Source of the DNA: Burkholderiales bacterium
Lineage (GTDB): Bacteria; Pseudomonadota; Gammaproteobacteria; Burkholderiales; SG8-39
Direction: 5' to 3'
DNA length: 55,448 nt
Assembly (NCBI GenBank): GCA_038903735.1
Contig: JBCKLP010000003.1
Location: 1-55,448 of the forward strand
Below are positions 1-55,448 of this stretch, piece by piece (positions within the stretch are counted from its first letter, which is position 1; each line of letters begins with the position of its first letter). A program made the translations under genes and the position numbers. Under the pieces are notes generated by a model that saw only the letters and a program-made list of their open reading frames with translations, did no database searches and was not told where the DNA came from.

Positions 1-1
1 G

Positions 2-919
2 TTCCTCCGCTACTTCGGACCTCTCCTTGATGCCCTGCGAAAGCTTGGCGGCTCGGGCAAGCCGGACGAAGTCGTGCAGCAGGTAGTAACTGACCTGGCG
101 CTGTCGGACGAAGAGCAAAACGAGCTTGTGACGTCAGGCGGCTCCCGCCTGAAGACGAACGTCGCTTGGGCCCGGTTCTACTTGGTTCGAGAAGGGCTCC
201 TGGACTCATCAAAGCGCGGCGTGTGGAGCCTCACGGAGAAGGGCCGAAACACCCGTCTGTCTGTGGATCAAGCCGGCGAGATTTTCTCCCGCTGGGTTAA
301 TGTTTTCGACGAGCAACGGAAGAACCGCGGCGAAGCGGAAGAACCGGTCGCCGAGAAGATCGCGGAAGGTAGCGGCGCCACTTCCAAAGACTATCGCGCC
401 GAGACTCTCGAACTTCTACTGACACTCCCTCCGTCCGGCTTTGAAAGGCTTGCGCAGCGAATACTTCGTGAAGCGGGTTTCACCCAAGTTGTCGTTACGG
501 GAAAAAGCGGTGACGGAGGCATCGATGGCTACGGTACGCTGCAGATCAACCATCTGCTCAGCTTCAAGGTGCTATTTCAATGCAAACGCTACGCGAAATC
601 GGTTTCACCTTCGGAGGTCCGAGACTTCCGGGGCGCGATGGCGGGGCGCGCAGACAAAGGCATCATCATTACGACCGGGACCTTTACGGCCGAAGCGCGA
701 CGCGAAGCATCACGCGATGGAGTTCCGCCAATTGAACTGATCGACGGCGAAAAGCTCATCGACTTGCTTGAAAGCCTAGAGCTTGGTCTCCGGCCTGTTC
801 CCACTTACGAACTCGATCATGCATTCTTCACCGAGTTCAGAGAGGCTAACCCGGCAGTCGAGTGGGACGCTCCGCAAGCGGCGTTGCCGCTCGCTGCGCG
901 CCCCTCACTTCTACGTTAG
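2..919 (+). CDS. mrr: Mrr-family (type IV) restriction endonuclease, 5' partial; cassette 1
   Basis: Frame is open from base 2. N-terminal winged-helix region (VAWARFYLVREGLL, GVWSLTEKG) and catalytic GDGGIDG...FQCKRY, FRGAM, IELIDGEKL motifs. The ORF reads through attC. Confidence 0.9.
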   Translation, partial: FLRYFGPLLDALRKLGGSGKPDEVVQQVVTDLALSDEEQNELVTSGGSRLKTNVAWARFYLVREGLLDSSKRGVWSLTEKGRNTRLSVDQAGEIFSRWVNVFDEQRKNRGEAEEPVAEKIAEGSGATSKDYRAETLELLLTLPPSGFERLAQRILREAGFTQVVVTGKSGDGGIDGYGTLQINHLLSFKVLFQCKRYAKSVSPSEVRDFRGAMAGRADKGIIITTGTFTAEARREASRDGVPPIELIDGEKLIDLLESLELGLRPVPTYELDHAFFTEFREANPAVEWDAPQAALPLAARPSLLR

Positions 920-921
920 GC
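844..921 (+). repeat. attC site 1
   Basis: GGCTAAC ... imperfect palindrome ... GTTAGGC. Confidence 0.9.
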
Positions 922-951
922 ACTCAATGAATACTCCGCTACAATCAATTT

Positions 952-1233
952 ATGGCACAGCCATCGATCAGCCGTATTCGCGACTGCATTCGTTCACTGA
1001 ACTACGTGGTATCACTACATGCTGCGGAAGAACTTGACGATGACAACCTCACGATCCTTGATCTCGAGAACATTATCCTCACAGGCGAAATCGCCGGGCG
1101 CCAGCGCGACCGAAGAACGCGAGAGGTCAAGTTCGTTATCCGCGGCCGCACGATTGAAGGCCAAGAGGCGGAAGCTGTCGTCAAATTCAGCCAGATCGGC
1201 GCTCTCTTCATCATTACCGTCTACCTTGTCTAA
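952..1233 (+). CDS. DUF4258-family putative toxin; cassette 2
   Basis: 93 aa with SLHAAEEL...IILTGEI...IITVY; overlaps the downstream zinc-finger gene. Confidence 0.8.
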   Translation: MAQPSISRIRDCIRSLNYVVSLHAAEELDDDNLTILDLENIILTGEIAGRQRDRRTREVKFVIRGRTIEGQEAEAVVKFSQIGALFIITVYLV

Positions 1234-1474
1234 CTCCATCTGCATTTCATGTGCTCATAAAGGTGTAGAACTGCGTAAGGTTACCCGTAGCTTCGGTCAC
1301 GGGCCCAAGCTCCTGCTCATCGAAGGAATTCCTATGTGCTCATGCCCACATTGTGGAGAGTCATACTTCACTGCACAGACGATGCACGAGATCGAGCGCA
1401 TCAAGGTACTTCGTAAGTCTGTCGCGACTGATCGCTCGGTTCCGGTTGCGGAGTTCCACGAGTTACGCGCCTAA
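1226..1474 (+). CDS. YgiT/MqsA-type zinc-finger putative antitoxin; cassette 2
   Basis: TTG start overlaps the toxin stop; CISC...IEGIPMCSCPHCGESYF. Confidence 0.8.
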   Translation: MSNSICISCAHKGVELRKVTRSFGHGPKLLLIEGIPMCSCPHCGESYFTAQTMHEIERIKVLRKSVATDRSVPVAEFHELRA

Positions 1475-1526
1475 CTTTAGCTGCACCGGAGGCGCCTTCG
1501 GCGCGCCGGTGAGCACGACGTTAGAA
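1469..1526 (+). repeat. attC site 2
   Basis: GCCTAAC TTTA GCTGCAC CGG...CCG GTGAGC ACGAC GTTAGAA. Confidence 0.9.
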
Positions 1527-1601
1527 GGCGCGGCTACCAGAAGGCGCCGTGTCCGCCTTTGAGGTATCCTCGCATCATCAATCTAGGTTGCACGAGGGGC
1601 C

Positions 1602-1829
1602 GTGTCTGAATTCGATCGCATCAGGGAGCAACTTGCCTATCTCAAATTCTGGCAGGGTATCGTGGTGCTGACGGACATCAGTTTGGCCGGTTGGCTCATT
1701 TCATCGTCTGAATCTGCAGCCCGCCTCACTGTTATATTGGCCGTCGCCGCCGTAGTTTTGCTGAGCTTCGGCATCGTAGTTCTGCATCGCCAGATCGAGC
1801 GCCGCATAGATCAAATCGGAAGGCTATAA
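1602..1829 (+). CDS. Small membrane protein of unknown function with two predicted helices; cassette 3
   Basis: 75 aa, two hydrophobic segments, GAGG RBS; paralog at 4366. Confidence 0.8.
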   Translation: MSEFDRIREQLAYLKFWQGIVVLTDISLAGWLISSSESAARLTVILAVAAVVLLSFGIVVLHRQIERRIDQIGRL

Positions 1830-1831
1830 CC

Positions 1832-1918
1832 ATGGAAACTCTCGCAGCTATCGTCATGTTTGCCGTCGTGCTCGTTATCGTCGGCGTCGCCCTTGACGCT
1901 GCACGTCGCGCCAAATAG
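1832..1918 (+). CDS. 28-aa single-helix membrane peptide METLAAIVMFAVVLVIVGVALDAARRAK; cassette 3
   Basis: Translated by hand. Starts 2 nt after the upstream stop, ends just before attC; paralog at 4595. Confidence 0.75.
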   Translation: METLAAIVMFAVVLVIVGVALDAARRAK

Positions 1919-1922
1919 CGCC

Positions 1923-1995
1923 TTCTAACCCTGCGCTCCAGCGGCGGACGCTGCGCGATGAAGCCGCGCAGCCCCGCTGAGCTTGAACGTTGGGC
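1923..1995 (+). repeat. attC site 3
   Basis: TTCTAAC...GTTGGGC; similar to attC 8. Confidence 0.9.
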
Positions 1996-2051
1996 GGCTA
2001 AATGATCGCCTGCGCTATACTAAAGTTCTAGAATCCATTATCGGGGGCACC

Positions 2052-2270
2052 ATGCATCTGACCGCGGTTTTCCAAAAGGTTGCCGAGGGCTATATCGGTT
2101 TTGTGGAAGAGCTCCCAGGCGCTAATACCCAAGGGGCCACGCTCGACGAAGTGCGGGCAAATCTTGCAGAGGCAGTTGAGTTGGTTCTTGAGGCCAACCG
2201 CACTCTAACGGAAGAGGCGATTCAAGGCCAAGTGGTCATTCGTGAAAAGATGCTGCTTCCTGCAGCATGA
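2052..2270 (+). CDS. hicB: HicB-family antitoxin (short form); cassette 4
   Basis: YIGFVEELPGANTQGATLDEVRANLAEAVELVLE; ATGA overlap with hicA. Confidence 0.88.
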   Translation: MHLTAVFQKVAEGYIGFVEELPGANTQGATLDEVRANLAEAVELVLEANRTLTEEAIQGQVVIREKMLLPAA

Positions 2271-2452
2271 AACGCGACGATCTCGTCCGGCACCTTCGAC
2301 AACACGGCTGCGTTTTGCTTCGGGAAGGCAGCAAACACTCAGTATTCGTGAACCGAGCGACACAAAAGGCGACCACCATGCCTCGTCACCGAGAACTGAA
2401 CGATTTTCTGGCAAGGAAGATCTGCCGTGATCTCGAGGTTCCTGCGCCGTAG
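2267..2452 (+). CDS. hicA: HicA-family toxin; cassette 4
   Basis: LLREGSKHSVF...MPRHREL...KICRDL. Confidence 0.88.
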   Translation: MKRDDLVRHLRQHGCVLLREGSKHSVFVNRATQKATTMPRHRELNDFLARKICRDLEVPAP

Positions 2453-2454
2453 CC

Positions 2455-2519
2455 GCCCAACCACCCGCTCAACACGGACGCGCGCAATGCCGCGCGCGCC
2501 GGTTAGCGGCACGTTAGCC
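2455..2519 (+). repeat. attC site 4
   Basis: GCCCAAC CACCC GCTCAAC...GTTAGC GGCAC GTTAGCC. Confidence 0.92.
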
Positions 2520-2539
2520 ATCTGAAGATCGCCCGTTCG

Positions 2540-2568
2540 TTGCATGTGATAGCAGTTGTTGCTATCAT
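2540..2568 (+). promoter_or_regulatory. Sigma70-type promoter of hicAB with overlapping operator palindrome
   Basis: TTGCAT-17 nt-TATCAT; inverted repeat TGATAGCA (2547-2554) / TGCTATCA (2560-2567); start codon 6 nt after the -10 box. Confidence 0.7.
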
Positions 2569-2574
2569 GGTTTC

Positions 2575-2829
2575 GTGAATTCGAAGCAACGCAAATTACT
2601 CGTCTCAGTCTTCGCTCGTCCTACGTCCGCGTCGATTCTGTTCGGCGACATCGAGGCTCTCATCAAGGCGTTGGGAGGATCAGTGTCGGAACGCAAGGGC
2701 TCCCGCGTGAAGTTTGAACTCAAGGGCGAACAGTGGCGCTGCCACCGCCCGCATCCTGGAAAAGAAGCCAAGCGCTACCAAGTTGAAGAAGCGCGTGAGT
2801 TCTTGGAACGTGTAGGAGTGAAACCGTGA
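2575..2829 (+). CDS. hicA: HicA-family toxin; cassette 5
   Basis: DIEALIKALGG...GSRVKF...HRPHPGKEAKRYQV. Confidence 0.9.
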   Translation: MNSKQRKLLVSVFARPTSASILFGDIEALIKALGGSVSERKGSRVKFELKGEQWRCHRPHPGKEAKRYQVEEAREFLERVGVKP

Positions 2830-3164
2830 ACACAATGTCCCACAAAGGCTACACCGCTCGTGTCGAATACGACGAACGAGACAATATCTTTGTTGGCCGA
2901 ATCCTCGGCGTCCGTACCATCATTAGCTTTCATGGCGAGACGGTCAAGGAATTGCGTGCTGAATTTGAACTTGCCGTCAAGGACTACCTCGCCGAATGCA
3001 AGCAAGAAGGAATACAGCCCGAAAAGCAGGCTTCCGGCAAGCTTCTTCTTCGTGTCCCACCGGAAATCCATGGCCGCGCGCTTGTAGCAGCGCAAGCAGC
3101 CGGCAAGAGCCTGAACCAATGGGCAACTGAAATCCTTCAGCACGCCGTCCAACCAGATGGCTAA
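2826..3164 (+). CDS. hicB: HicB-family antitoxin with C-terminal RHH; cassette 5
   Basis: KGYTARVEYD...SFHGETV...SGKLLLRVPPEIH...KSLNQW. Confidence 0.9.
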   Translation: MNTMSHKGYTARVEYDERDNIFVGRILGVRTIISFHGETVKELRAEFELAVKDYLAECKQEGIQPEKQASGKLLLRVPPEIHGRALVAAQAAGKSLNQWATEILQHAVQPDG

Positions 3165-3245
3165 CTTCAGGTGGAACGGACGGGCCGCGAGCGTCGTGCT
3201 TCCATTGCCCGCCTCGCTGGCCCGCCGTTCACCACGACGTTCGGC
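3159..3245 (+). repeat. attC site 5
   Basis: GGCTAAC TTCA GGTGGAA CGG...CCG TTCACC ACGAC GTTCGGC. Confidence 0.9.
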
Positions 3246-3325
3246 GGCACTACGACAGGTATCATTGCCCGAGCCTTTTGAGCGGACGCGAGTAATTACC
3301 GAGTACTCTTTCCAGGAGGTGACCT

Positions 3326-4153
3326 ATGCACAAAGATTGGATTATCCGAATCGGCACGTTTTCGCTCTGCGCGCTTCTTGCCATTAATGCCTATGGACAA
3401 ACAACCGAGAGGATTGTCATCGATGGCTCGACGGGCGGAATGCCGATGGCCGCGGCGCTCGCGAAGGCATTTCAAGAGCGTAATCCGGGCGTGACAATCG
3501 AAATCGGAAAAGGGCTCGGGACCTCGGCCCGCATCCAGGCGCTGGCGCAGGGGAAAATTGACATCGCATTGGCCAGTCACGGCTTGAACATTGTGGAGAT
3601 CACCAGTAAAGGAATGGCGGTGCACGAAATCGCGAATGTCCCGGTAGTGTTCGGCGTAAATGCGTCCGTGCCTGTAGTTAACCTGACTGCTCAGCGGATT
3701 TGCGACGTGTATGCCGGAAAGTCTTCGAACTGGAAAGACCTTGGCGGGCCCGACATAGAGATAGCGGTACGCACCAGGCCTGATAGTGAGGTAGACACTG
3801 AAGTCGTGCGGGACAACATCGCATGTCTGAAGGATCTCAAGTTTACCGCGGCAGTGAAGATCATGCCTACGGCCGGGAATATGGCAACGGAACTTGCCGC
3901 TGCCGCAGGTGCGATCGGGATGACCACAATGACAGTCGTGGAACAGAGCCAGGGTAAGATCAAGGCGCTATCTATCAATGGCATCGCCCCAACCGTGCAG
4001 AATGTGGAGCGGAAAGCCTATCAACTTGTTCGCGAGTCCTATTTTGTGATTAAAACGCCTGCTTCGCCAGCGGTCGCGCGATTCTTGGAATTCACCCGAG
4101 GTCCCATGGGCCATGCAGTGATCATAGCCAACGGGGCTATAGCAGTGAAATGA
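3326..4153 (+). CDS. PstS-like periplasmic substrate-binding protein; cassette 6
   Basis: Signal peptide; IDGSTG...GKIDIALAS, NWKDLGGPD, ALSINGIAPT...YQLVR pattern; CAGGAGG RBS. Confidence 0.8.
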   Translation: MHKDWIIRIGTFSLCALLAINAYGQTTERIVIDGSTGGMPMAAALAKAFQERNPGVTIEIGKGLGTSARIQALAQGKIDIALASHGLNIVEITSKGMAVHEIANVPVVFGVNASVPVVNLTAQRICDVYAGKSSNWKDLGGPDIEIAVRTRPDSEVDTEVVRDNIACLKDLKFTAAVKIMPTAGNMATELAAAAGAIGMTTMTVVEQSQGKIKALSINGIAPTVQNVERKAYQLVRESYFVIKTPASPAVARFLEFTRGPMGHAVIIANGAIAVK

Positions 4154-4202
4154 AGCCAAGCGCTGTCGCCGAAGGCGCTGTTCCTGCCGATTGGGCGTTG
4201 CC

Positions 4203-4289
4203 GCCGAACTACAGGTGGAACGGACGGGCCGTCAGCGACAGTGCGTTCTTACGCATCGCGCTGGCCCGCCGTTCACCAAAACGTTAGAA
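4203..4289 (+). repeat. attC site 6
   Basis: GCCGAAC TACA GGTGGAA CGG...CCG TTCACC AAAAC GTTAGAA. Confidence 0.9.
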
Positions 4290-4365
4290 GGCGCAACCCG
4301 ACGCAACGCGCCGCGACGGATCTTGGAGTATCCTTGCAGCATCACTTTCCGCCGCACGGAGTACC

Positions 4366-4592
4366 GTGTCTGAGCTCGATCACTTCAAGGAGCAGCTCGT
4401 TTATCTCCGGTTCTGGCTGGGGATAATGGTTGTGACAGAAATCACGTTGGTCGGTTGGCTCATTTCAACACCGAACATCGCAGATCCCATTTTGTGGTCC
4501 CTCGCGGCTTTCGGCGCGGTTTTTCTTGGTTTCGGTATCTTCCTTATACATCGCAGGTCGAACGCCGCATTGAAGAGATCAGGAGGTTATAG
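4366..4592 (+). CDS. Small two-helix membrane protein, paralog of 1602..1829, with a 1-bp frameshift near 4554; cassette 7
   Basis: MSELDHFKEQLVYLRFWLGIMVVTEITLVGWLIS aligns with the cassette 3 protein. Adding one C restores HRQVERRIEEIRRL* ending at 4592. Confidence 0.75.
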
Positions 4593-4594
4593 CC

Positions 4595-4678
4595 ATGGAA
4601 ATTATCGCTGGTATCATCATGCTTGCCGTCGTGCTGCTTTTCGTCGGTATTGCACTTGACGCCGCGCGTCGCAAGTAG
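4595..4678 (+). CDS. 27-aa single-helix membrane peptide MEIIAGIIMLAVVLLFVGIALDAARRK; cassette 7
   Basis: AGGAGG RBS inside the upstream gene; paralog of 1832..1918. Confidence 0.75.
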   Translation: MEIIAGIIMLAVVLLFVGIALDAARRK

Positions 4679-4682
4679 CGCC

Positions 4683-4772
4683 TTCTAACCTGGCGGTGTA
4701 CCCGGACGCGCAGTAAGCATCGCGCGTTGGTCATCTGTCAGTAGCCGCGCGCCGGTAACCTCCACGTTGGGC
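4683..4772 (+). repeat. attC site 7
   Basis: TTCTAAC CTGGC GGTGTAC...GTAACC TCCAC GTTGGGC. Confidence 0.9.
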
Positions 4773-4839
4773 AGCAAGGGAGGACGCGGCGCGAGTCGCG
4801 ATGAAGTATGGAGATGGCGACCTCGGATAACATGCGACC

Positions 4840-5299
4840 ATGAAGATCCGGATCTACACAGACACCTCGGTCGTGGGCGGCTGCGAGGACGAAGAGTTCG
4901 CGGAGCACTCCGTCCGGCTTATGGAATGCTTCGTCCGAGGTGAACGTGTTCTCGTCCTGTCCAGCCTCACGGTGCAGGAGCTGGCGGCGGCACCGGCCGC
5001 GGTCCGCAGGCGACTTGCCTCCGTGCCCGAAGCACACATCGAAACGCTTCAGCTTGATGCCGAGGCCCAGGAGCTTGCAGAAGCATACGTTGCCGCAGGC
5101 GTGCTCACAGCCAAGATGCGGGCGGACCGCCCAGCACATTGCGATCGCGACCGTAGGCCGGGTCGACGTACTGGTGAGCTGGAATTTCAAGCACATCGTC
5201 AACCTGCAGCGGATCCACGGCTACAACTCCGTGAACTTGCGCAAAGGCTATCCAATGATCGAAATCCGGACGCCACGAGAGGTACTGTCAGATGAGTGA
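4840..5299 (+). CDS. PIN-domain toxin, frameshifted near 5127; cassette 8
   Basis: IYTDTSVVGG at the N-terminus. Removing one C gives ADAQHIAIAT...VLVSWNFKHIVN...IEIRTPREV. Confidence 0.85.
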
Positions 5300-5507
5300 G
5301 ACCGAGAAGAAATTTGATGCTGTCGCGATGATGCGCTCCGCCAGAGACAAGATTTCGGCAGAGATCGAAGGTATGACATTGGATGAAGAGTTGAGGTGGC
5401 TTGCCTCGCAGGAACTCCATGATACGTTCTTGAAGCGTCTCCGAGATCGTGCTGCCCAACACTGCGCTCCAGTGGGGCTGCGCGATAAAGCCGCGCAACC
5501 CCGCTGA
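5292..5507 (+). CDS. Small putative antitoxin partner of the PIN toxin; cassette 8
   Basis: KKFDAVAMMRSARDKISAEIEGMT; overlaps the PIN stop; C-terminus reads into attC. Confidence 0.7.
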   Translation: MSETEKKFDAVAMMRSARDKISAEIEGMTLDEELRWLASQELHDTFLKRLRDRAAQHCAPVGLRDKAAQPR

Positions 5508-5523
5508 GCTTGGACGGTTAGGA
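5454..5523 (+). repeat. attC site 8
   Basis: GCCCAAC...GTTAGGA. Confidence 0.88.
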
Positions 5524-5530
5524 TTCCCAG

Positions 5531-5806
5531 ATGACGACAGTTGGCTACGGTGCATCGGCCGCAATAGTATCTCCGGCCGCCGGAGTTACTGGCTTCCTAT
5601 TGAAGAGTATGAATGGGTCGTTCTTCTTCCGCGTCTATAGTACGAGCGGTGATTTCACCGACTACGACATCCGGCACGATGATCTCGAAGTAACGATCTC
5701 TCCAGATGCGCTTGCTTCGTTCTACCAGATCGGTGACCGTCTGCTTCTTGATCATAGTCCCGATGTTCTCGGTTTGGAGAGTGGCCCTAATGAGCAGGAA
5801 TCCTAA
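5531..5806 (+). CDS. Hypothetical protein; cassette 9
   Basis: 91-aa ORF filling the cassette; stop codon lies within the attC AAC box. Confidence 0.7.
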   Translation: MTTVGYGASAAIVSPAAGVTGFLLKSMNGSFFFRVYSTSGDFTDYDIRHDDLEVTISPDALASFYQIGDRLLLDHSPDVLGLESGPNEQES

Positions 5807-5887
5807 CTTTAGCTGCTGCGGACGGGCCGGAAGCATCGCGACTCCATCAAAGTCTGCGACGGCCCGCGGCAGAGCAAAACGTTATGC
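5801..5887 (+). repeat. attC site 9
   Basis: TCCTAAC TTTA GCTGCTG...CAGAGC AAAAC GTTATGC. Confidence 0.88.
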
Positions 5888-5910
5888 GTTCCGTGCAAAG
5901 GATGGTCTGA

Positions 5911-6312
5911 ATGCCATCAGGTGATGCCCAGAGAACTTGGTTCCCGGAAATGGTAGGTGTCTTGCGTCACGACTGGGACAGATCAATTTCGATGGCGAAG
6001 TTGATCGAACTGAGGCATCGACTCGATGCCATGCTCCAGTCGATTCGTTCGGAACGGGGCATCCTGCCCGCGGTTATGACTTGTCCGAGTTGCGGCGCCA
6101 AGGGCCATGCTGCTCCGCCGAGGGTGTCTGTACGTGCCGTGATCCTCGCTTTGGGCCGTTTTGGGATTTCTTCGCTCGAAGAGGTTCGGGCCTTGGAGAA
6201 ATTGTGGAATCGTTATCGTCGTGACGAGCATCTTGATCTGTACGGTGCTCAGGAGGCCGGACGCATAACTCTAGGTGGTGCGGACGGGCCGCCAGCGCCG
6301 TGCCATCATTGA
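5911..6312 (+). CDS. Hypothetical protein with a CxxC motif; cassette 10
   Basis: 133-aa ORF with AAGGA upstream and CPSCG; reads into attC. Confidence 0.7.
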   Translation: MPSGDAQRTWFPEMVGVLRHDWDRSISMAKLIELRHRLDAMLQSIRSERGILPAVMTCPSCGAKGHAAPPRVSVRAVILALGRFGISSLEEVRALEKLWNRYRRDEHLDLYGAQEAGRITLGGADGPPAPCHH

Positions 6313-6350
6313 GCAACGCGCTGGCCGGCCATTTCACCACGACGTTATGT
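6263..6350 (+). repeat. attC site 10
   Basis: GCATAAC TCTA GGTGGTG CGG...TTCACC ACGAC GTTATGT. Confidence 0.85.
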
Positions 6351-6362
6351 TTCGGGTAGACA

Positions 6363-6962
6363 ATGAAGCTGCTCAACGATCTCATCACCTCGCTCGCTGA
6401 CCCGCAGCCGAGTCTTATCGACGCGCTCGTCAAGACTAAAGTCTTATTGCATCAGGTGGGCCGAAAAGATCTGACGGAATGGGTAAACAGCGAAATCAAC
6501 GGATACAGTGACGACGCCCCATTACCGGAATACCGAATACTTCACGCCCAGGTAAAAGGCAAGGTCACGAACAACGCATATTCGTACAACGATCATCCGC
6601 TCCCGACAATGCATCTCGAGAAAGCAGTCCGAGATCGCTTTGAAAAACTGGAAATGCGAGACTCGATCGCTGTGTTGGAGGGTTTGTCAAAGAACGAAAA
6701 GCAGGGCCTTCAACGTCCTCTACCAATCGAGACCGGAGCACTTTAAAGGAACCATGTTCCGCTTGAAGACATTGCTTTACTCAAAGAGGCTATTGCAGAG
6801 GACGCGTCATCGGCCGATGTCTCAAACAAGCGTTTTGGTCCGCGCGTAAAAGGCTGGCTGTCATCAATGCTGAGCAAAGCATTCGAGGCATCTTGGCAAA
6901 TCGAACTCAACGTCGCCGCGGGTCTGCTGAGCACGGCACTCGAGGCCTTCTACGGCTGGTGA
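6363..6962 (+). pseudogene. AbiTii-like protein with an in-frame stop at 6744-6746 and a probable internal deletion; cassette 11
   Basis: SLIDALVKTKVL...EWVNSEINGY...LPEYR N-terminus; the same frame resumes after TAA to ...FGPRVKGWL...AAGLLSTALEAFYGW*. Confidence 0.72.
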
Positions 6963-6963
6963 A

Positions 6964-6970
6964 ACATAAC
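6964..6970 (+). repeat. Truncated attC (AAC box only), end of the array
   Basis: ACATAAC complements the cassette start GTTATGT; no hairpin follows. Confidence 0.7.
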
Positions 6971-7085
6971 CATCCCTTAAAATGCAGGCTCCTTTCTGTA
7001 GGTTAACAGATAAGCAAACAATCCCATTGTGATCCAGAACACAGTTTAGGGAGCCGAACAGGATGCCTATGCTGCCCTTGAGCGG

Positions 7086-7886
7086 CTATGCGCAAACCGG
7101 TGTGCCAAGTATGCGGCCTACCCGCTCGCGCGCCTCTTCCTTGGTGCGCGCGTAGATGGCGAGGTAATCGGGCGGCTCCCAGTCCTTGACTGCCACCTGG
7201 TAGGTGGGGCGCTCGCACAGGCGCTTCACCCAGTCCGCTACCCGCGGGCGGACGTTGATCATGTCGTCCATCCCCAGGTGCTCGAGGCGGTTCATGTAAG
7301 CGGTATAAGCGACATCGGCCAGTGAATAGGTGTCCGCCGCAAGATAGGAGGTATGCGCCAACGCTGCGTCCATGTCCGCAATCAGTTTGGCGAAGCGCCG
7401 CACTGCGGGCTCGAATGCCGGATGATCCATGCCCTCTTCAATGGTTCGTCTGCGCTTCTCGCGCCGCACCGGGTCGGGTATGCCCGCGAAGTAGGCTTCG
7501 TAGTCTTCGGGCGATTTGCACAGGTGCTGGTGGCGGAAGGCGATGGCCGAGGAAACGGTCGAGGTGGCCGCATGCACGTTGTCGTCCAGTTGGCGCATCC
7601 ACAGGCGCATGCGCGCGATGTCGAAAGCTGATGCCGGTTTCAGCGGATTGTGCGGATAGGCATCGTCGAGATACTCGCAGATGATGGTGGATTCGATGAT
7701 CGCTTGCCCGTCCACCAGCAACGTGGGCACCATGCCGTTCGGGTTGAGCTTGAGATATTCGGGCGCCTGCGCATCCCCGGCACGCAGATTGAGAAAATGC
7801 TCTTTCCATTCGAGGTTTTTCTCGGCCAGCACGATGCGCACCTTGGTCGAGCAGGTGGAAGATCCGTTGTGGTAGAGCTCAAGCAT
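7086..7886 (-). CDS. Glutathione S-transferase family protein
   Basis: STCSTKVR, LNPNGMVPTL, IESTIICEYLDD, YSLADV. Confidence 0.92.
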   Translation of the reverse strand: MLELYHNGSSTCSTKVRIVLAEKNLEWKEHFLNLRAGDAQAPEYLKLNPNGMVPTLLVDGQAIIESTIICEYLDDAYPHNPLKPASAFDIARMRLWMRQLDDNVHAATSTVSSAIAFRHQHLCKSPEDYEAYFAGIPDPVRREKRRRTIEEGMDHPAFEPAVRRFAKLIADMDAALAHTSYLAADTYSLADVAYTAYMNRLEHLGMDDMINVRPRVADWVKRLCERPTYQVAVKDWEPPDYLAIYARTKEEARERVGRILGTPVCA

Positions 7887-8004
7887 TGCGCAGTCCTTTC
7901 ATTGAATCGCACCATAATATAATGGGAAGAGACCGGCGTCTTTGGCCAGAATTAGCAGGCCTATCCGGCGCGTGCCGGGCGTCAAAACAATTGAGGGCCG
8001 CAGT

Positions 8005-8976
8005 ATGAACATCATGGGTATCGAGCGCATTGTCTACGGCGTCACCGACATTGCCGCGTGTACGCGCTATCTGCAGGATTGGGGATTTGCAGCGGGGCAG
8101 CTTACGGGCGTCGGCGTGAATTTCGAGACTGCGGAGAAGACCGGGCTCAGTCTGCGTGCGCACGATGATCCCGGGCTTCCGGCATTGCGCCACAAGAGTC
8201 CCTTTTTCAAGGGTTCCTGCGGGCGCGAAGTCATCTGGGGTGCGGATAGCGCTGCAACACTGGCTGCCATTGGCGCTGAGTTGAGCCGCGACCAGGAAGT
8301 GAAAGAAGACGCGGATGGTGTCTTGCACAGCACAGACCCATCGGGCAATGCCATCGGTTTTTGCGTCACCCGGCGCGTGCCGGTGGTGGAAGCTCCGCTG
8401 ACATTCAATCGGGTGGGTGCACCGGTACGCATCAACCGGCCTGCGGATGGCGCGGCCAAGGACATGGTGGCGCGGCCGCTGCGCATCAATCACGTGGTCT
8501 ATCTCGCCGTCGATGCCGCCGAGGCACAGGCGGAGATGCGATTTTACACCGAACGGCTGGGGTTCAAGCTTTCAGACAATGTGGACAACCGGGGATTCTT
8601 CATGCGAGCGGGCGGCTCGCATGATCACCATAACATCCTGGTGGAGTGTCTGGCGCCGGGCTTTTTCGGTCTGCAGCACTCGGCCTATGAGTTCCGCGAT
8701 CTGGATCACATCATGCATAGAGGCCGCTACCTGGAAACCCGGGGCTGGGAATCGCACAACGGCCCGGCGCGTCATACGGTGGGCTCCAACTTGACCTGGT
8801 ATTTCTGGTCGCCGCTGGGGGGCTTGATGGAACTGATCAGCGACATGGACTACCTGACCGACGAATGGCGGCCGCGCTTCATCGATCCCAAGGTGGCGGG
8901 GCGCCCCATCGCCTGGACCTCGCGCCCGAACGCGGAGGATTTCCACTTTGGCGTGCCTGCGACCGAACGCGGATGA
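8005..8976 (+). CDS. Two-domain VOC-family protein (extradiol dioxygenase-like)
   Basis: INHVV, DHHN, LQHSAYE, GPARHTVGSN...YFWSPLGGLMEL; ATG at 8005 with a GAGG RBS. Confidence 0.85.
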   Translation: MNIMGIERIVYGVTDIAACTRYLQDWGFAAGQLTGVGVNFETAEKTGLSLRAHDDPGLPALRHKSPFFKGSCGREVIWGADSAATLAAIGAELSRDQEVKEDADGVLHSTDPSGNAIGFCVTRRVPVVEAPLTFNRVGAPVRINRPADGAAKDMVARPLRINHVVYLAVDAAEAQAEMRFYTERLGFKLSDNVDNRGFFMRAGGSHDHHNILVECLAPGFFGLQHSAYEFRDLDHIMHRGRYLETRGWESHNGPARHTVGSNLTWYFWSPLGGLMELISDMDYLTDEWRPRFIDPKVAGRPIAWTSRPNAEDFHFGVPATERG

Positions 8977-9062
8977 CTTCCACTTTGGCGTGCCTGCGAA
9001 GGAAGCAGCGAGCTATTGAATATTACAAAACGTCGTGACAGGCGAGGTCACTACGCGAATTT

Positions 9063-9257
9063 CCCTCACCCTCGGTCCCTCTCCCCGTGGGAGAGGGATG
9101 CAAAGCCCTTCTCCCACCGGGAGAGGGATGCAAAGCCCTTCTCCCACCGGGAGAGGGATGTAAAGCCCTTCTCCCACCGGGAGAGGGATGTAAAGCCCTT
9201 CTCCCACCGGCGACCGCAGGAAGTCCCCGTGGGAGAGAAGGGTTGGGATGAGGGAAA
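9063..9257. repeat. BoxC/REP-like palindromic element with four internal 30-bp tandem copies
   Basis: CCCTCACCC...CCCTCTCCCCGTGGGAGAGGG; unit GAGAGGGATGYAAAGCCCTTCTCCCACCGG x4 at 9091-9210; lies between convergent genes. Confidence 0.85.
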
Positions 9258-9300
9258 GCGATCGCGAAAGTAGGTAATTTCAATAGGTTAGCCGCCGCTG

Positions 9301-10263
9301 TTACTGCGCCTTGATGTCGAGTTTTTTCAGCAGGTCGCCGATTTCACGGCTGCTGCGCATCATCTCCGCGCCGAAGGTCGCGGAGTCGGCGTATTTGATG
9401 CTGGTCAGCGTCTTCACCGAACTGTTGACGAAGCCGGGTGATTCGACTGCGCGCGTGCAGGCGTTGCGCAGCCAGCCCAGCACGTCCGGAGGAAGGCCCT
9501 TGGGGGCATACATGCCGATGGCACTGGCCGGGGAGGCAAACTTGAATCCCGATTCCCGCAACAGGGGTACCGGCGGAAGATTGGGCACCTTGCCATCACC
9601 GGTGATGCCAAGACCGCGTATGCGCCCGCCGCCGCCGGCGTTCAGGGTGTTGGGCACCGAAACCGTGAAATCAAGCGTGCTGTTGAGCGTCTGGGCTATG
9701 AGGTCACCGACCACGCGGAAAGGGACGTGATTCCATTTCACGCCGGCTTCCAGCGCAATGCTTTCGGCCAGCAGGTGGAAGGCAGTGGCATGGCCCACGG
9801 TGCCGAAATTGAGTTTGCCCGGCGACTTGCGTGCCGCTTCGATTAGATCCGCAATCGATTTGAAAGGGGAATTCGGCCCGACCATGAAAACCTGCATGGC
9901 TGAATTGGTCTGGCAGATGAATTCGATGTCGTCCAATTTGTAATTGAGGTCGGCGCGCAGATAGGGCTGGATGACGAAGGCACCGTCGGCGCCAAAGCCG
10001 ATGGTGTAGCCGTCGGGTTTCGAGCGTGCCACCAGGCCGGTGGCGATGGTGGCCGCGGCGCCATCGCGGTTCAGCACCACGATCGCTTGTGGCGTCAGCT
10101 TGGACAGGCCATCGGCGAGGCCGCGCGCAAGGATGTCCAGTTGCGAGCCGGCGGCCAGTGGCACCACGAAGGATATCGGTCGTGAAGGGTAGCTTTCCTG
10201 AGACCACGCGGGTTGGGCAGCGCAGATCAGGCTGAGCGCAAGGGCGGTGTGCAATGGTTTCAA
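9301..10263 (-). CDS. Bug/TctC tripartite tricarboxylate transporter substrate-binding protein
   Basis: Signal peptide, YPSRPISFVVP...G..D, KPDGYT, HVPF. Confidence 0.92.
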   Translation of the reverse strand: MKPLHTALALSLICAAQPAWSQESYPSRPISFVVPLAAGSQLDILARGLADGLSKLTPQAIVVLNRDGAAATIATGLVARSKPDGYTIGFGADGAFVIQPYLRADLNYKLDDIEFICQTNSAMQVFMVGPNSPFKSIADLIEAARKSPGKLNFGTVGHATAFHLLAESIALEAGVKWNHVPFRVVGDLIAQTLNSTLDFTVSVPNTLNAGGGGRIRGLGITGDGKVPNLPPVPLLRESGFKFASPASAIGMYAPKGLPPDVLGWLRNACTRAVESPGFVNSSVKTLTSIKYADSATFGAEMMRSSREIGDLLKKLDIKAQ

Positions 10264-10389
10264 GGCATCCTCCGGGACAGGTTGGGATCAGACAGCGCCG
10301 AACGCCAGATACTGTTGCGATTACACCGGCAATTCGGGTAACAACGAGGGGTACGATTCCGGGTGGTAATGTTTTACGTTGGGTTGCTG

Positions 10390-11977
10390 TCACCACTCGC
10401 CAATGATGACGCCCTTGTTGCGCGCGCCGTCAGTGCGCGCAAGTACTTCGGCATCTGAGAGTGTGACGCGGTTGCGGCGGTCGGTGAGGCGATCGAGCAG
10501 GAGGCCCTGGTGTTCGGCGAGCACAGCGGTGTGTGCGCTGGATTCGCCCAGGTCTTCGAGTTCCTGCGGGTCGTTTTGCAGATCGAACAATTGCTGGCGA
10601 AAACCCTTGTACCAGACGTACTTCCAGCGAGCGCTGCGCAGCATGTAGGCGCGCGACTGTTGCGGGGCGACTCCCAAGAGCGAGGCGAGCCTTGTAGAGG
10701 GAGTAGTCGATTTCGCTGAAGGCTGCCTCGCGCCATGCGCTGCCGTTCTCGTCGCTGGTGCCGCGAATGAAGGGCAGCAGCGAGCGGCCCTCAACGCGCT
10801 GCGCGGGCAGGTCGACACCCATGGCCTCGACGATGGTGGGCAGGACGTCGATGCCTTCGACAAAGCGCTCATCGGTGCTGCCGCGGCTGGCAGTGGCGCG
10901 CTGATCGGGGTCATAGACGATGAAGGGCACGCGGCTGCTCGGCTCGTGAAACAGCTCCTTTTCCCCCATCCAGTGATCGCCCAGATAGTCACCATGGTCG
11001 CTGGTGAACACAATCATGGTGTCCTGCATGCGCCCCGAGGTTTCAAGGTAGGCAAGCACACGGCCCAGATGATCATCCACCTGTTTCACCAGTCCCATAT
11101 AGGTCGGGATCACTGTGTTCCGGGTTTCATCGCGGGAAAATGTCTGGCCGACATCGGACTGCTGGAAGGCCGCATACACCGGATGGCCGTTGCTCTGCTC
11201 GCGCGCATGGCGTACGGCCGGCATCACATCCTCGCGCCCGAACATGCCCGCATAGGGTCTGGGCGCGATATAGGGCCAGTGCGGCTTGATATAGGAAAGG
11301 TGCAATACCCCACAGGGCTGCTCGCCTGCCTCGCGCATGAATGCCAGCGCCCGGTCGGTCATGTAGGGCGTTTCCGAGTGTTCTTCAGCCACCCGCGCCG
11401 GCTGGCCGGAATTTCTCAAGGCCCAGCCGGAGAGCACCGTGCCGTCCGGCGCTTCGCCCGCATTGGCAAAGTCGTTCCAGGGATTGGCGCTCTGGTATCC
11501 CTTGGCGCGCAGCCAGCGGTTGTAGCCCAGATCGGGATCGAAATTCGCGTTGGGATGTTCGCCGTCGTCGCGCTCGAAGGGTTCGAACCCGCACTCGGCA
11601 GCGAGTACGCCAAGGCTGCTCCGCGGATCGATGCCGAGCTTTGCCATGCCCTCCAGGTCGGCGCGCATGTGGGTCTTGCCGGCGAGCGCCACGCGCACGC
11701 CGTGCGGGCGCAGGTAATCGCCCAGTGTCCAGGTGCCGGCATCCAGCGGTATGAAGTTCCAGGTCGCGCCGTGGCTGAAGGTAGTGCGCCCCGTGTAGAG
11801 CGACATCCGCGCCGGGCCGCATACCGGTGAACTGCTGTAGGCGCGGGTGTAACGCACGCCCATCGCGGCAATGCGGTCGATGTTGGGCGTGGCAAGGCGC
11901 GCCTGGCCGTAGCAGGACAGATAATCCGCCCGCAACTGGTCGGCCATGATGAACAAAACGTTTTTGACTGTGCTCAT
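10390..11977 (-). CDS. Sulfatase / phosphonate monoester hydrolase family protein, 1-bp frameshift at 10673-10675
   Basis: NVLFIMADQLR, CGPAR (CxPxR), KPHWPY, FTSDHG; C-terminus LFDLQNDPQE is in a second frame. Confidence 0.9.
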
Positions 11978-12382
11978 AATGGGTCCTGTGGCAACACCCT
12001 TTTAATTCCGCAACCTTGTCGCCTGCCTCTGCGGGCAGCGCGTCCCGGTCTCGATAGAAGCCTGGTGCCGCTCGTGTATTGCCTGATCGTTGACAGCGAC
12101 CGGATGCGTAGGACTGACTCTCGCCACGATTTGCTTATTCAGGTTTGCGAGCACATTATTCCGAAGGCACAGGCTGAAAGCATGTGTGATGCTACTACAT
12201 GCCAATTTTTTAATGAAGCCGGGGGTTGAACCCGTTTACATGTATTCCGCTATGCTGAAGTGTAGGAGAGTCACCTACAGCGATCCGTTGACGATTGGAG
12301 TTGTCCTGCAGCGAGCGTCGGTCCATTAAGCCGCCGTGTAAGATCGAACAATCATTTACAAGCACCCATTGGGGGAAAATCC

Positions 12383-13358
12383 GTGAAAACTTCTCGTTGG
12401 ATATTTTGCATTCTGGCCTCATTCGCAGGTGCCGTCGCGTAACAGGCGCAGGCGCAGTATCCGGTGAAGACGGTGCGGCTGGTGGTTTCCAATGCGCCGG
12501 GCGTTTCCACGGATATTATCGCGCGCGCCATTGCCAGCCGGATGCAGGTGATGTGGAATCAGGCCGTGGTGGTGGAAAACCGCGCCGGTGCCAATGGCAT
12601 CATCGCCACCGAGTACGTGGCGAAAGCGGCGCCCGATGGCTACACGCTGCTGGTGCATCCTGCCGGCGTGTTTACCTTTCATCCGGCGCTGTACGAGAAA
12701 TTGCCTTTTGATGTATTCCGGGATTTTCTGCCGATCTCCAAGCTGGCCGCCTCGATAATATGGATCGTGGTCAATCCTTCGTTGCCGGTCAAGACAGTTG
12801 CCGATCTCCTCGCATTGGCAAAATCGCAGCCAAAAAAACTTAGCTATGCAACGGTGGGAGGCACGGTTGGCTTGCCCTACATTTCCTCGGTGCTGATGCA
12901 GAACGTGACTGGAATCGAACTGCTCTATGTCAATTACAAAGGCGGCAATCAGGCAGGGATCGACCTTCTGGGCGGGCAGATTCAGCTCATGTTCGACGCG
13001 ACGGCGGGCAGCATGCCGCACGTCAGGGCCGGGCGGCCTGCGGGCTTTGGCGGTGATGACGCCTACAAGGATAGCCGCAGCACCCGAGGTGCCGACTATC
13101 GCCGAGGCGGGCATACCGGAAATGACTAGCGAGGCCTGGAACGGCCTCAGCGGCCGTGCGGGCACGCCGCCGGAGGTCATTCGCAGAATTCATGCGGATT
13201 CGGTCGCCGCGCTGCGCCATCCGGATATCGCGCAGAAACTGGGCGCCGTAGGCTTTGAGATCATCGGCAACACGCCCGAGGAGTTTGCGGCGCAGATCCG
13301 CGCGGAGACGGCTAAATGGGGCAAGGTGATCCGCGACAACAAGATACGGGCGGAATAA
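12383..13358 (+). pseudogene. Bug/TctC receptor with an in-frame stop (12440) and a frameshift (about 13038)
   Basis: GTG start and signal peptide interrupted by TAA; ENRAGANG, APDGYT; C-terminal ETAKWGKVI is in another frame. Confidence 0.8.
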
Positions 13359-13393
13359 CGCGCTATGCGAGGTCGGTGCAATAGGAGGACGGA

Positions 13394-14191
13394 ATGAGCG
13401 CATTGACGCTTTACCAAGGAACCACCTCGGTCTGCGTGCTCAAGGTGCGCCTGGTCCTTGAGGAAAAAGGCCTCAAGTACGAGGGGCCCATACTCAATCT
13501 GCAACAAGGCGACCAGTTCGATCCTGCCTACCTGAAATTGAATCCGAACGCCGTGGTGCCCACGCTGGTGCACGAGGGCAATGTGATCCTCGAATCCACG
13601 GTCATCATGAATTATCTGGAAGATCTTTATCCGCAGCCATCCCTGTTGCCGGTTTCGGCGCTGGACCGGGCAAGGATGCGCATGTGGTTCAAGGAGATCG
13701 ACGAGCACGTGTTTCCGGCCTGCGGCACGCTCACCCTGGCCATATCCTTCCGCAAGGTCTACCTCGCAAAACCGAAAGACGTGCTGGAGAAAATGATCGC
13801 CAGCAATCCCAAGCCGGCATCGCGGGCGCGCATGAGCGAGATTCTGGCGCGCGGCGTGGAATCGCCCATGGTGGTGGCGGCGCTGCAGACGCACGACGAG
13901 ATGATGCGCCGCATGGAAACCGAACTGGCCCGCGACCCGTGGCTTGCGGGAAAGGCCTACTCGATGGCCGATGCCGCGCTGACACCCTTCGTCAACCGGC
14001 TAGGGATGATAGGCCTCATCAATTGCTGGTCGCAGAGCTGTCCCCGGGTGCTGGACTGGTTCGAGAGGGTCAAGGCGCGCGCCTCCTTCAATGCGGCGAT
14101 CACGCGCTTTTATGATGCCGACGATGCAGAGCGCTTTCGGCCGGGGGATCCGGAGGATCCGGCCCGGGTGAGGCGCCTTCTGGCCGCCTGA
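13394..14191 (+). CDS. Glutathione S-transferase family protein
   Basis: SVCVLKVR, LNPNAVVPTL, ESTVIMNYLED, YSMAD. Confidence 0.92.
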   Translation: MSALTLYQGTTSVCVLKVRLVLEEKGLKYEGPILNLQQGDQFDPAYLKLNPNAVVPTLVHEGNVILESTVIMNYLEDLYPQPSLLPVSALDRARMRMWFKEIDEHVFPACGTLTLAISFRKVYLAKPKDVLEKMIASNPKPASRARMSEILARGVESPMVVAALQTHDEMMRRMETELARDPWLAGKAYSMADAALTPFVNRLGMIGLINCWSQSCPRVLDWFERVKARASFNAAITRFYDADDAERFRPGDPEDPARVRRLLAA

Positions 14192-14220
14192 TTTCACCGT
14201 GCCGCAGGCACCGGCGACAG

Positions 14221-15180
14221 CTACTGGAACTTCAGTCCGCGCTCCTTCACCAGCCGTTCCCAGCGCTCCAGTTCCTCGCGCAGAATACGTGCCGCGTCCT
14301 CGGGGCTGTTCGCCAGCACCTCTCCGCCCACACCTTCTATTTTCGCGATGGTTTCGGGCTCGGAAAGCACCCGTTTCATGGCGGCATTGATCCGCGCGAT
14401 GATTTCCGGAGGGGTATTCGCCGGTGCCAGCAGCGCGGTCATGGCGGTGTAGGCGTAGCCGGGCACACCGGACTCGGCGATGGTCGGCACGTTCGGATAG
14501 CGTTTGGAGCGCTGCGGCGTGGTGACGGCGAGCAGGCGCACCCGGCCGCCCTTCACCGGCGCCGTGGCGCTGCCCATGTCGACGATGCAGAACTGGGTTT
14601 CACCGGCGGCCGTGCTGGCTGCGGCCAGCACCCCGCCCTTGTAGTTGATGTCCGCATAATCGACCCTGGTGATGGATTTCAGCAATTCTGATGCGAGGAT
14701 GGTCGAGGCGCTGTTCGAGGCGTGGTTCAGCTTGCCGGGGTTGGCGCGAATGTGCGCAATCAGGTCCTGCACTGAATGGATGGGCAGCGCGCTATTCACG
14801 AGCAGGGCGGAAGGCGATACATAAACCATCATGATGGGCGTCAGGTCGCGGGTGCTGTAGGGCAGCTTGGCATAGGTCACCGGATTGATGGTGAGCGCTG
14901 CATGGCTGGTGAAGAGCAGGGTATAGCCGTCGGGTGCCGACTTGGCCACAGCATCGGTGCCGACGATGAAATTGGCGCCGGCGCGGTTTTCCACCACTGC
15001 CTGCTGTCCCCAGGTGTCCGAGAGGCGCGCGGTAAAAATCCTCGCGACCAGGTCAAGACCACCCCCGGGCGCTGCAGGGACGATGAAGCGCACTGGTTTG
15101 TCCGGATAGGCTTGCGCCAATGCGCCCGACTGTACGAGGGTACAGGCTGCGATCGCGGCGAATGTCAGCACTCGAATCAT
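14221..15180 (-). CDS. Bug/TctC receptor
   Basis: YPDKPVRFIVPAAPGGGLD, APDGYT, YKGG. Confidence 0.93.
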   Translation of the reverse strand: MIRVLTFAAIAACTLVQSGALAQAYPDKPVRFIVPAAPGGGLDLVARIFTARLSDTWGQQAVVENRAGANFIVGTDAVAKSAPDGYTLLFTSHAALTINPVTYAKLPYSTRDLTPIMMVYVSPSALLVNSALPIHSVQDLIAHIRANPGKLNHASNSASTILASELLKSITRVDYADINYKGGVLAAASTAAGETQFCIVDMGSATAPVKGGRVRLLAVTTPQRSKRYPNVPTIAESGVPGYAYTAMTALLAPANTPPEIIARINAAMKRVLSEPETIAKIEGVGGEVLANSPEDAARILREELERWERLVKERGLKFQ

Positions 15181-15202
15181 GATCAGTCTCCCTTAGGGCG
15201 CG

Positions 15203-16819
15203 CTAGTAGCGCGAGGTTTTGTGATTCTGCTTGGACAGGCACTCGATCAGTGCCGGGGTGCCCGATTGCATGGCCTCCAGCGCTGCCTTGAATGCAGGCA
15301 GGAAGGCATCGGCCTTGTCGACCCGCCGCGACCAGGCGCCCAGCCCCTTCGCGACCTCGCTGTAATTGCCGCCCAGGTTAGACGCGCCGAGCTTCTCGGT
15401 CGCATAGGGCATGGAGTCCACTTCGCCCGCCATGATGCCGTTGTTGAACACGATGGTGAGAATGCCAAGGCGGTTGCGCACCGCGGTTTCGATATCCATG
15501 CCCACCATGCCTATCGAGGCATCGCCCATGAAATTCATGCACAGCTTGCCCGGGTTGGCGATCTTGGCGCCCATGATGAGGCCAAGCCCATGGCCTAGCT
15601 GAGTGGATTTTCCCCAGCCGAGGTAGCTGCGCGGCGCGCGCGCCTCCCAGAAGGTGACCAGTTGTTCGCGCGGGCTGCCTGCCTCGTGCGTGACGATGGT
15701 GTTGTCGCGGTCGACCGCATTCATGATCTCGTGAACGATGCGGTACTGGTTAATGGGCGTCTCGGTCGAGGTGAGCTCGGGCCGCCATTCATCCAGCCAT
15801 TGCTCGCGCACACTGCGGATTTCGGCGGCGGTGCCGGCATCCTTGCGCTTGCGTGCGCCGATCTCGTCGATCAGCGCCTGCAGCACCAGTTTGGCGTCAC
15901 CAAGGATGGCGGCGATGTTGCCTCGCTCCTTGTTGATGTCACCGGGATCGTTGCTGATGTGCACCAGCCGCTTGCCCGGCGGAATCTTCGGGGTCCAGGG
16001 GTTCATGGTGAAACTCGCGCCCACGCCCACGATCAGGTCGGCCTTCTGCAGGAAGTGGAACACCGCTTTGGGCGCAGAGCCGGTGGAGGCGCCCAGCGCG
16101 AGCGGGTGATGCTCGGGGAAGGCGCTTTTCCCGGTGTTGGTCGTCATCACCGGGATCTGTAGCAGCTCGGCCAGCTTCACCAGTTCCGCTGTGGCCTCCG
16201 CGTACATGACGCCCTGTCCGGCGTGGATGACCGGGCGCTCCGAATTCAGCAGTAGTTCGGTAACAGTTCTGACATCCGCCGGATCAGGGCCTGCGCGCAG
16301 CCTCGGCACCGGGCTGTAATCGAGCGTGCCGCCGACATCCGCCTCCAGCATTTCATTGGGCAGCTCGATCATCACCGGCCCGGGGCGGCCGCTGCGCAGA
16401 TGGTGGAATGCGCGGCGCATGATTTCGCCGATGCGCGCGGGTTTGTCGATGTCCGTGACCCACTTGGTGATGTTGGTGAAGTTTTTGACGGCCTGAAAAT
16501 GCGGCGGCGTGTGGTTGCGACCGACCGGGCCGGTGGGCAGCAGCAGCACCGGCACGTTGTCACTGTAAACCTGCGCAACGCCAGGAAACGCATTTTCAAT
16601 GCCGGCTGCCCCCTGCATCAGGAATACGCCGGTCTGCCGCCCGTTGGTTGAACGGCTGATGCCGTCGGCCATGCCCACCCCCACCCTTTCCTGGCGGCAG
16701 ATGTAGGGACGGATGCCCAGTTTCGCGCACGGATCGATCAGGGCATGGCGCGGATAGCAGATGATCTGCTCAACGCCCTCGGTCTTGAGGATTTGCGCGA
16801 TGGCTTCGGTAAGAGTCAT
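15203..16819 (-). CDS. Thiamine diphosphate-dependent enzyme (acetolactate synthase/decarboxylase superfamily)
   Basis: CRQERVGVGMADG, RPGPVMIELP, GDAS...VFNN ThDP motif; ATG at 16819. Confidence 0.9.
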   Translation of the reverse strand: MTLTEAIAQILKTEGVEQIICYPRHALIDPCAKLGIRPYICRQERVGVGMADGISRSTNGRQTGVFLMQGAAGIENAFPGVAQVYSDNVPVLLLPTGPVGRNHTPPHFQAVKNFTNITKWVTDIDKPARIGEIMRRAFHHLRSGRPGPVMIELPNEMLEADVGGTLDYSPVPRLRAGPDPADVRTVTELLLNSERPVIHAGQGVMYAEATAELVKLAELLQIPVMTTNTGKSAFPEHHPLALGASTGSAPKAVFHFLQKADLIVGVGASFTMNPWTPKIPPGKRLVHISNDPGDINKERGNIAAILGDAKLVLQALIDEIGARKRKDAGTAAEIRSVREQWLDEWRPELTSTETPINQYRIVHEIMNAVDRDNTIVTHEAGSPREQLVTFWEARAPRSYLGWGKSTQLGHGLGLIMGAKIANPGKLCMNFMGDASIGMVGMDIETAVRNRLGILTIVFNNGIMAGEVDSMPYATEKLGASNLGGNYSEVAKGLGAWSRRVDKADAFLPAFKAALEAMQSGTPALIECLSKQNHKTSRY

Positions 16820-16833
16820 GAATTGCTTTCCTG

Positions 16834-18006
16834 TCAGGATGCCGCGGTTTCGGCGGCGGGCACCGGGAGTTCGTATTTTTCCTTCTGCGGGGCCCATTGC
16901 TTGGCGGGCTGGCCGAGCCGGATGGCCTCCATCTCGCGCAGAAAAATCTTGCGCAGGAACAGGATGCCGGCATCCGAGGTGGAAAGATTTTCGCTGGCGC
17001 GCTCGGCGATGCTGCCCTGGCCGCGCACCGCGACGTAGTCTTGCACGGCGACGATCTGCCCGTCGCTGACTTCCGGGATGCGGTGCTGGTTGAGCAGCAG
17101 GTCGTAGTCGTCCGCCGGGTTGTATTGAAAGTCTTCGCCTTGCGCGAGCTTGCGCGCCTCCTCGCCCATGGATGCGTGGAACGAGGAGATGGCGAAACGC
17201 ATGGTGCGAGTGTCATCGACGGGCACGCGCCAGATGGTGATGTTGGACCAGGGGTCGCCTTTTTTCGGACCGGGTATCAGCACGTGGTTGTTGTTGGGGA
17301 AGGTCCAGTCGCTGACGCGCACGTTGTCCGCGGAGCGGGTGGCGTACTGGCGGATGCCCGAGGGCGTTTCCTCATAGGACAGCGCGGGTATCGAGGTGGT
17401 GATGCCCTGGTCGAAGCGGCTGGAGCGCCCCCAGGTGTGCACGAAGCTCACGTGCACACCATCCAGAGAATTCTCGATTTGCTGGAACCAGTTGCAGTCC
17501 CAGGCCTGCGCCAAAGTGACGATATGCCGGCCGGGTTCCTCCAGCATGTGCTTGCGTGGCAGGCGAAATTCAGGCGCAGCGCCTTCGCCCATGTAGGCGA
17601 ACACCAGGCCGCAGTACTCGTGCACCGGGTAGCCGGCGACGTGCAGCGGTCGCGCGCGCGGCTCCTTCTCCGCGGGAATTTCCACGCACAGACCCGAGGA
17701 GTCGTAACGCCAGCCGTGGTACATGCAGCGCAGGTCTTCGTTCTGCACCCAGCCGGTGTGCAGCACCGTGCCCCGGTGTGCGCAGCGCCCGCCGATGAGA
17801 TGCGCCTGGCCGCTCTCGCCACGATACAGGGTCAGGTCTTCTCCGAGGATGCGGATGCCACGGGCCTTGCTGGTGGCGACATCGCTTGCAAGGGCGACAG
17901 GCTGCCAGAAATTGCGCAACAGCCTGCCCATCAGCGTGCCTGCAGCGGTCTGGTGCAGCAGACCCAATGACTCATTGCCATGGGCTGCCCGAGTGCTTGA
18001 TTCCAT
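16834..18006 (-). CDS. Rieske non-heme iron oxygenase alpha subunit (LigXa/CbaA/phthalate dioxygenase group)
   Basis: CAHRG...CMYHGW Rieske motif; ENSLDGVHVSFVH; QD iron ligand. Confidence 0.92.
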   Translation of the reverse strand: MESSTRAAHGNESLGLLHQTAAGTLMGRLLRNFWQPVALASDVATSKARGIRILGEDLTLYRGESGQAHLIGGRCAHRGTVLHTGWVQNEDLRCMYHGWRYDSSGLCVEIPAEKEPRARPLHVAGYPVHEYCGLVFAYMGEGAAPEFRLPRKHMLEEPGRHIVTLAQAWDCNWFQQIENSLDGVHVSFVHTWGRSSRFDQGITTSIPALSYEETPSGIRQYATRSADNVRVSDWTFPNNNHVLIPGPKKGDPWSNITIWRVPVDDTRTMRFAISSFHASMGEEARKLAQGEDFQYNPADDYDLLLNQHRIPEVSDGQIVAVQDYVAVRGQGSIAERASENLSTSDAGILFLRKIFLREMEAIRLGQPAKQWAPQKEKYELPVPAAETAAS

Positions 18007-18353
18007 ATGGCCTCCGGGAACAATTCGTGTCTGCCGGGCGCTGCGTGCGACCCGGCCGTGCAGGTATTATGACCTGTCGCAGGCTGGCATCCAGGCGTAG
18101 GTATGCCGGCAAATGCCGGGCTTCGCGGCAGCGCAATGATAAGGGAAAACGCGCAAGATCCGGAGTACGGCAGGAAGGGACGACCCCTGGCGGACAGGGA
18201 TGGCAGCCGGGCAACGCCGCAGTCCGGGTGCGGGTGTCTGCCTTCCCGAACGCGATCTATTGTTAGATTTAATAATAGGCATGGCTGGAAATCTCCGAGC
18301 CATGCCGAAACTCAAAAAACAAAGTGTGACTTTTATAATCGGAATGGAAATCG

Positions 18354-19229
18354 ATGAACATGGTTGAAAGCCCGCCGGAACAGAATAAGGAGTCGTTCCC
18401 GGAGGTCCGCGAACTGCAGACGCGTGCCGAGCGCATCGAGACGCCCTGCGGCGCGGGTCGCATGGTCTGGCATCGCTGGGGCAGAGGCAGTCCGCTGCTG
18501 CTGCTGCACGGTGGCTCGGGTTCCTGGCTGCACTGGCTGAAGACCATCCCGGCGCTGGAGGGGCGTTATTCGGTGCTGGTCGCTGATCTGCCCGGCATGG
18601 GAGCTTCCGCGCTTCCGCATGAGCCTTATGAAGCCGGGCCCTACGCTGCCATCTTGCTGGAGGGATTGCGCGAACTGTTGCCAGGGCAGGAAGCGTTCGA
18701 TGTCGCGGGCTTTTCCTTTGGCGCCGGTCTTGCCGCTCGCATCGGCTGCCTGATGCCGGGACGCATTCGCCACTTGGTGCTTTCCGGGGCGAACTTCTAC
18801 CCGCCAGCACCGATGCGCCGTCGCGAGAACCTTATCAGCCTGAAACGTATTGCCGATCCGTCTGAGCGCTTGCAGGCGGTGCGCAATAATCTGCAGGTCA
18901 TGATGGTCCGCCACGAGAAGAACATGGACGATCTCGCGCTGCATCTGTACGCCACCGACACCGCCAGGCGCCGGCTGCCGCGCGTCTCGTTCAGCGGCTT
19001 TGCCACCTTGCGGGGCGATCTGGCGCAACTGCAACTGACGGGGGGCATCACGGCCCTATCGGGTGCCGACGACCAGATCATCGGCCATGACAGTGCCGGG
19101 CAGGCGGGAATGTTGCGCGAGTTGCGGCCTGAGGCGCGCTATGTCGCCATTCCCGGTGCCGGCCACTGGGTGATGTACGAGGGCGTCCAGGGCTATAACG
19201 CGGCTCTGCTCGATACGCTTGCCGCCTGA
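18354..19229 (+). CDS. Alpha/beta hydrolase
   Basis: HGGSGS, DLPGMG, GFSFG nucleophile elbow, AGHW. Confidence 0.9.
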   Translation: MNMVESPPEQNKESFPEVRELQTRAERIETPCGAGRMVWHRWGRGSPLLLLHGGSGSWLHWLKTIPALEGRYSVLVADLPGMGASALPHEPYEAGPYAAILLEGLRELLPGQEAFDVAGFSFGAGLAARIGCLMPGRIRHLVLSGANFYPPAPMRRRENLISLKRIADPSERLQAVRNNLQVMMVRHEKNMDDLALHLYATDTARRRLPRVSFSGFATLRGDLAQLQLTGGITALSGADDQIIGHDSAGQAGMLRELRPEARYVAIPGAGHWVMYEGVQGYNAALLDTLAA

Positions 19230-19374
19230 AGCCGGAATTCGGCGCAGGACGTGGCGCAATCAGTGCATTTCGCGCCAATGCCGATGCGATCGGCGCACCC
19301 GTGCGAGAATCGCGGCGATCAGGCAGGCGGCGAACGCCACTAAAAATGCAGCTTTCACCCAGAGGTCAGATTGA

Positions 19375-20550
19375 ATGAGTGATTCGCCAAGAAATCCCGC
19401 GCTGCGCTTCGGCATGTTCATGGGGCCATTCCATGCCATGAACCTCGACCCCACCTATGCGCTGGAGCGCGACCTGCAACTGATGGTGCACCTGGACCGG
19501 CTGGGGTTCGACGAGGCCTGGATCGGCGAGCATCACTCGGGGGGTTTCGAAATCATCCCCGCGCCGGAAGTGTTCATCGCTGCGGCTGCCGAGCGCACCA
19601 AACACATACGCCTCGGCACCGGCGTCAAATCGCTGCCCTATCACCACCCCTTCGTGGTGGCGGAAACCATGGCGCAGCTCGATCACATGACCCGTGGTCG
19701 GGTGATGTTCGGCGCAGGGCCGGGGGCGCTGCCTTCGGACGCCACCATGATCGGTCTTGCGCCGGTGAATATGCGGCCACGTATGGACGAGGCGCTCGAT
19801 TGCATCATCCGCCTTCTCAAGGGCGAAACAGTCACGCACAAGACCGACTGGTTTGAACTGGTGGAAGCGCGGCTTTCGGTGGGTTGTTACACGCAGCCGC
19901 ACATGGAAATCGCGCTGGCCTCGATACGCTCGCCCTCGGGTGCGCTTGCTGCGGGACGCCACGGCGCGGGCATGCTGGTGCTCTCGGGGGTCGATGATGA
20001 TTCTCTCAGGCACCACATGGCCAACTGGAAAATCTACGAGGACAGTTGCGCCGAGCATGGCCACAAGGCGGACCGCTCGCGCTGGCAGTTCGCCATTCAG
20101 CTTCACCTCGCCGAAACGCGCGAGCAGGCCTGGAAGGAAGTGCAGTACGGGCTGGAGAAATGGATCTGCTATTCCAACGACATCGTGCCCGCGCCCAATC
20201 CGGTGCCGCGCGGACTGCCCGATCCGGTGGCCTGGATGCTCGAACACAAGCGCGCCATCATCGGCACGCCGGATGATGCGGTCAGGGAAATCGAGCACAT
20301 GCTGGAATTCACCGGCGGGTTCGGTGGCATCCTGGTATTCGCGCAGGATTGGGCGAACTGGGGCGCCACGCAGCGCAGTCTGGAGTTGCTCGCCGAGGAG
20401 GTGCGCCCGCGCATCAATCGCACCAATTTGCTGCGCCAGGCCAGTTACGATCGCAATGCGCCCATACAGGAAGCCAACCGGGCTCTGGCTCGCGCCGGCA
20501 CTGCCGAGGCACAGGCGCGCTACGAGGCGAAAAAGCGGGCGGGTGGTTAA
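19375..20550 (+). CDS. Luciferase-like (LLM) flavin-dependent monooxygenase, limonene monooxygenase-like
   Basis: GFDEAWIGEHHS, IRLGTGV, LDHMTRGR, IIGTPDD. Confidence 0.9.
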   Translation: MSDSPRNPALRFGMFMGPFHAMNLDPTYALERDLQLMVHLDRLGFDEAWIGEHHSGGFEIIPAPEVFIAAAAERTKHIRLGTGVKSLPYHHPFVVAETMAQLDHMTRGRVMFGAGPGALPSDATMIGLAPVNMRPRMDEALDCIIRLLKGETVTHKTDWFELVEARLSVGCYTQPHMEIALASIRSPSGALAAGRHGAGMLVLSGVDDDSLRHHMANWKIYEDSCAEHGHKADRSRWQFAIQLHLAETREQAWKEVQYGLEKWICYSNDIVPAPNPVPRGLPDPVAWMLEHKRAIIGTPDDAVREIEHMLEFTGGFGGILVFAQDWANWGATQRSLELLAEEVRPRINRTNLLRQASYDRNAPIQEANRALARAGTAEAQARYEAKKRAGG

Positions 20551-20646
20551 ACACGAGGTCGCATTCCAATGAGGCCGGCGCGAGGGCTGTTCGCAAGGTC
20601 CGAAACGAAAGCGGGAGTCGAGCCACAATAAAAACAGGCGCGGACG

Positions 20647-21825
20647 TTACTCTTTTTCCCTGACCCGCCGGAACGCGACCCAGAGCGCCACGTCGTAGAT
20701 GATTTTCAGCGATCCGGCCACGACCAGCGGCGCTGCCATCATGCCGGTGGCGAACATGGCCCCGCCCAGCGACGGTCCCAGCGCGGCCGCGAGGCTGCGC
20801 GGCACGGCGGTGAAACTCGCCGCTGCGGGGCGCTCGGGCGGGGTGACCACCGACATCACATAGGCGCCGCGCGCAGGCACGTCCATTTGTGAGAGTGCAC
20901 CGCGCAGCAGCAGAAATGCCAGCGCGCTGGTGACATCGGGAGCAAACGCGGCGGCAATCAGGCACAGGTTGGCCGGAATATGCGTGAATACCATGGTGTT
21001 GATGAGACCAATTTTCTTCGCGACCCAGGGCGCAAGAAGTTGCGATGTTGCCGTGGCGAGGCCCGCCCAGAAAAAGAAGGCGCCAGCCATGGATAGCGAC
21101 AGGCCGAAACGTTCGAATAACCATAGGGCGAGCAGTGAATTGACGACTATGCCGCTGGCAAAGGAATCCAGGCTGAAAAGCGCGGCGAGCTTCCACACAA
21201 TGGCCTTCGATTCGACCAGCGGCGCTGCCGCCACCGCGTGCTCGTCGGCTTTGACCCGCGGCAGGCCCAGGTACAGCGCCCACACCGCGATCCCGACCGC
21301 GGCATAGAGTACAAACATGACGCGCAGCGCATCCTCGATTGCCAGATTGCCGCGTGCCACCAGCAGGTCCGGCACCGCGGCAGACAAGGCGCCTATCGCG
21401 GCGAACAGCGACCCGATAAAGCTGTAGCGCGCAAACAGGGTGGTGCGGTTTGCGGCATTGGTCGCGCCCGCAATTACGGTGTGTTCGAGCGGCTGGAATA
21501 CGCTCACATCGCCGCTGCTGGGGTTGATGGTGCCGACGAACGCCACCAGCAGCAAAGGCCACAAGGAGGACAGCGAGGCGAAGCCGAGGCCGGTGGCGCC
21601 CATCAGCAGTCCCGCCAAAAGGAGCAAGAGGCGTATGGAAAACCGGTGTCCCCAGCGCCCGACCGCCAGCGTGGCGGCCGCGGACCCGAGCAGGGTGGCG
21701 GTGCTCAAGATTCCCACCTCCAGTTGGCCGTGGCCGAGCGCCAGCAGGTAGGCGGGCAGCAGTATCGCGACATAACCATCGGCGAACGCACGCAGCGCCT
21801 TCGCGATCAGCACCCGCCGGATCAT
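20647..21825 (-). CDS. MFS transporter
   Basis: About 12 hydrophobic segments; GTINPSSGDVSVF, SQMDVP. Confidence 0.9.
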   Translation of the reverse strand: MIRRVLIAKALRAFADGYVAILLPAYLLALGHGQLEVGILSTATLLGSAAATLAVGRWGHRFSIRLLLLLAGLLMGATGLGFASLSSLWPLLLVAFVGTINPSSGDVSVFQPLEHTVIAGATNAANRTTLFARYSFIGSLFAAIGALSAAVPDLLVARGNLAIEDALRVMFVLYAAVGIAVWALYLGLPRVKADEHAVAAAPLVESKAIVWKLAALFSLDSFASGIVVNSLLALWLFERFGLSLSMAGAFFFWAGLATATSQLLAPWVAKKIGLINTMVFTHIPANLCLIAAAFAPDVTSALAFLLLRGALSQMDVPARGAYVMSVVTPPERPAAASFTAVPRSLAAALGPSLGGAMFATGMMAAPLVVAGSLKIIYDVALWVAFRRVREKE

Positions 21826-21907
21826 TGCCTCTCCCCATGATTGACAGCTTGCGCGCCGCCAGGCCGCGAGGATTGCGCAAGCTGCGATGTTGCTCTGCCC
21901 GGGCTGA

Positions 21908-23152
21908 CTATGACCGCCTGCCCATCATGGCCAGCAACACCGACATCACCGCCAGCAGGACCATAGCCGAGAGCGCCAGCGACCAGTGCACGCCGATCAA
22001 TGCGCCGCCCGCGCCTATGGTGACACCGGAGAATGCGCGCAGTCCCTGGCCGAACATGTTGTACAGCCCGATCACGCGGCCGCGGATCGCGGCGGGCGCC
22101 TCGATCTGGATCAGCGACTGCGCCATGGAATTGAAGGTCAGATCGAGCAGCCCGGCTATAAAAAGCAGCACCACCGACAGCGTGTAGGACGTGGTTAGCG
22201 CAAAGCCCGTCATCACCACGCACCACACCATGGCTAGGCGAATGGCGACGCCCGGCTTGGCCATCATCGTGCCGCGGCTTTCCAGCACAAACGCCGAGAC
22301 CAGCGCGCCTGCGGCGTGCGCAGCAAGCAGTATCGAATAGTGCCAGCCTGGGTCGCCGTGGCCAAGATCGTGGGCGAACTCCGGCATCTGTGCCTGGTAA
22401 GCGTTGCCGATGAACAGCGAAAATCCGGCGGCCAGGCACAGCATCGAAACGATGGTGCGGTTCGAGCTGATCTCGCGCAGGGTTGCAAACACCTGCCCGA
22501 AGCCCGCCGCTTGCGCCGCTCGCACCGGTCGCGGCGCGGCGCCCTCGTGCTTTTCCCGATATTTGTGCCCGTAGGGGGCGCGGGACAACCAGATGAGCTG
22601 CGGCACATAACAAAGCGCGTTGGCGAGCACCCCCCATGCCGGGCCGGCCACCACCAGCAGGGTGCCGCCGATGGCGGGACCGGCGAGCTGCCCCAAGGTG
22701 CGCGCGCTGGCATTGATGCGCACCGCGCTCTGCAGTGCGGCCGCGCCGACAATGTCGTGCACCAGCATCTGCTGCGCGGGTGAGTTGATCACCCCGGCCA
22801 TGCCATGCAAGATAAGCAACACCATGGCGTGCCAGGGCTCCATGGTGCCCGTGAGGAACAGGACGCCCCAGGCGATTGACGAGGCCATGAACATCAGCAT
22901 GCCGATCTGCATCATCCGGCGCGGATCGAAGCGGTCGGCCAGGGCGCCGGAATAGACGGAGAAGAACAGGAAGGGCAGCCAGTGGGAGAATATGGCGAAG
23001 CCACCCAGCGCCGGTGAACGGAACACCTGGTAGATCATCCAGTAGGAAATGACGTGCTCGATCGAGTCGCCAAGCATCGCGCAGAAACCACCGCCGATGT
23101 AGCCACGGTAGCCACGGTGACGCAGTGCTGCAAAGGAGCGGATTTCAGCCAT
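21908..23152 (-). CDS. MFS transporter
   Basis: GALADRFDPRR motif A; RGRVIGLY. Confidence 0.9.
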   Translation of the reverse strand: MAEIRSFAALRHRGYRGYIGGGFCAMLGDSIEHVISYWMIYQVFRSPALGGFAIFSHWLPFLFFSVYSGALADRFDPRRMMQIGMLMFMASSIAWGVLFLTGTMEPWHAMVLLILHGMAGVINSPAQQMLVHDIVGAAALQSAVRINASARTLGQLAGPAIGGTLLVVAGPAWGVLANALCYVPQLIWLSRAPYGHKYREKHEGAAPRPVRAAQAAGFGQVFATLREISSNRTIVSMLCLAAGFSLFIGNAYQAQMPEFAHDLGHGDPGWHYSILLAAHAAGALVSAFVLESRGTMMAKPGVAIRLAMVWCVVMTGFALTTSYTLSVVLLFIAGLLDLTFNSMAQSLIQIEAPAAIRGRVIGLYNMFGQGLRAFSGVTIGAGGALIGVHWSLALSAMVLLAVMSVLLAMMGRRS

Positions 23153-23656
23153 GTGTGTTGCGCGCGCTCAGCAGCGCGGCGGCGTCGCCGGGATGCAATC
23201 CCCCGGCGCCGGGGGGCTGTTGGTGAGACCCAGTGAGATCGCGCAACCTGGCAGCGGCGCCGTGAGCAGCAGGGCGAGCACCATCCGGGAAATGGTCCTT
23301 CCAGGTATCGGGGGCGGGCTCGCGCGAATCCACGAACCCAATTCCCTGCTGTTGCGATTCATCGAGCCGATCCATTCTTCCCGTCCTTGAGGCCCAGTAT
23401 AGTGCGGGCTGTGGAGTAAGACCTGCCATGCCAGGGTCAGCGCCCCGGGGTCGCAGCGGGCGCCCGCAGGATCCTGGTGTTGCGGGGATGGTGTTGCGGG
23501 GATGTTTCCTCTGCCGTCCAACGGGTTAAGATGACGGACCCTGCGGTATTCGTTGTCTCAGGGCAGAGGCTGGAAAATCCGGGTGAGCATCCCTAGTCAC
23601 CCAATGTACCCGGCGACACGGCTCGCCCTTACCCTTGCAAAGGAAAGATCAGATAC

Positions 23657-24031
23657 ATGTCACGTAAAGAAATAGGTTTCGCGGAACGTATGCAGACGGC
23701 GGCCAGCGCCAAGCAGGCCCAGCTTGAAAAAATACGCGCAATGCCCAAGGCAAACGAGGCGCAGGCCGCCGAGCGGCAGGCCGAGCGTGTGGTTGCGGAC
23801 GAAGCGCGTGAGGCGCGCCGCGCGGAGCGCGATGCCATAAAGCGGGTCGCGTCGCAGGAGAGGGAAGTTGCGCGCGCTGCGGAGGCCGCACGGCAGGCCA
23901 AGGCGGCTGCCGAGGAAAAAGAACGTAAAGAGGCCGAGGAGCGCGTCCGCGCGGAGGCGGAAGCCGCGCTCAAGATCAAGCAGAAGGCGGTGCGTGATGC
24001 CAAGTACGCCGCGCGCAAAGGGCGCAAGTGA
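23657..24031 (+). CDS. DUF6481-like small charged coiled-coil protein
   Basis: FAERMQTAASAKQAQLEK...RDAKYAARK; AAAGGA RBS. Confidence 0.75.
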   Translation: MSRKEIGFAERMQTAASAKQAQLEKIRAMPKANEAQAAERQAERVVADEAREARRAERDAIKRVASQEREVARAAEAARQAKAAAEEKERKEAEERVRAEAEAALKIKQKAVRDAKYAARKGRK

Positions 24032-24085
24032 GCTTGAGTTTGGACGCAGGACCTTGCGCCTTGGAGGCCCTGCGGCGCCCTGCAG

Positions 24086-24320
24086 CTACTCGAACTTTAT
24101 CCCGGCCGACTTGACGGCCGCGGCATAGCGCTGCAATTCGTCCTTCATGAACTGGATGTAGTTCTCGGTGCCATTTTCCGTGAGCACCATGCCCAGATTG
24201 TTCATGCGGTCGGCTAAATCGGGCTCGCGCAGGGCCCTGGCAAAGGTCTGCTGCAACAGGGTCAGCAGCGATTTCGACAGGCCCGTCGAGGTTTGCACAC
24301 CCATGGTGGTCGCCACATTG
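24086..24320 (-). pseudogene. C-terminal remnant of a Bug receptor
   Basis: ALREPDLADRMNNLGM...FMKDELQRYAAAVKSAGIKFE* with no N-terminal part. Confidence 0.75.
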
Positions 24321-24368
24321 AATCTCTCCGGGTTTAATTCCCCGCCCCTTGGGGCGGGGAAATTTATT
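24321..24368. repeat. Short palindromic element
   Basis: TTCCCCGCCCC-TT-GGGGCGGGGAA (24338-24361) with AT-rich flanks. Confidence 0.65.
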
Positions 24369-24411
24369 GGTAGTGGCTCCCTACCCTGTTGCGCGGGGCA
24401 TCGCGCGTCAA

Positions 24412-25368
24412 TCAGTTCTTGTTGACCATCACGGCCTTGATGATGGGTCCCCATTTGGCAAGGTCGCGTTTGACCATTGCGCCCAGTTCTTCGGGTGTGG
24501 ATGGCGATGCCTCCATGCCGGAGGAGGCCAGCTTTTCCCGCACATCCGGCGCAGCCAGCGCTTTGGAAAAGGCGGCGTTCACGCGGTCTATGACCGGCCT
24601 CGGCGTAGCTGCCTGCGTGAACAGTGCCAGCCAGTTGCATCCCTCCAGGCCCGGATAACCGGACTCGCGCACCGTGGGCATGTCGGGAAGGCGCGGCTCG
24701 CGCCGCGGACCGGTGGTGGCAAGGCCTATCATCCGCCCCTCCCGGATGTAGGTGGCATAGGGAATGACCCCGACCACCGCCATGTCGATGTCCCCGTTCA
24801 GCAGTGCCTGCGATTGCTGCGGCGCCCCGGCGTAGGGCACATACAGGATATCGGTGCCTGACAGTGCCTTCAACTGCGCGCCCAGCATCTGGGTCAGCAC
24901 GTTGGAGCCACTGATGGTGAGCTTGCCGGGATTGGCTTTGGCAAAACTCATCAGCTCGACCAGCGACTTGCGCGGCGCCTTGTTGCTTCCCACGAACATC
25001 ACGCATTGATAGGCGAGGTTGGTGACGGGCGCGAAGTCCTTCAGCGGGTCGAAATTGGGCTTGGGGGTCATCCAGGGATTCATCGCCATTGTGGCGTCAA
25101 TGCCCAGATACAAGTTGTAGCCATCGGCTTCCTGGCGCGCCGCATATTCGGCGCCGATGTTGGTGCCCGCGCCCGGCCTGGTTTCGATGATGATGGTCTG
25201 CCCCAGCGCCTCCTGCGCCTTCAGGCTTACGGTGCGTGCGAGGAGGTCGGTGCTGCCGCCTGGTGGAAAGGAATGCAGTAGGCGAACGGGCTTGGAGGGA
25301 TATGTCTGTGCGATTGCCGGAATCGTGGCAGCCAGCAATGTCAGGAGAACTGCGGATCTTAATTGCAT
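24412..25368 (-). CDS. Bug/TctC receptor
   Basis: YPSKPVR...FPPGGSTD, ADGY, DLAKWGPII. Confidence 0.93.
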   Translation of the reverse strand: MQLRSAVLLTLLAATIPAIAQTYPSKPVRLLHSFPPGGSTDLLARTVSLKAQEALGQTIIIETRPGAGTNIGAEYAARQEADGYNLYLGIDATMAMNPWMTPKPNFDPLKDFAPVTNLAYQCVMFVGSNKAPRKSLVELMSFAKANPGKLTISGSNVLTQMLGAQLKALSGTDILYVPYAGAPQQSQALLNGDIDMAVVGVIPYATYIREGRMIGLATTGPRREPRLPDMPTVRESGYPGLEGCNWLALFTQAATPRPVIDRVNAAFSKALAAPDVREKLASSGMEASPSTPEELGAMVKRDLAKWGPIIKAVMVNKN

Positions 25369-25457
25369 GAATTCACTCTTTTCAGGGAACTGCACTGATT
25401 TTCTACTCAGCCGGTACATAAGGCAAGCGATACCCGCGACAGCGATACCGGCGCCCT

Positions 25458-26585
25458 TCAGGATCGCCCCCAGACTGCCTGCGCGGTCTCCACCACGCGC
25501 GCAAGTTTGGCGTGCTGTGCCGCGATGGCGCTGTCATCACCCAGGTACACACCGGTGGCAAAACCGCACTGCGGGCTGATTGCCAGTTGATCCAGATTCG
25601 CGTAGCGGCTGGCTTCCCTGATGCGGTCCTGCAGAAACTCGAGTGTTTCCAGTTCAGGTTTGCGGGAGTGCAGGAGGCCCAGCACCACTTTCTTGTCTTT
25701 GGGGAGCAGGCGCAGCGGCTCGAAGCTTCCCGAGCGCGGATCGTCGTATTCCAGGAAGTAGATGCCGGTATTCATCTGCTGGAACATGGCCTGCGCAATC
25801 GGTTCATAACCGATCGCCGCCTGCCAGCTCGGGTCCTGGCTGCGGCACACATGCACGCCGACAGTCATGCCGGAGGGCGCGCCTGCGATGACGGCATTGA
25901 CGGCATCGATATAGATACGCAGCAGTTCCTGCCAGTTGTCGCCGCGCGCAGCCAGCAACTCGCGTACCCGCGGGTCGCCGAGTTTTACGAGCGAGGTTTC
26001 ATCGATCTGCAGGTAGTTGCAGCCGGCCTCAGCCAGGGAGCGCATCTCCTGATGATAGGCATTGACCAGATCGCTCCAGAAGGCGTCCAGATCCGGGTAG
26101 ATATCGCGGCTGATGTGCTCGCGTCCGGCACGATAGTGGATGTAGCCCGGACCCGGCAGCGTGATCTTGCCCGTTCTGGTGGTGAGCGATTTGAGATAAG
26201 TAAAATCACGGGCGTTCTGCGGCCCGTTCCACTGGATGCGCTCGACCACCCGCGGCACCCGCCGCGCCATGCGATTGCCGTGGGTGCTGGAACGCTTCCA
26301 GCCCTCGGGCTCGGTCAGTTCGACCGAGAGTCCGCGTATGCCCTGGGTGGTGAATGAATCCGAGTAGGTGCCGCGGCGGAATTCACCGTCGGTGAGCACT
26401 TCAAGGCCGACACTTTCCTGCAGTGCCACCACCTCGCGTATCGCCTGGTCCTCGATCGCGCGCAGTGCCGTGGCATCGATGCGCCCGGCCTCGTGTTCCT
26501 TGCGGGCGTTGACCAACGCTGTCGGACGAACCAGGCTGCCGATATGTTCAGCGCGAAAGGGAAATTGTGGTGTGTGTTTTGTCAT
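25458..26585 (-). CDS. Cobalamin-independent methionine synthase II-like zinc enzyme (single domain)
   Basis: EHIGSL, TDGEFRR, HVC, FLEYD, SPQCGF. Confidence 0.88.
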   Translation of the reverse strand: MTKHTPQFPFRAEHIGSLVRPTALVNARKEHEAGRIDATALRAIEDQAIREVVALQESVGLEVLTDGEFRRGTYSDSFTTQGIRGLSVELTEPEGWKRSSTHGNRMARRVPRVVERIQWNGPQNARDFTYLKSLTTRTGKITLPGPGYIHYRAGREHISRDIYPDLDAFWSDLVNAYHQEMRSLAEAGCNYLQIDETSLVKLGDPRVRELLAARGDNWQELLRIYIDAVNAVIAGAPSGMTVGVHVCRSQDPSWQAAIGYEPIAQAMFQQMNTGIYFLEYDDPRSGSFEPLRLLPKDKKVVLGLLHSRKPELETLEFLQDRIREASRYANLDQLAISPQCGFATGVYLGDDSAIAAQHAKLARVVETAQAVWGRS

Positions 26586-26759
26586 GCGCTGCATAGTAAC
26601 GCGGCGCTTGCGCGGCGGTGGCCGATTTCTGTGCGCACGGTGCCCACCCGGACGGCCATTCGCCATCCCACCCTCCGATGGAATGGCAGGTCGCCGCAGT
26701 GTGCTGCCGGAAATGGGCGGCGCTTTGCCGCGGGCAGCCCACTGCCGCGGGCAGCGTGC

Positions 26760-27530
26760 TCAGGCGGCCAGTGTCACCACGGCGTCTTCGTAGCGTCCCG
26801 CGCCCATGTCCTTGCCCTCGAAGATGCCGCGTTCCTTGATCCACTGGAACGAATCCTCGAAAACCTGTTTGGTGTAGGGCTCGAACACGATGCGCTCGCC
26901 GGGGCCCCAGCGGTGCGTGTCCATCAAATCGAGGAAGCGCGCCGGGAACTCCTTGCGATAGTAGTGCGTGTACAGCTCGGGCCGTAGGTCGATGTCGCGC
27001 TGCGCTTTTTTCAGCGCGCTGAAAAATTTGCGCAGATTTTCCTTGTTCGGCGTGCCGGTAATGGCGGTGGCCATCATGAAGGTGGTGTCCATTACCTTGC
27101 GGAAGCCCATCTGTTCCAGAAAATAGTAGGCGCCGCTGAATACCGATACCGCCGGTACCTTGCGCTCGTACATCCTCTCCATGCGGCTGAACAGCAGTCC
27201 GTCGGCATAGGAGAGTTTCATGTCGCTGATGGGCATGTAATGCTCCAGTGCCTGGATGGTCGAATAATGGCTGCCCGACTGGAAGCCCACTGAAATCTCC
27301 ACGCCCTTGAGATCGGCCGGATGGCGGATAGCGGATTCCGGCGCGACAAACACGCCGCAGGGTGCCACGGAATAGGCGTCGGCAAACAGCTTGTTATGCC
27401 CCTTGGAGGCGGCCACGTTGACCGTCCAGTGGCAGGCGCCGCTGACATCGCAGGAGCGGCCTTTCTCCAGTGACTGGAAGGCGCCGACCTTGTCAGCGGT
27501 GGCGTGTTTTACGGAGGCATCACCCGGGCC
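26760..27530 (-). pseudogene. ABC-type (SsuA/NMT1-like) substrate-binding protein, 5' truncated
   Basis: Frame extends upstream of the called ORF (KVGAFQSLEKGR...ACHWTVN) to a TAG with no start codon; IRHPADLKG, GSHYS. Confidence 0.65.
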
Positions 27531-27762
27531 CCGTTTCAGATTGAATAGTGCCTATTATCGTCGTTGCAGAAACATTGGGTACGCTATGCTGGAACGCTAT
27601 GCTGGAAGATAGCCGCTTCGAGAAATCAGGCCCGTATGCGGTCTATCCCGCGGGACGATTTGTCTCCGTGAATCGCAAAGCTTTCGTTGATTTTCTCGCC
27701 GCCGAGTTGGGCGATAATGGTGCTCCCGGGGTTGGCCTTGGGCGTCAAGGAGAATCCACAGT

Positions 27763-28761
27763 ATGAATGCATCGACCGTGTCGGTATGGGCAGGCGGCTT
27801 GCAGTTGTCATTGGTGGCGACGGGCATGTTGCTTGGTGCGGGTCTCGCGCAGGCGCAAGGCAGCTATCCCGAGAAACCCGTTCGCCTGATCGTGCCTTTT
27901 CCCCCTGGGGGCGGCGCCGATAATCTGGCGCGGAGCATATTCCCGCGTGCCGCGCAGGCACTGGGTCAGCCCATCATCATTGAAAACCGGCCGGGTGCCG
28001 GCGGCAATCTGGGTGCGGAATTCGTGGCGCGCGCCGCAGCCGATGGTTACACCGTCCTGCATGGCACCAATGGCACGCATGGCATCAACCACGCGCTGTA
28101 TGCCAAGACCGGGTTTGATCCCATCAAGGACTTTGCACCCATCACCCGGCTCACCTTTCTGCCGGCGATGTTGGTGATTCACCCCAGCATACCGGCCAAC
28201 TCGGTCAAGGAACTCATCGGCTACATGAAGGCCAATCCGGGCAAGATTTCCTTTGCCTCAGCCGGCAATGGCACCACCTCGCATATGGCCGGAACCCTGT
28301 TCAAGAGCCTTGCAGGCGTGGATATGGTGCATGTGCCCTACAAGGGCGGTGGTCCTGCGCTGGCCGGCATGCTGGGTGGTGAAGTGCAGTTGATGATCGA
28401 CCTGATGGTGAGCATTTATCCGCAGACCAAGGGCGGCAAGCTGAAGGGGCTGGCGGTCACCACCCAGAGCCGTGTCTCCACGGCCCCGGATCTGGCGACA
28501 CTGGACGAATCGGGTGTTGCCGGGTTTGACATCGCAGCAACCGACGGCCTGTACGCGCCGGCCGGAACGCCGCGGCCGATCATCGACCGCCTCAATGCCG
28601 CGCTGCGTCAGGCGCTGACCGATCCGCAAGTGCGCGACAGCCTGGGCGCCCGCGGCGCATTCCCCATTCCCGGCACGCCCGAGGCATTGGCTCAGCACAT
28701 CGCCAGGGAATTGCCGATGTGGCAGAAACTGGTCAAGGAATCCGGCGCCAAACTGGATTGA
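27763..28761 (+). CDS. Bug/TctC receptor
   Basis: YPEKPVRLIVPFPPGGGAD, HVPYKGG. Confidence 0.95.
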   Translation: MNASTVSVWAGGLQLSLVATGMLLGAGLAQAQGSYPEKPVRLIVPFPPGGGADNLARSIFPRAAQALGQPIIIENRPGAGGNLGAEFVARAAADGYTVLHGTNGTHGINHALYAKTGFDPIKDFAPITRLTFLPAMLVIHPSIPANSVKELIGYMKANPGKISFASAGNGTTSHMAGTLFKSLAGVDMVHVPYKGGGPALAGMLGGEVQLMIDLMVSIYPQTKGGKLKGLAVTTQSRVSTAPDLATLDESGVAGFDIAATDGLYAPAGTPRPIIDRLNAALRQALTDPQVRDSLGARGAFPIPGTPEALAQHIARELPMWQKLVKESGAKLD

Positions 28762-28774
28762 AAAGGAGATCGCT

Positions 28775-29950
28775 ATGGATATGAACGCGCAGACCGGCCA
28801 GGATCCGACGCCTTATGTCGGATTGCCACCCGCACTCAGGCCTTCGATCAACGACACCAAGCATTATTTCCAGGCGCTGGATAATTTTGTCAAGGTGTTC
28901 GCCATCCAGCCGGGCGAGCGGGTGCTCATGCTCACCGATCCACTGCTGGATCCGCGCGTGGTCGATGCGCTCACCGGCATTGCCCGCGCGCGCGGCGCGA
29001 CGCTTTGCCAGTACATGGCCTCCACTACCACGCTGCCCAGCGTACCCGAGGAGGTGCAGGGGCTGATCCGCAAGGCCGATTTCGTGGTCTCGACCTGGTT
29101 CTGTTCCATCGAAGATCCGTTCAATGTGGCGATGCGCAAGGCCGGCCAGCGCTGGGTAAAGATCACCTATTTCCGCGACATCGATCTTTTGATGACGCCG
29201 CAGGCGCGCTTTCCCATCGAACTGGTGGGCGAGATTGTGCGCGGCACTGAAAGGCGGATTCCCAAGGGCGAGGATTTCATGCTGCGCTTCACCGACCCGC
29301 GCGGCACGGATCTGCACATTCCGTACACCAAGGGAATGCGCGACACCATGTTTGCCAGCAACCGCTGGCGCGGCAAGATGTTCGCCGATGAGCCCGGCTG
29401 CTACGTCCATTACCTGCCGACACATGGCCCCAATTTCTGGGACAGCACGGCAATGAAAAGCGACCCTGCCGCGAAGATCAATATCGAGGGTGTGCTGTAT
29501 CCGCAGTGGGCCATCGGCTTTGCCCAGCCGTTCGCTGAGCGTATCGCCGTGGAATTCAGGAACAAGCTGGTCACTGAAGTGCGTGGTGAATCCTCCGATG
29601 CCCAGATTCTTCGCGAGATGCTGTTGGGTGGCAAAATCATCGAAGGTGGTGGCTGCGGCTTCAATCCCAAGGCGCCGCGCAACACGGTGTATCCGGCAGG
29701 CTCCAATTCACCGGGTGCGCTGCATTTCGGGGTCGATCTGGCAAAGCCCAGCGACTACATCCGGCGCGTCATGCCCAACTGGGAAGAGCCGCCGGTGCAC
29801 CAGGATCTGATTGTGTTCGATGCGACAGTCACCGCAGGGCAGAACACGGTGATCGACAAGGGGTTTCTGCTGGCGCTGCGCGATCCGCTCGTGGTGGCGA
29901 TGGCCAGTCGCTACGGTGATCCGGTGGAATTGCTGGAAGCGTTTGTCTAG
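28775..29950 (+). CDS. Peptidase M29 / NicX-like fold protein
   Basis: QPGERVLMLTD, PRGTDL, ALHFG, VHQD, VIDKGFL pattern. Confidence 0.55.
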   Translation: MDMNAQTGQDPTPYVGLPPALRPSINDTKHYFQALDNFVKVFAIQPGERVLMLTDPLLDPRVVDALTGIARARGATLCQYMASTTTLPSVPEEVQGLIRKADFVVSTWFCSIEDPFNVAMRKAGQRWVKITYFRDIDLLMTPQARFPIELVGEIVRGTERRIPKGEDFMLRFTDPRGTDLHIPYTKGMRDTMFASNRWRGKMFADEPGCYVHYLPTHGPNFWDSTAMKSDPAAKINIEGVLYPQWAIGFAQPFAERIAVEFRNKLVTEVRGESSDAQILREMLLGGKIIEGGGCGFNPKAPRNTVYPAGSNSPGALHFGVDLAKPSDYIRRVMPNWEEPPVHQDLIVFDATVTAGQNTVIDKGFLLALRDPLVVAMASRYGDPVELLEAFV

Positions 29951-30020
29951 AGTTTCGAACCGGGACAAGCAGGTCTTGTGATTGCGGATTGACGAGACTG
30001 CATCAAACTCAGGGGCAATC

Positions 30021-31097
30021 ATGATAATTACCGCTATCGACACCTGCATACTCACCATTCCCGTAAGGCTGCAGGTGAAAAAGCAGTTTCCCCATCACAA
30101 GATTGTGGTGGCGGAAATTGCAACTGACGAGGGCGTGGGCGGACTGGGTTATACGCTGGGATTCGCGGGGAGCAATGTCGAGGCAATTCAGGTCTACATC
30201 GAGACGCGCCTGAAGCCGGTGCTGCTTGGCGAGAATCCACTCTTCGTGCATCGCCTCTGGGAGCGTATGTATCGTGCGGACTCGGGCAAGAAACACGGTA
30301 TTGCCGCCTATGCGATATCCGCTATCGATATCGGCTTGTGGGATCTTCTCGGCAGAGTGGCGGGGATGCCGCTGTACCGCATGTGGGGAGCGGTGAGCGA
30401 CCGGGTGCCGGCCTATGGCAGCGGCGGGTTCAGCAATTACACGGTCGATGATCTTGTTGACGAGGCCGAGAGCTTTGCCGCCATGGGTTGCAAGTATTAC
30501 AAGATGAAGGTCCATCACCCCGACCCGCGCGAGAATCGCCGGCGTGTCAAGGCGGTGCAAAGCGCACTGGGGGATCGCATGCGGCTGATGGTGGATGTGA
30601 ATCAGCGCCTGGATGTCCATTCAAGCATCGCGCAGGCCAGGCTGCTGGAAGATCTGGATCTTGTCTGGTACGAGGAGCCGGTTATCGCCGACGATGTCGC
30701 CGGCTGCGCGGAAGTGGCGCAGGCGATCCGCATACCAGTGGCTACCGGCGAGAACGCCTACACCCGCCACGAGTTCCGCGAATTGATCGAACGGCGCGCG
30801 GCACGCTACCTGATGCCCGATGTCGGACACGCCAACGGATTTTCCGAAACCCTGCGTATCGCGCAACTGGCTGCCGCCCATCAGCTCATTGTCTCGCCGC
30901 ACCTTGCGCACGAACTGTCCATCCATGTGGTGGGCGCGCTTGCCAATGGCTTTCTGGTTGAATTCATGGACTGGATTCCGCCGGATCTTTTCGAGCATGT
31001 GCTGGAGTGTGTTGACGGTCACTTCGCGATTCCCGATCGGCCCGGGCACGGCGTGGCGCTTGCGCGTGGAGCGAAGGAAAAGTATCGCAGCACCTGA
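30021..31097 (+). CDS. Mandelate racemase/muconate lactonizing enzyme family protein
   Basis: AIDIGLWD, KMK, VDVN, EEP, TGEN, RPGHG. Confidence 0.92.
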   Translation: MIITAIDTCILTIPVRLQVKKQFPHHKIVVAEIATDEGVGGLGYTLGFAGSNVEAIQVYIETRLKPVLLGENPLFVHRLWERMYRADSGKKHGIAAYAISAIDIGLWDLLGRVAGMPLYRMWGAVSDRVPAYGSGGFSNYTVDDLVDEAESFAAMGCKYYKMKVHHPDPRENRRRVKAVQSALGDRMRLMVDVNQRLDVHSSIAQARLLEDLDLVWYEEPVIADDVAGCAEVAQAIRIPVATGENAYTRHEFRELIERRAARYLMPDVGHANGFSETLRIAQLAAAHQLIVSPHLAHELSIHVVGALANGFLVEFMDWIPPDLFEHVLECVDGHFAIPDRPGHGVALARGAKEKYRST

Positions 31098-31101
31098 TAA
31101 G

Positions 31102-31176
31102 TGGGGTCAGTGTAACTTTACGCGCTTGAGTTTCCGACGCCGGGCCTGTAGGGCATGAAAAGTTACACTGACCCCA
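31102..31176. repeat. REP/REPIN-like inverted pair
   Basis: Perfect 18-bp inverted repeat TGGGGTCAGTGTAACTTT / AAAGTTACACTGACCCCA with a 39-bp spacer. Confidence 0.8.
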
Positions 31177-31265
31177 TTTTTGCCGGGGCTTACGGCATTT
31201 GGGCAATTCGGCGATACTTTCACGCGGGACCCAGGGGGGGCTTGCCACTTACAGGAGGAACAAAC

Positions 31266-32264
31266 ATGCTGATTATGATCGGAGCAAAAAGCGCGGTTTT
31301 TCGTCAGGCGCTTGCATTGATGTGCATTGCCGCATTTGCCGCACCGGGTCATTCGCTGGCGCAGTCTTACCCCTCCAAGCCGATTAAGCTGGTGGTGCCG
31401 CTGGGTGTTGGCGCGCCGCCGGATATTTCCGGACGCTTGCTGGCGCAGAAAATGTCGGAGAATATGGCGCAGGCCATTGTGGTGGAGAACCGCTCCGGTG
31501 CCGGCGGCACGGTGGGCGCGCTGGTTGTGGCCAAATCTGCGCCCGACGGCTACACGCTGCTGATGGGCAGCGGCTCCTCGCTGGTGCTGGGTCCGGCCCT
31601 GTTCCTCAATGCCGGTTATTCGCCGAGCAGCTCGTTTGCACCGATCAGCCTGGTGAGCGCGCAGCCCTTCATCATCGTGGTGCCCGCCTCGCTCAAGGTC
31701 GATACCCTGCAGCAGTTCATCACGCTGGTAAAAGCCAGTCCCGGCAAATACAACTACGGCACGCCGCAGACCGGCAGCCCGCCCTTCATGGCAGCGGAAC
31801 TCTTCAGCCGGATTGCGGGGCTGAAAATGGTGCACGTGCCATTCGGGAATATTCCCAAGGCGGCCATGGCGCTGGTGGCCGGCGACGCGCAGTTGAATAT
31901 CGAAGTAGCGCCGGTGTTCATGGCGCAGATTCGCGCAGGAGTGCTGAAGCCGTTGGCAACGACGGCAGCGAAACGCACGCCTTTCCTCCCCGATGTGCCC
32001 ACCACCGCCGAAGCCGGCGTGCCGAATCTGGAAATCGGCACCTGGGGCGCAATCGTGGCGCCAGCCGGCACGCCCGGCGCCATCATCCAGCGCCTGAATC
32101 AGGAGATTGTGAAGGCGGCGGCCAGCAAGGAAGTGCAGGAAGGCTTCACCAGGCAGATGTTCGAAGTGCTGACCAGCACGCCCGAAGAACTGGCAAAGCA
32201 CATTGCCGCTGAAAATGCCAAGTGGGGTAAGTTGATCGCCGATACCGGCATCAAGCCGAACTGA
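31266..32264 (+). CDS. Bug/TctC receptor
   Basis: AGGAGG RBS; YPSKPIKLVVP, APDGYT, ENAKWGKLI. Confidence 0.93.
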   Translation: MLIMIGAKSAVFRQALALMCIAAFAAPGHSLAQSYPSKPIKLVVPLGVGAPPDISGRLLAQKMSENMAQAIVVENRSGAGGTVGALVVAKSAPDGYTLLMGSGSSLVLGPALFLNAGYSPSSSFAPISLVSAQPFIIVVPASLKVDTLQQFITLVKASPGKYNYGTPQTGSPPFMAAELFSRIAGLKMVHVPFGNIPKAAMALVAGDAQLNIEVAPVFMAQIRAGVLKPLATTAAKRTPFLPDVPTTAEAGVPNLEIGTWGAIVAPAGTPGAIIQRLNQEIVKAAASKEVQEGFTRQMFEVLTSTPEELAKHIAAENAKWGKLIADTGIKPN

Positions 32265-32418
32265 TTTATAACGCACGACAAGGAGACAGGCAGGATAGCG
32301 GCGCCGGCATGCGTGAATTCGTCTGGCTCACCGGCCAGCCCGAAGCGGTCAAACTCGAATACCGGAAAGCCATGGGCTGGGCATAGTGCCCGAGCCTTAC
32401 CCATCAGGAGACAGTGTC

Positions 32419-33810
32419 ATGCCGAACAAACCCGCCCGTCCCCCCATCCTGTCCTTTGCCGAACGCGACCGCCGCTGGGCCGCCGTGCGGACCCTGATGC
32501 GCGCCCACAATCTCGATTGCCTGGTGGTGGCGGGATTCCGCGCCAGGGAAATGTACGAGAGCTACATCAGCGACGATTACAACGAGGAGTGCACCATCCT
32601 GCCGCTGGAAGGTGATCCGGTGGTGCTGACCTGGGCCAATCTGCGCGTATTGCGCGCCAAGTGGTCCGAAGAACGCGGCCATGCGTTGTGGGTGTCGGAT
32701 TACCGCGTTGCCACCAGCGGCGCGCAGGCCGCCGACGTGGTGCGCGAGAAAATGGGCGGCGGCAGCCGGGTGGGTCTGGTGGGCCTTCTGTCCGAAGCGC
32801 CCACCGAGCCGTTTGGCGCCATTCCCGCGCACTGGTGGGGGCCCTTTGCCGAGTCGCTGAAGGGCATGGCTTTCCATGACATCTCGGACGAATTCAGCCA
32901 CCTGATGCTGGTGAAAAGCGCCGAAGAACTGGCGCAGGTGCGCTACGCAGCGGCGGCTGCCGAGGCCGGTTGCGCGGCGATGATTGAAGTGGCGGCCGCA
33001 GGCGTTGACGAGGCGGTGCTGTACGCGGAGGCGGTGCGCGCCATGTTCCGCTTTGGCATCGGCCTTCGCTATCCCAATATTGTGATGAATTCGGGGCCGG
33101 CGACGCTCTCCTGGGGGCCGCCGCGCTGGACCACCCGTGGCGAGGCGCCGCGGGTGCTGCAAAAGGGCGACCTGATGCAGGCCGAACTGATGCCCATGTG
33201 CGGCAACCAGGAAGTCCAGGTGCAGATGACGGTGGCCATCGACCCGCTCAATGCCATCAACCAGAAGTGCGAACGGGTGGCGCTGGAAGCCTATGAACTG
33301 GGGCTCAAGCTGCTCAAGCCCGGTATCACCTTTGCGGATTTCACCAATGCCATGGCCGAGCCGCTCAAGGTGTCCGGGTGCTGGTGCTACACGCCGCTGG
33401 TGCATTCGGTGGGGCCGCATTTTCTTTTGGGCCGGCCCAACATCAATATGGAAAATGTCGATATGGGTGTGCGCTTTGTCGGGCAGCCGCAGGGCAGGGT
33501 GCGCACTGCGGTGATCAAACCCGGCATGGTGTTCGCGTTCGAGCCCAATGCCTGCCTGTCGGATGGCAATACGCATCACCGGGTCAATGTCGGCGGCACG
33601 GTGATCGTCACCGAGAATGGCTGCGAGGCGCTCAACAAGATTCCGACCCGGGTGTTTCACGTCTCCGCAGGCCGCAAGTCGGCGGCGAAGCCTGCACCCA
33701 AGCCGGCGATTAAGCCGGCGACCAGGGCGGTTCAATCCAGGCCCGCGAAACAGAGCGTGCCCAAAAAAGCCAAGGCATCGGTACGAAGCGCGGCCAAAAA
33801 GAAAAAATAA
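32419..33810 (+). CDS. M24 (creatinase/Xaa-Pro peptidase) fold protein with a Lys/Ala/Pro-rich tail
   Basis: LVKSAEEL, HSVG, GMVFAFEP, TVIVTENGCEALN. Confidence 0.85.
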   Translation: MPNKPARPPILSFAERDRRWAAVRTLMRAHNLDCLVVAGFRAREMYESYISDDYNEECTILPLEGDPVVLTWANLRVLRAKWSEERGHALWVSDYRVATSGAQAADVVREKMGGGSRVGLVGLLSEAPTEPFGAIPAHWWGPFAESLKGMAFHDISDEFSHLMLVKSAEELAQVRYAAAAAEAGCAAMIEVAAAGVDEAVLYAEAVRAMFRFGIGLRYPNIVMNSGPATLSWGPPRWTTRGEAPRVLQKGDLMQAELMPMCGNQEVQVQMTVAIDPLNAINQKCERVALEAYELGLKLLKPGITFADFTNAMAEPLKVSGCWCYTPLVHSVGPHFLLGRPNINMENVDMGVRFVGQPQGRVRTAVIKPGMVFAFEPNACLSDGNTHHRVNVGGTVIVTENGCEALNKIPTRVFHVSAGRKSAAKPAPKPAIKPATRAVQSRPAKQSVPKKAKASVRSAAKKKK

Positions 33811-33859
33811 TGCTGGTACCAGGCCGCTTATTGAGAATTACCTTAGCTCGTTACAGGTT

Positions 33860-33936
33860 TTTCCCTCATCCCAACCCTTCTCTCCCACGGGGACTTCCTG
33901 CGGTCGCCAAAGGGAGAAGGGCTTTATCCCTCACCC
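33860..33936. repeat. Second, inverted copy of the BoxC/REP-like element at 9063
   Basis: 33860-33908 is the exact reverse complement of 9209-9257. Confidence 0.85.
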
Positions 33937-34059
33937 TATGAAAAGCTTGGTCTCGTGGTGGATACCTCACCGAGTCCGGAGGAGTTTGCCGTCAGCGTGA
34001 AGCGGCATTACGAGCAGGCCGGCAGAATCGTCAAACTGGCCGGCATCGATCCAGAGTAA
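33937..34059 (+). pseudogene. C-terminal remnant of a Bug receptor
   Basis: YEKLGLVVDTSPSPEEFAVSVKRHYEQAGRIVKLAGIDPE*. Confidence 0.72.
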
Positions 34060-34089
34060 GGCACGCCGCTTCAGGTCAGGCGCCTGCAC

Positions 34090-34145
34090 AAAGCCCGGTT
34101 CCGCTTGCGGGAACCGGGTTTCGCTTGCGGGAACCGGGTTTCGCT
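34090..34145. terminator. Probable terminator hairpin between convergent genes, with a 20-bp tandem duplication
   Basis: CCCGGTTCC-GCTTGCG-GGAACCGGG-TTT; CGCTTGCGGGAACCGGGTTT x2 at 34102-34141. Confidence 0.55.
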
Positions 34146-34670
34146 TTATTTCGAAGACTGGATTTCCAGTTCCTTGAGGTTGTGCAGATCGGAATCCTCG
34201 TCCATGTCGAACCGGTCGCCAAAGTCATACATGTCGTCGTGCTGAAAACCATCATAGCTCTGGACTTCCCACCAGTTGTGGTCGAGGTCTTCCAGATAGA
34301 ACGAATACACGCCATGTTGATCGACCACGTCGAGCACCTGCTTGATCTTGTATTTCTCCTGGCCGGCTTTGGCGTCGCGGTGCACGCGCTCGACTTCCTC
34401 GCGGCTGCCGACATCAACCCCCCAGTGATTGAGCACATTGCAGGGATGGACTGCGTCGCCGACCTCGACGCAGACGATATGGAATTTCATGCCGCAGCGC
34501 ACCGCCATCGCCGGTTTGGCGTGGCGCACACATTCCATGCCAAGAAATTCCTCGTAGAACTTGCGCGACTCCTTAAGGCTGTAGCACTCCATGGTGCCGT
34601 GTGACATCACGTACGGCCTAACGACGGAATTCTTGTTGTTCGGTTCAAATGCTGCATCAGTGATCTGCAT
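34146..34670 (-). CDS. VOC/glyoxalase family protein
   Basis: SHGT, NHWG, YSFYLEDLDHNWWEV. Confidence 0.85.
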   Translation of the reverse strand: MQITDAAFEPNNKNSVVRPYVMSHGTMECYSLKESRKFYEEFLGMECVRHAKPAMAVRCGMKFHIVCVEVGDAVHPCNVLNHWGVDVGSREEVERVHRDAKAGQEKYKIKQVLDVVDQHGVYSFYLEDLDHNWWEVQSYDGFQHDDMYDFGDRFDMDEDSDLHNLKELEIQSSK

Positions 34671-34708
34671 TTCAAATCCTCCTTCAGGAAAATGGCTTCG
34701 GTCTGGCG

Positions 34709-35755
34709 CTACCCCGTGGTCGCGCCGGCCCGGTCAGCCTCGGTCAAGAATGAATCTGCTAAAAACTCGTCCTCGGGTAATCCGCATTTTGCAACGAAAT
34801 CGCTGCGCGCGGCATCCACCATCACCGGCGCGCCGCAGGCATACACCTGATAGCCCGACAGATCCGGAATATCCTCCATTACCGCGCGATGCACAAAGCC
34901 GGTGCGGCCGGTCCAGGCATCGCCGGGCAGGGCATCGGAAAGTACCGGAATGAATTTGAAGCGGGGACTCTGCTCCGCCCATTGCTGCGGCAGATCAAGC
35001 ATATACAGGTCCGCCTTGGCACGGCATCCCCAGTAAAGCGTCATGGGCCGGTCGATCTTACGGCGCAGCGCATATTCAACAATGGATTTGATGGGCGCGA
35101 ACCCGGTCCCGCTGGCGACCATGACAATAGGCTTGCTGCTTTCCTCGCGCAGGTAGAAGGTGCCCAGCGGCCCCTCGAAGCGCAGCACCTCGCGCTCCTT
35201 CAAGCCGTCGAACACATAATCGGTGAACACGCCGCCGGGCATGTGACGAATGTGCAACTGCACGTCCCGCACGCCTTCGGCGCTGGGCGCCGTGGCAATG
35301 GAATAACTGCGGCGTTTGCCATCTTTCAGAATAAAGTCGATGTATTGGCCCGCGGAAAACATGAAGTTTTCATTCATCGGCAGTTTGACATCGAGGAGGG
35401 CAACATCGGAGGACGGTTTTTGCAACTGCTTCACGCGACAGGGAACCATGCGCGGCTTGATACCGACCAGCGAGAGTTCCTTGAGCTCGATCACCAGATC
35501 GCTTTGCGGTCTCGCCGAACACAGCAGAGCCAGGCCCATGGCGCGGTGCTCAGGCGGAAGATAGGCGTCACTGACCATGTTGGTGCCGTAATCGACTTGG
35601 CCCTCGATCAGCCGGCCACGGCACGTACGGCAGGTGCCTGCGCGACAACTGTAAGGCATGGCAAAGCCGGCCTCCAGGCCCGCATCGAGAACACGCTGAC
35701 CCTCCTCGACCTGGAACGTATGACCGCTTGGTTTGAGGGTTACCTGAAATGCCAT
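34709..35755 (-). CDS. [2Fe-2S] ferredoxin-NAD(P)H reductase (CDP-6-deoxy-delta-3,4-glucoseen reductase-like)
   Basis: YSCRAGTCRTC, RRSYSIA, SGTGFAP, YACGAP; ATG at 35755. Confidence 0.9.
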   Translation of the reverse strand: MAFQVTLKPSGHTFQVEEGQRVLDAGLEAGFAMPYSCRAGTCRTCRGRLIEGQVDYGTNMVSDAYLPPEHRAMGLALLCSARPQSDLVIELKELSLVGIKPRMVPCRVKQLQKPSSDVALLDVKLPMNENFMFSAGQYIDFILKDGKRRSYSIATAPSAEGVRDVQLHIRHMPGGVFTDYVFDGLKEREVLRFEGPLGTFYLREESSKPIVMVASGTGFAPIKSIVEYALRRKIDRPMTLYWGCRAKADLYMLDLPQQWAEQSPRFKFIPVLSDALPGDAWTGRTGFVHRAVMEDIPDLSGYQVYACGAPVMVDAARSDFVAKCGLPEDEFLADSFLTEADRAGATTG

Positions 35756-35833
35756 GCGCCACCTCCATTTGCGTTTCAGAATAATACAGAAAAACAGCGA
35801 TGCCGAGCAGGCCTTCCTCGTTCGGTAGTATAC

Positions 35834-35905
35834 TATAGCGTCTTCCTCGATGGCGAGATGGTCATCGACCGCGGCAGGATCGTGGTGGAAGACATGAGGG
35901 CCTGA
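35834..35905 (+). pseudogene. Possible C-terminal remnant of an M29/NicX-type gene
   Basis: SVFLDGEMVIDRGRIVVEDMRA* resembles the family C-terminus; very short. Confidence 0.35.
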
Positions 35906-36023
35906 ACGGGGAGCGCAGCTTTTACATTCGCGGCCTGACACGGATTTCACACCCTTGCAGCCCTAGGCGGGGGGGACTTAACATCGAAGCACGCTATGCT
36001 CCGTCCAATGAGAAAGGGCCATC

Positions 36024-36362
36024 ATGAATCAGCCACGAATCCGTCATATTGCGTTGAACGTGCAAGATCCCGAGCAATGCGCCGAGTACTACAAGAAGGT
36101 GTTCGGCATGGAAGAAAAATATGTCGGGCCCAACGGGACCATCTATCTCTCCGACGGCTTTGTGGGCCTTGCCCTGATCAACGCACCGATGCTCCCCTGG
36201 GGCATCAATCACTTCGGTTTTCAGGTTGATAACGTCAAGGCCATCGAGGAGACGGCAAACACGACCGCGGAGTCAAACGTCTACGGTGCGGTTGCTGAAA
36301 GCTGGATCAAGGATCCGGAAGGAAACCGGGTCGACACCTCGGAACATGGATGGCCTGTCTGA
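36024..36362 (+). CDS. VOC/glyoxalase family protein
   Basis: IRHIAL, NHFGFQV, KDPEGNRVD. Confidence 0.88.
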   Translation: MNQPRIRHIALNVQDPEQCAEYYKKVFGMEEKYVGPNGTIYLSDGFVGLALINAPMLPWGINHFGFQVDNVKAIEETANTTAESNVYGAVAESWIKDPEGNRVDTSEHGWPV

Positions 36363-36504
36363 AGTCTGGCGCATTGGCGCTGGCAAGCCGACTCTCGTGC
36401 CAGTTTGCGAATTCGCGTACACTGTTTGCGGAGTAGTGCCTGGTATCAAAAACCTTCGCCGTAGCGATGTCCACGGAACCGGCGAACTTATGGAGGAGAT
36501 CTGC

Positions 36505-37602
36505 ATGAATCAACCCAATGGAATGCGCGGCCCCCGTGCTGCAACCCTGGCTTCCACGGCCACGATGGTCTTTGCCGCCACTGCATTTTCGGGTATTGCG
36601 CAGGCGCAGACCCTCAAGCTGACCATCGCCGGCGCACCCCCACCCACGGTGACGCCGTCGCGCGTCGCCAAGGAAGTATTTGTCCCCGAGGTGAACAAGC
36701 GCCTCGCTGCTTCCGGACACCCGTTCCGGATCGAATGGACCGAGGCGTATTCGCAGACCCTGGTCAAGTTCACAGAGACACTGGAGGCCGTGGAGGAGGG
36801 CGTCGCCCATGTCGGCGTGCTGGTGAAGGTCTTCGAGGAATCCAAGCTGCCGCTCGAACAATATGTTGCCATGATGCCATTCGGCACTGCCGATACCGCG
36901 ATTCAATTGAAGATTGACGCCAAGGTGCGCGCCCGGGTGCCGGAAATGAACGCCACCTTCGACAAGTACAACCAGGTTGCGCTCACGCATGCGCCGTCGG
37001 AGAGCATGCAGATGTTCACCAAGTTCCCGATGACACGGGTGGAAGACCTGCGCAACAAGAAGATCGGCGCAAGCGGTGCGTTGGGCCAGGTGCTGCGCGG
37101 CACGGGAGCGGTGATCGTCACCTCCAGCATGTTGTCCTCCTTTGTCGACATCAAGGCCGGTGTCTACGACGGTTATCCGATGAGCGCCTCGCTCGCCTTT
37201 CCCTACAAGACCTATCAAGCGGCGCCTCATATGGCCCAGTTGGACTTTGGCAGCACGATGACAACCGCGCTGACGGTCAACAAAAAAACCTGGGAGGCCC
37301 TGCCGCCGCACGCGCAAAAAATCTTTATGGAGGCGGCACAGGAGTGGACTCTCAGGCACATGTTCCTCGAGGCCGAGAGCAACAAGCGGGTGACCGAACT
37401 GATGAAAAAAGAGGGACTCAAGGTGGTGGTCTTCTCCGCGGAACAAAGACGCAACTGGGCGATGAAAATGCCCAACATCGCCAAGGAATGGGCGCAGCAG
37501 CTCGACAAGGAAGGGCAGCCTGGCAGCAAGCTGCTTGCGGCCTATATGGAGGAGGCGCGCGCCGCCGGCGTGAAACCAATACGTAACTGGGACAAGGAAT
37601 AA
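36505..37602 (+). CDS. dctP: TRAP transporter substrate-binding protein
   Basis: Signal peptide, EDLRNKKI, GVYDG, NKKTWEALP; followed by small and large permeases. Confidence 0.88.
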   Translation: MNQPNGMRGPRAATLASTATMVFAATAFSGIAQAQTLKLTIAGAPPPTVTPSRVAKEVFVPEVNKRLAASGHPFRIEWTEAYSQTLVKFTETLEAVEEGVAHVGVLVKVFEESKLPLEQYVAMMPFGTADTAIQLKIDAKVRARVPEMNATFDKYNQVALTHAPSESMQMFTKFPMTRVEDLRNKKIGASGALGQVLRGTGAVIVTSSMLSSFVDIKAGVYDGYPMSASLAFPYKTYQAAPHMAQLDFGSTMTTALTVNKKTWEALPPHAQKIFMEAAQEWTLRHMFLEAESNKRVTELMKKEGLKVVVFSAEQRRNWAMKMPNIAKEWAQQLDKEGQPGSKLLAAYMEEARAAGVKPIRNWDKE

Positions 37603-37620
37603 GCCGCGCGCGAACCCGGC

Positions 37621-38211
37621 TTGAATTCTCCATCGTCAACGCCCGGCCGACCGGCCGGGCGGGAACGCAGTACTGCGACCGCCGCATTCGACATGCTGGT
37701 GGCGGGGCTCAATGCACTGGGCTCGCTATGGATATTTTTCATCATGTCCGTGGTCTGCGCCGACGTTATCGCCCGCTATGTCTTCAACAGCCCGCTGACC
37801 GGTGTGCCGCTTACCATCACCATGTCGCTGATCGCCATTGTCTTCCTGCAATTGCCGGATGCGCTCAAGGCCGGTCGCGTGACGCGCAACGAGGCACTGC
37901 TCGGGGGACTATTGAGAAAGCGGCGGCGCTTGGGGCTTCTTCTGCAGGCCTTTTTCCATCTTTCCGGGGCCGCGATGATGGGTTTCCTGGTGCTGTATAT
38001 CGGACCGATGTTCGCCAAGGCCTGGGAAACCGAGGCCTTCCTGGGAACCCGCAATCACTTCACCCTGCCCGAGTGGCCGTTCAAACTGGTGATCGTGGTG
38101 GGGGCCGTGATGACCACACTGCAGTTTTTGCGGCTGTTCTGGATCGATCTGCGGGAGCGGGCGGCACTTTCCAGGGCTGAGAAGTCGAACGACATTGGTT
38201 CTGCGCCATGA
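37621..38211 (+). CDS. dctQ: TRAP transporter small permease
   Basis: Four hydrophobic segments, DVIARYVFNSP. Confidence 0.88.
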   Translation: MNSPSSTPGRPAGRERSTATAAFDMLVAGLNALGSLWIFFIMSVVCADVIARYVFNSPLTGVPLTITMSLIAIVFLQLPDALKAGRVTRNEALLGGLLRKRRRLGLLLQAFFHLSGAAMMGFLVLYIGPMFAKAWETEAFLGTRNHFTLPEWPFKLVIVVGAVMTTLQFLRLFWIDLRERAALSRAEKSNDIGSAP

Positions 38212-39521
38212 CCGGCACCGAGATCGGACTGTTGTCGGTTGTCGGTGTGCTGATTCTGGTCTATTCCGGCATGCATGTCGGGGTGGCACTGGGACTGATG
38301 TCTTTCATGGGCATCTGGCTGGTGCGCGGCAACCCCGAAATCGCCGGCAAGATGCTGGCCCTGGCAGCGGCGGAGAGCCTCGCGCAGTATGAATTCGGTG
38401 TGATCCCGCTGTTCGTGCTGATGGGGCTGCTGGTCAGTATTGCAGACCTGGGCAGGGACACCTATGAGGTTGCCAATCAGCTGTTTCGCCGGATGAAGGG
38501 TGGATTGGGGCACGCCACGGTGGTCGCCAACGCGGTGTTCGCCGCCATCACAGGGACCAGCATCGCCTCGGCCTCCGTTTTTACCAAGGTGGCGGTGCCC
38601 GAGATGCTCCGCCACGGCTATACCATACGATTTGCCGTGGGCGTAGTGGCAGGCAGCTCGGTGCTTGGCATGCTGATTCCGCCATCGCTCCTGTTGATCC
38701 TCTTTGGCGTGCTCGCCGAAACCTCGATCGGGCATTTGTTCATCGGCGGCATCCTGCCCGGCATCGTCCTGTCGCTCGCCTATATCATCATGATCGCAGT
38801 TATGGCCTATCGCTTTCCGCACAAAGTCATGACCGCGGCCAGTGAGAAGCTGCCCGAGCTCGAATTGATGTCGATCAGGGAAATGCTGCTCAAGGCGCTG
38901 CCGATCTGCGTGCTGATACTCGCGGTAATCGGCGGCATCTACGCCGGCGTTTTCACCGCCACCGAAGCCGGCGCGGTCGGTGCTGCCGGCGCGCTGGTCA
39001 TCGCGCTCCTGCGACGTCGTATTACCCGGAACAATCTGTGGCAAATTCTCACGGAAACCGGCCACATCACGGCGGCGCTGTGTTTCCTGCTCATTGCGGC
39101 CCATCTCTACACCCGCATGATCACCATCACCGGCATACCCAACGCGCTGGAGGGCGCCGTCACGGGCGCGGGCATGGGGTTCTGGGGATTCACGGCGATT
39201 TACCTGGTGGTGATACTGCTTCTGGGGACCATGCTGGATGCAGGCTCGATCATGCTCATTCTGGTGCCGCTGGCGGTGCCGGTGTTTGCCGCATTTGACG
39301 CCAATCTGATCTGGTTGGGCGTGATCACGGTGCTGGCCGTCGAGATCGGCCTGCTGACACCGCCTTTCGGGCTGGCGGCATTTGTGGTGCATTCAACCCT
39401 GAGTGACAGCAATGTCACGGTTAATGATGTCTTCATGGGTGCGCTCCCATTTGCGGCAACCATGGTGATCGTGCTGGTGCTGGTGGTTGTGTTTCCGCAA
39501 CTGACGCTCGCACTGCTCTGA
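38208..39521 (+). CDS. dctM: TRAP transporter large permease
   Basis: IPLFVLMG, LGMLIPPS, TATEAGA, GLLTPPFG. Confidence 0.93.
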   Translation: MTGTEIGLLSVVGVLILVYSGMHVGVALGLMSFMGIWLVRGNPEIAGKMLALAAAESLAQYEFGVIPLFVLMGLLVSIADLGRDTYEVANQLFRRMKGGLGHATVVANAVFAAITGTSIASASVFTKVAVPEMLRHGYTIRFAVGVVAGSSVLGMLIPPSLLLILFGVLAETSIGHLFIGGILPGIVLSLAYIIMIAVMAYRFPHKVMTAASEKLPELELMSIREMLLKALPICVLILAVIGGIYAGVFTATEAGAVGAAGALVIALLRRRITRNNLWQILTETGHITAALCFLLIAAHLYTRMITITGIPNALEGAVTGAGMGFWGFTAIYLVVILLLGTMLDAGSIMLILVPLAVPVFAAFDANLIWLGVITVLAVEIGLLTPPFGLAAFVVHSTLSDSNVTVNDVFMGALPFAATMVIVLVLVVVFPQLTLALL

Positions 39522-39552
39522 GTCGCTGCGGATTAACGGCGGGAGTTCCTGT

Positions 39553-41256
39553 ATGGCGATACACAAAAAGCCTGCGGCGGGCGACGCGAAGTCACTGCCA
39601 ATGAAAGTGGAAACCGGTGTCTACGCCACCATGCGCGACGGCACCCGCATCGCGCTCAAGATCTACCGCCCGGATGCCGAAGGCGAGTACCCGGCGCTGT
39701 TTGCCGCTTCGCCCTATCAGTACGACACCGACGACCTGCCGCACAGCACGCAGTTCCTGTGGCGCGAGGTCGGCCCGGTCGCCTGGTATGTGGGCCACGG
39801 CTACTGCTATGTGCATGCCGACGTGCGTGGCACTGGAAATTCCGGCGGGGAGTACGGCTTTCTCGATCGCGAGGAGCAGCAGGATTACTACGAGCTGATC
39901 GAGTGGGTGGCCCGCCAGCCCTGGTGCACCGGCAAGGTGGGCGGCATCGGCCAGTCCTACTACGCCTGGTCGCAGTGGTTCATGGGCGTGGTCAATCCGC
40001 CGCACCTGGCCTGTATCGCGCCCTATGACGGCGCGGTCGACCCGTATCGCGGCACCGCCTACCACGGCGGTATCTACTGCGACTTCATGACCATGTGGTA
40101 CAACATGGTGCGCGCCAATAACCTGCACCGTGCCGCCAATGCACCCACCGGCCGCGCCATGCTGCACGACCACGCTTGGGAATACATCCGCCACCAGACC
40201 TATGACGACTGGTGGCGCGAGCGCTCGCCCTTCGAGCGCCTGAAGGAGATCAAGGTGCCGGTCTACTCGATCGGCCATTGGGGAAAGATCGGCCTCCATC
40301 TCTCGGGGAACATCGTTGGCTACGAGGAGGTCACCAGCCCGAAAAAACTGTATGTCACCGCAGCGAAGGACGTGTTCGAGGCGCACGACTTGTTCGATAC
40401 CATTGCGTTTCACGAGCGCGAGCTGAAGCCTTTCTACGACAAGTATCTCAAAGGCATCGACACCGGCTGGGACAAACTGCCCAATGTGCGCCTTGAAGTG
40501 CGCCAGGCGAACCGGGTGCGCGCCTCAAGGCACTGGCCGCTCAAAGAGGCGGAGTACGTTTCCTGGTACCTGCAGTCTGGTCCGACCGGCAGCGTGACCT
40601 CGCTGAACGATGGCGCACTGTCAACCGTGGCGCCGAAGACCGTGGCGCCGAAGAAGGCCAGGGACGCCCAAACCACCAGCTATTCCTATCCCGATCCGAA
40701 ATGGAAGCTTGGCGTCGCGGCCATGGGCCCTTTCGGTCCCGATCCCCTGGCGCGTGTGCTTACCTTCACCACGGAATCGCTGGCTGAGGACATGGAAGTC
40801 AGCGGTCCCATTGTGCTGGAGTTGTATTGCGCCTCCAGCAACACCGACACTGATTTCTTCATAAAGCTCGCCGAGCAGATGCCCCAGGATGAGGTCGGAC
40901 GCAAATCCGGCAGGCCGCCGTTGTCGGTCAATGTCAGCAAGGGCTGGCTGCGCGCATCGCACCGGGAGAAGGACGCGGCGCGCTCGACCGACTGGCGCCC
41001 CTACTACAAGCACGAAAGTCCGCAGCCCATAGAACCGCGCAAGGTCTACCGCTACGATATTGAGGTCAATCCGGCGGCCTACCTGTTCCGCAAGGGGAAC
41101 CGAGTCCGCCTCGAGATTGCCAATGGCGATTCACCGATCACCGATGCGATCTTTACGCACCAGTACTTCTACTACAAGGTCGGCAAGGACACCTTCCACC
41201 ACAGCGCGACCTATCCGTCGCGCCTGATCTTGCCGGTGATCCCAAAAGGGAAATAG
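39553..41256 (+). CDS. CocE/NonD family serine hydrolase
   Basis: MRDGTRIA, DVRGTGNSGG, GQSYY nucleophile, FRKGNRVRLEI. Confidence 0.92.
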   Translation: MAIHKKPAAGDAKSLPMKVETGVYATMRDGTRIALKIYRPDAEGEYPALFAASPYQYDTDDLPHSTQFLWREVGPVAWYVGHGYCYVHADVRGTGNSGGEYGFLDREEQQDYYELIEWVARQPWCTGKVGGIGQSYYAWSQWFMGVVNPPHLACIAPYDGAVDPYRGTAYHGGIYCDFMTMWYNMVRANNLHRAANAPTGRAMLHDHAWEYIRHQTYDDWWRERSPFERLKEIKVPVYSIGHWGKIGLHLSGNIVGYEEVTSPKKLYVTAAKDVFEAHDLFDTIAFHERELKPFYDKYLKGIDTGWDKLPNVRLEVRQANRVRASRHWPLKEAEYVSWYLQSGPTGSVTSLNDGALSTVAPKTVAPKKARDAQTTSYSYPDPKWKLGVAAMGPFGPDPLARVLTFTTESLAEDMEVSGPIVLELYCASSNTDTDFFIKLAEQMPQDEVGRKSGRPPLSVNVSKGWLRASHREKDAARSTDWRPYYKHESPQPIEPRKVYRYDIEVNPAAYLFRKGNRVRLEIANGDSPITDAIFTHQYFYYKVGKDTFHHSATYPSRLILPVIPKGK

Positions 41257-41280
41257 GGTCCTCTGCGGGGCCGTTCCGCC

Positions 41281-42252
41281 TCAGGCCAGGAGTTTCCTGA
41301 CGGCGGCAACCACCTTGGCGGCGTCCGGCGTCAATTCGTCCTCGATGGGCGTGCTGAAGGGAATGGGCACATCGGGGCGGGTGATGCGCACCGGTGCTGC
41401 CTTCAAGAGGCCGAAGCCCTTTTCTGCGATGGTCGCTGTGATCTCCGCGGCTACACCGCAGCGCAGCGGGCATTCGTCCACCACCAGCAGCCTCCCGGTG
41501 CGCGCCACCGATTCGAGCAGGGTTTTCTCATCGAAGGGCGTGAGAGTGCGCGGATCGACCACCTCGGCTTCAATGCCTTCCTTCGCCAGAATTTCGGCAG
41601 CCTGCAAGGCGATCACTACCATCAGCGAAGTCGCCACGATGGTGACATCGCGCCCTTTCCTCTTGATGTCGGCCTGACCGAAGGGCGTGACATGCAGGCC
41701 CTCCGGCACCGGGCCTTCCACACCCATCAGCCTTGCATGGGTCAGGAAGAAAGTCGGATTGGGGCTGCGGAATGCCGCGAGCAGCAGGCCTTTCGCATCG
41801 GCGGGCGAGGAGGGCAAGGCGATCTGCATGCCCGGCACATTCCAGAGCATCGCCTGCGGGCTGCCGCTGTGCTGCGCGGCGCCGTTGCCGCGCACCCCGT
41901 GCAGGCCGTAATAGACCACCGGCGCGGTGAGCAGGCCGTTCGTCATGTGGTGCACATTGGGTGCGTCGTTGACAATCTGCGACCAGCCCACATAGCTGAA
42001 TATCGAGGTGGACAGGTTGATGAACGGCCGCTCGCCCAGCATCGCCGCGCCCGCGCCCATGCCGGCAATGGCGCCTTCAGAATTGGGCGGATCGAAAACG
42101 CGATCGTGAAAATCGGCGTAGATGCGGTCCATCAGTGCGCGGTGCGGGCCGAAGCCCACCGGATGCCCGGAGATGATGCTTACCTTCTCGTCGCTTGCCA
42201 GCGCTTCATAAAGGCCGTCGACCAGGGCGGCGGCATAGCTCATCTGTTTCAT
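41281..42252 (-). CDS. 2-oxoacid/acetoin dehydrogenase E1 beta-like subunit
   Basis: DPPNSE, AAQHS, PADAKGLL, EVVDPRTL. Confidence 0.88.
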   Translation of the reverse strand: MKQMSYAAALVDGLYEALASDEKVSIISGHPVGFGPHRALMDRIYADFHDRVFDPPNSEGAIAGMGAGAAMLGERPFINLSTSIFSYVGWSQIVNDAPNVHHMTNGLLTAPVVYYGLHGVRGNGAAQHSGSPQAMLWNVPGMQIALPSSPADAKGLLLAAFRSPNPTFFLTHARLMGVEGPVPEGLHVTPFGQADIKRKGRDVTIVATSLMVVIALQAAEILAKEGIEAEVVDPRTLTPFDEKTLLESVARTGRLLVVDECPLRCGVAAEITATIAEKGFGLLKAAPVRITRPDVPIPFSTPIEDELTPDAAKVVAAVRKLLA

Positions 42253-42325
42253 GTGAAATTCCCGAATTATTGATTATTCCCAAAAACAGGTCAGCCTCGT
42301 CAGAGGCATGTTTTTGTGATGAATT

Positions 42326-42373
42326 ACGAATTTCTCGACGAATTTCTCGACGAATTTCTCGACGAATTTCTCG
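42326..42373. repeat. 12-bp perfect tandem repeat, four copies
   Basis: ACGAATTTCTCG x4 between the E1 alpha and beta genes. Confidence 0.95.
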
Positions 42374-42386
42374 ATACTGTCTGTGT

Positions 42387-43424
42387 TCAGGCGAACACGT
42401 GTTCATAAGCGCTGCGCGGCTCGGGCAGCGGGCTGGCAATGGCAAACTGTGCCGCGCGCTCGACCTCCTCGCAGACTTTTTTATCAAGGGCCATGAGGCT
42501 TTCCTTGTCCATCAGCCCGGAGGCGATGAATTCACCTGCCATGCGCAGCACCGGGTCGTGATCACGCACCCAGCCGGCATGCTCCCCCTCAATGGGTACT
42601 TCGCCCCAGACCATGCGCAGGTCCATCACGCCGGTGAGCATCTGCGCAAATACCCTATTGCTGCCCGGCCAGTGCACGCTCTGCAGTTCGCAAAACACCG
42701 GGCCGTTGCCCTCGCGGCACCAGGCAACCGCCTCGCGCGCGCGGGCCACCTTGGTGGCGATGTCGTCACCCTCCAGCAGCGGCACGGTTCTGACCCCGAA
42801 CAGATCGGGTATGCGGTTGAACTGGGTGAGCACGCTGTTGGAGGCCGAGTAGCCGCCCTCGTGCAGCGCGATGGCGCCCAGATTGTTGTTTTCCAGCGCA
42901 AACACCACCGGCAGCTTGCGCATGGCGGCAATGTTCATGACTTCGAAGGTGATTCCCTCTTCCAGTGAGGCATCGCCGAAGAACACCGTGGCAACCTTTT
43001 TCTGACCGGAGCGCTTGATGGCGTAACCGGCGCCCAGCGCCAGCGAGATATTGCTGCCGAGGATGGCTGAGGTCATCAGAAACCCACGCTCGGGATCACA
43101 CATATGCACCGAGCCGCCGCGCCCGCCGGTCAGGCCGTTGGCCTTGCCCATCAACTCGGAGAAGGAGCGCCCGAGGTCGCTGCCGCGGCCCACCACGTGC
43201 CCGTGGCCGCGGTGATTGGTGAGCAGCTTGTCCTCCTCACGCAGGGCCTCCAGGATCGCCGAGCCGCCGGCCTCCTGTCCGATATACAGGTGGTACATGC
43301 CAGGCATGAGTTTCTGCTGGTAAAGCTCGAGGGTCTTTTCTTCGAAGCGGCGCATTACCAGCATGCGCTCGGCCATGCGCAGCGCAGTGGCCTTGTCGAG
43401 GGGTGGAACGGGAGTCGATGTCAT
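42387..43424 (-). CDS. 2-oxoacid/acetoin dehydrogenase E1 alpha-like subunit
   Basis: HLYIGQEA, HRGHGH, GRGGSVH, FFGDAS...ENN. Confidence 0.88.
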   Translation of the reverse strand: MTSTPVPPLDKATALRMAERMLVMRRFEEKTLELYQQKLMPGMYHLYIGQEAGGSAILEALREEDKLLTNHRGHGHVVGRGSDLGRSFSELMGKANGLTGGRGGSVHMCDPERGFLMTSAILGSNISLALGAGYAIKRSGQKKVATVFFGDASLEEGITFEVMNIAAMRKLPVVFALENNNLGAIALHEGGYSASNSVLTQFNRIPDLFGVRTVPLLEGDDIATKVARAREAVAWCREGNGPVFCELQSVHWPGSNRVFAQMLTGVMDLRMVWGEVPIEGEHAGWVRDHDPVLRMAGEFIASGLMDKESLMALDKKVCEEVERAAQFAIASPLPEPRSAYEHVFA

Positions 43425-43602
43425 GGGTATTCGCCTGGCGGATTGTGTTTTCGGGTCAGTGAGTTGTGGTGCGCATTGCCCCGGTCAAACTGATACCGAG
43501 GCACGACGCGCCTTGTGTAATCCTGCACTCAGAATCTCCCCCGTCGTCCCGGAGAGAAAGCGAGAGGCTGCAATCTAACCGGAAGCCCATTGCGAGGCAA
43601 CA

Positions 43603-43644
43603 GAAAATCATTGCCTGAAAATCGTTGCCAGAAAACCGTTGTCT
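43603..43644. repeat. Imperfect 14-bp tandem repeat, three copies, in a divergent promoter region
   Basis: GAAAATCATTGCCT / GAAAATCGTTGCCA / GAAAACCGTTGTCT. Confidence 0.6.
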
Positions 43645-43778
43645 ATCACCTTGATTTGCGGACCTAAGCGCGTACCACGGTTTGGACTTGGCTATCTATT
43701 TGTCCGGATAAACCAAACTTGGTAAAAACGCTTACTCTCCGGGTCTGAACCAGAATCCATCGCTGAAAGGAAATTTTC

Positions 43779-43952
43779 TTGGCCAAACCCAATTACGACT
43801 TTGCCAAGCGCCAACGCGAACTTGCCAAGGCGCAAAAGAAGGAAGCCAAGCGCCTGAAAAAGGTGGCAGCCACCGAGGAGGCCGTCAAGGCCGATACCCC
43901 GGGCGAGACGGATGCCGTGTCGCCGCCTACGGACAAAGCGTCAGGCAGCTAA
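43779..43952 (+). CDS. Small hypothetical protein (57 aa) with a basic N-terminal half
   Basis: AAAGGA RBS, TTG start, AKPNYDFAKRQRELAKAQKKEAKRLKK; below the ORF-track cutoff. Confidence 0.75.
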   Translation: MAKPNYDFAKRQRELAKAQKKEAKRLKKVAATEEAVKADTPGETDAVSPPTDKASGS

Positions 43953-44326
43953 GAAAGCGGTGCCCCTCCAGCGGGGGCGCCAGACCCGGGTTTGACCCGG
44001 GCAGTTCCTGTTTCGCGCATTTACGCAGAATTATTCCCAGGCGGCAAGGCATCGCGACAGGCATCGTGGATGCCACTCAGCCTTATCTGGCATTCCGCTA
44101 TGGAAACTGAGGCCTATCATTTTCCAGTTCGAGAAAGCTAGCGCAGCATAGCTGTGCTCGCATCCGGCCGGGCCGTGCGGCGCCGGATGTTCCTCTGCAA
44201 GGTGAAATGATTTCCAGCACAATGTGCCAAGGCAGTTCGGGCGCAGACGTCTGAACCGCGGCCCTGCGCCCTACCTGCGCGGGCATACCCGGTATTTATT
44301 GAGCAGCGCACTGGAGAGAGCACATC

Positions 44327-45343
44327 ATGGCAAAGATCGTATTAGGCATGTGGACCACGCACGGTCCGACCCTCGGAACGAGCGCCGAGCAATGGCCCAA
44401 CCGCATAGCGGCGGACAAGATGAACATCCACCCCTTCCGCCTGAAGGACTACACCTTCGACCAATTGGTCGAACTGCGTAAGGACGAGAACCTGGCTGCG
44501 CAGTGCACGTTGGAGGAGCGCCAGAAGCGCAAGGCGCGCTGCGATGCCGGCATCCAGATAATGGCCGACAAGTGGGAGGAGATGAAGCCCGATGTCTGCG
44601 TCATCATGGGCAACGATCAGCATGAAATGATGCTCACCGACCTGATGCCGGCCTTGACGGTGTTCTGTGGTGACACCATCTGGAACGAGCCGGTGCCCGA
44701 GCAGCACATACCCAAGATGCCGCCAGGCATACACGAGGCGAGCTGGTCGCACAATCCGCCGGAGCACACCGAGTATCCGGGCCTGCGCGAGCTCGCGGAG
44801 AAGATCACCCGAAAGGGCATCAAGAACAATTTCGACCTGGGCGTGTCCTACGAAATTCCGCGCAACCCGGATCATTACTCCAACGGCATTGGGCATGCGT
44901 TTGGATTTGTCTATCGCCGCATCATGCGCGACAAGGTGGTGCCCAATGTGCCGCTGATGGCCAATACCTTCTACCCGCCCAATCAGCCGACTGCCGCTCG
45001 CCTGTACAACTTCGGCGAACTGGTGGGCGAGGTGATCGATTCCTGGGACAAGGACCTGCGCGTGGCGGTGATCGGCTCGGGCGGCATGACGCATTTCTGT
45101 ATCGACGAGGAGTTCGATAACCGATTCTTCGACGCCTTCAGGAACAAGGATGCGAAGACGCTCACCGAAATCGACGACGGCTGGTTCCAGTCGGGCACCT
45201 CGGAGCTGAAGAACTGGATACACGCAGCCGGTTGCCTGTTCAATTCGGGCCTGAAGGGCGCGCCGACCGTGGTGGACTACGTTCCCTGCTACCGCTCGGC
45301 GGCCGGCACCGGCACGGCCAACGGCTTCGTGTACTGGACCTGA
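44327..45343 (+). CDS. LigB-superfamily extradiol dioxygenase, LigZ-like
   Basis: THGP, GNDQ, HAFGFVYRRIMRD, NTFYPPNQPT, SGGMTHF, DYVPCYRSAAGTG match LigZ as I recall it. Confidence 0.85.
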   Translation: MAKIVLGMWTTHGPTLGTSAEQWPNRIAADKMNIHPFRLKDYTFDQLVELRKDENLAAQCTLEERQKRKARCDAGIQIMADKWEEMKPDVCVIMGNDQHEMMLTDLMPALTVFCGDTIWNEPVPEQHIPKMPPGIHEASWSHNPPEHTEYPGLRELAEKITRKGIKNNFDLGVSYEIPRNPDHYSNGIGHAFGFVYRRIMRDKVVPNVPLMANTFYPPNQPTAARLYNFGELVGEVIDSWDKDLRVAVIGSGGMTHFCIDEEFDNRFFDAFRNKDAKTLTEIDDGWFQSGTSELKNWIHAAGCLFNSGLKGAPTVVDYVPCYRSAAGTGTANGFVYWT

Positions 45344-45464
45344 TACCTGTAATGGAATGGAAAATGGCCTGCAAGGCAGGGTATCTGGCTACTTTAATTA
45401 TTGAAAGTTCGTAATTACAGCGGAAGCCGGGCATCCGGCGGAAGCGTTCACAAGGAAGCCGAGA

Positions 45465-46778
45465 ATGAGCACCCAGAGCGAAAACGACACCCTGACCCAG
45501 GTCGGACCCGGCACCCCCATGGGCGAACTTATGCGCCAGTACTGGGTGCCGGCCGCAATGTCCTCGGAGCTGAAGGCCGATGGCGATCCGATGCGCCTGA
45601 TGCTGCTCGGCGAGAAGCTGGTGGCGTTTCGCGATTCCGAAGGCCGCATCGGTATTTTCGACCATCGCTGTCCGCACCGGCGGGCGTCACTCTTTTTCGG
45701 GCGTAATGAGCAGGGCGGCATCCGCTGCGTTTATCACGGCTGGAAGTTCGATATCACCGGCAAATGCCTGGAGACCCTGAACGTGCCCGATCCGGCGTTC
45801 AGGGATCGCGTCCACGCCAAAGCCTATCGCGTCGCCGAGCGGAACGGCCTGATCTACGCGTTCATGGGGGATGCCAAAGTGCTGCCGCCGCTCCCGGAGG
45901 TGGATCCGGCGCTGGCCGCTGCCGACGATGTGGATATCCAGTTTGAATTCCGCGAATGCAACTGGCTGCAGGCGGTGGAGGGGGAACTGGACACCAGCCA
46001 CGTGGGCATCATGCATTTTGGCGCGGTGAGCACGGCGGATTTTTCCGGGGACCGGCACCAGCAACACCTGGTCGCCAACCGTGCGCCGGAGTATCAGATC
46101 GAGGAAACCGAGTACGGCTATATCTACGGGGCGCACCGTCCGGCCGACGACGGGCAGCTCTACTGGCGCATCGGCCAGTTCCTGATGCCGTTCTGGACCA
46201 TGCCGCCGATCAACCATCTTTCGACCAATGTGCTGACGCGGGTGTACGTGCCGGTGGATGACCATCACACCATGGTGGTCGCCATCGTGAAAAAAGGCGC
46301 TTATCCGCCTGCGCGCTTGAAGCTGAACGAGTCCATTGTGGGCGCCTCGCAGAACTATCCCTACCTGCCCAACTCCACCGACTGGCTGGGCCGCTGGCGG
46401 CTGCGCCTCTCCCAGCGCAACGATTACGAAATCGACCGCGAGGTGCAGCGCACCCAAAGTTTCACCGGCATTGAGGGTGTGCAGATGCAGGACCAGGCGA
46501 TCCAGGAAGGCATGGGGCCGATTGCCGACCGCCCCGGCGAGCAGCTCGCGCCCAGCGACATCATGATCGTACGGGTGCGCCGCCTGCTGATGCGCGCGGC
46601 GCTTGACTTCAAGGAGAGCGGAAAATTGCCCGCCACCACCACGCGCCCGGACCTTTACCGGCAGACCCGCGGCGGCTTTTTTCTGGCCCCGCGCGAGCGC
46701 AACTGGCGCGAGGCCTATGCCGAAACCGTCAACAATTCGCCCTGGGAGACCGTGGGCAAAGAGGCAGCCACTGCATGA
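45465..46778 (+). CDS. Rieske oxygenase, phthalate 4,5-dioxygenase-like
   Basis: VGPGTPMGELMRQYW, CPHRRA...CVYHGW, EGELDTSHVGIMH, QDQAIQE. Confidence 0.92.
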   Translation: MSTQSENDTLTQVGPGTPMGELMRQYWVPAAMSSELKADGDPMRLMLLGEKLVAFRDSEGRIGIFDHRCPHRRASLFFGRNEQGGIRCVYHGWKFDITGKCLETLNVPDPAFRDRVHAKAYRVAERNGLIYAFMGDAKVLPPLPEVDPALAAADDVDIQFEFRECNWLQAVEGELDTSHVGIMHFGAVSTADFSGDRHQQHLVANRAPEYQIEETEYGYIYGAHRPADDGQLYWRIGQFLMPFWTMPPINHLSTNVLTRVYVPVDDHHTMVVAIVKKGAYPPARLKLNESIVGASQNYPYLPNSTDWLGRWRLRLSQRNDYEIDREVQRTQSFTGIEGVQMQDQAIQEGMGPIADRPGEQLAPSDIMIVRVRRLLMRAALDFKESGKLPATTTRPDLYRQTRGGFFLAPRERNWREAYAETVNNSPWETVGKEAATA

Positions 46779-47596
46779 GCGACAAGCTGAAACTCTATAC
46801 TGCACGCAACTCCATCTGCACCCAGAAAGTCTTCCTCACTCTCTACGAAAAAAATCTTGATTGGGACCAGAGCAACGTCGATCTGTTCAAGAACGAGCAG
46901 TACAAGCCGGAGTACCTGAAGCTCAATCCCAAGGGCGTGGTGCCCACGCTGGTGCATCAGGGCGTGCCTATTGTGGAATCCACGCTGATCTGCGAATACC
47001 TGGACGAGGTGTTCGCCGAGCCGCCGCTGCGGCCCGCGGACGCCGCCGGCCGCGCGCGCATGCGCCTGTGGAGCAAGGCCATCGACGAGGGCATCTTCGA
47101 GGCCACACGCGAGATCAGCTTTTCAGCCATGTTCCGCGAAGCCCTGCGCAATATGACGGAAGAGCAGCGCCAGACACGCTTTCGCAACGTCGGCGACCCG
47201 GAGCGGCGCGCGCGCTACATCTCCACCTACGAGGAGGGCGTCGAGTCCGTGTACGTGTTTCAGGGCATCGCCGCCTACGAGAAACTCTTCAAATCCATGG
47301 AAAGCGAACTTGCAGGCAAGGGGCCCTGGCTGGGTGGTGCGCAGTTTTCGCTCGGTGACATCAACCTCATGCCTTTCCTTGCGCGCCTGGAAAATCTCAA
47401 CCTCCTTGATGTCTGGACCAGCGAGCGCCCCGGCGTGCAGGCCTGGTGGGCGCGCGCCAAGGCGCGCCCGAGCTACGCCACTGCCATCGCCGGCAAGCTC
47501 ACGCCGGAGGACATGGCGGCGATGAAAGGCCACGGCAGCAAGATCAGGGACAGGGTGCGCGAGCGGCGCACGGAGTATCTGGCGCAGATCGCTTGA
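46775..47596 (+). CDS. Glutathione S-transferase family protein
   Basis: SICTQKV, LNPKGVVPTL, ESTLICEYLDE; ATGA overlap with the Rieske gene. Confidence 0.92.
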   Translation: MSDKLKLYTARNSICTQKVFLTLYEKNLDWDQSNVDLFKNEQYKPEYLKLNPKGVVPTLVHQGVPIVESTLICEYLDEVFAEPPLRPADAAGRARMRLWSKAIDEGIFEATREISFSAMFREALRNMTEEQRQTRFRNVGDPERRARYISTYEEGVESVYVFQGIAAYEKLFKSMESELAGKGPWLGGAQFSLGDINLMPFLARLENLNLLDVWTSERPGVQAWWARAKARPSYATAIAGKLTPEDMAAMKGHGSKIRDRVRERRTEYLAQIA

Positions 47597-47793
47597 GGCG
47601 GCGAAACATCAGATCACGCGGGAGAAACAGCGCCACGCTAGTTGGCCGAGGGTGTCGGCGCTTCAATGCTCGGCATGGGCGGCCGCAGGTGGGCCAGCAC
47701 TGCATCGAGGATTCCCGAGTCCGAGCGGTTTGCCGGGCCCGGCCCGAACACGAAAAAAATTTGCCGGCTATCCATCCGCCAGGATTTCAAACC

Positions 47794-47925
47794 TTGATCG
47801 CGCTCACCGCGTTCGCGATGAAAGGTGACGATGAGAAGATGCGCACCGCGGGCTGCGACGGCTACCTTGCCAAGCCCCACGGGCACCGCGAGCTGCTGGA
47901 GGCGGTGCGAGAGGTTCTCAAATGA
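47794..47925 (+). pseudogene. Receiver-domain (DivK-like) C-terminal remnant
   Basis: IALTAFAMKGDDEKMRTAGCDGYLAKP. Confidence 0.75.
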
Positions 47926-48008
47926 AATCGGCGCCGGCCCCCGGCCAGATACCGCGCCGGACGGTGATCGGCATTGCGCTGGTATTTGCGGCGAACCCAA
48001 TGACTCGC

Positions 48009-48395
48009 TCACGGCGTTCGGCGCGCCGCTGAAAGACTGCGTCGGCGGGCAACCGAGACTGCCCGCGAGCCAGCGAATCTCGGGCGCCGACGGCGCCTTC
48101 GCGGGGGTTCTGCTGGCGCTGCTCGAGGTGGCAGAGTTGTAGAGTTTTTACGACAGTGTCGACAAAGGCAAGGAGGGCGGGGTAGCACTGTTCCTGCGTT
48201 CGGGCTGGATCGCGGCGCGCTCACCCTTTGACGAAGCGGTGCAGGCGCGGTGCTGGAATGACTCGCCGATGTTCCGCGAGCATCTGCCCCAGGCGCATCG
48301 CCCTGATGCACGGCGGCGATGTGAATGTGGAAAGTGAACCGGGCTCGGGCAGCGTATTCCGCCTGCGCCTGCCGCTCGAACCCAAGGAGGTGTTA
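48009..48395 (+). pseudogene. Sensor histidine kinase remnants (Cache-like piece plus HATPase end)
   Basis: SQRISGADGAFAGVLLA...*SFYDSVD..EGGVALF and LMHGGDVNVESEPGSGSVFRLRLP. Confidence 0.65.
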
Positions 48396-48424
48396 TGGCG
48401 GCACGAAAACCCCCGCGCATCGCG

Positions 48425-49070
48425 TTACCCCTGCATGCCGGGTACCACGATTTCTATTTTGCGAGCGGTGAGCTGCTGAAAATGCTTGGGATTGAAAGTC
48501 AGGAAAACCCCGACCCCGGCTTTGGCGAGGCACTCCGCGATCAGCGCATCATAGGTCTGACCGCCTGCGATACCGGCATCGGCCGCCGCGAGCAAAAGCT
48601 GGCGATAACCCGGGCCGTCGATGGAGGCCACGCGGCGGCGCACCATGAAGTTCGCATCGAGCAGTGCAATCGCATCAGCGGGCGCCAAGCGATGCTGCGC
48701 CGGCAGGCGTGTGAGCACCGCGTATGCCTCGACCAGCGCAGGGCCCACCGACCAGCAATTCTAAATGTGAGCCGATCAGGCAGTTAAAGACCTTGATTTG
48801 ACGAACGAACTGGATTTCCGTCTGCGCGGGAATGACGGTAATTCAAAGGGTTAGCACCAGAACAAATTCACCCGCAACACACCGTGCCCCCCGTGCCTCC
48901 CGAGTTGAACAGGGGGCATCGCCACATTTAGAATTGCTGCCCACCGACACCATGCGCTCGCTCCGCTGAAGGCGCGTATTGAGTTCGGCCGCGGCACGCT
49001 CGTGAAATTCGTGCCAGCGACATACCGCCGCGATCATGCAGTTCGTATCGCAGGCAAAGGGCGACGCCAC
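48425..49070 (-). pseudogene. vapC: VapC/PIN toxin interrupted by a MITE
   Basis: CDTNCMIAA...MVSVG|PALVEAYAVLTR...YDALIA...LTFNPKHF; removing the element and one target copy gives a continuous 149-aa ORF. Confidence 0.88.
48753..48939. mobile_element. 187-bp MITE with 17-bp terminal inverted repeats and a 9-bp target-site duplication
   Basis: CAGCAATTCTAAATGTG...CACATTTAGAATTGCTG; CCCACCGAC at 48744-48752 and 48940-48948. Confidence 0.93.
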
Positions 49071-49076
49071 GTGGCG

Positions 49077-49340
49077 TCAGCGCCGCGAAGCACGCTCGGC
49101 ACGTATTGCCGCGAGCGTGCGTTCGACCGTTTTGCCGGCCAGCCGCGGCGTCGCTGCCGGCGCCTGGGCGACCAGCAGGCGGCCGCGCCGGGTAAGCGTG
49201 ACCGGAATCGGCGCGGGCTCGATCTCGATGCGCCCATCCTGGCAGCGCACCTCAACCGCCATCGCCGCCAGGATTTGGGCTTCGCGCCGGATTTCCTTCG
49301 GGATGACAATGCGTCCGGCGCTATCTATGGTCGTTTTCAT
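49077..49340 (-). CDS. vapB: AbrB/MazE/SpoVT-type antitoxin (VapB)
   Basis: MKTTIDSAGRIVIPKEIR...GRIEIEP. Confidence 0.88.
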   Translation of the reverse strand: MKTTIDSAGRIVIPKEIRREAQILAAMAVEVRCQDGRIEIEPAPIPVTLTRRGRLLVAQAPAATPRLAGKTVERTLAAIRAERASRR

Positions 49341-49432
49341 GGCACAAAATTTACCATAAAAACTGGCAAGGGCAGCGAATTTCGTCTACGAATTGCGTCT
49401 ACGCCTGCCGCTCGAACCCAAGGAGGTGAATC

Positions 49433-49560
49433 ATGCATGAAGGAAGAATACCGCGCGTTCTGGTGTTGGATGACGAAGATCCCAACCGCCGCCTGCTGCA
49501 GGCGCTGCTCGCGTGCCAGGGGTATCGCGTCGCCGCGGCACGCGCTGGAACGGCGGCGGC
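49433..49560 (+). pseudogene. Receiver-domain N-terminal remnant
   Basis: RVLVLDDEDPNRRLLQALLACQGYRVAAA following an AAGGAGG RBS; end is approximate. Confidence 0.65.
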
Positions 49561-49584
49561 TTTCCCGCGGGGCTCGCGGGCGAA

Positions 49585-49945
49585 GCGATACCGCTCGCGT
49601 GTCGCGCTTCGGCCAAGCAGAGGACGGCAGTCACCATGGGCGAGGACGGATGTCCCGAAGCGGCGTCATTGAAGTCGTCGTAATCCAGCGCGTGTGCCGA
49701 TGCGCCATTCACCAGCGCCGCGTCATGCAGTCCGAGGCGTTCGCTGCGTCCGATGAGCGTTCCCGTACCGCATGCGCCGCGATCCAGTGCATCGGCGACC
49801 AGAGTGTTTACCACCGGCTCCTGCGCGCCGGCAAGTGCGACGGCAAAGTAGTCGAGCAGGCACTGGCGAACCAGTTCAACGACGTCAGCAGGCAGCGATG
49901 CGGCCGTGAAGTGGCCGGTGCGGTGGATGATCTCCCGCGTTAGGC
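49585..49945 (-). pseudogene. MmgE/PrpD family N-terminal remnant
   Basis: CLLDYFAVALAG, AALVNGASAHALDYDD...GHPS, then truncated; boundaries approximate. Confidence 0.8.
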
Positions 49946-50058
49946 GCTGTAAACAAATAAACGTATCAACTTTTGATTTATCCAGCTCAGGCATTTAGCA
50001 GTGATATGAGACGTTTATTTATTTCCTGCGCCTTACGGGAAGCGCGGCTTCGTGAGAT

Positions 50059-52155
50059 TCACTCACCGCCTAGCCGTTGGCTTTCAAGGGCAGCGCTGTG
50101 GCCAGCACGCTGGATCAGTGTGTCCCAACCCGTATAACTGTCGGGCAAGCTGCCGGCAAGCTCCACGGATTTAGCCAGCGCACGCAGCCTTGTGCTGTTC
50201 CAGCCTTCGGTGCGCGCGGCAAGTTGCGCGAGCAGGGCGGCATCAGGTTGATATTGGGCCAGGTAAAGGCCGAGGATGGCGACGCGCTCGGTCGCGTTCG
50301 GTGGCGCGACTTCGAGCAGGGTGCCCAGCCGTCCGGGCTGCAGCAGGGCCGGATCGATCAGATCGACGCGGTTGGTGGCAGCAATGACGGCCACCTGCGC
50401 GTCAAGATCCAGGTCATCCAGCTCGGCGAGCAACTGATGCAGCACCCGCTCGGTGGTCCAGGTGCCGGTGCCGCGGCCGCGCACCGGGGCCACGGCATCC
50501 AGCTGGTCGAAAAAAATCACGCAGGGGGAGAGCTCGCGAGCCAGCTTGAAGACATGGCGCACGGCTTCTTCGGATTCGCCCAGCCATTTGCTGAACAGTT
50601 CCGGCCCGCCCACCATCACCAGGTTGACACCGGCTTCCTTCGCAACGGCCCGGGCCAGTTGCGATTTGCCGTTCCCTGAGGGGCCGTGCAGCAGCACGTT
50701 GTCGATGATGGGTATGCCCGCGCGCAAGGGCTCGATCAGCATCTCTGCGAGGCGCGCCTTGACTGCAGTGAGGCCCGCGATGCTCTCAAAGCCGCGGTCG
50801 GGAATGGTCACCAGCGTGGCGCGCGCAGCCGAGGGCCGGCTGCGCCGGCGCGCGGCAATGAAATCATCGCGCTTCACACGCAGGGTCTCGGGCTGCCATT
50901 GGCTGGGCGAGCCCGAGGCTGGCCGGTGGCGGCGCAGCGCGTGCATGCCGGCTTCGCGGCACAGCGCCATCAGGTCCGCGCCGACGAAACCCGGTGTATC
51001 GGCGGCGAGCTGCGGCAGATGCTCGCGCGCAAAGCGATCCAGCGGCATTTCTCGGGTGTGGATATTCAGGATCTGTTCGCGCCCGGCGGCATCCGGCGGG
51101 CCGATATACAACTCGTAATCGAAGCGCCCCGGCCGACGCAGTGCGGTATCCACCACCTCCAGGCGATTGGTGGTTGCCAATATCACCACGCCATCCACCT
51201 TGGTCAAGCCGTCCATCAGCGACAGCAACTGGGTCACCAGCCGGGTGTCGGCGTGCGAGCCGCTTTCGCCGCGCTTGGGCGCGATCGCATCCAACTCGTC
51301 AATGAAGATCACCGAGGGCGCGTGGTGCACCGCCTCGCCGAAAATGCGGCGCAGGTTGGCTTCGCTTTCGCCATAAGTGCTGCCGACGATCTCGGGGCCG
51401 TTGATGTGAAAAAACTGCGCGTTGACTTCGTTGGCGGTGGCGCGCGCCAGCAGCGTCTTGCCGGTGCCGGGAGGCCCGTAGAGAATCACGCCGCGCACCG
51501 GCGGTATGCCCACCTGCCGGTAGATGCCGGGAAACTGCAGCGGCAGTTGCACCGTTTCCTTCACCATGGTGATTTCGCGCTCGAGGCCGCCCAGTTCGGC
51601 GAAGCTCACCTCCAGCGCCACATGCCCTTTGAAACCGTCCGGCGCGGTATCGAGCACCACATCGGTATTCTCATCCACCACGCCGGCGGAGGGTTGGACT
51701 TCCACCACCTGAAACAAAGTGCCCGCGACCGAGTGATGGAAATGCAGGAAGAGAAGCGCGCCCTTGGTGACCGGGCAATGCTGCTCAACCATCTCCTCCT
51801 TCAGGTGCTCCTCAATGTGATGCGCCGAGGTGGCGCCAAGGTCCACTGCCGGTTGCAGCCTGACTTTTTTGACCGGGGGCGCCTGCGGCTCGGGCTCCAG
51901 TTCCACGCTGGAGTACAGGCGCACACCCAGGGCCTGGCGCTGGAAGCGGTCCAGGCGCACTTCGCCACTGCCGGTGTCGTCGGCGACAGGCTCATCGACG
52001 CGAACCAGAATTTCGCGCTGAAAAGTCATCACGCGCAGGAGGTCGCCCGGCTTGACCCCGTGCTTCTGCATCAGCGCCGGATCGATGGAAGCGAATGAGG
52101 CGCTGCTGGCGGCGTATTCGCGCAGCGAAGGGGCCACGCGCAGTTCAATGCTCAT
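50059..52155 (-). CDS. Cdc48/VAT-like double AAA+ ATPase
   Basis: N-domain, D1 GPPGTGKT / IFIDELD / RRPGRFD, D2 GPSGNGKS / IFFDQLD / LQPGRL, SKWLGESE; ATG at 52155. Confidence 0.9.
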   Translation of the reverse strand: MSIELRVAPSLREYAASSASFASIDPALMQKHGVKPGDLLRVMTFQREILVRVDEPVADDTGSGEVRLDRFQRQALGVRLYSSVELEPEPQAPPVKKVRLQPAVDLGATSAHHIEEHLKEEMVEQHCPVTKGALLFLHFHHSVAGTLFQVVEVQPSAGVVDENTDVVLDTAPDGFKGHVALEVSFAELGGLEREITMVKETVQLPLQFPGIYRQVGIPPVRGVILYGPPGTGKTLLARATANEVNAQFFHINGPEIVGSTYGESEANLRRIFGEAVHHAPSVIFIDELDAIAPKRGESGSHADTRLVTQLLSLMDGLTKVDGVVILATTNRLEVVDTALRRPGRFDYELYIGPPDAAGREQILNIHTREMPLDRFAREHLPQLAADTPGFVGADLMALCREAGMHALRRHRPASGSPSQWQPETLRVKRDDFIAARRRSRPSAARATLVTIPDRGFESIAGLTAVKARLAEMLIEPLRAGIPIIDNVLLHGPSGNGKSQLARAVAKEAGVNLVMVGGPELFSKWLGESEEAVRHVFKLARELSPCVIFFDQLDAVAPVRGRGTGTWTTERVLHQLLAELDDLDLDAQVAVIAATNRVDLIDPALLQPGRLGTLLEVAPPNATERVAILGLYLAQYQPDAALLAQLAARTEGWNSTRLRALAKSVELAGSLPDSYTGWDTLIQRAGHSAALESQRLGGE

Positions 52156-52171
52156 GTCATGAGTCCTTGCA

Positions 52172-53260
52172 TCAGGCCGGATGCGCAGCGCGGTACTCGG
52201 GGCAGGGCTGCAGTTCCTCAAAACCCGATTGCCGGTCCACGCCGGTGGTGTGCACCAGGTTGCGCTCCATGCAAACCAGGCGCACCGGCGCTGATCCGGT
52301 ATTCACATGACGGAACACCACGCCCTCGGGAAAGGTGGGCAGGGTCATCACATCGCCCGCCTTCCAGACGTGGCGCACGCCGTCCAGTTCGGTGTAACCC
52401 TCGCCGTCGGTGATGTAGAACACGACATCGCCGCCATGTCGCTGCACACCGCTGCGGCTGCCGGGCGGAATTTCCTGGCGGTAGAAGATCTGGGTCTGCA
52501 CTGCGGTATAGGCAATGCAGGGGTGGAGGTACCACTGCATCCTGCCGTGGGCATTGAGTTCCCAGGGAAGCTCGTCGCCGCGTATCAGGAAGGTGGTCTG
52601 TTTCAGGCGTTCGCGCTGGATGTCGCGCAGTTCCATCAAGCGGTCAAAGAGATTCACATTGGCGAGTTCATCGGGCGAGGTCACCAGCGGCACCTGCTCG
52701 CCGCTGACGGTGGCCTTCCATTCCTTGCGCACCTGCGCGGCCTGTTGACCCTGTCCGCCCGCGCCACGCAGCTCGGGCATTACGGACACCTGGTCGATGG
52801 CATTGGCAATGGTGCGTGCCACCAGCATGTCGCGAAAGGCAACCCAGCGGCAGCCCTTGGCGATATCCCGGTTCCAGTGCTGGTGGCTGGAACCGCCCGG
52901 CTTGATCGGCAGGAGCAGCAGGTCACCCGCCTGCCATTCGAGAATCTCGTCATCCGTCTCGGTACGGCCGTGGCCTTCGAGCACGTAGATAATGATGCCG
53001 CCCTGATGGCGATGGCGCCCGGACTGGTTCTTCACCAGGTGCTCGAACACCGCCCAGCTGCTCACCGCGGTGTCCTCGATGAAGGGGATCAGGTAATACT
53101 TGAGAAAGCCCTGGCGTGATGCCTGATACTCCAACTCGTCGCCGCGGATGAGAACCTTGCCATTTTTCTCGCGGTCGCTCCATTGCTTGTAGTAGCGCAT
53201 CACCTTTTCATAGGTGGTGTTCTGCAGTGCGTCGAGGTCTTTTACGCGTTCGCGTTCCAT
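52172..53260 (-). CDS. Bicupin protein (gentisate dioxygenase-like architecture)
   Basis: SGRHRH...YVLEGHG...W..GD...HQHWN and a second repeat SGVQRH...W..GD...FRHVN. Confidence 0.82.
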   Translation of the reverse strand: MERERVKDLDALQNTTYEKVMRYYKQWSDREKNGKVLIRGDELEYQASRQGFLKYYLIPFIEDTAVSSWAVFEHLVKNQSGRHRHQGGIIIYVLEGHGRTETDDEILEWQAGDLLLLPIKPGGSSHQHWNRDIAKGCRWVAFRDMLVARTIANAIDQVSVMPELRGAGGQGQQAAQVRKEWKATVSGEQVPLVTSPDELANVNLFDRLMELRDIQRERLKQTTFLIRGDELPWELNAHGRMQWYLHPCIAYTAVQTQIFYRQEIPPGSRSGVQRHGGDVVFYITDGEGYTELDGVRHVWKAGDVMTLPTFPEGVVFRHVNTGSAPVRLVCMERNLVHTTGVDRQSGFEELQPCPEYRAAHPA

Positions 53261-53478
53261 GCTGGGCTTTCAGGTGATAACTGACTGTCGCATACCGCGA
53301 TCAAGGGCGACAACTGCAGTGAATGTCAGGCTGATATTTCTGTCGAACCCCGGCGTGCGACCGTAGTTGTTTCTTGCGGGTAATTCACGAAGGTCCAAAG
53401 TATAGGATGATTACTGCTTGATCCGCGCCGTTCGGGTTGCAAACCGTTCGGCGCTTGCATTTTAAGCAAAGGAATTCC

Positions 53479-54759
53479 ATGTCCCGGCTGGCGAGCATCT
53501 ACTCCGATTTCAAGATTCCACCGCTGATCAAACGCAATACCATACTGTTCGCGTTGTCCCAATCGTTCAGCGGCGCCGGCATGCAATTCGCCTACGGGCT
53601 GGGTCCCCTGATGGTTCTTTCCCTGACCGGTTCGGCTTCCCTGGCAGGGCTGTCGGTGGGGCTGATCGGGCTTTCTCGCTTTCTCGCCTCCTATCCGGTG
53701 GGCAAGATCACCGATGCATACGGGCGCAAGCCCGGCATTATTTTCGGCCTGAGCCTGGCGCTGATTGGCGGTCTCATCTGCGGCGCATCGATGAGCTTTT
53801 CCAGCATCTGGGTATTCATCCTGGGAATGACGATTTTCGGCATGGGCATGAGCGGCGTGCAGCAGTTGCGCGTGGCGGCGACCGACATGTATCCGCATTT
53901 TCACCGCGGCCAGGCGCTGGGCTATCTTGCACTGGGCGCACTGGTCGGACTGATTTACAGCCCGCTCATCATCACCGGATCCGAGAAATTTGCACTGGCC
54001 AATGGTTACGAACCCCTGGCGCTGCCATGGTTCCTGCTGCCCGTCATGATCATTGCAAGCATGGCCATGGTGTATTTCGTGCACCCCGATCCCAAGGAGA
54101 TCGGCATGAATCTCGGCCGCTATTATCCGGGCTACACGCCGCCGCCACGGGCAAAACCGGCCGGAGGGGACGAGAAATTCAGCGCCAGGGGCTTGATGCG
54201 CCATGTTCCCACGCGCATGGCGATCATTTCCAATGCGGCGGCCCAGGGCAATATGTCGATCGTCATGGTATTGACCTCGCTGGTCCTCGCGCATCATGGA
54301 TCCTCCCTCGGGGCGATCGCCTTCTCGCACATGTTTCATGCCGCGGGCATGTTCGCCTTCACCATCCCCCTTGGCAAGCTCGCTGACCGGCTGGGTCGCG
54401 AGATGGTCATGTATCCCGGCGTCTTGGTGTCGCTGGTGGGGGCAATACTGGTAGCCTTCACCGACGGCTCCTACGTGTTCGTGACACTGGGAACCTTTCT
54501 GGTCGGCCTGGGCTGGGCGGCCGCCAACGTGGCAGCGACCGCGATGATTGCCGATCATGTCGAGACCGACCAGCGCGGCCGCGCCATCGGCGTCAATGAA
54601 AGCTGTGCCGGGGCGATCAATGTGCTGATGGCGCTGGTGACCGGGCCCATATTGCAGTGGTCCGGACTGCCCATGACGGGCCTGGTGGCGGTGCTGGTGG
54701 CGCTGCCGCCCCTGGTGATGTGGGTGGAGCTTCAGGTGCGCGCGCGCAAGGCCCTGTAG
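53479..54759 (+). CDS. MFS transporter
   Basis: GKITDAYGRK and GKLADRLGRE motif A; AAGGA RBS before ATG 53479. Confidence 0.9.
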   Translation: MSRLASIYSDFKIPPLIKRNTILFALSQSFSGAGMQFAYGLGPLMVLSLTGSASLAGLSVGLIGLSRFLASYPVGKITDAYGRKPGIIFGLSLALIGGLICGASMSFSSIWVFILGMTIFGMGMSGVQQLRVAATDMYPHFHRGQALGYLALGALVGLIYSPLIITGSEKFALANGYEPLALPWFLLPVMIIASMAMVYFVHPDPKEIGMNLGRYYPGYTPPPRAKPAGGDEKFSARGLMRHVPTRMAIISNAAAQGNMSIVMVLTSLVLAHHGSSLGAIAFSHMFHAAGMFAFTIPLGKLADRLGREMVMYPGVLVSLVGAILVAFTDGSYVFVTLGTFLVGLGWAAANVAATAMIADHVETDQRGRAIGVNESCAGAINVLMALVTGPILQWSGLPMTGLVAVLVALPPLVMWVELQVRARKAL

Positions 54760-55155
54760 GGTGCTGGAGCAGGTTCAAGAGTGCCGCTGTCGCGCCGATA
54801 TCCGGGTCATGTGCGGCACTTGAAGCGGCTTGATTTGGGACAGGATCCCGTGCGCGGCCAACATCAAAGGGTTGCCGTCGCGCAACGCTCTTCGCCCTGG
54901 GCCGGGTTTGCCGCCGGTCGGGACGATAATGGCGCTTGTTGGTATGCTGTTCAGACGCTGAATCGGTTGCTATCCTGATCTCAAAGCCCATGGTTGAATT
55001 CCCAGTTGCCTTTTCCAACCTGCTGCGCGCGCGCGGTGAGTTTCTGGTGCGCATGGCCAATGCTGCGGAAACGCGTGAAATCCTGATGGAGGGCGCGCGC
55101 ATGCGCCAGCAACAGGCAGATGCCGGCCGCGTCGTGGATCTTTGAAGGGCCTGCA

Positions 55156-55448
55156 TTGAGTATTTTCCGGTCTGCCTGCCGCGCCATTCTTGTCATTACA
55201 GTCCTCTGGGTGAATACCAGCGTCCTCAGGGCGCAAACGCCTGCTGCTCCAACTAATAGTCCGGTGCCGGCGGGCGCGGTGTCTGACAGCGCGCGCGGGG
55301 TGCTGGAGCGGGCGAGTCCTGCCATCGTGCAGATCAAGGGATTCTTCGGCAGCAATACTGCGCAGGCATTTCACGGTACTGGCTTTGCCGTCGCCAAGGG
55401 TGGGTTGCTGCTCACCAATTACCACGTGGTCGCCGAGCAGGTGCTCTA
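55156..55448 (+). CDS. Trypsin-like (S1) serine protease, 3' partial
   Basis: Signal-like N-terminus, SPAIVQI...GTGFAV...LLTNYHVV. Confidence 0.8.
   Translation, partial: MSIFRSACRAILVITVLWVNTSVLRAQTPAAPTNSPVPAGAVSDSARGVLERASPAIVQIKGFFGSNTAQAFHGTGFAVAKGGLLLTNYHVVAEQVL

Follow-up and report, generated by a model that had tools for sequence, protein, structure and literature searches.

Hydrolysis in the D2 ring does the pulling in p97/Cdc48 and Drg1, and replacing the Walker B glutamate of that ring with glutamine is a laboratory off-switch. The window analyzed here—a 55,448-nucleotide stretch from a Burkholderiales bacterium (assembly GCA_038903735.1, contig JBCKLP010000003.1)—encodes a Cdc48/VAT-type ATPase in which this glutamine is the natural residue, immediately behind the gene for a bicupin. 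What does such a motor do, and is the cupin its client?

Both genes lie on the reverse strand. The bicupin gene (52172–53260) encodes 362 aa, comprising an alpha domain with a three-His site and a beta domain without one; the ATPase gene (50059–52155, with its ATG at 52155 and its stop at 50059) encodes 698 aa in an N-D1-D2 arrangement. A gap of 16 nt (52156–52171) separates the bicupin stop from the ATPase ATG and contains AAGGA (52164–52168, reverse strand), a ribosome-binding-site-like motif 8 nt 5′ of the start codon; this spacing and motif had been proposed in a first-pass annotation of the DNA, and ORF coordinates and sequence agree with both. A scan for promoters and terminators gave no signal above chance. 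The window also carries Rieske, TctC, and hydrolase genes, distant from the ATPase–bicupin pair.

The D2 ring

The D2 Walker B motif of the ATPase reads IFFDQ, with Gln551 (codon CAG, 50503–50505, reverse strand) replacing the catalytic Glu. The same DQ pair occurs in 117 of the 120 best-matching homologs, at identities as low as 42%, and genes of this type (hereafter DQ genes) fall in one clade of 77 taxa (FastTree support 0.942; SH-aLRT 93). At this position 72 of the taxa have Q and none has E, with N, D, H, and P also tolerated. Loss of the Glu has a single origin on the tree, and both glutamine codons are in use (CAG in 31 and CAA in 6 of 37 genes). Neither decay nor an error in sequencing explains Gln551. 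Though the source assembly (G000) is only 60.8% complete and gene fragments lie immediately downstream of the pair, strain-specific decay or error is refuted by the breadth of DQ among homologs and by the use of both codons; the substitution is natural, as the first-pass annotation had it. Where that annotation had allowed for close homologs with DE and no cupin neighbor, the close homologs instead carry DQ family-wide and are strongly linked to cupins.

Two DNA sequencing runs gave piecemeal coverage of the stretch, largely contributed by relatives. A DNA contig from a relative (~90% identity), as distinct from reads of G000, spans the Q551 codon and shows no difference there among the rows listed; it was given no weight. 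A scan of 300 genomes from the class to which the window belongs turned up no DQ member besides G000 (three hits, all DE), and none was found among 201 genomes of the phylum of G362 (four hits: three DE, one DT); just three to five candidates per genome were scored in these class and phylum scans. A pattern scan of metagenomes was mostly off-target, with Cdc48-type genes at 11 of 119 loci.

The D2 Walker A motif, GPSGNGKS (residues 491–498; 50662–50685, reverse strand), includes the invariant K497, and its KWLGE pore loop includes Trp524 (50584–50586, reverse strand), present in 77/77 clade members; retention of both motifs had been noted earlier and holds across the family. Residue N595 is kept in 114 of 119 homologs, D550 and R609 are also retained, and an ATNR motif is present. 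A further departure lies in LLQPGRLG, which places Gln606 (codon CAG, 50338–50340, reverse strand) at the first D2 arginine-finger position (p97 R635). This second change is real here but is a subclade trait and not, as DQ is, a family-wide one: of the 62 homologs with ≥55% identity, 52 have Q at this finger, as against 0 of 56 more distant ones, and across the 77 clade members it is R in 55, Q in 18, and another residue in 4. The Asp of the D2 GR(F/L)D motif is Gly in 71 of the 77.

Could D2 nonetheless be a working motor, through Gln-tolerant chemistry or a residue supplied by a partner, making the protein a conventional processive unfoldase that recycles cupins? Retention of K497, N595, R609, and W524 is consistent with this, as are a Gln conservation far above what mere loss of function would need and a mean identity within the family about like that of D1 (0.62 for D2 vs. 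0.68 for D1). However, E-to-Q is the standard hydrolysis block, used as such in Cpa E566Q (PMC6017811); the clade accepts four other residues but never E, and the subclade has also lost its first Arg finger. We regard a working D2 as improbable.

Linkage to a cupin family

The association with a cupin posited for this locus extends to its homologs, as gene order, genome co-occurrence, and matching trees all indicate. Of the 27 scorable DQ genes (those flanked by ≥900 bp on each side), 23 have a related cupin no farther than ~300 bp away, as compared with 0 of 11 non-DQ Cdc48 genes. This linkage outlasts fusion, splitting, and reordering of the cupin genes; loci L032 and L098, for example, have the order beta–ATPase–alpha. 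Three of the 27 (L004, L005, and L178) have no cupin in their flanks, and cupins occur elsewhere in those genomes.

Among 61 relatives, the DQ ATPase occurs in eight and the cupin in nine, the nine including all eight; G012, a 99% complete genome, carries a distant cupin but lacks the DQ ATPase. In 251 genomes of the phylum of G361 (a Chloroflexi record), the ATPase appears in seven and the cupin in six, all among the seven, and 301 genomes of the class of G363 (a Rhizobiales record) yielded one ATPase and one cupin, both in the same genome. Cupin matches exceed ATPases within a genome (12 vs. 2 in G005; 7 vs. 1 in G002), and often a single ATPase is accompanied by several cupin paralogs. Trees for the ATPase and the alpha cupin are nearly identical over 21 pairs (Spearman 0.84). 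Co-transfer of neighboring genes would also give matching trees and adjacency, and kin are not independent of one another.

A very tight operon, in which the ATPase gene may even stand between the cupin subunit genes, and an ATPase identity that is tracked by alpha-domain identity would also be expected of a single ATP-coupled enzyme, its ring powering a step in each catalytic cycle in the manner of a chelatase and not acting as occasional repair. Most cupin paralogs, however, are encoded apart from the lone ATPase gene, and no ATPase–cupin fusion was seen except in the frameshifted-looking record P0190 (longer forms fell outside the search); this arrangement appears distinctly improbable.

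The bicupin

The alpha cupin domain spans approximately residues 11–163 (52772–53230, reverse strand) and includes W69, H83, H85, Q86, H126, and H128; the beta domain spans approximately residues 199–356 (52193–52666, reverse strand). The alpha site reads H83-x-H85…H126 and the beta site Q273-x-H275…H318, confirming that only the first cupin has a full HxH…H site. Across 110 sequences, H83 and H85 are conserved in all, H126 and H128 in 109, and Q273 in 108. Alpha-domain residues W69, H83, H85, H126, and H128 align to W104, H119, H121, H160, and H162 of salicylate/gentisate dioxygenase, enzymes in which the three His bind Fe; from these histidines, a metal site is predicted in the cupin. In distant relatives, the alpha and beta domains are two separate genes.

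The remainder of the pocket differs. Of the GDO pocket residues given in PMC13280823, which include R127, D174, and R83, R127 corresponds to I91 (I or L in 110/110) and D174 to A141 (A or G in 110/110); R83 falls outside the aligned stretch, with the conserved R49 a candidate counterpart only. GDO Q108 corresponds to E73. Because the cupin is without R127 and D174, no substrate can be assigned from the gentisate-dioxygenase-type site, though the cupin probably acts on an organic catabolite. Profile scores fall well under their cut-offs (33.9 vs. 442.1 for TIGR02272; 41.3 vs. 650 for NF049978). Gentisate/salicylate dioxygenase occupied the top rows of both structure searches run. One of them gave Z 21.9 and rmsd 4.9 with 297 positions aligned, level with other bicupins, and these tied Z values single out no function.

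Genes for UbiD, Rieske/LigXa, TctC, and Amidohydro_2 proteins recur near DQ loci; substrate assignment from these neighbors was set aside for want of a background control. The same genes bear on another role for the cupin, namely that of a ligand- or metal-sensing adaptor on the N-domain, bringing other catabolic enzymes (UbiD, Rieske, amidohydrolase) to the motor as Cdc48 cofactors or CbbO do. Such a role would suit the recurrent UbiD, Rieske/LigXa, and Amidohydro_2 genes, the many cupin paralogs for each ATPase, the missing GDO substrate residues, and the adaptor requirement of CbbQ described in PMC5437159. These neighbor families are, however, common in such genomes and none is as constant as the cupin, and the three-His site preserved in the alpha domain, together with H128 and W69, resembles that of an enzyme, making an adaptor unlikely.

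The D1 ring and N-domain

The D1 ring has a GPPGTGKT Walker A sequence motif (residues 227–234; 51454–51477, reverse strand), an IFIDE Walker B motif (283–287; 51295–51309, reverse strand) with an invariant E287, and TTNR and RRPGRFD motifs; all 77 members of the DQ clade have the Walker A and B residues (K, DE), the sensor N, and both Arg fingers. The earlier description of D1 as canonical holds for these catalytic motifs only, because the pore loop reads S259-T260-Y261-G where VAT has K-Y-Y-G; none of 119 homologs has the Lys, and 25 have an aromatic residue where the canonical loop does. VAT has its aromatic–hydrophobic–Gly pore loop in both rings; here it is absent from D1 and present in D2 as K-W-L-G.

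Several lines of evidence place the protein near VAT and p97. The Pfam CDC48_N model matches it with E 3.9e-8 (33.8 bits, slightly below the 35.1 cut-off), alongside two AAA stretches; the Atlas CDC48_N/CDC48_2 score is 0.94; the best fold matches of its monomer model include p97; and its whole-protein TIGR01243 score is 567.1 bits, under the cut-off of 802.65. With VAT and p97 as its nearest solved relatives, and with some DQ genes apart from cupins, the ATPase might serve as a chaperone for general proteostasis, or as a partner of the proteasome, and simply travel along with catabolic islands. The lone PF00227 match in each of three out of five DQ genomes from the Chloroflexi phylum could be read in the same way; these single-copy matches are probably HslV. 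A bacterial 20S alpha gene (TIGR03691) was found in 0 of 5 relatives searched, a set separate from G000, and the ATPase ends in RLGGE, without a C-terminal HbYX (a penultimate Tyr occurs in 1 of 77 clade members). Adjacency to the cupin is moreover kept through reordering and across phyla and is absent from the non-DQ Cdc48 genes. Taken together, these data argue strongly against a general chaperone.

Residues 110–142 of the N-domain (51730–51828, reverse strand) contain 7 His in 33 positions (binomial p ~6e-6, assuming 2.2% His and for a window picked post hoc), including H112, H113, H117, H138, H140, and H141, each of which is conserved in 57–61 of 61 close homologs. The His-rich N-domain reported by the first-pass annotation is borne out for this protein, but the full six-His cluster occurs only in the close subclade: H112 and H117 co-occur with H277/H278 of D1 in 43/77 clade members, and H112, H117, and H277 are all absent in 25/77, several of them cupin-adjacent. 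Co-variation between the N-domain and D1 histidines (4 and 5 tree changes, one independent pair, sign test p=1) was retained as a lead only.

These histidines could hold Fe, Ni, or Co for an apo-cupin, with H112/H117, H277/H278, and H113/H138/H140/H141 as the candidate ligands of a metal-insertion chaperone. Their conservation among close homologs and their joint presence in over half of the clade are consistent with this, as is a NicO (PF03824) transporter gene 0.05–1.4 kb downstream in L012, L013, and L015, though these three loci are from close relatives. Because 25 of the 77 members are without H112, H117, and H277, metal insertion is not a family-wide task on the His evidence alone; the co-variation amounts to one independent pair, and GDO-type three-His enzymes are, to our knowledge, generally active without a dedicated ATPase. 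Metal insertion as the principal role appears quite unlikely.

Proposed function

The family-wide D2 Gln and the usual adjacency to one kind of predicted metal-binding cupin suggest that the ATPase is likely a dedicated activating machine. We place a probability of roughly 0.5 on the reading that it is a dedicated activase, in which D1 hydrolysis opens and resets, or assembles, the cupin enzyme. In such a cycle, D2 would bind ATP through the retained K497, D550, N595, and R609 and hydrolyze little of it, forming a stable ring or clamp that may keep an engaged peptide in the grip of its Trp loop. Hydrolysis in D1 would then power a swing of the N-domain and, as in NSF, no more than partial threading. 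The alpha/beta cupin, loosened in this way, could shed a dead-end ligand or spent metal and have its active site reloaded. One ATPase may serve several cupin paralogs in trans.

Judged from its motifs, "D1-driven" action, the term used by the first-pass annotation, is plausible, though D1 has no canonical gripping loop and D2 keeps its Trp. D1 hydrolysis drives the N-domain swing of p97 (PMC5468458), and NSF remodels its substrates via its N-domain plus partial D1 threading (PMC6355894). Counting against a dedicated activase are the noncanonical D1 pore loop, an invariant gripping Trp in the presumed inactive ring (the reverse of NSF), and the requirement of p97/Cdc48 and Drg1 for D2 hydrolysis in unfolding or release, together with the three DQ genes that lack a flanking cupin and the unaccompanied cupin of G012.

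A more specific version, which we hold to be rather unlikely, would make the protein a Cdc48-family metalloenzyme maturase: D1 hydrolysis would work an N-domain/D1 His site (H112, H117, H277, H278) against a permanently ATP-clamped D2, swapping the metal or releasing the product across an entire paralog family of alpha/beta cupin oxygenases that depend on it. Such a maturase would be the first in the Cdc48 family, and it would account for a cupin family confined to motor-carrying genomes.

What D1 and the N-domain alone can do is a still-open question for type II AAA+ motors, and a natural, old clade with a D2 Gln and a retained Trp offers a ready test of the two acting alone. A dedicated activase would also mean that a set of sporadically occurring Cdc48 homologs in bacteria has a specific task independent of the proteasome, and would offer a practical handle on a large uncharacterized cupin family in uncultured Betaproteobacteria, Chloroflexota, and Binatota (the last by Atlas clusters), whose members may require co-expression of the ATPase for activity. 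No description of a DQ Cdc48/cupin family was found in a literature search by title and start of abstract, largely confined to openly available papers.

Comparison with known systems

VAT/archaeal Cdc48 and p97 (PDB 5g4f, 5g4g, 5vc7, 7l5w; TIGR01243) share with the ATPase the N-D1-D2 architecture, the best sequence match (E 3e-151) and best fold matches, canonical D1 catalytic motifs, and a D2 K-W-h-G pore loop. Unlike them, the ATPase has a D2 Walker B Gln, a subclade-specific Gln at the D2 Arg finger, a D1 loop without K-Y, no HbYX, a score below the TIGR01243 cut-off, and a cupin partner.

In NSF, D2 is weakly active and structural. NSF/Sec18 is likewise a type II AAA+ remodeler that uses N-domain movement and partial D1 threading, but it is eukaryotic with SNARE clients, and its aromatic pore motif is in D1 with none in D2 (PMC6355894); the reverse holds in the DQ family.

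Cpa of actinobacteria is also an operon-encoded bacterial N-D1-D2 Cdc48 homolog; it differs in having its sensor Asn and Arg finger in D2 only and in interacting with the 20S proteasome (PMC6017811). D1 is, in contrast, a complete module in the ATPase described here, and 20S was not found in the five relatives. Cpa is absent from the ATPase trees.

The gentisate/salicylate 1,2-dioxygenases (PDB 2phd, 3bu7; TIGR02272) resemble the bicupin in fold, in the three-His site of the N-terminal domain, and in equivalents of H162 and W104; they differ in having R127, D174, and Q108 where this cupin has I91, A141, and E73. The cupin is 13–18% identical to them, is often split into alpha and beta genes, and scores below cut-offs.

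Rubisco activases (CbbX/red-type Rca, CbbQO) are AAA+ rings serving one enzyme family and reopening its blocked sites (PMC5437159). They are single-ring AAA+ proteins of other clades, CbbQ being MoxR-type with a VWA adaptor, whereas in the DQ system a cupin is the candidate client. An activase of this class is expected to be genetically linked to a single client family and to co-occur with it, as the DQ ATPase does with its cupin, and by analogy we propose the dedicated activase of the Rubisco type as a functional model for the cupin ATPase.

Gene pair and domain assignment

The studied pair lies on the reverse strand, where a bicupin gene (53260-52172, 362 aa) is followed, after a 16-nt gap containing AAGGA, by an ATPase gene (52155-50059, 698 aa); all sequence features named by the first-pass annotation are present. 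In the ATPase, an N-domain of CDC48 type precedes two AAA modules (D1 and D2). Among solved structures, VAT and p97 match it best by sequence and p97 by fold (predicted model, pLDDT 89.9), while its score does not reach the TIGR01243 cut-off. No other Cdc48-like gene was found in the assembly, which is 60.8% complete. Two genomes of the same genus, G002 and G004, carry ATPase genes at loci L005 and L004, respectively.

Immediately downstream of the ATPase is an MmgE/PrpD gene fragment (49431-49994, reverse strand); about 125 residues match a 467-residue paralog, the remainder of which has no match in the window. An AbrB/MazE-type antitoxin (87 aa) and a short ORF with no Pfam hit follow (48425-49340, reverse strand). 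By eye, this ORF resembles a PIN-domain toxin, giving a candidate vapBC-like pair, beside which lie kinase- and receiver-like fragments (47825-48479) also assigned by eye and lacking Pfam matches.

The D2 Walker B glutamine

The D2 Walker B Gln (DQ) is conserved in 117 of the 120 best homologs, the others being one DP, one truncated protein, and one DE protein placed outside the DQ clade. A tree was built from the D1-D2 region of 161 proteins, comprising family representatives 600-830 aa long, the query with 27 of its best homologs, and the locus proteins. In it, all 71 DQ sequences fall in a single 77-member clade (FastTree support 0.942) that contains no DE; its non-DQ members are EQ, DN (two), DP, DD, and DH. 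With the trait columns removed before tree building, IQ-TREE, run on the 77 members plus 25 outgroup rows, gave this clade an SH-aLRT of 93, slightly under the tool's 95 star. DE is also gone in 7 of 84 proteins outside the clade, indicating that D2 loss has occurred elsewhere as well. The Gln codon is CAG in 31 and CAA in 6 of 37 distinct DQ genes; because 11 of these were retrieved by a pattern that demanded Gln, the split is evidence of synonymous variation and nothing more. Strain decay or sequencing error is excluded as the source of a substitution that is family-wide.

A second, independent Cdc48-like group with altered D2 Walker B motifs (DT, DG, DN, EG, EQ) also lies outside the DQ clade (L177, P0313, P0321, P0335, P0366, P0371, P0377); no cupin lies beside L177.

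Anatomy of the two rings

All 77 clade members retain the D1 Walker A Lys, the Walker B DE, the sensor Asn, and both Arg fingers. D2 retains its nucleotide-binding set (Lys 77/77, Asp 76/77, sensor Asn 66/77, second Arg 77/77) but has lost the catalytic Glu, and the Asp of its GR(F/L)D motif is Gly in 71/77. An active D2 is quite improbable. The first D2 Arg finger, at the position of p97 R635 (PMC5468458), is variable: Gln occurs in 52 of 62 homologs of at least 55% identity, and Arg in 55 of the 56 homologs below that level. The LQPGR motif is thus a later change confined to a subclade.

The D2 pore-loop W524 is invariant. The D1 loop lacks its Lys in all 119 homologs; an aromatic residue occupies the canonical position in 25 of them and the following one in 77, leaving 17 with neither. 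As described in PMC6355894, the aromatic pore motif occurs in both rings of VAT, and is missing from D1 of p97 and Rix7 and from D2 of NSF. With a weak D1 loop and a fixed D2 Trp, but a complete D1 catalytic set and a lost D2 Glu, the DQ clade resembles p97 in its loop pattern and differs from it in a reversed catalytic pattern. The D1-driven motor proposed by the first-pass annotation is, on these sequence patterns, complicated by the pore loops.

The His-rich N-domain proved to be a feature of close relatives: six His are kept in 57-61 of 61 close homologs, whereas H112 and H117 alone persist beyond (38/56). Co-occurrence of H112 and H117 with D1 H277/H278 in 43/77 clade members hints at a possible N-D1 site, though the co-variation comes from one independent pair (p=1). 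That the ATPase is a specific metal-insertion factor, as had also been raised, is quite unlikely.

The cupin partner

The bicupin is predicted to fold confidently (pLDDT 91.9). Salicylate and gentisate 1,2-dioxygenases (SDO, GDO) top both structure searches with the longest alignments, their scores being tied with other bicupins. The alpha domain retains counterparts of SDO W104, H119, H121, H160, and H162, and lacks those of R127 and D174, which PMC13280823 names among pocket residues; the bicupin also scores far beneath the GDO family cut-off. Taken together, these data suggest that the alpha domain resembles a putative GDO-type metal site serving a different substrate. An adaptor role for the cupin is unlikely. 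The first His of the beta domain is missing in 108/110. Distant loci encode alpha and beta as separate genes in either order, with the ATPase between them in L032 and L098, and the deepest branches carry cupins that match the same profile at greater divergence.

One 589-aa protein, P0190, joins a bicupin to CDC48_N with scrambled stretches, and is probably a frameshift read-through of the operon rather than a genuine fusion. At locus L186 (G391:C49:23500-40500), a DQ ATPase lies amid six same-strand cupin frames.

Gene and genome linkage

The proposed cupin linkage is borne out. Among the 27 of 37 DQ genes scorable with at least 900 bp on each flank, a cupin lies within about 300 bp in 23 (20 on the same strand) and within 1.5 kb in 24, with distances taken from one open reading frame to the next and cupins called at a profile threshold of 40 bits; 5 of the 10 short-flank genes also have an adjacent cupin. 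None was found at 11 non-DQ Cdc48 genes with flanks of about 1-1.5 kb. The exceptions (L004, L005, L178) have no nearby cupin, and their genomes carry cupins elsewhere. The pairing is real and conserved; a general-chaperone role is barely credible.

Genome co-occurrence was scored from the top few candidates per genome, among kin that are not independent. Of 61 relatives, 8 have the DQ ATPase and 9 the cupin. All 8 ATPase genomes are among the 9; the remaining one, G012, has a single distant cupin without a DQ ATPase. Across 251 genomes of the phylum of the Chloroflexi record G361, the ATPase occurs in 7 and the cupin (1e-15) in 6, all among those 7, with 10 weaker cupin matches in the seventh. 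Both are restricted to the centre genome among 301 genomes of the class of the Rhizobiales record G363. Cupin matches frequently exceed ATPases in number per genome. An ATP-coupled holoenzyme of the two proteins is very improbable. ATPase and alpha-cupin trees are near-identical (21 pairs), and G005 has two ATPases on different branches, each paired with its own cupin type; co-transfer of neighbouring genes would also produce both patterns.

Other neighbours of DQ loci (TctC, UbiD, Rieske, amidohydrolase, NicO) are variable and typical of such catabolic genomes. Six loci have UbiD-family genes no more than about 5 kb from the DQ ATPase: L008 (a tandem pair), L012, L017, L098, L185, and L187, a tally without a background control. 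In one subclade, a NicO (PF03824) Ni/Co transporter-family gene and an AMP-binding_C_2 ligase lie downstream of the ATPase (L012:3457-4266; L013:2553-3362; L015:9466-10275). The window itself has a LigB-like dioxygenase, a LigXa-like Rieske oxygenase, and a GST in a single forward-strand run (44327-47596), and LigXa/Rieske genes also occur near L077, L183, L184, L185, and L186. A divergent MFS transporter gene (53437-54759, forward strand) lies upstream of the operon, as in L004, L005, L006, L007, and L010, and stays there in the same-genus L004 and L005 despite cupin relocation. The L006 record, labelled Bordetella parapertussis, carries the same gene as G001, from the window's own genus, and is probably a mislabelled MAG.

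Proposed mechanism and comparison with known systems

The ATPase lacks an HbYX motif and no 20S alpha gene was found in the five relatives searched, making a proteasome role unlikely; a single PF00227 match occurs in 3 of 5 Chloroflexi-phylum genomes. We favour, at roughly 50%, a cupin-dedicated activase. ATP-loaded D2 would form a stable ring or clamp, and D1 hydrolysis, which in p97 powers the N-domain swing (PMC5468458), would lever or partially thread the alpha/beta cupin; the loosened cupin might then free a dead-end ligand or spent metal, and its site be reloaded. Two points count against this activase: D2 hydrolysis is needed for Cdc48 unfolding and Drg1 release, as reported in PMC5468458 and PMC6920918, and the D1 pore loop is weak.

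A literature search by title and abstract found no description of the DQ ATPase/cupin family. Sporadic Cdc48 homologs in other bacteria are placed within the archaeal cluster in PMC6017811. The DQ ATPase departs from canonical Cdc48/VAT in its D2 catalytic residues, in lacking HbYX, and in scoring under the family cut-off, and it is unlike Cpa, whose D2 is the complete module (PMC6017811). By analogy, chances are even that this member of the Cdc48 lineage works like known AAA+ activases. Rubisco activases offer a precedent for an activase dedicated to one enzyme (PMC5437159), and NSF, which partially threads or levers its clients (PMC6355894), provides the model for the proposed cupin handling.
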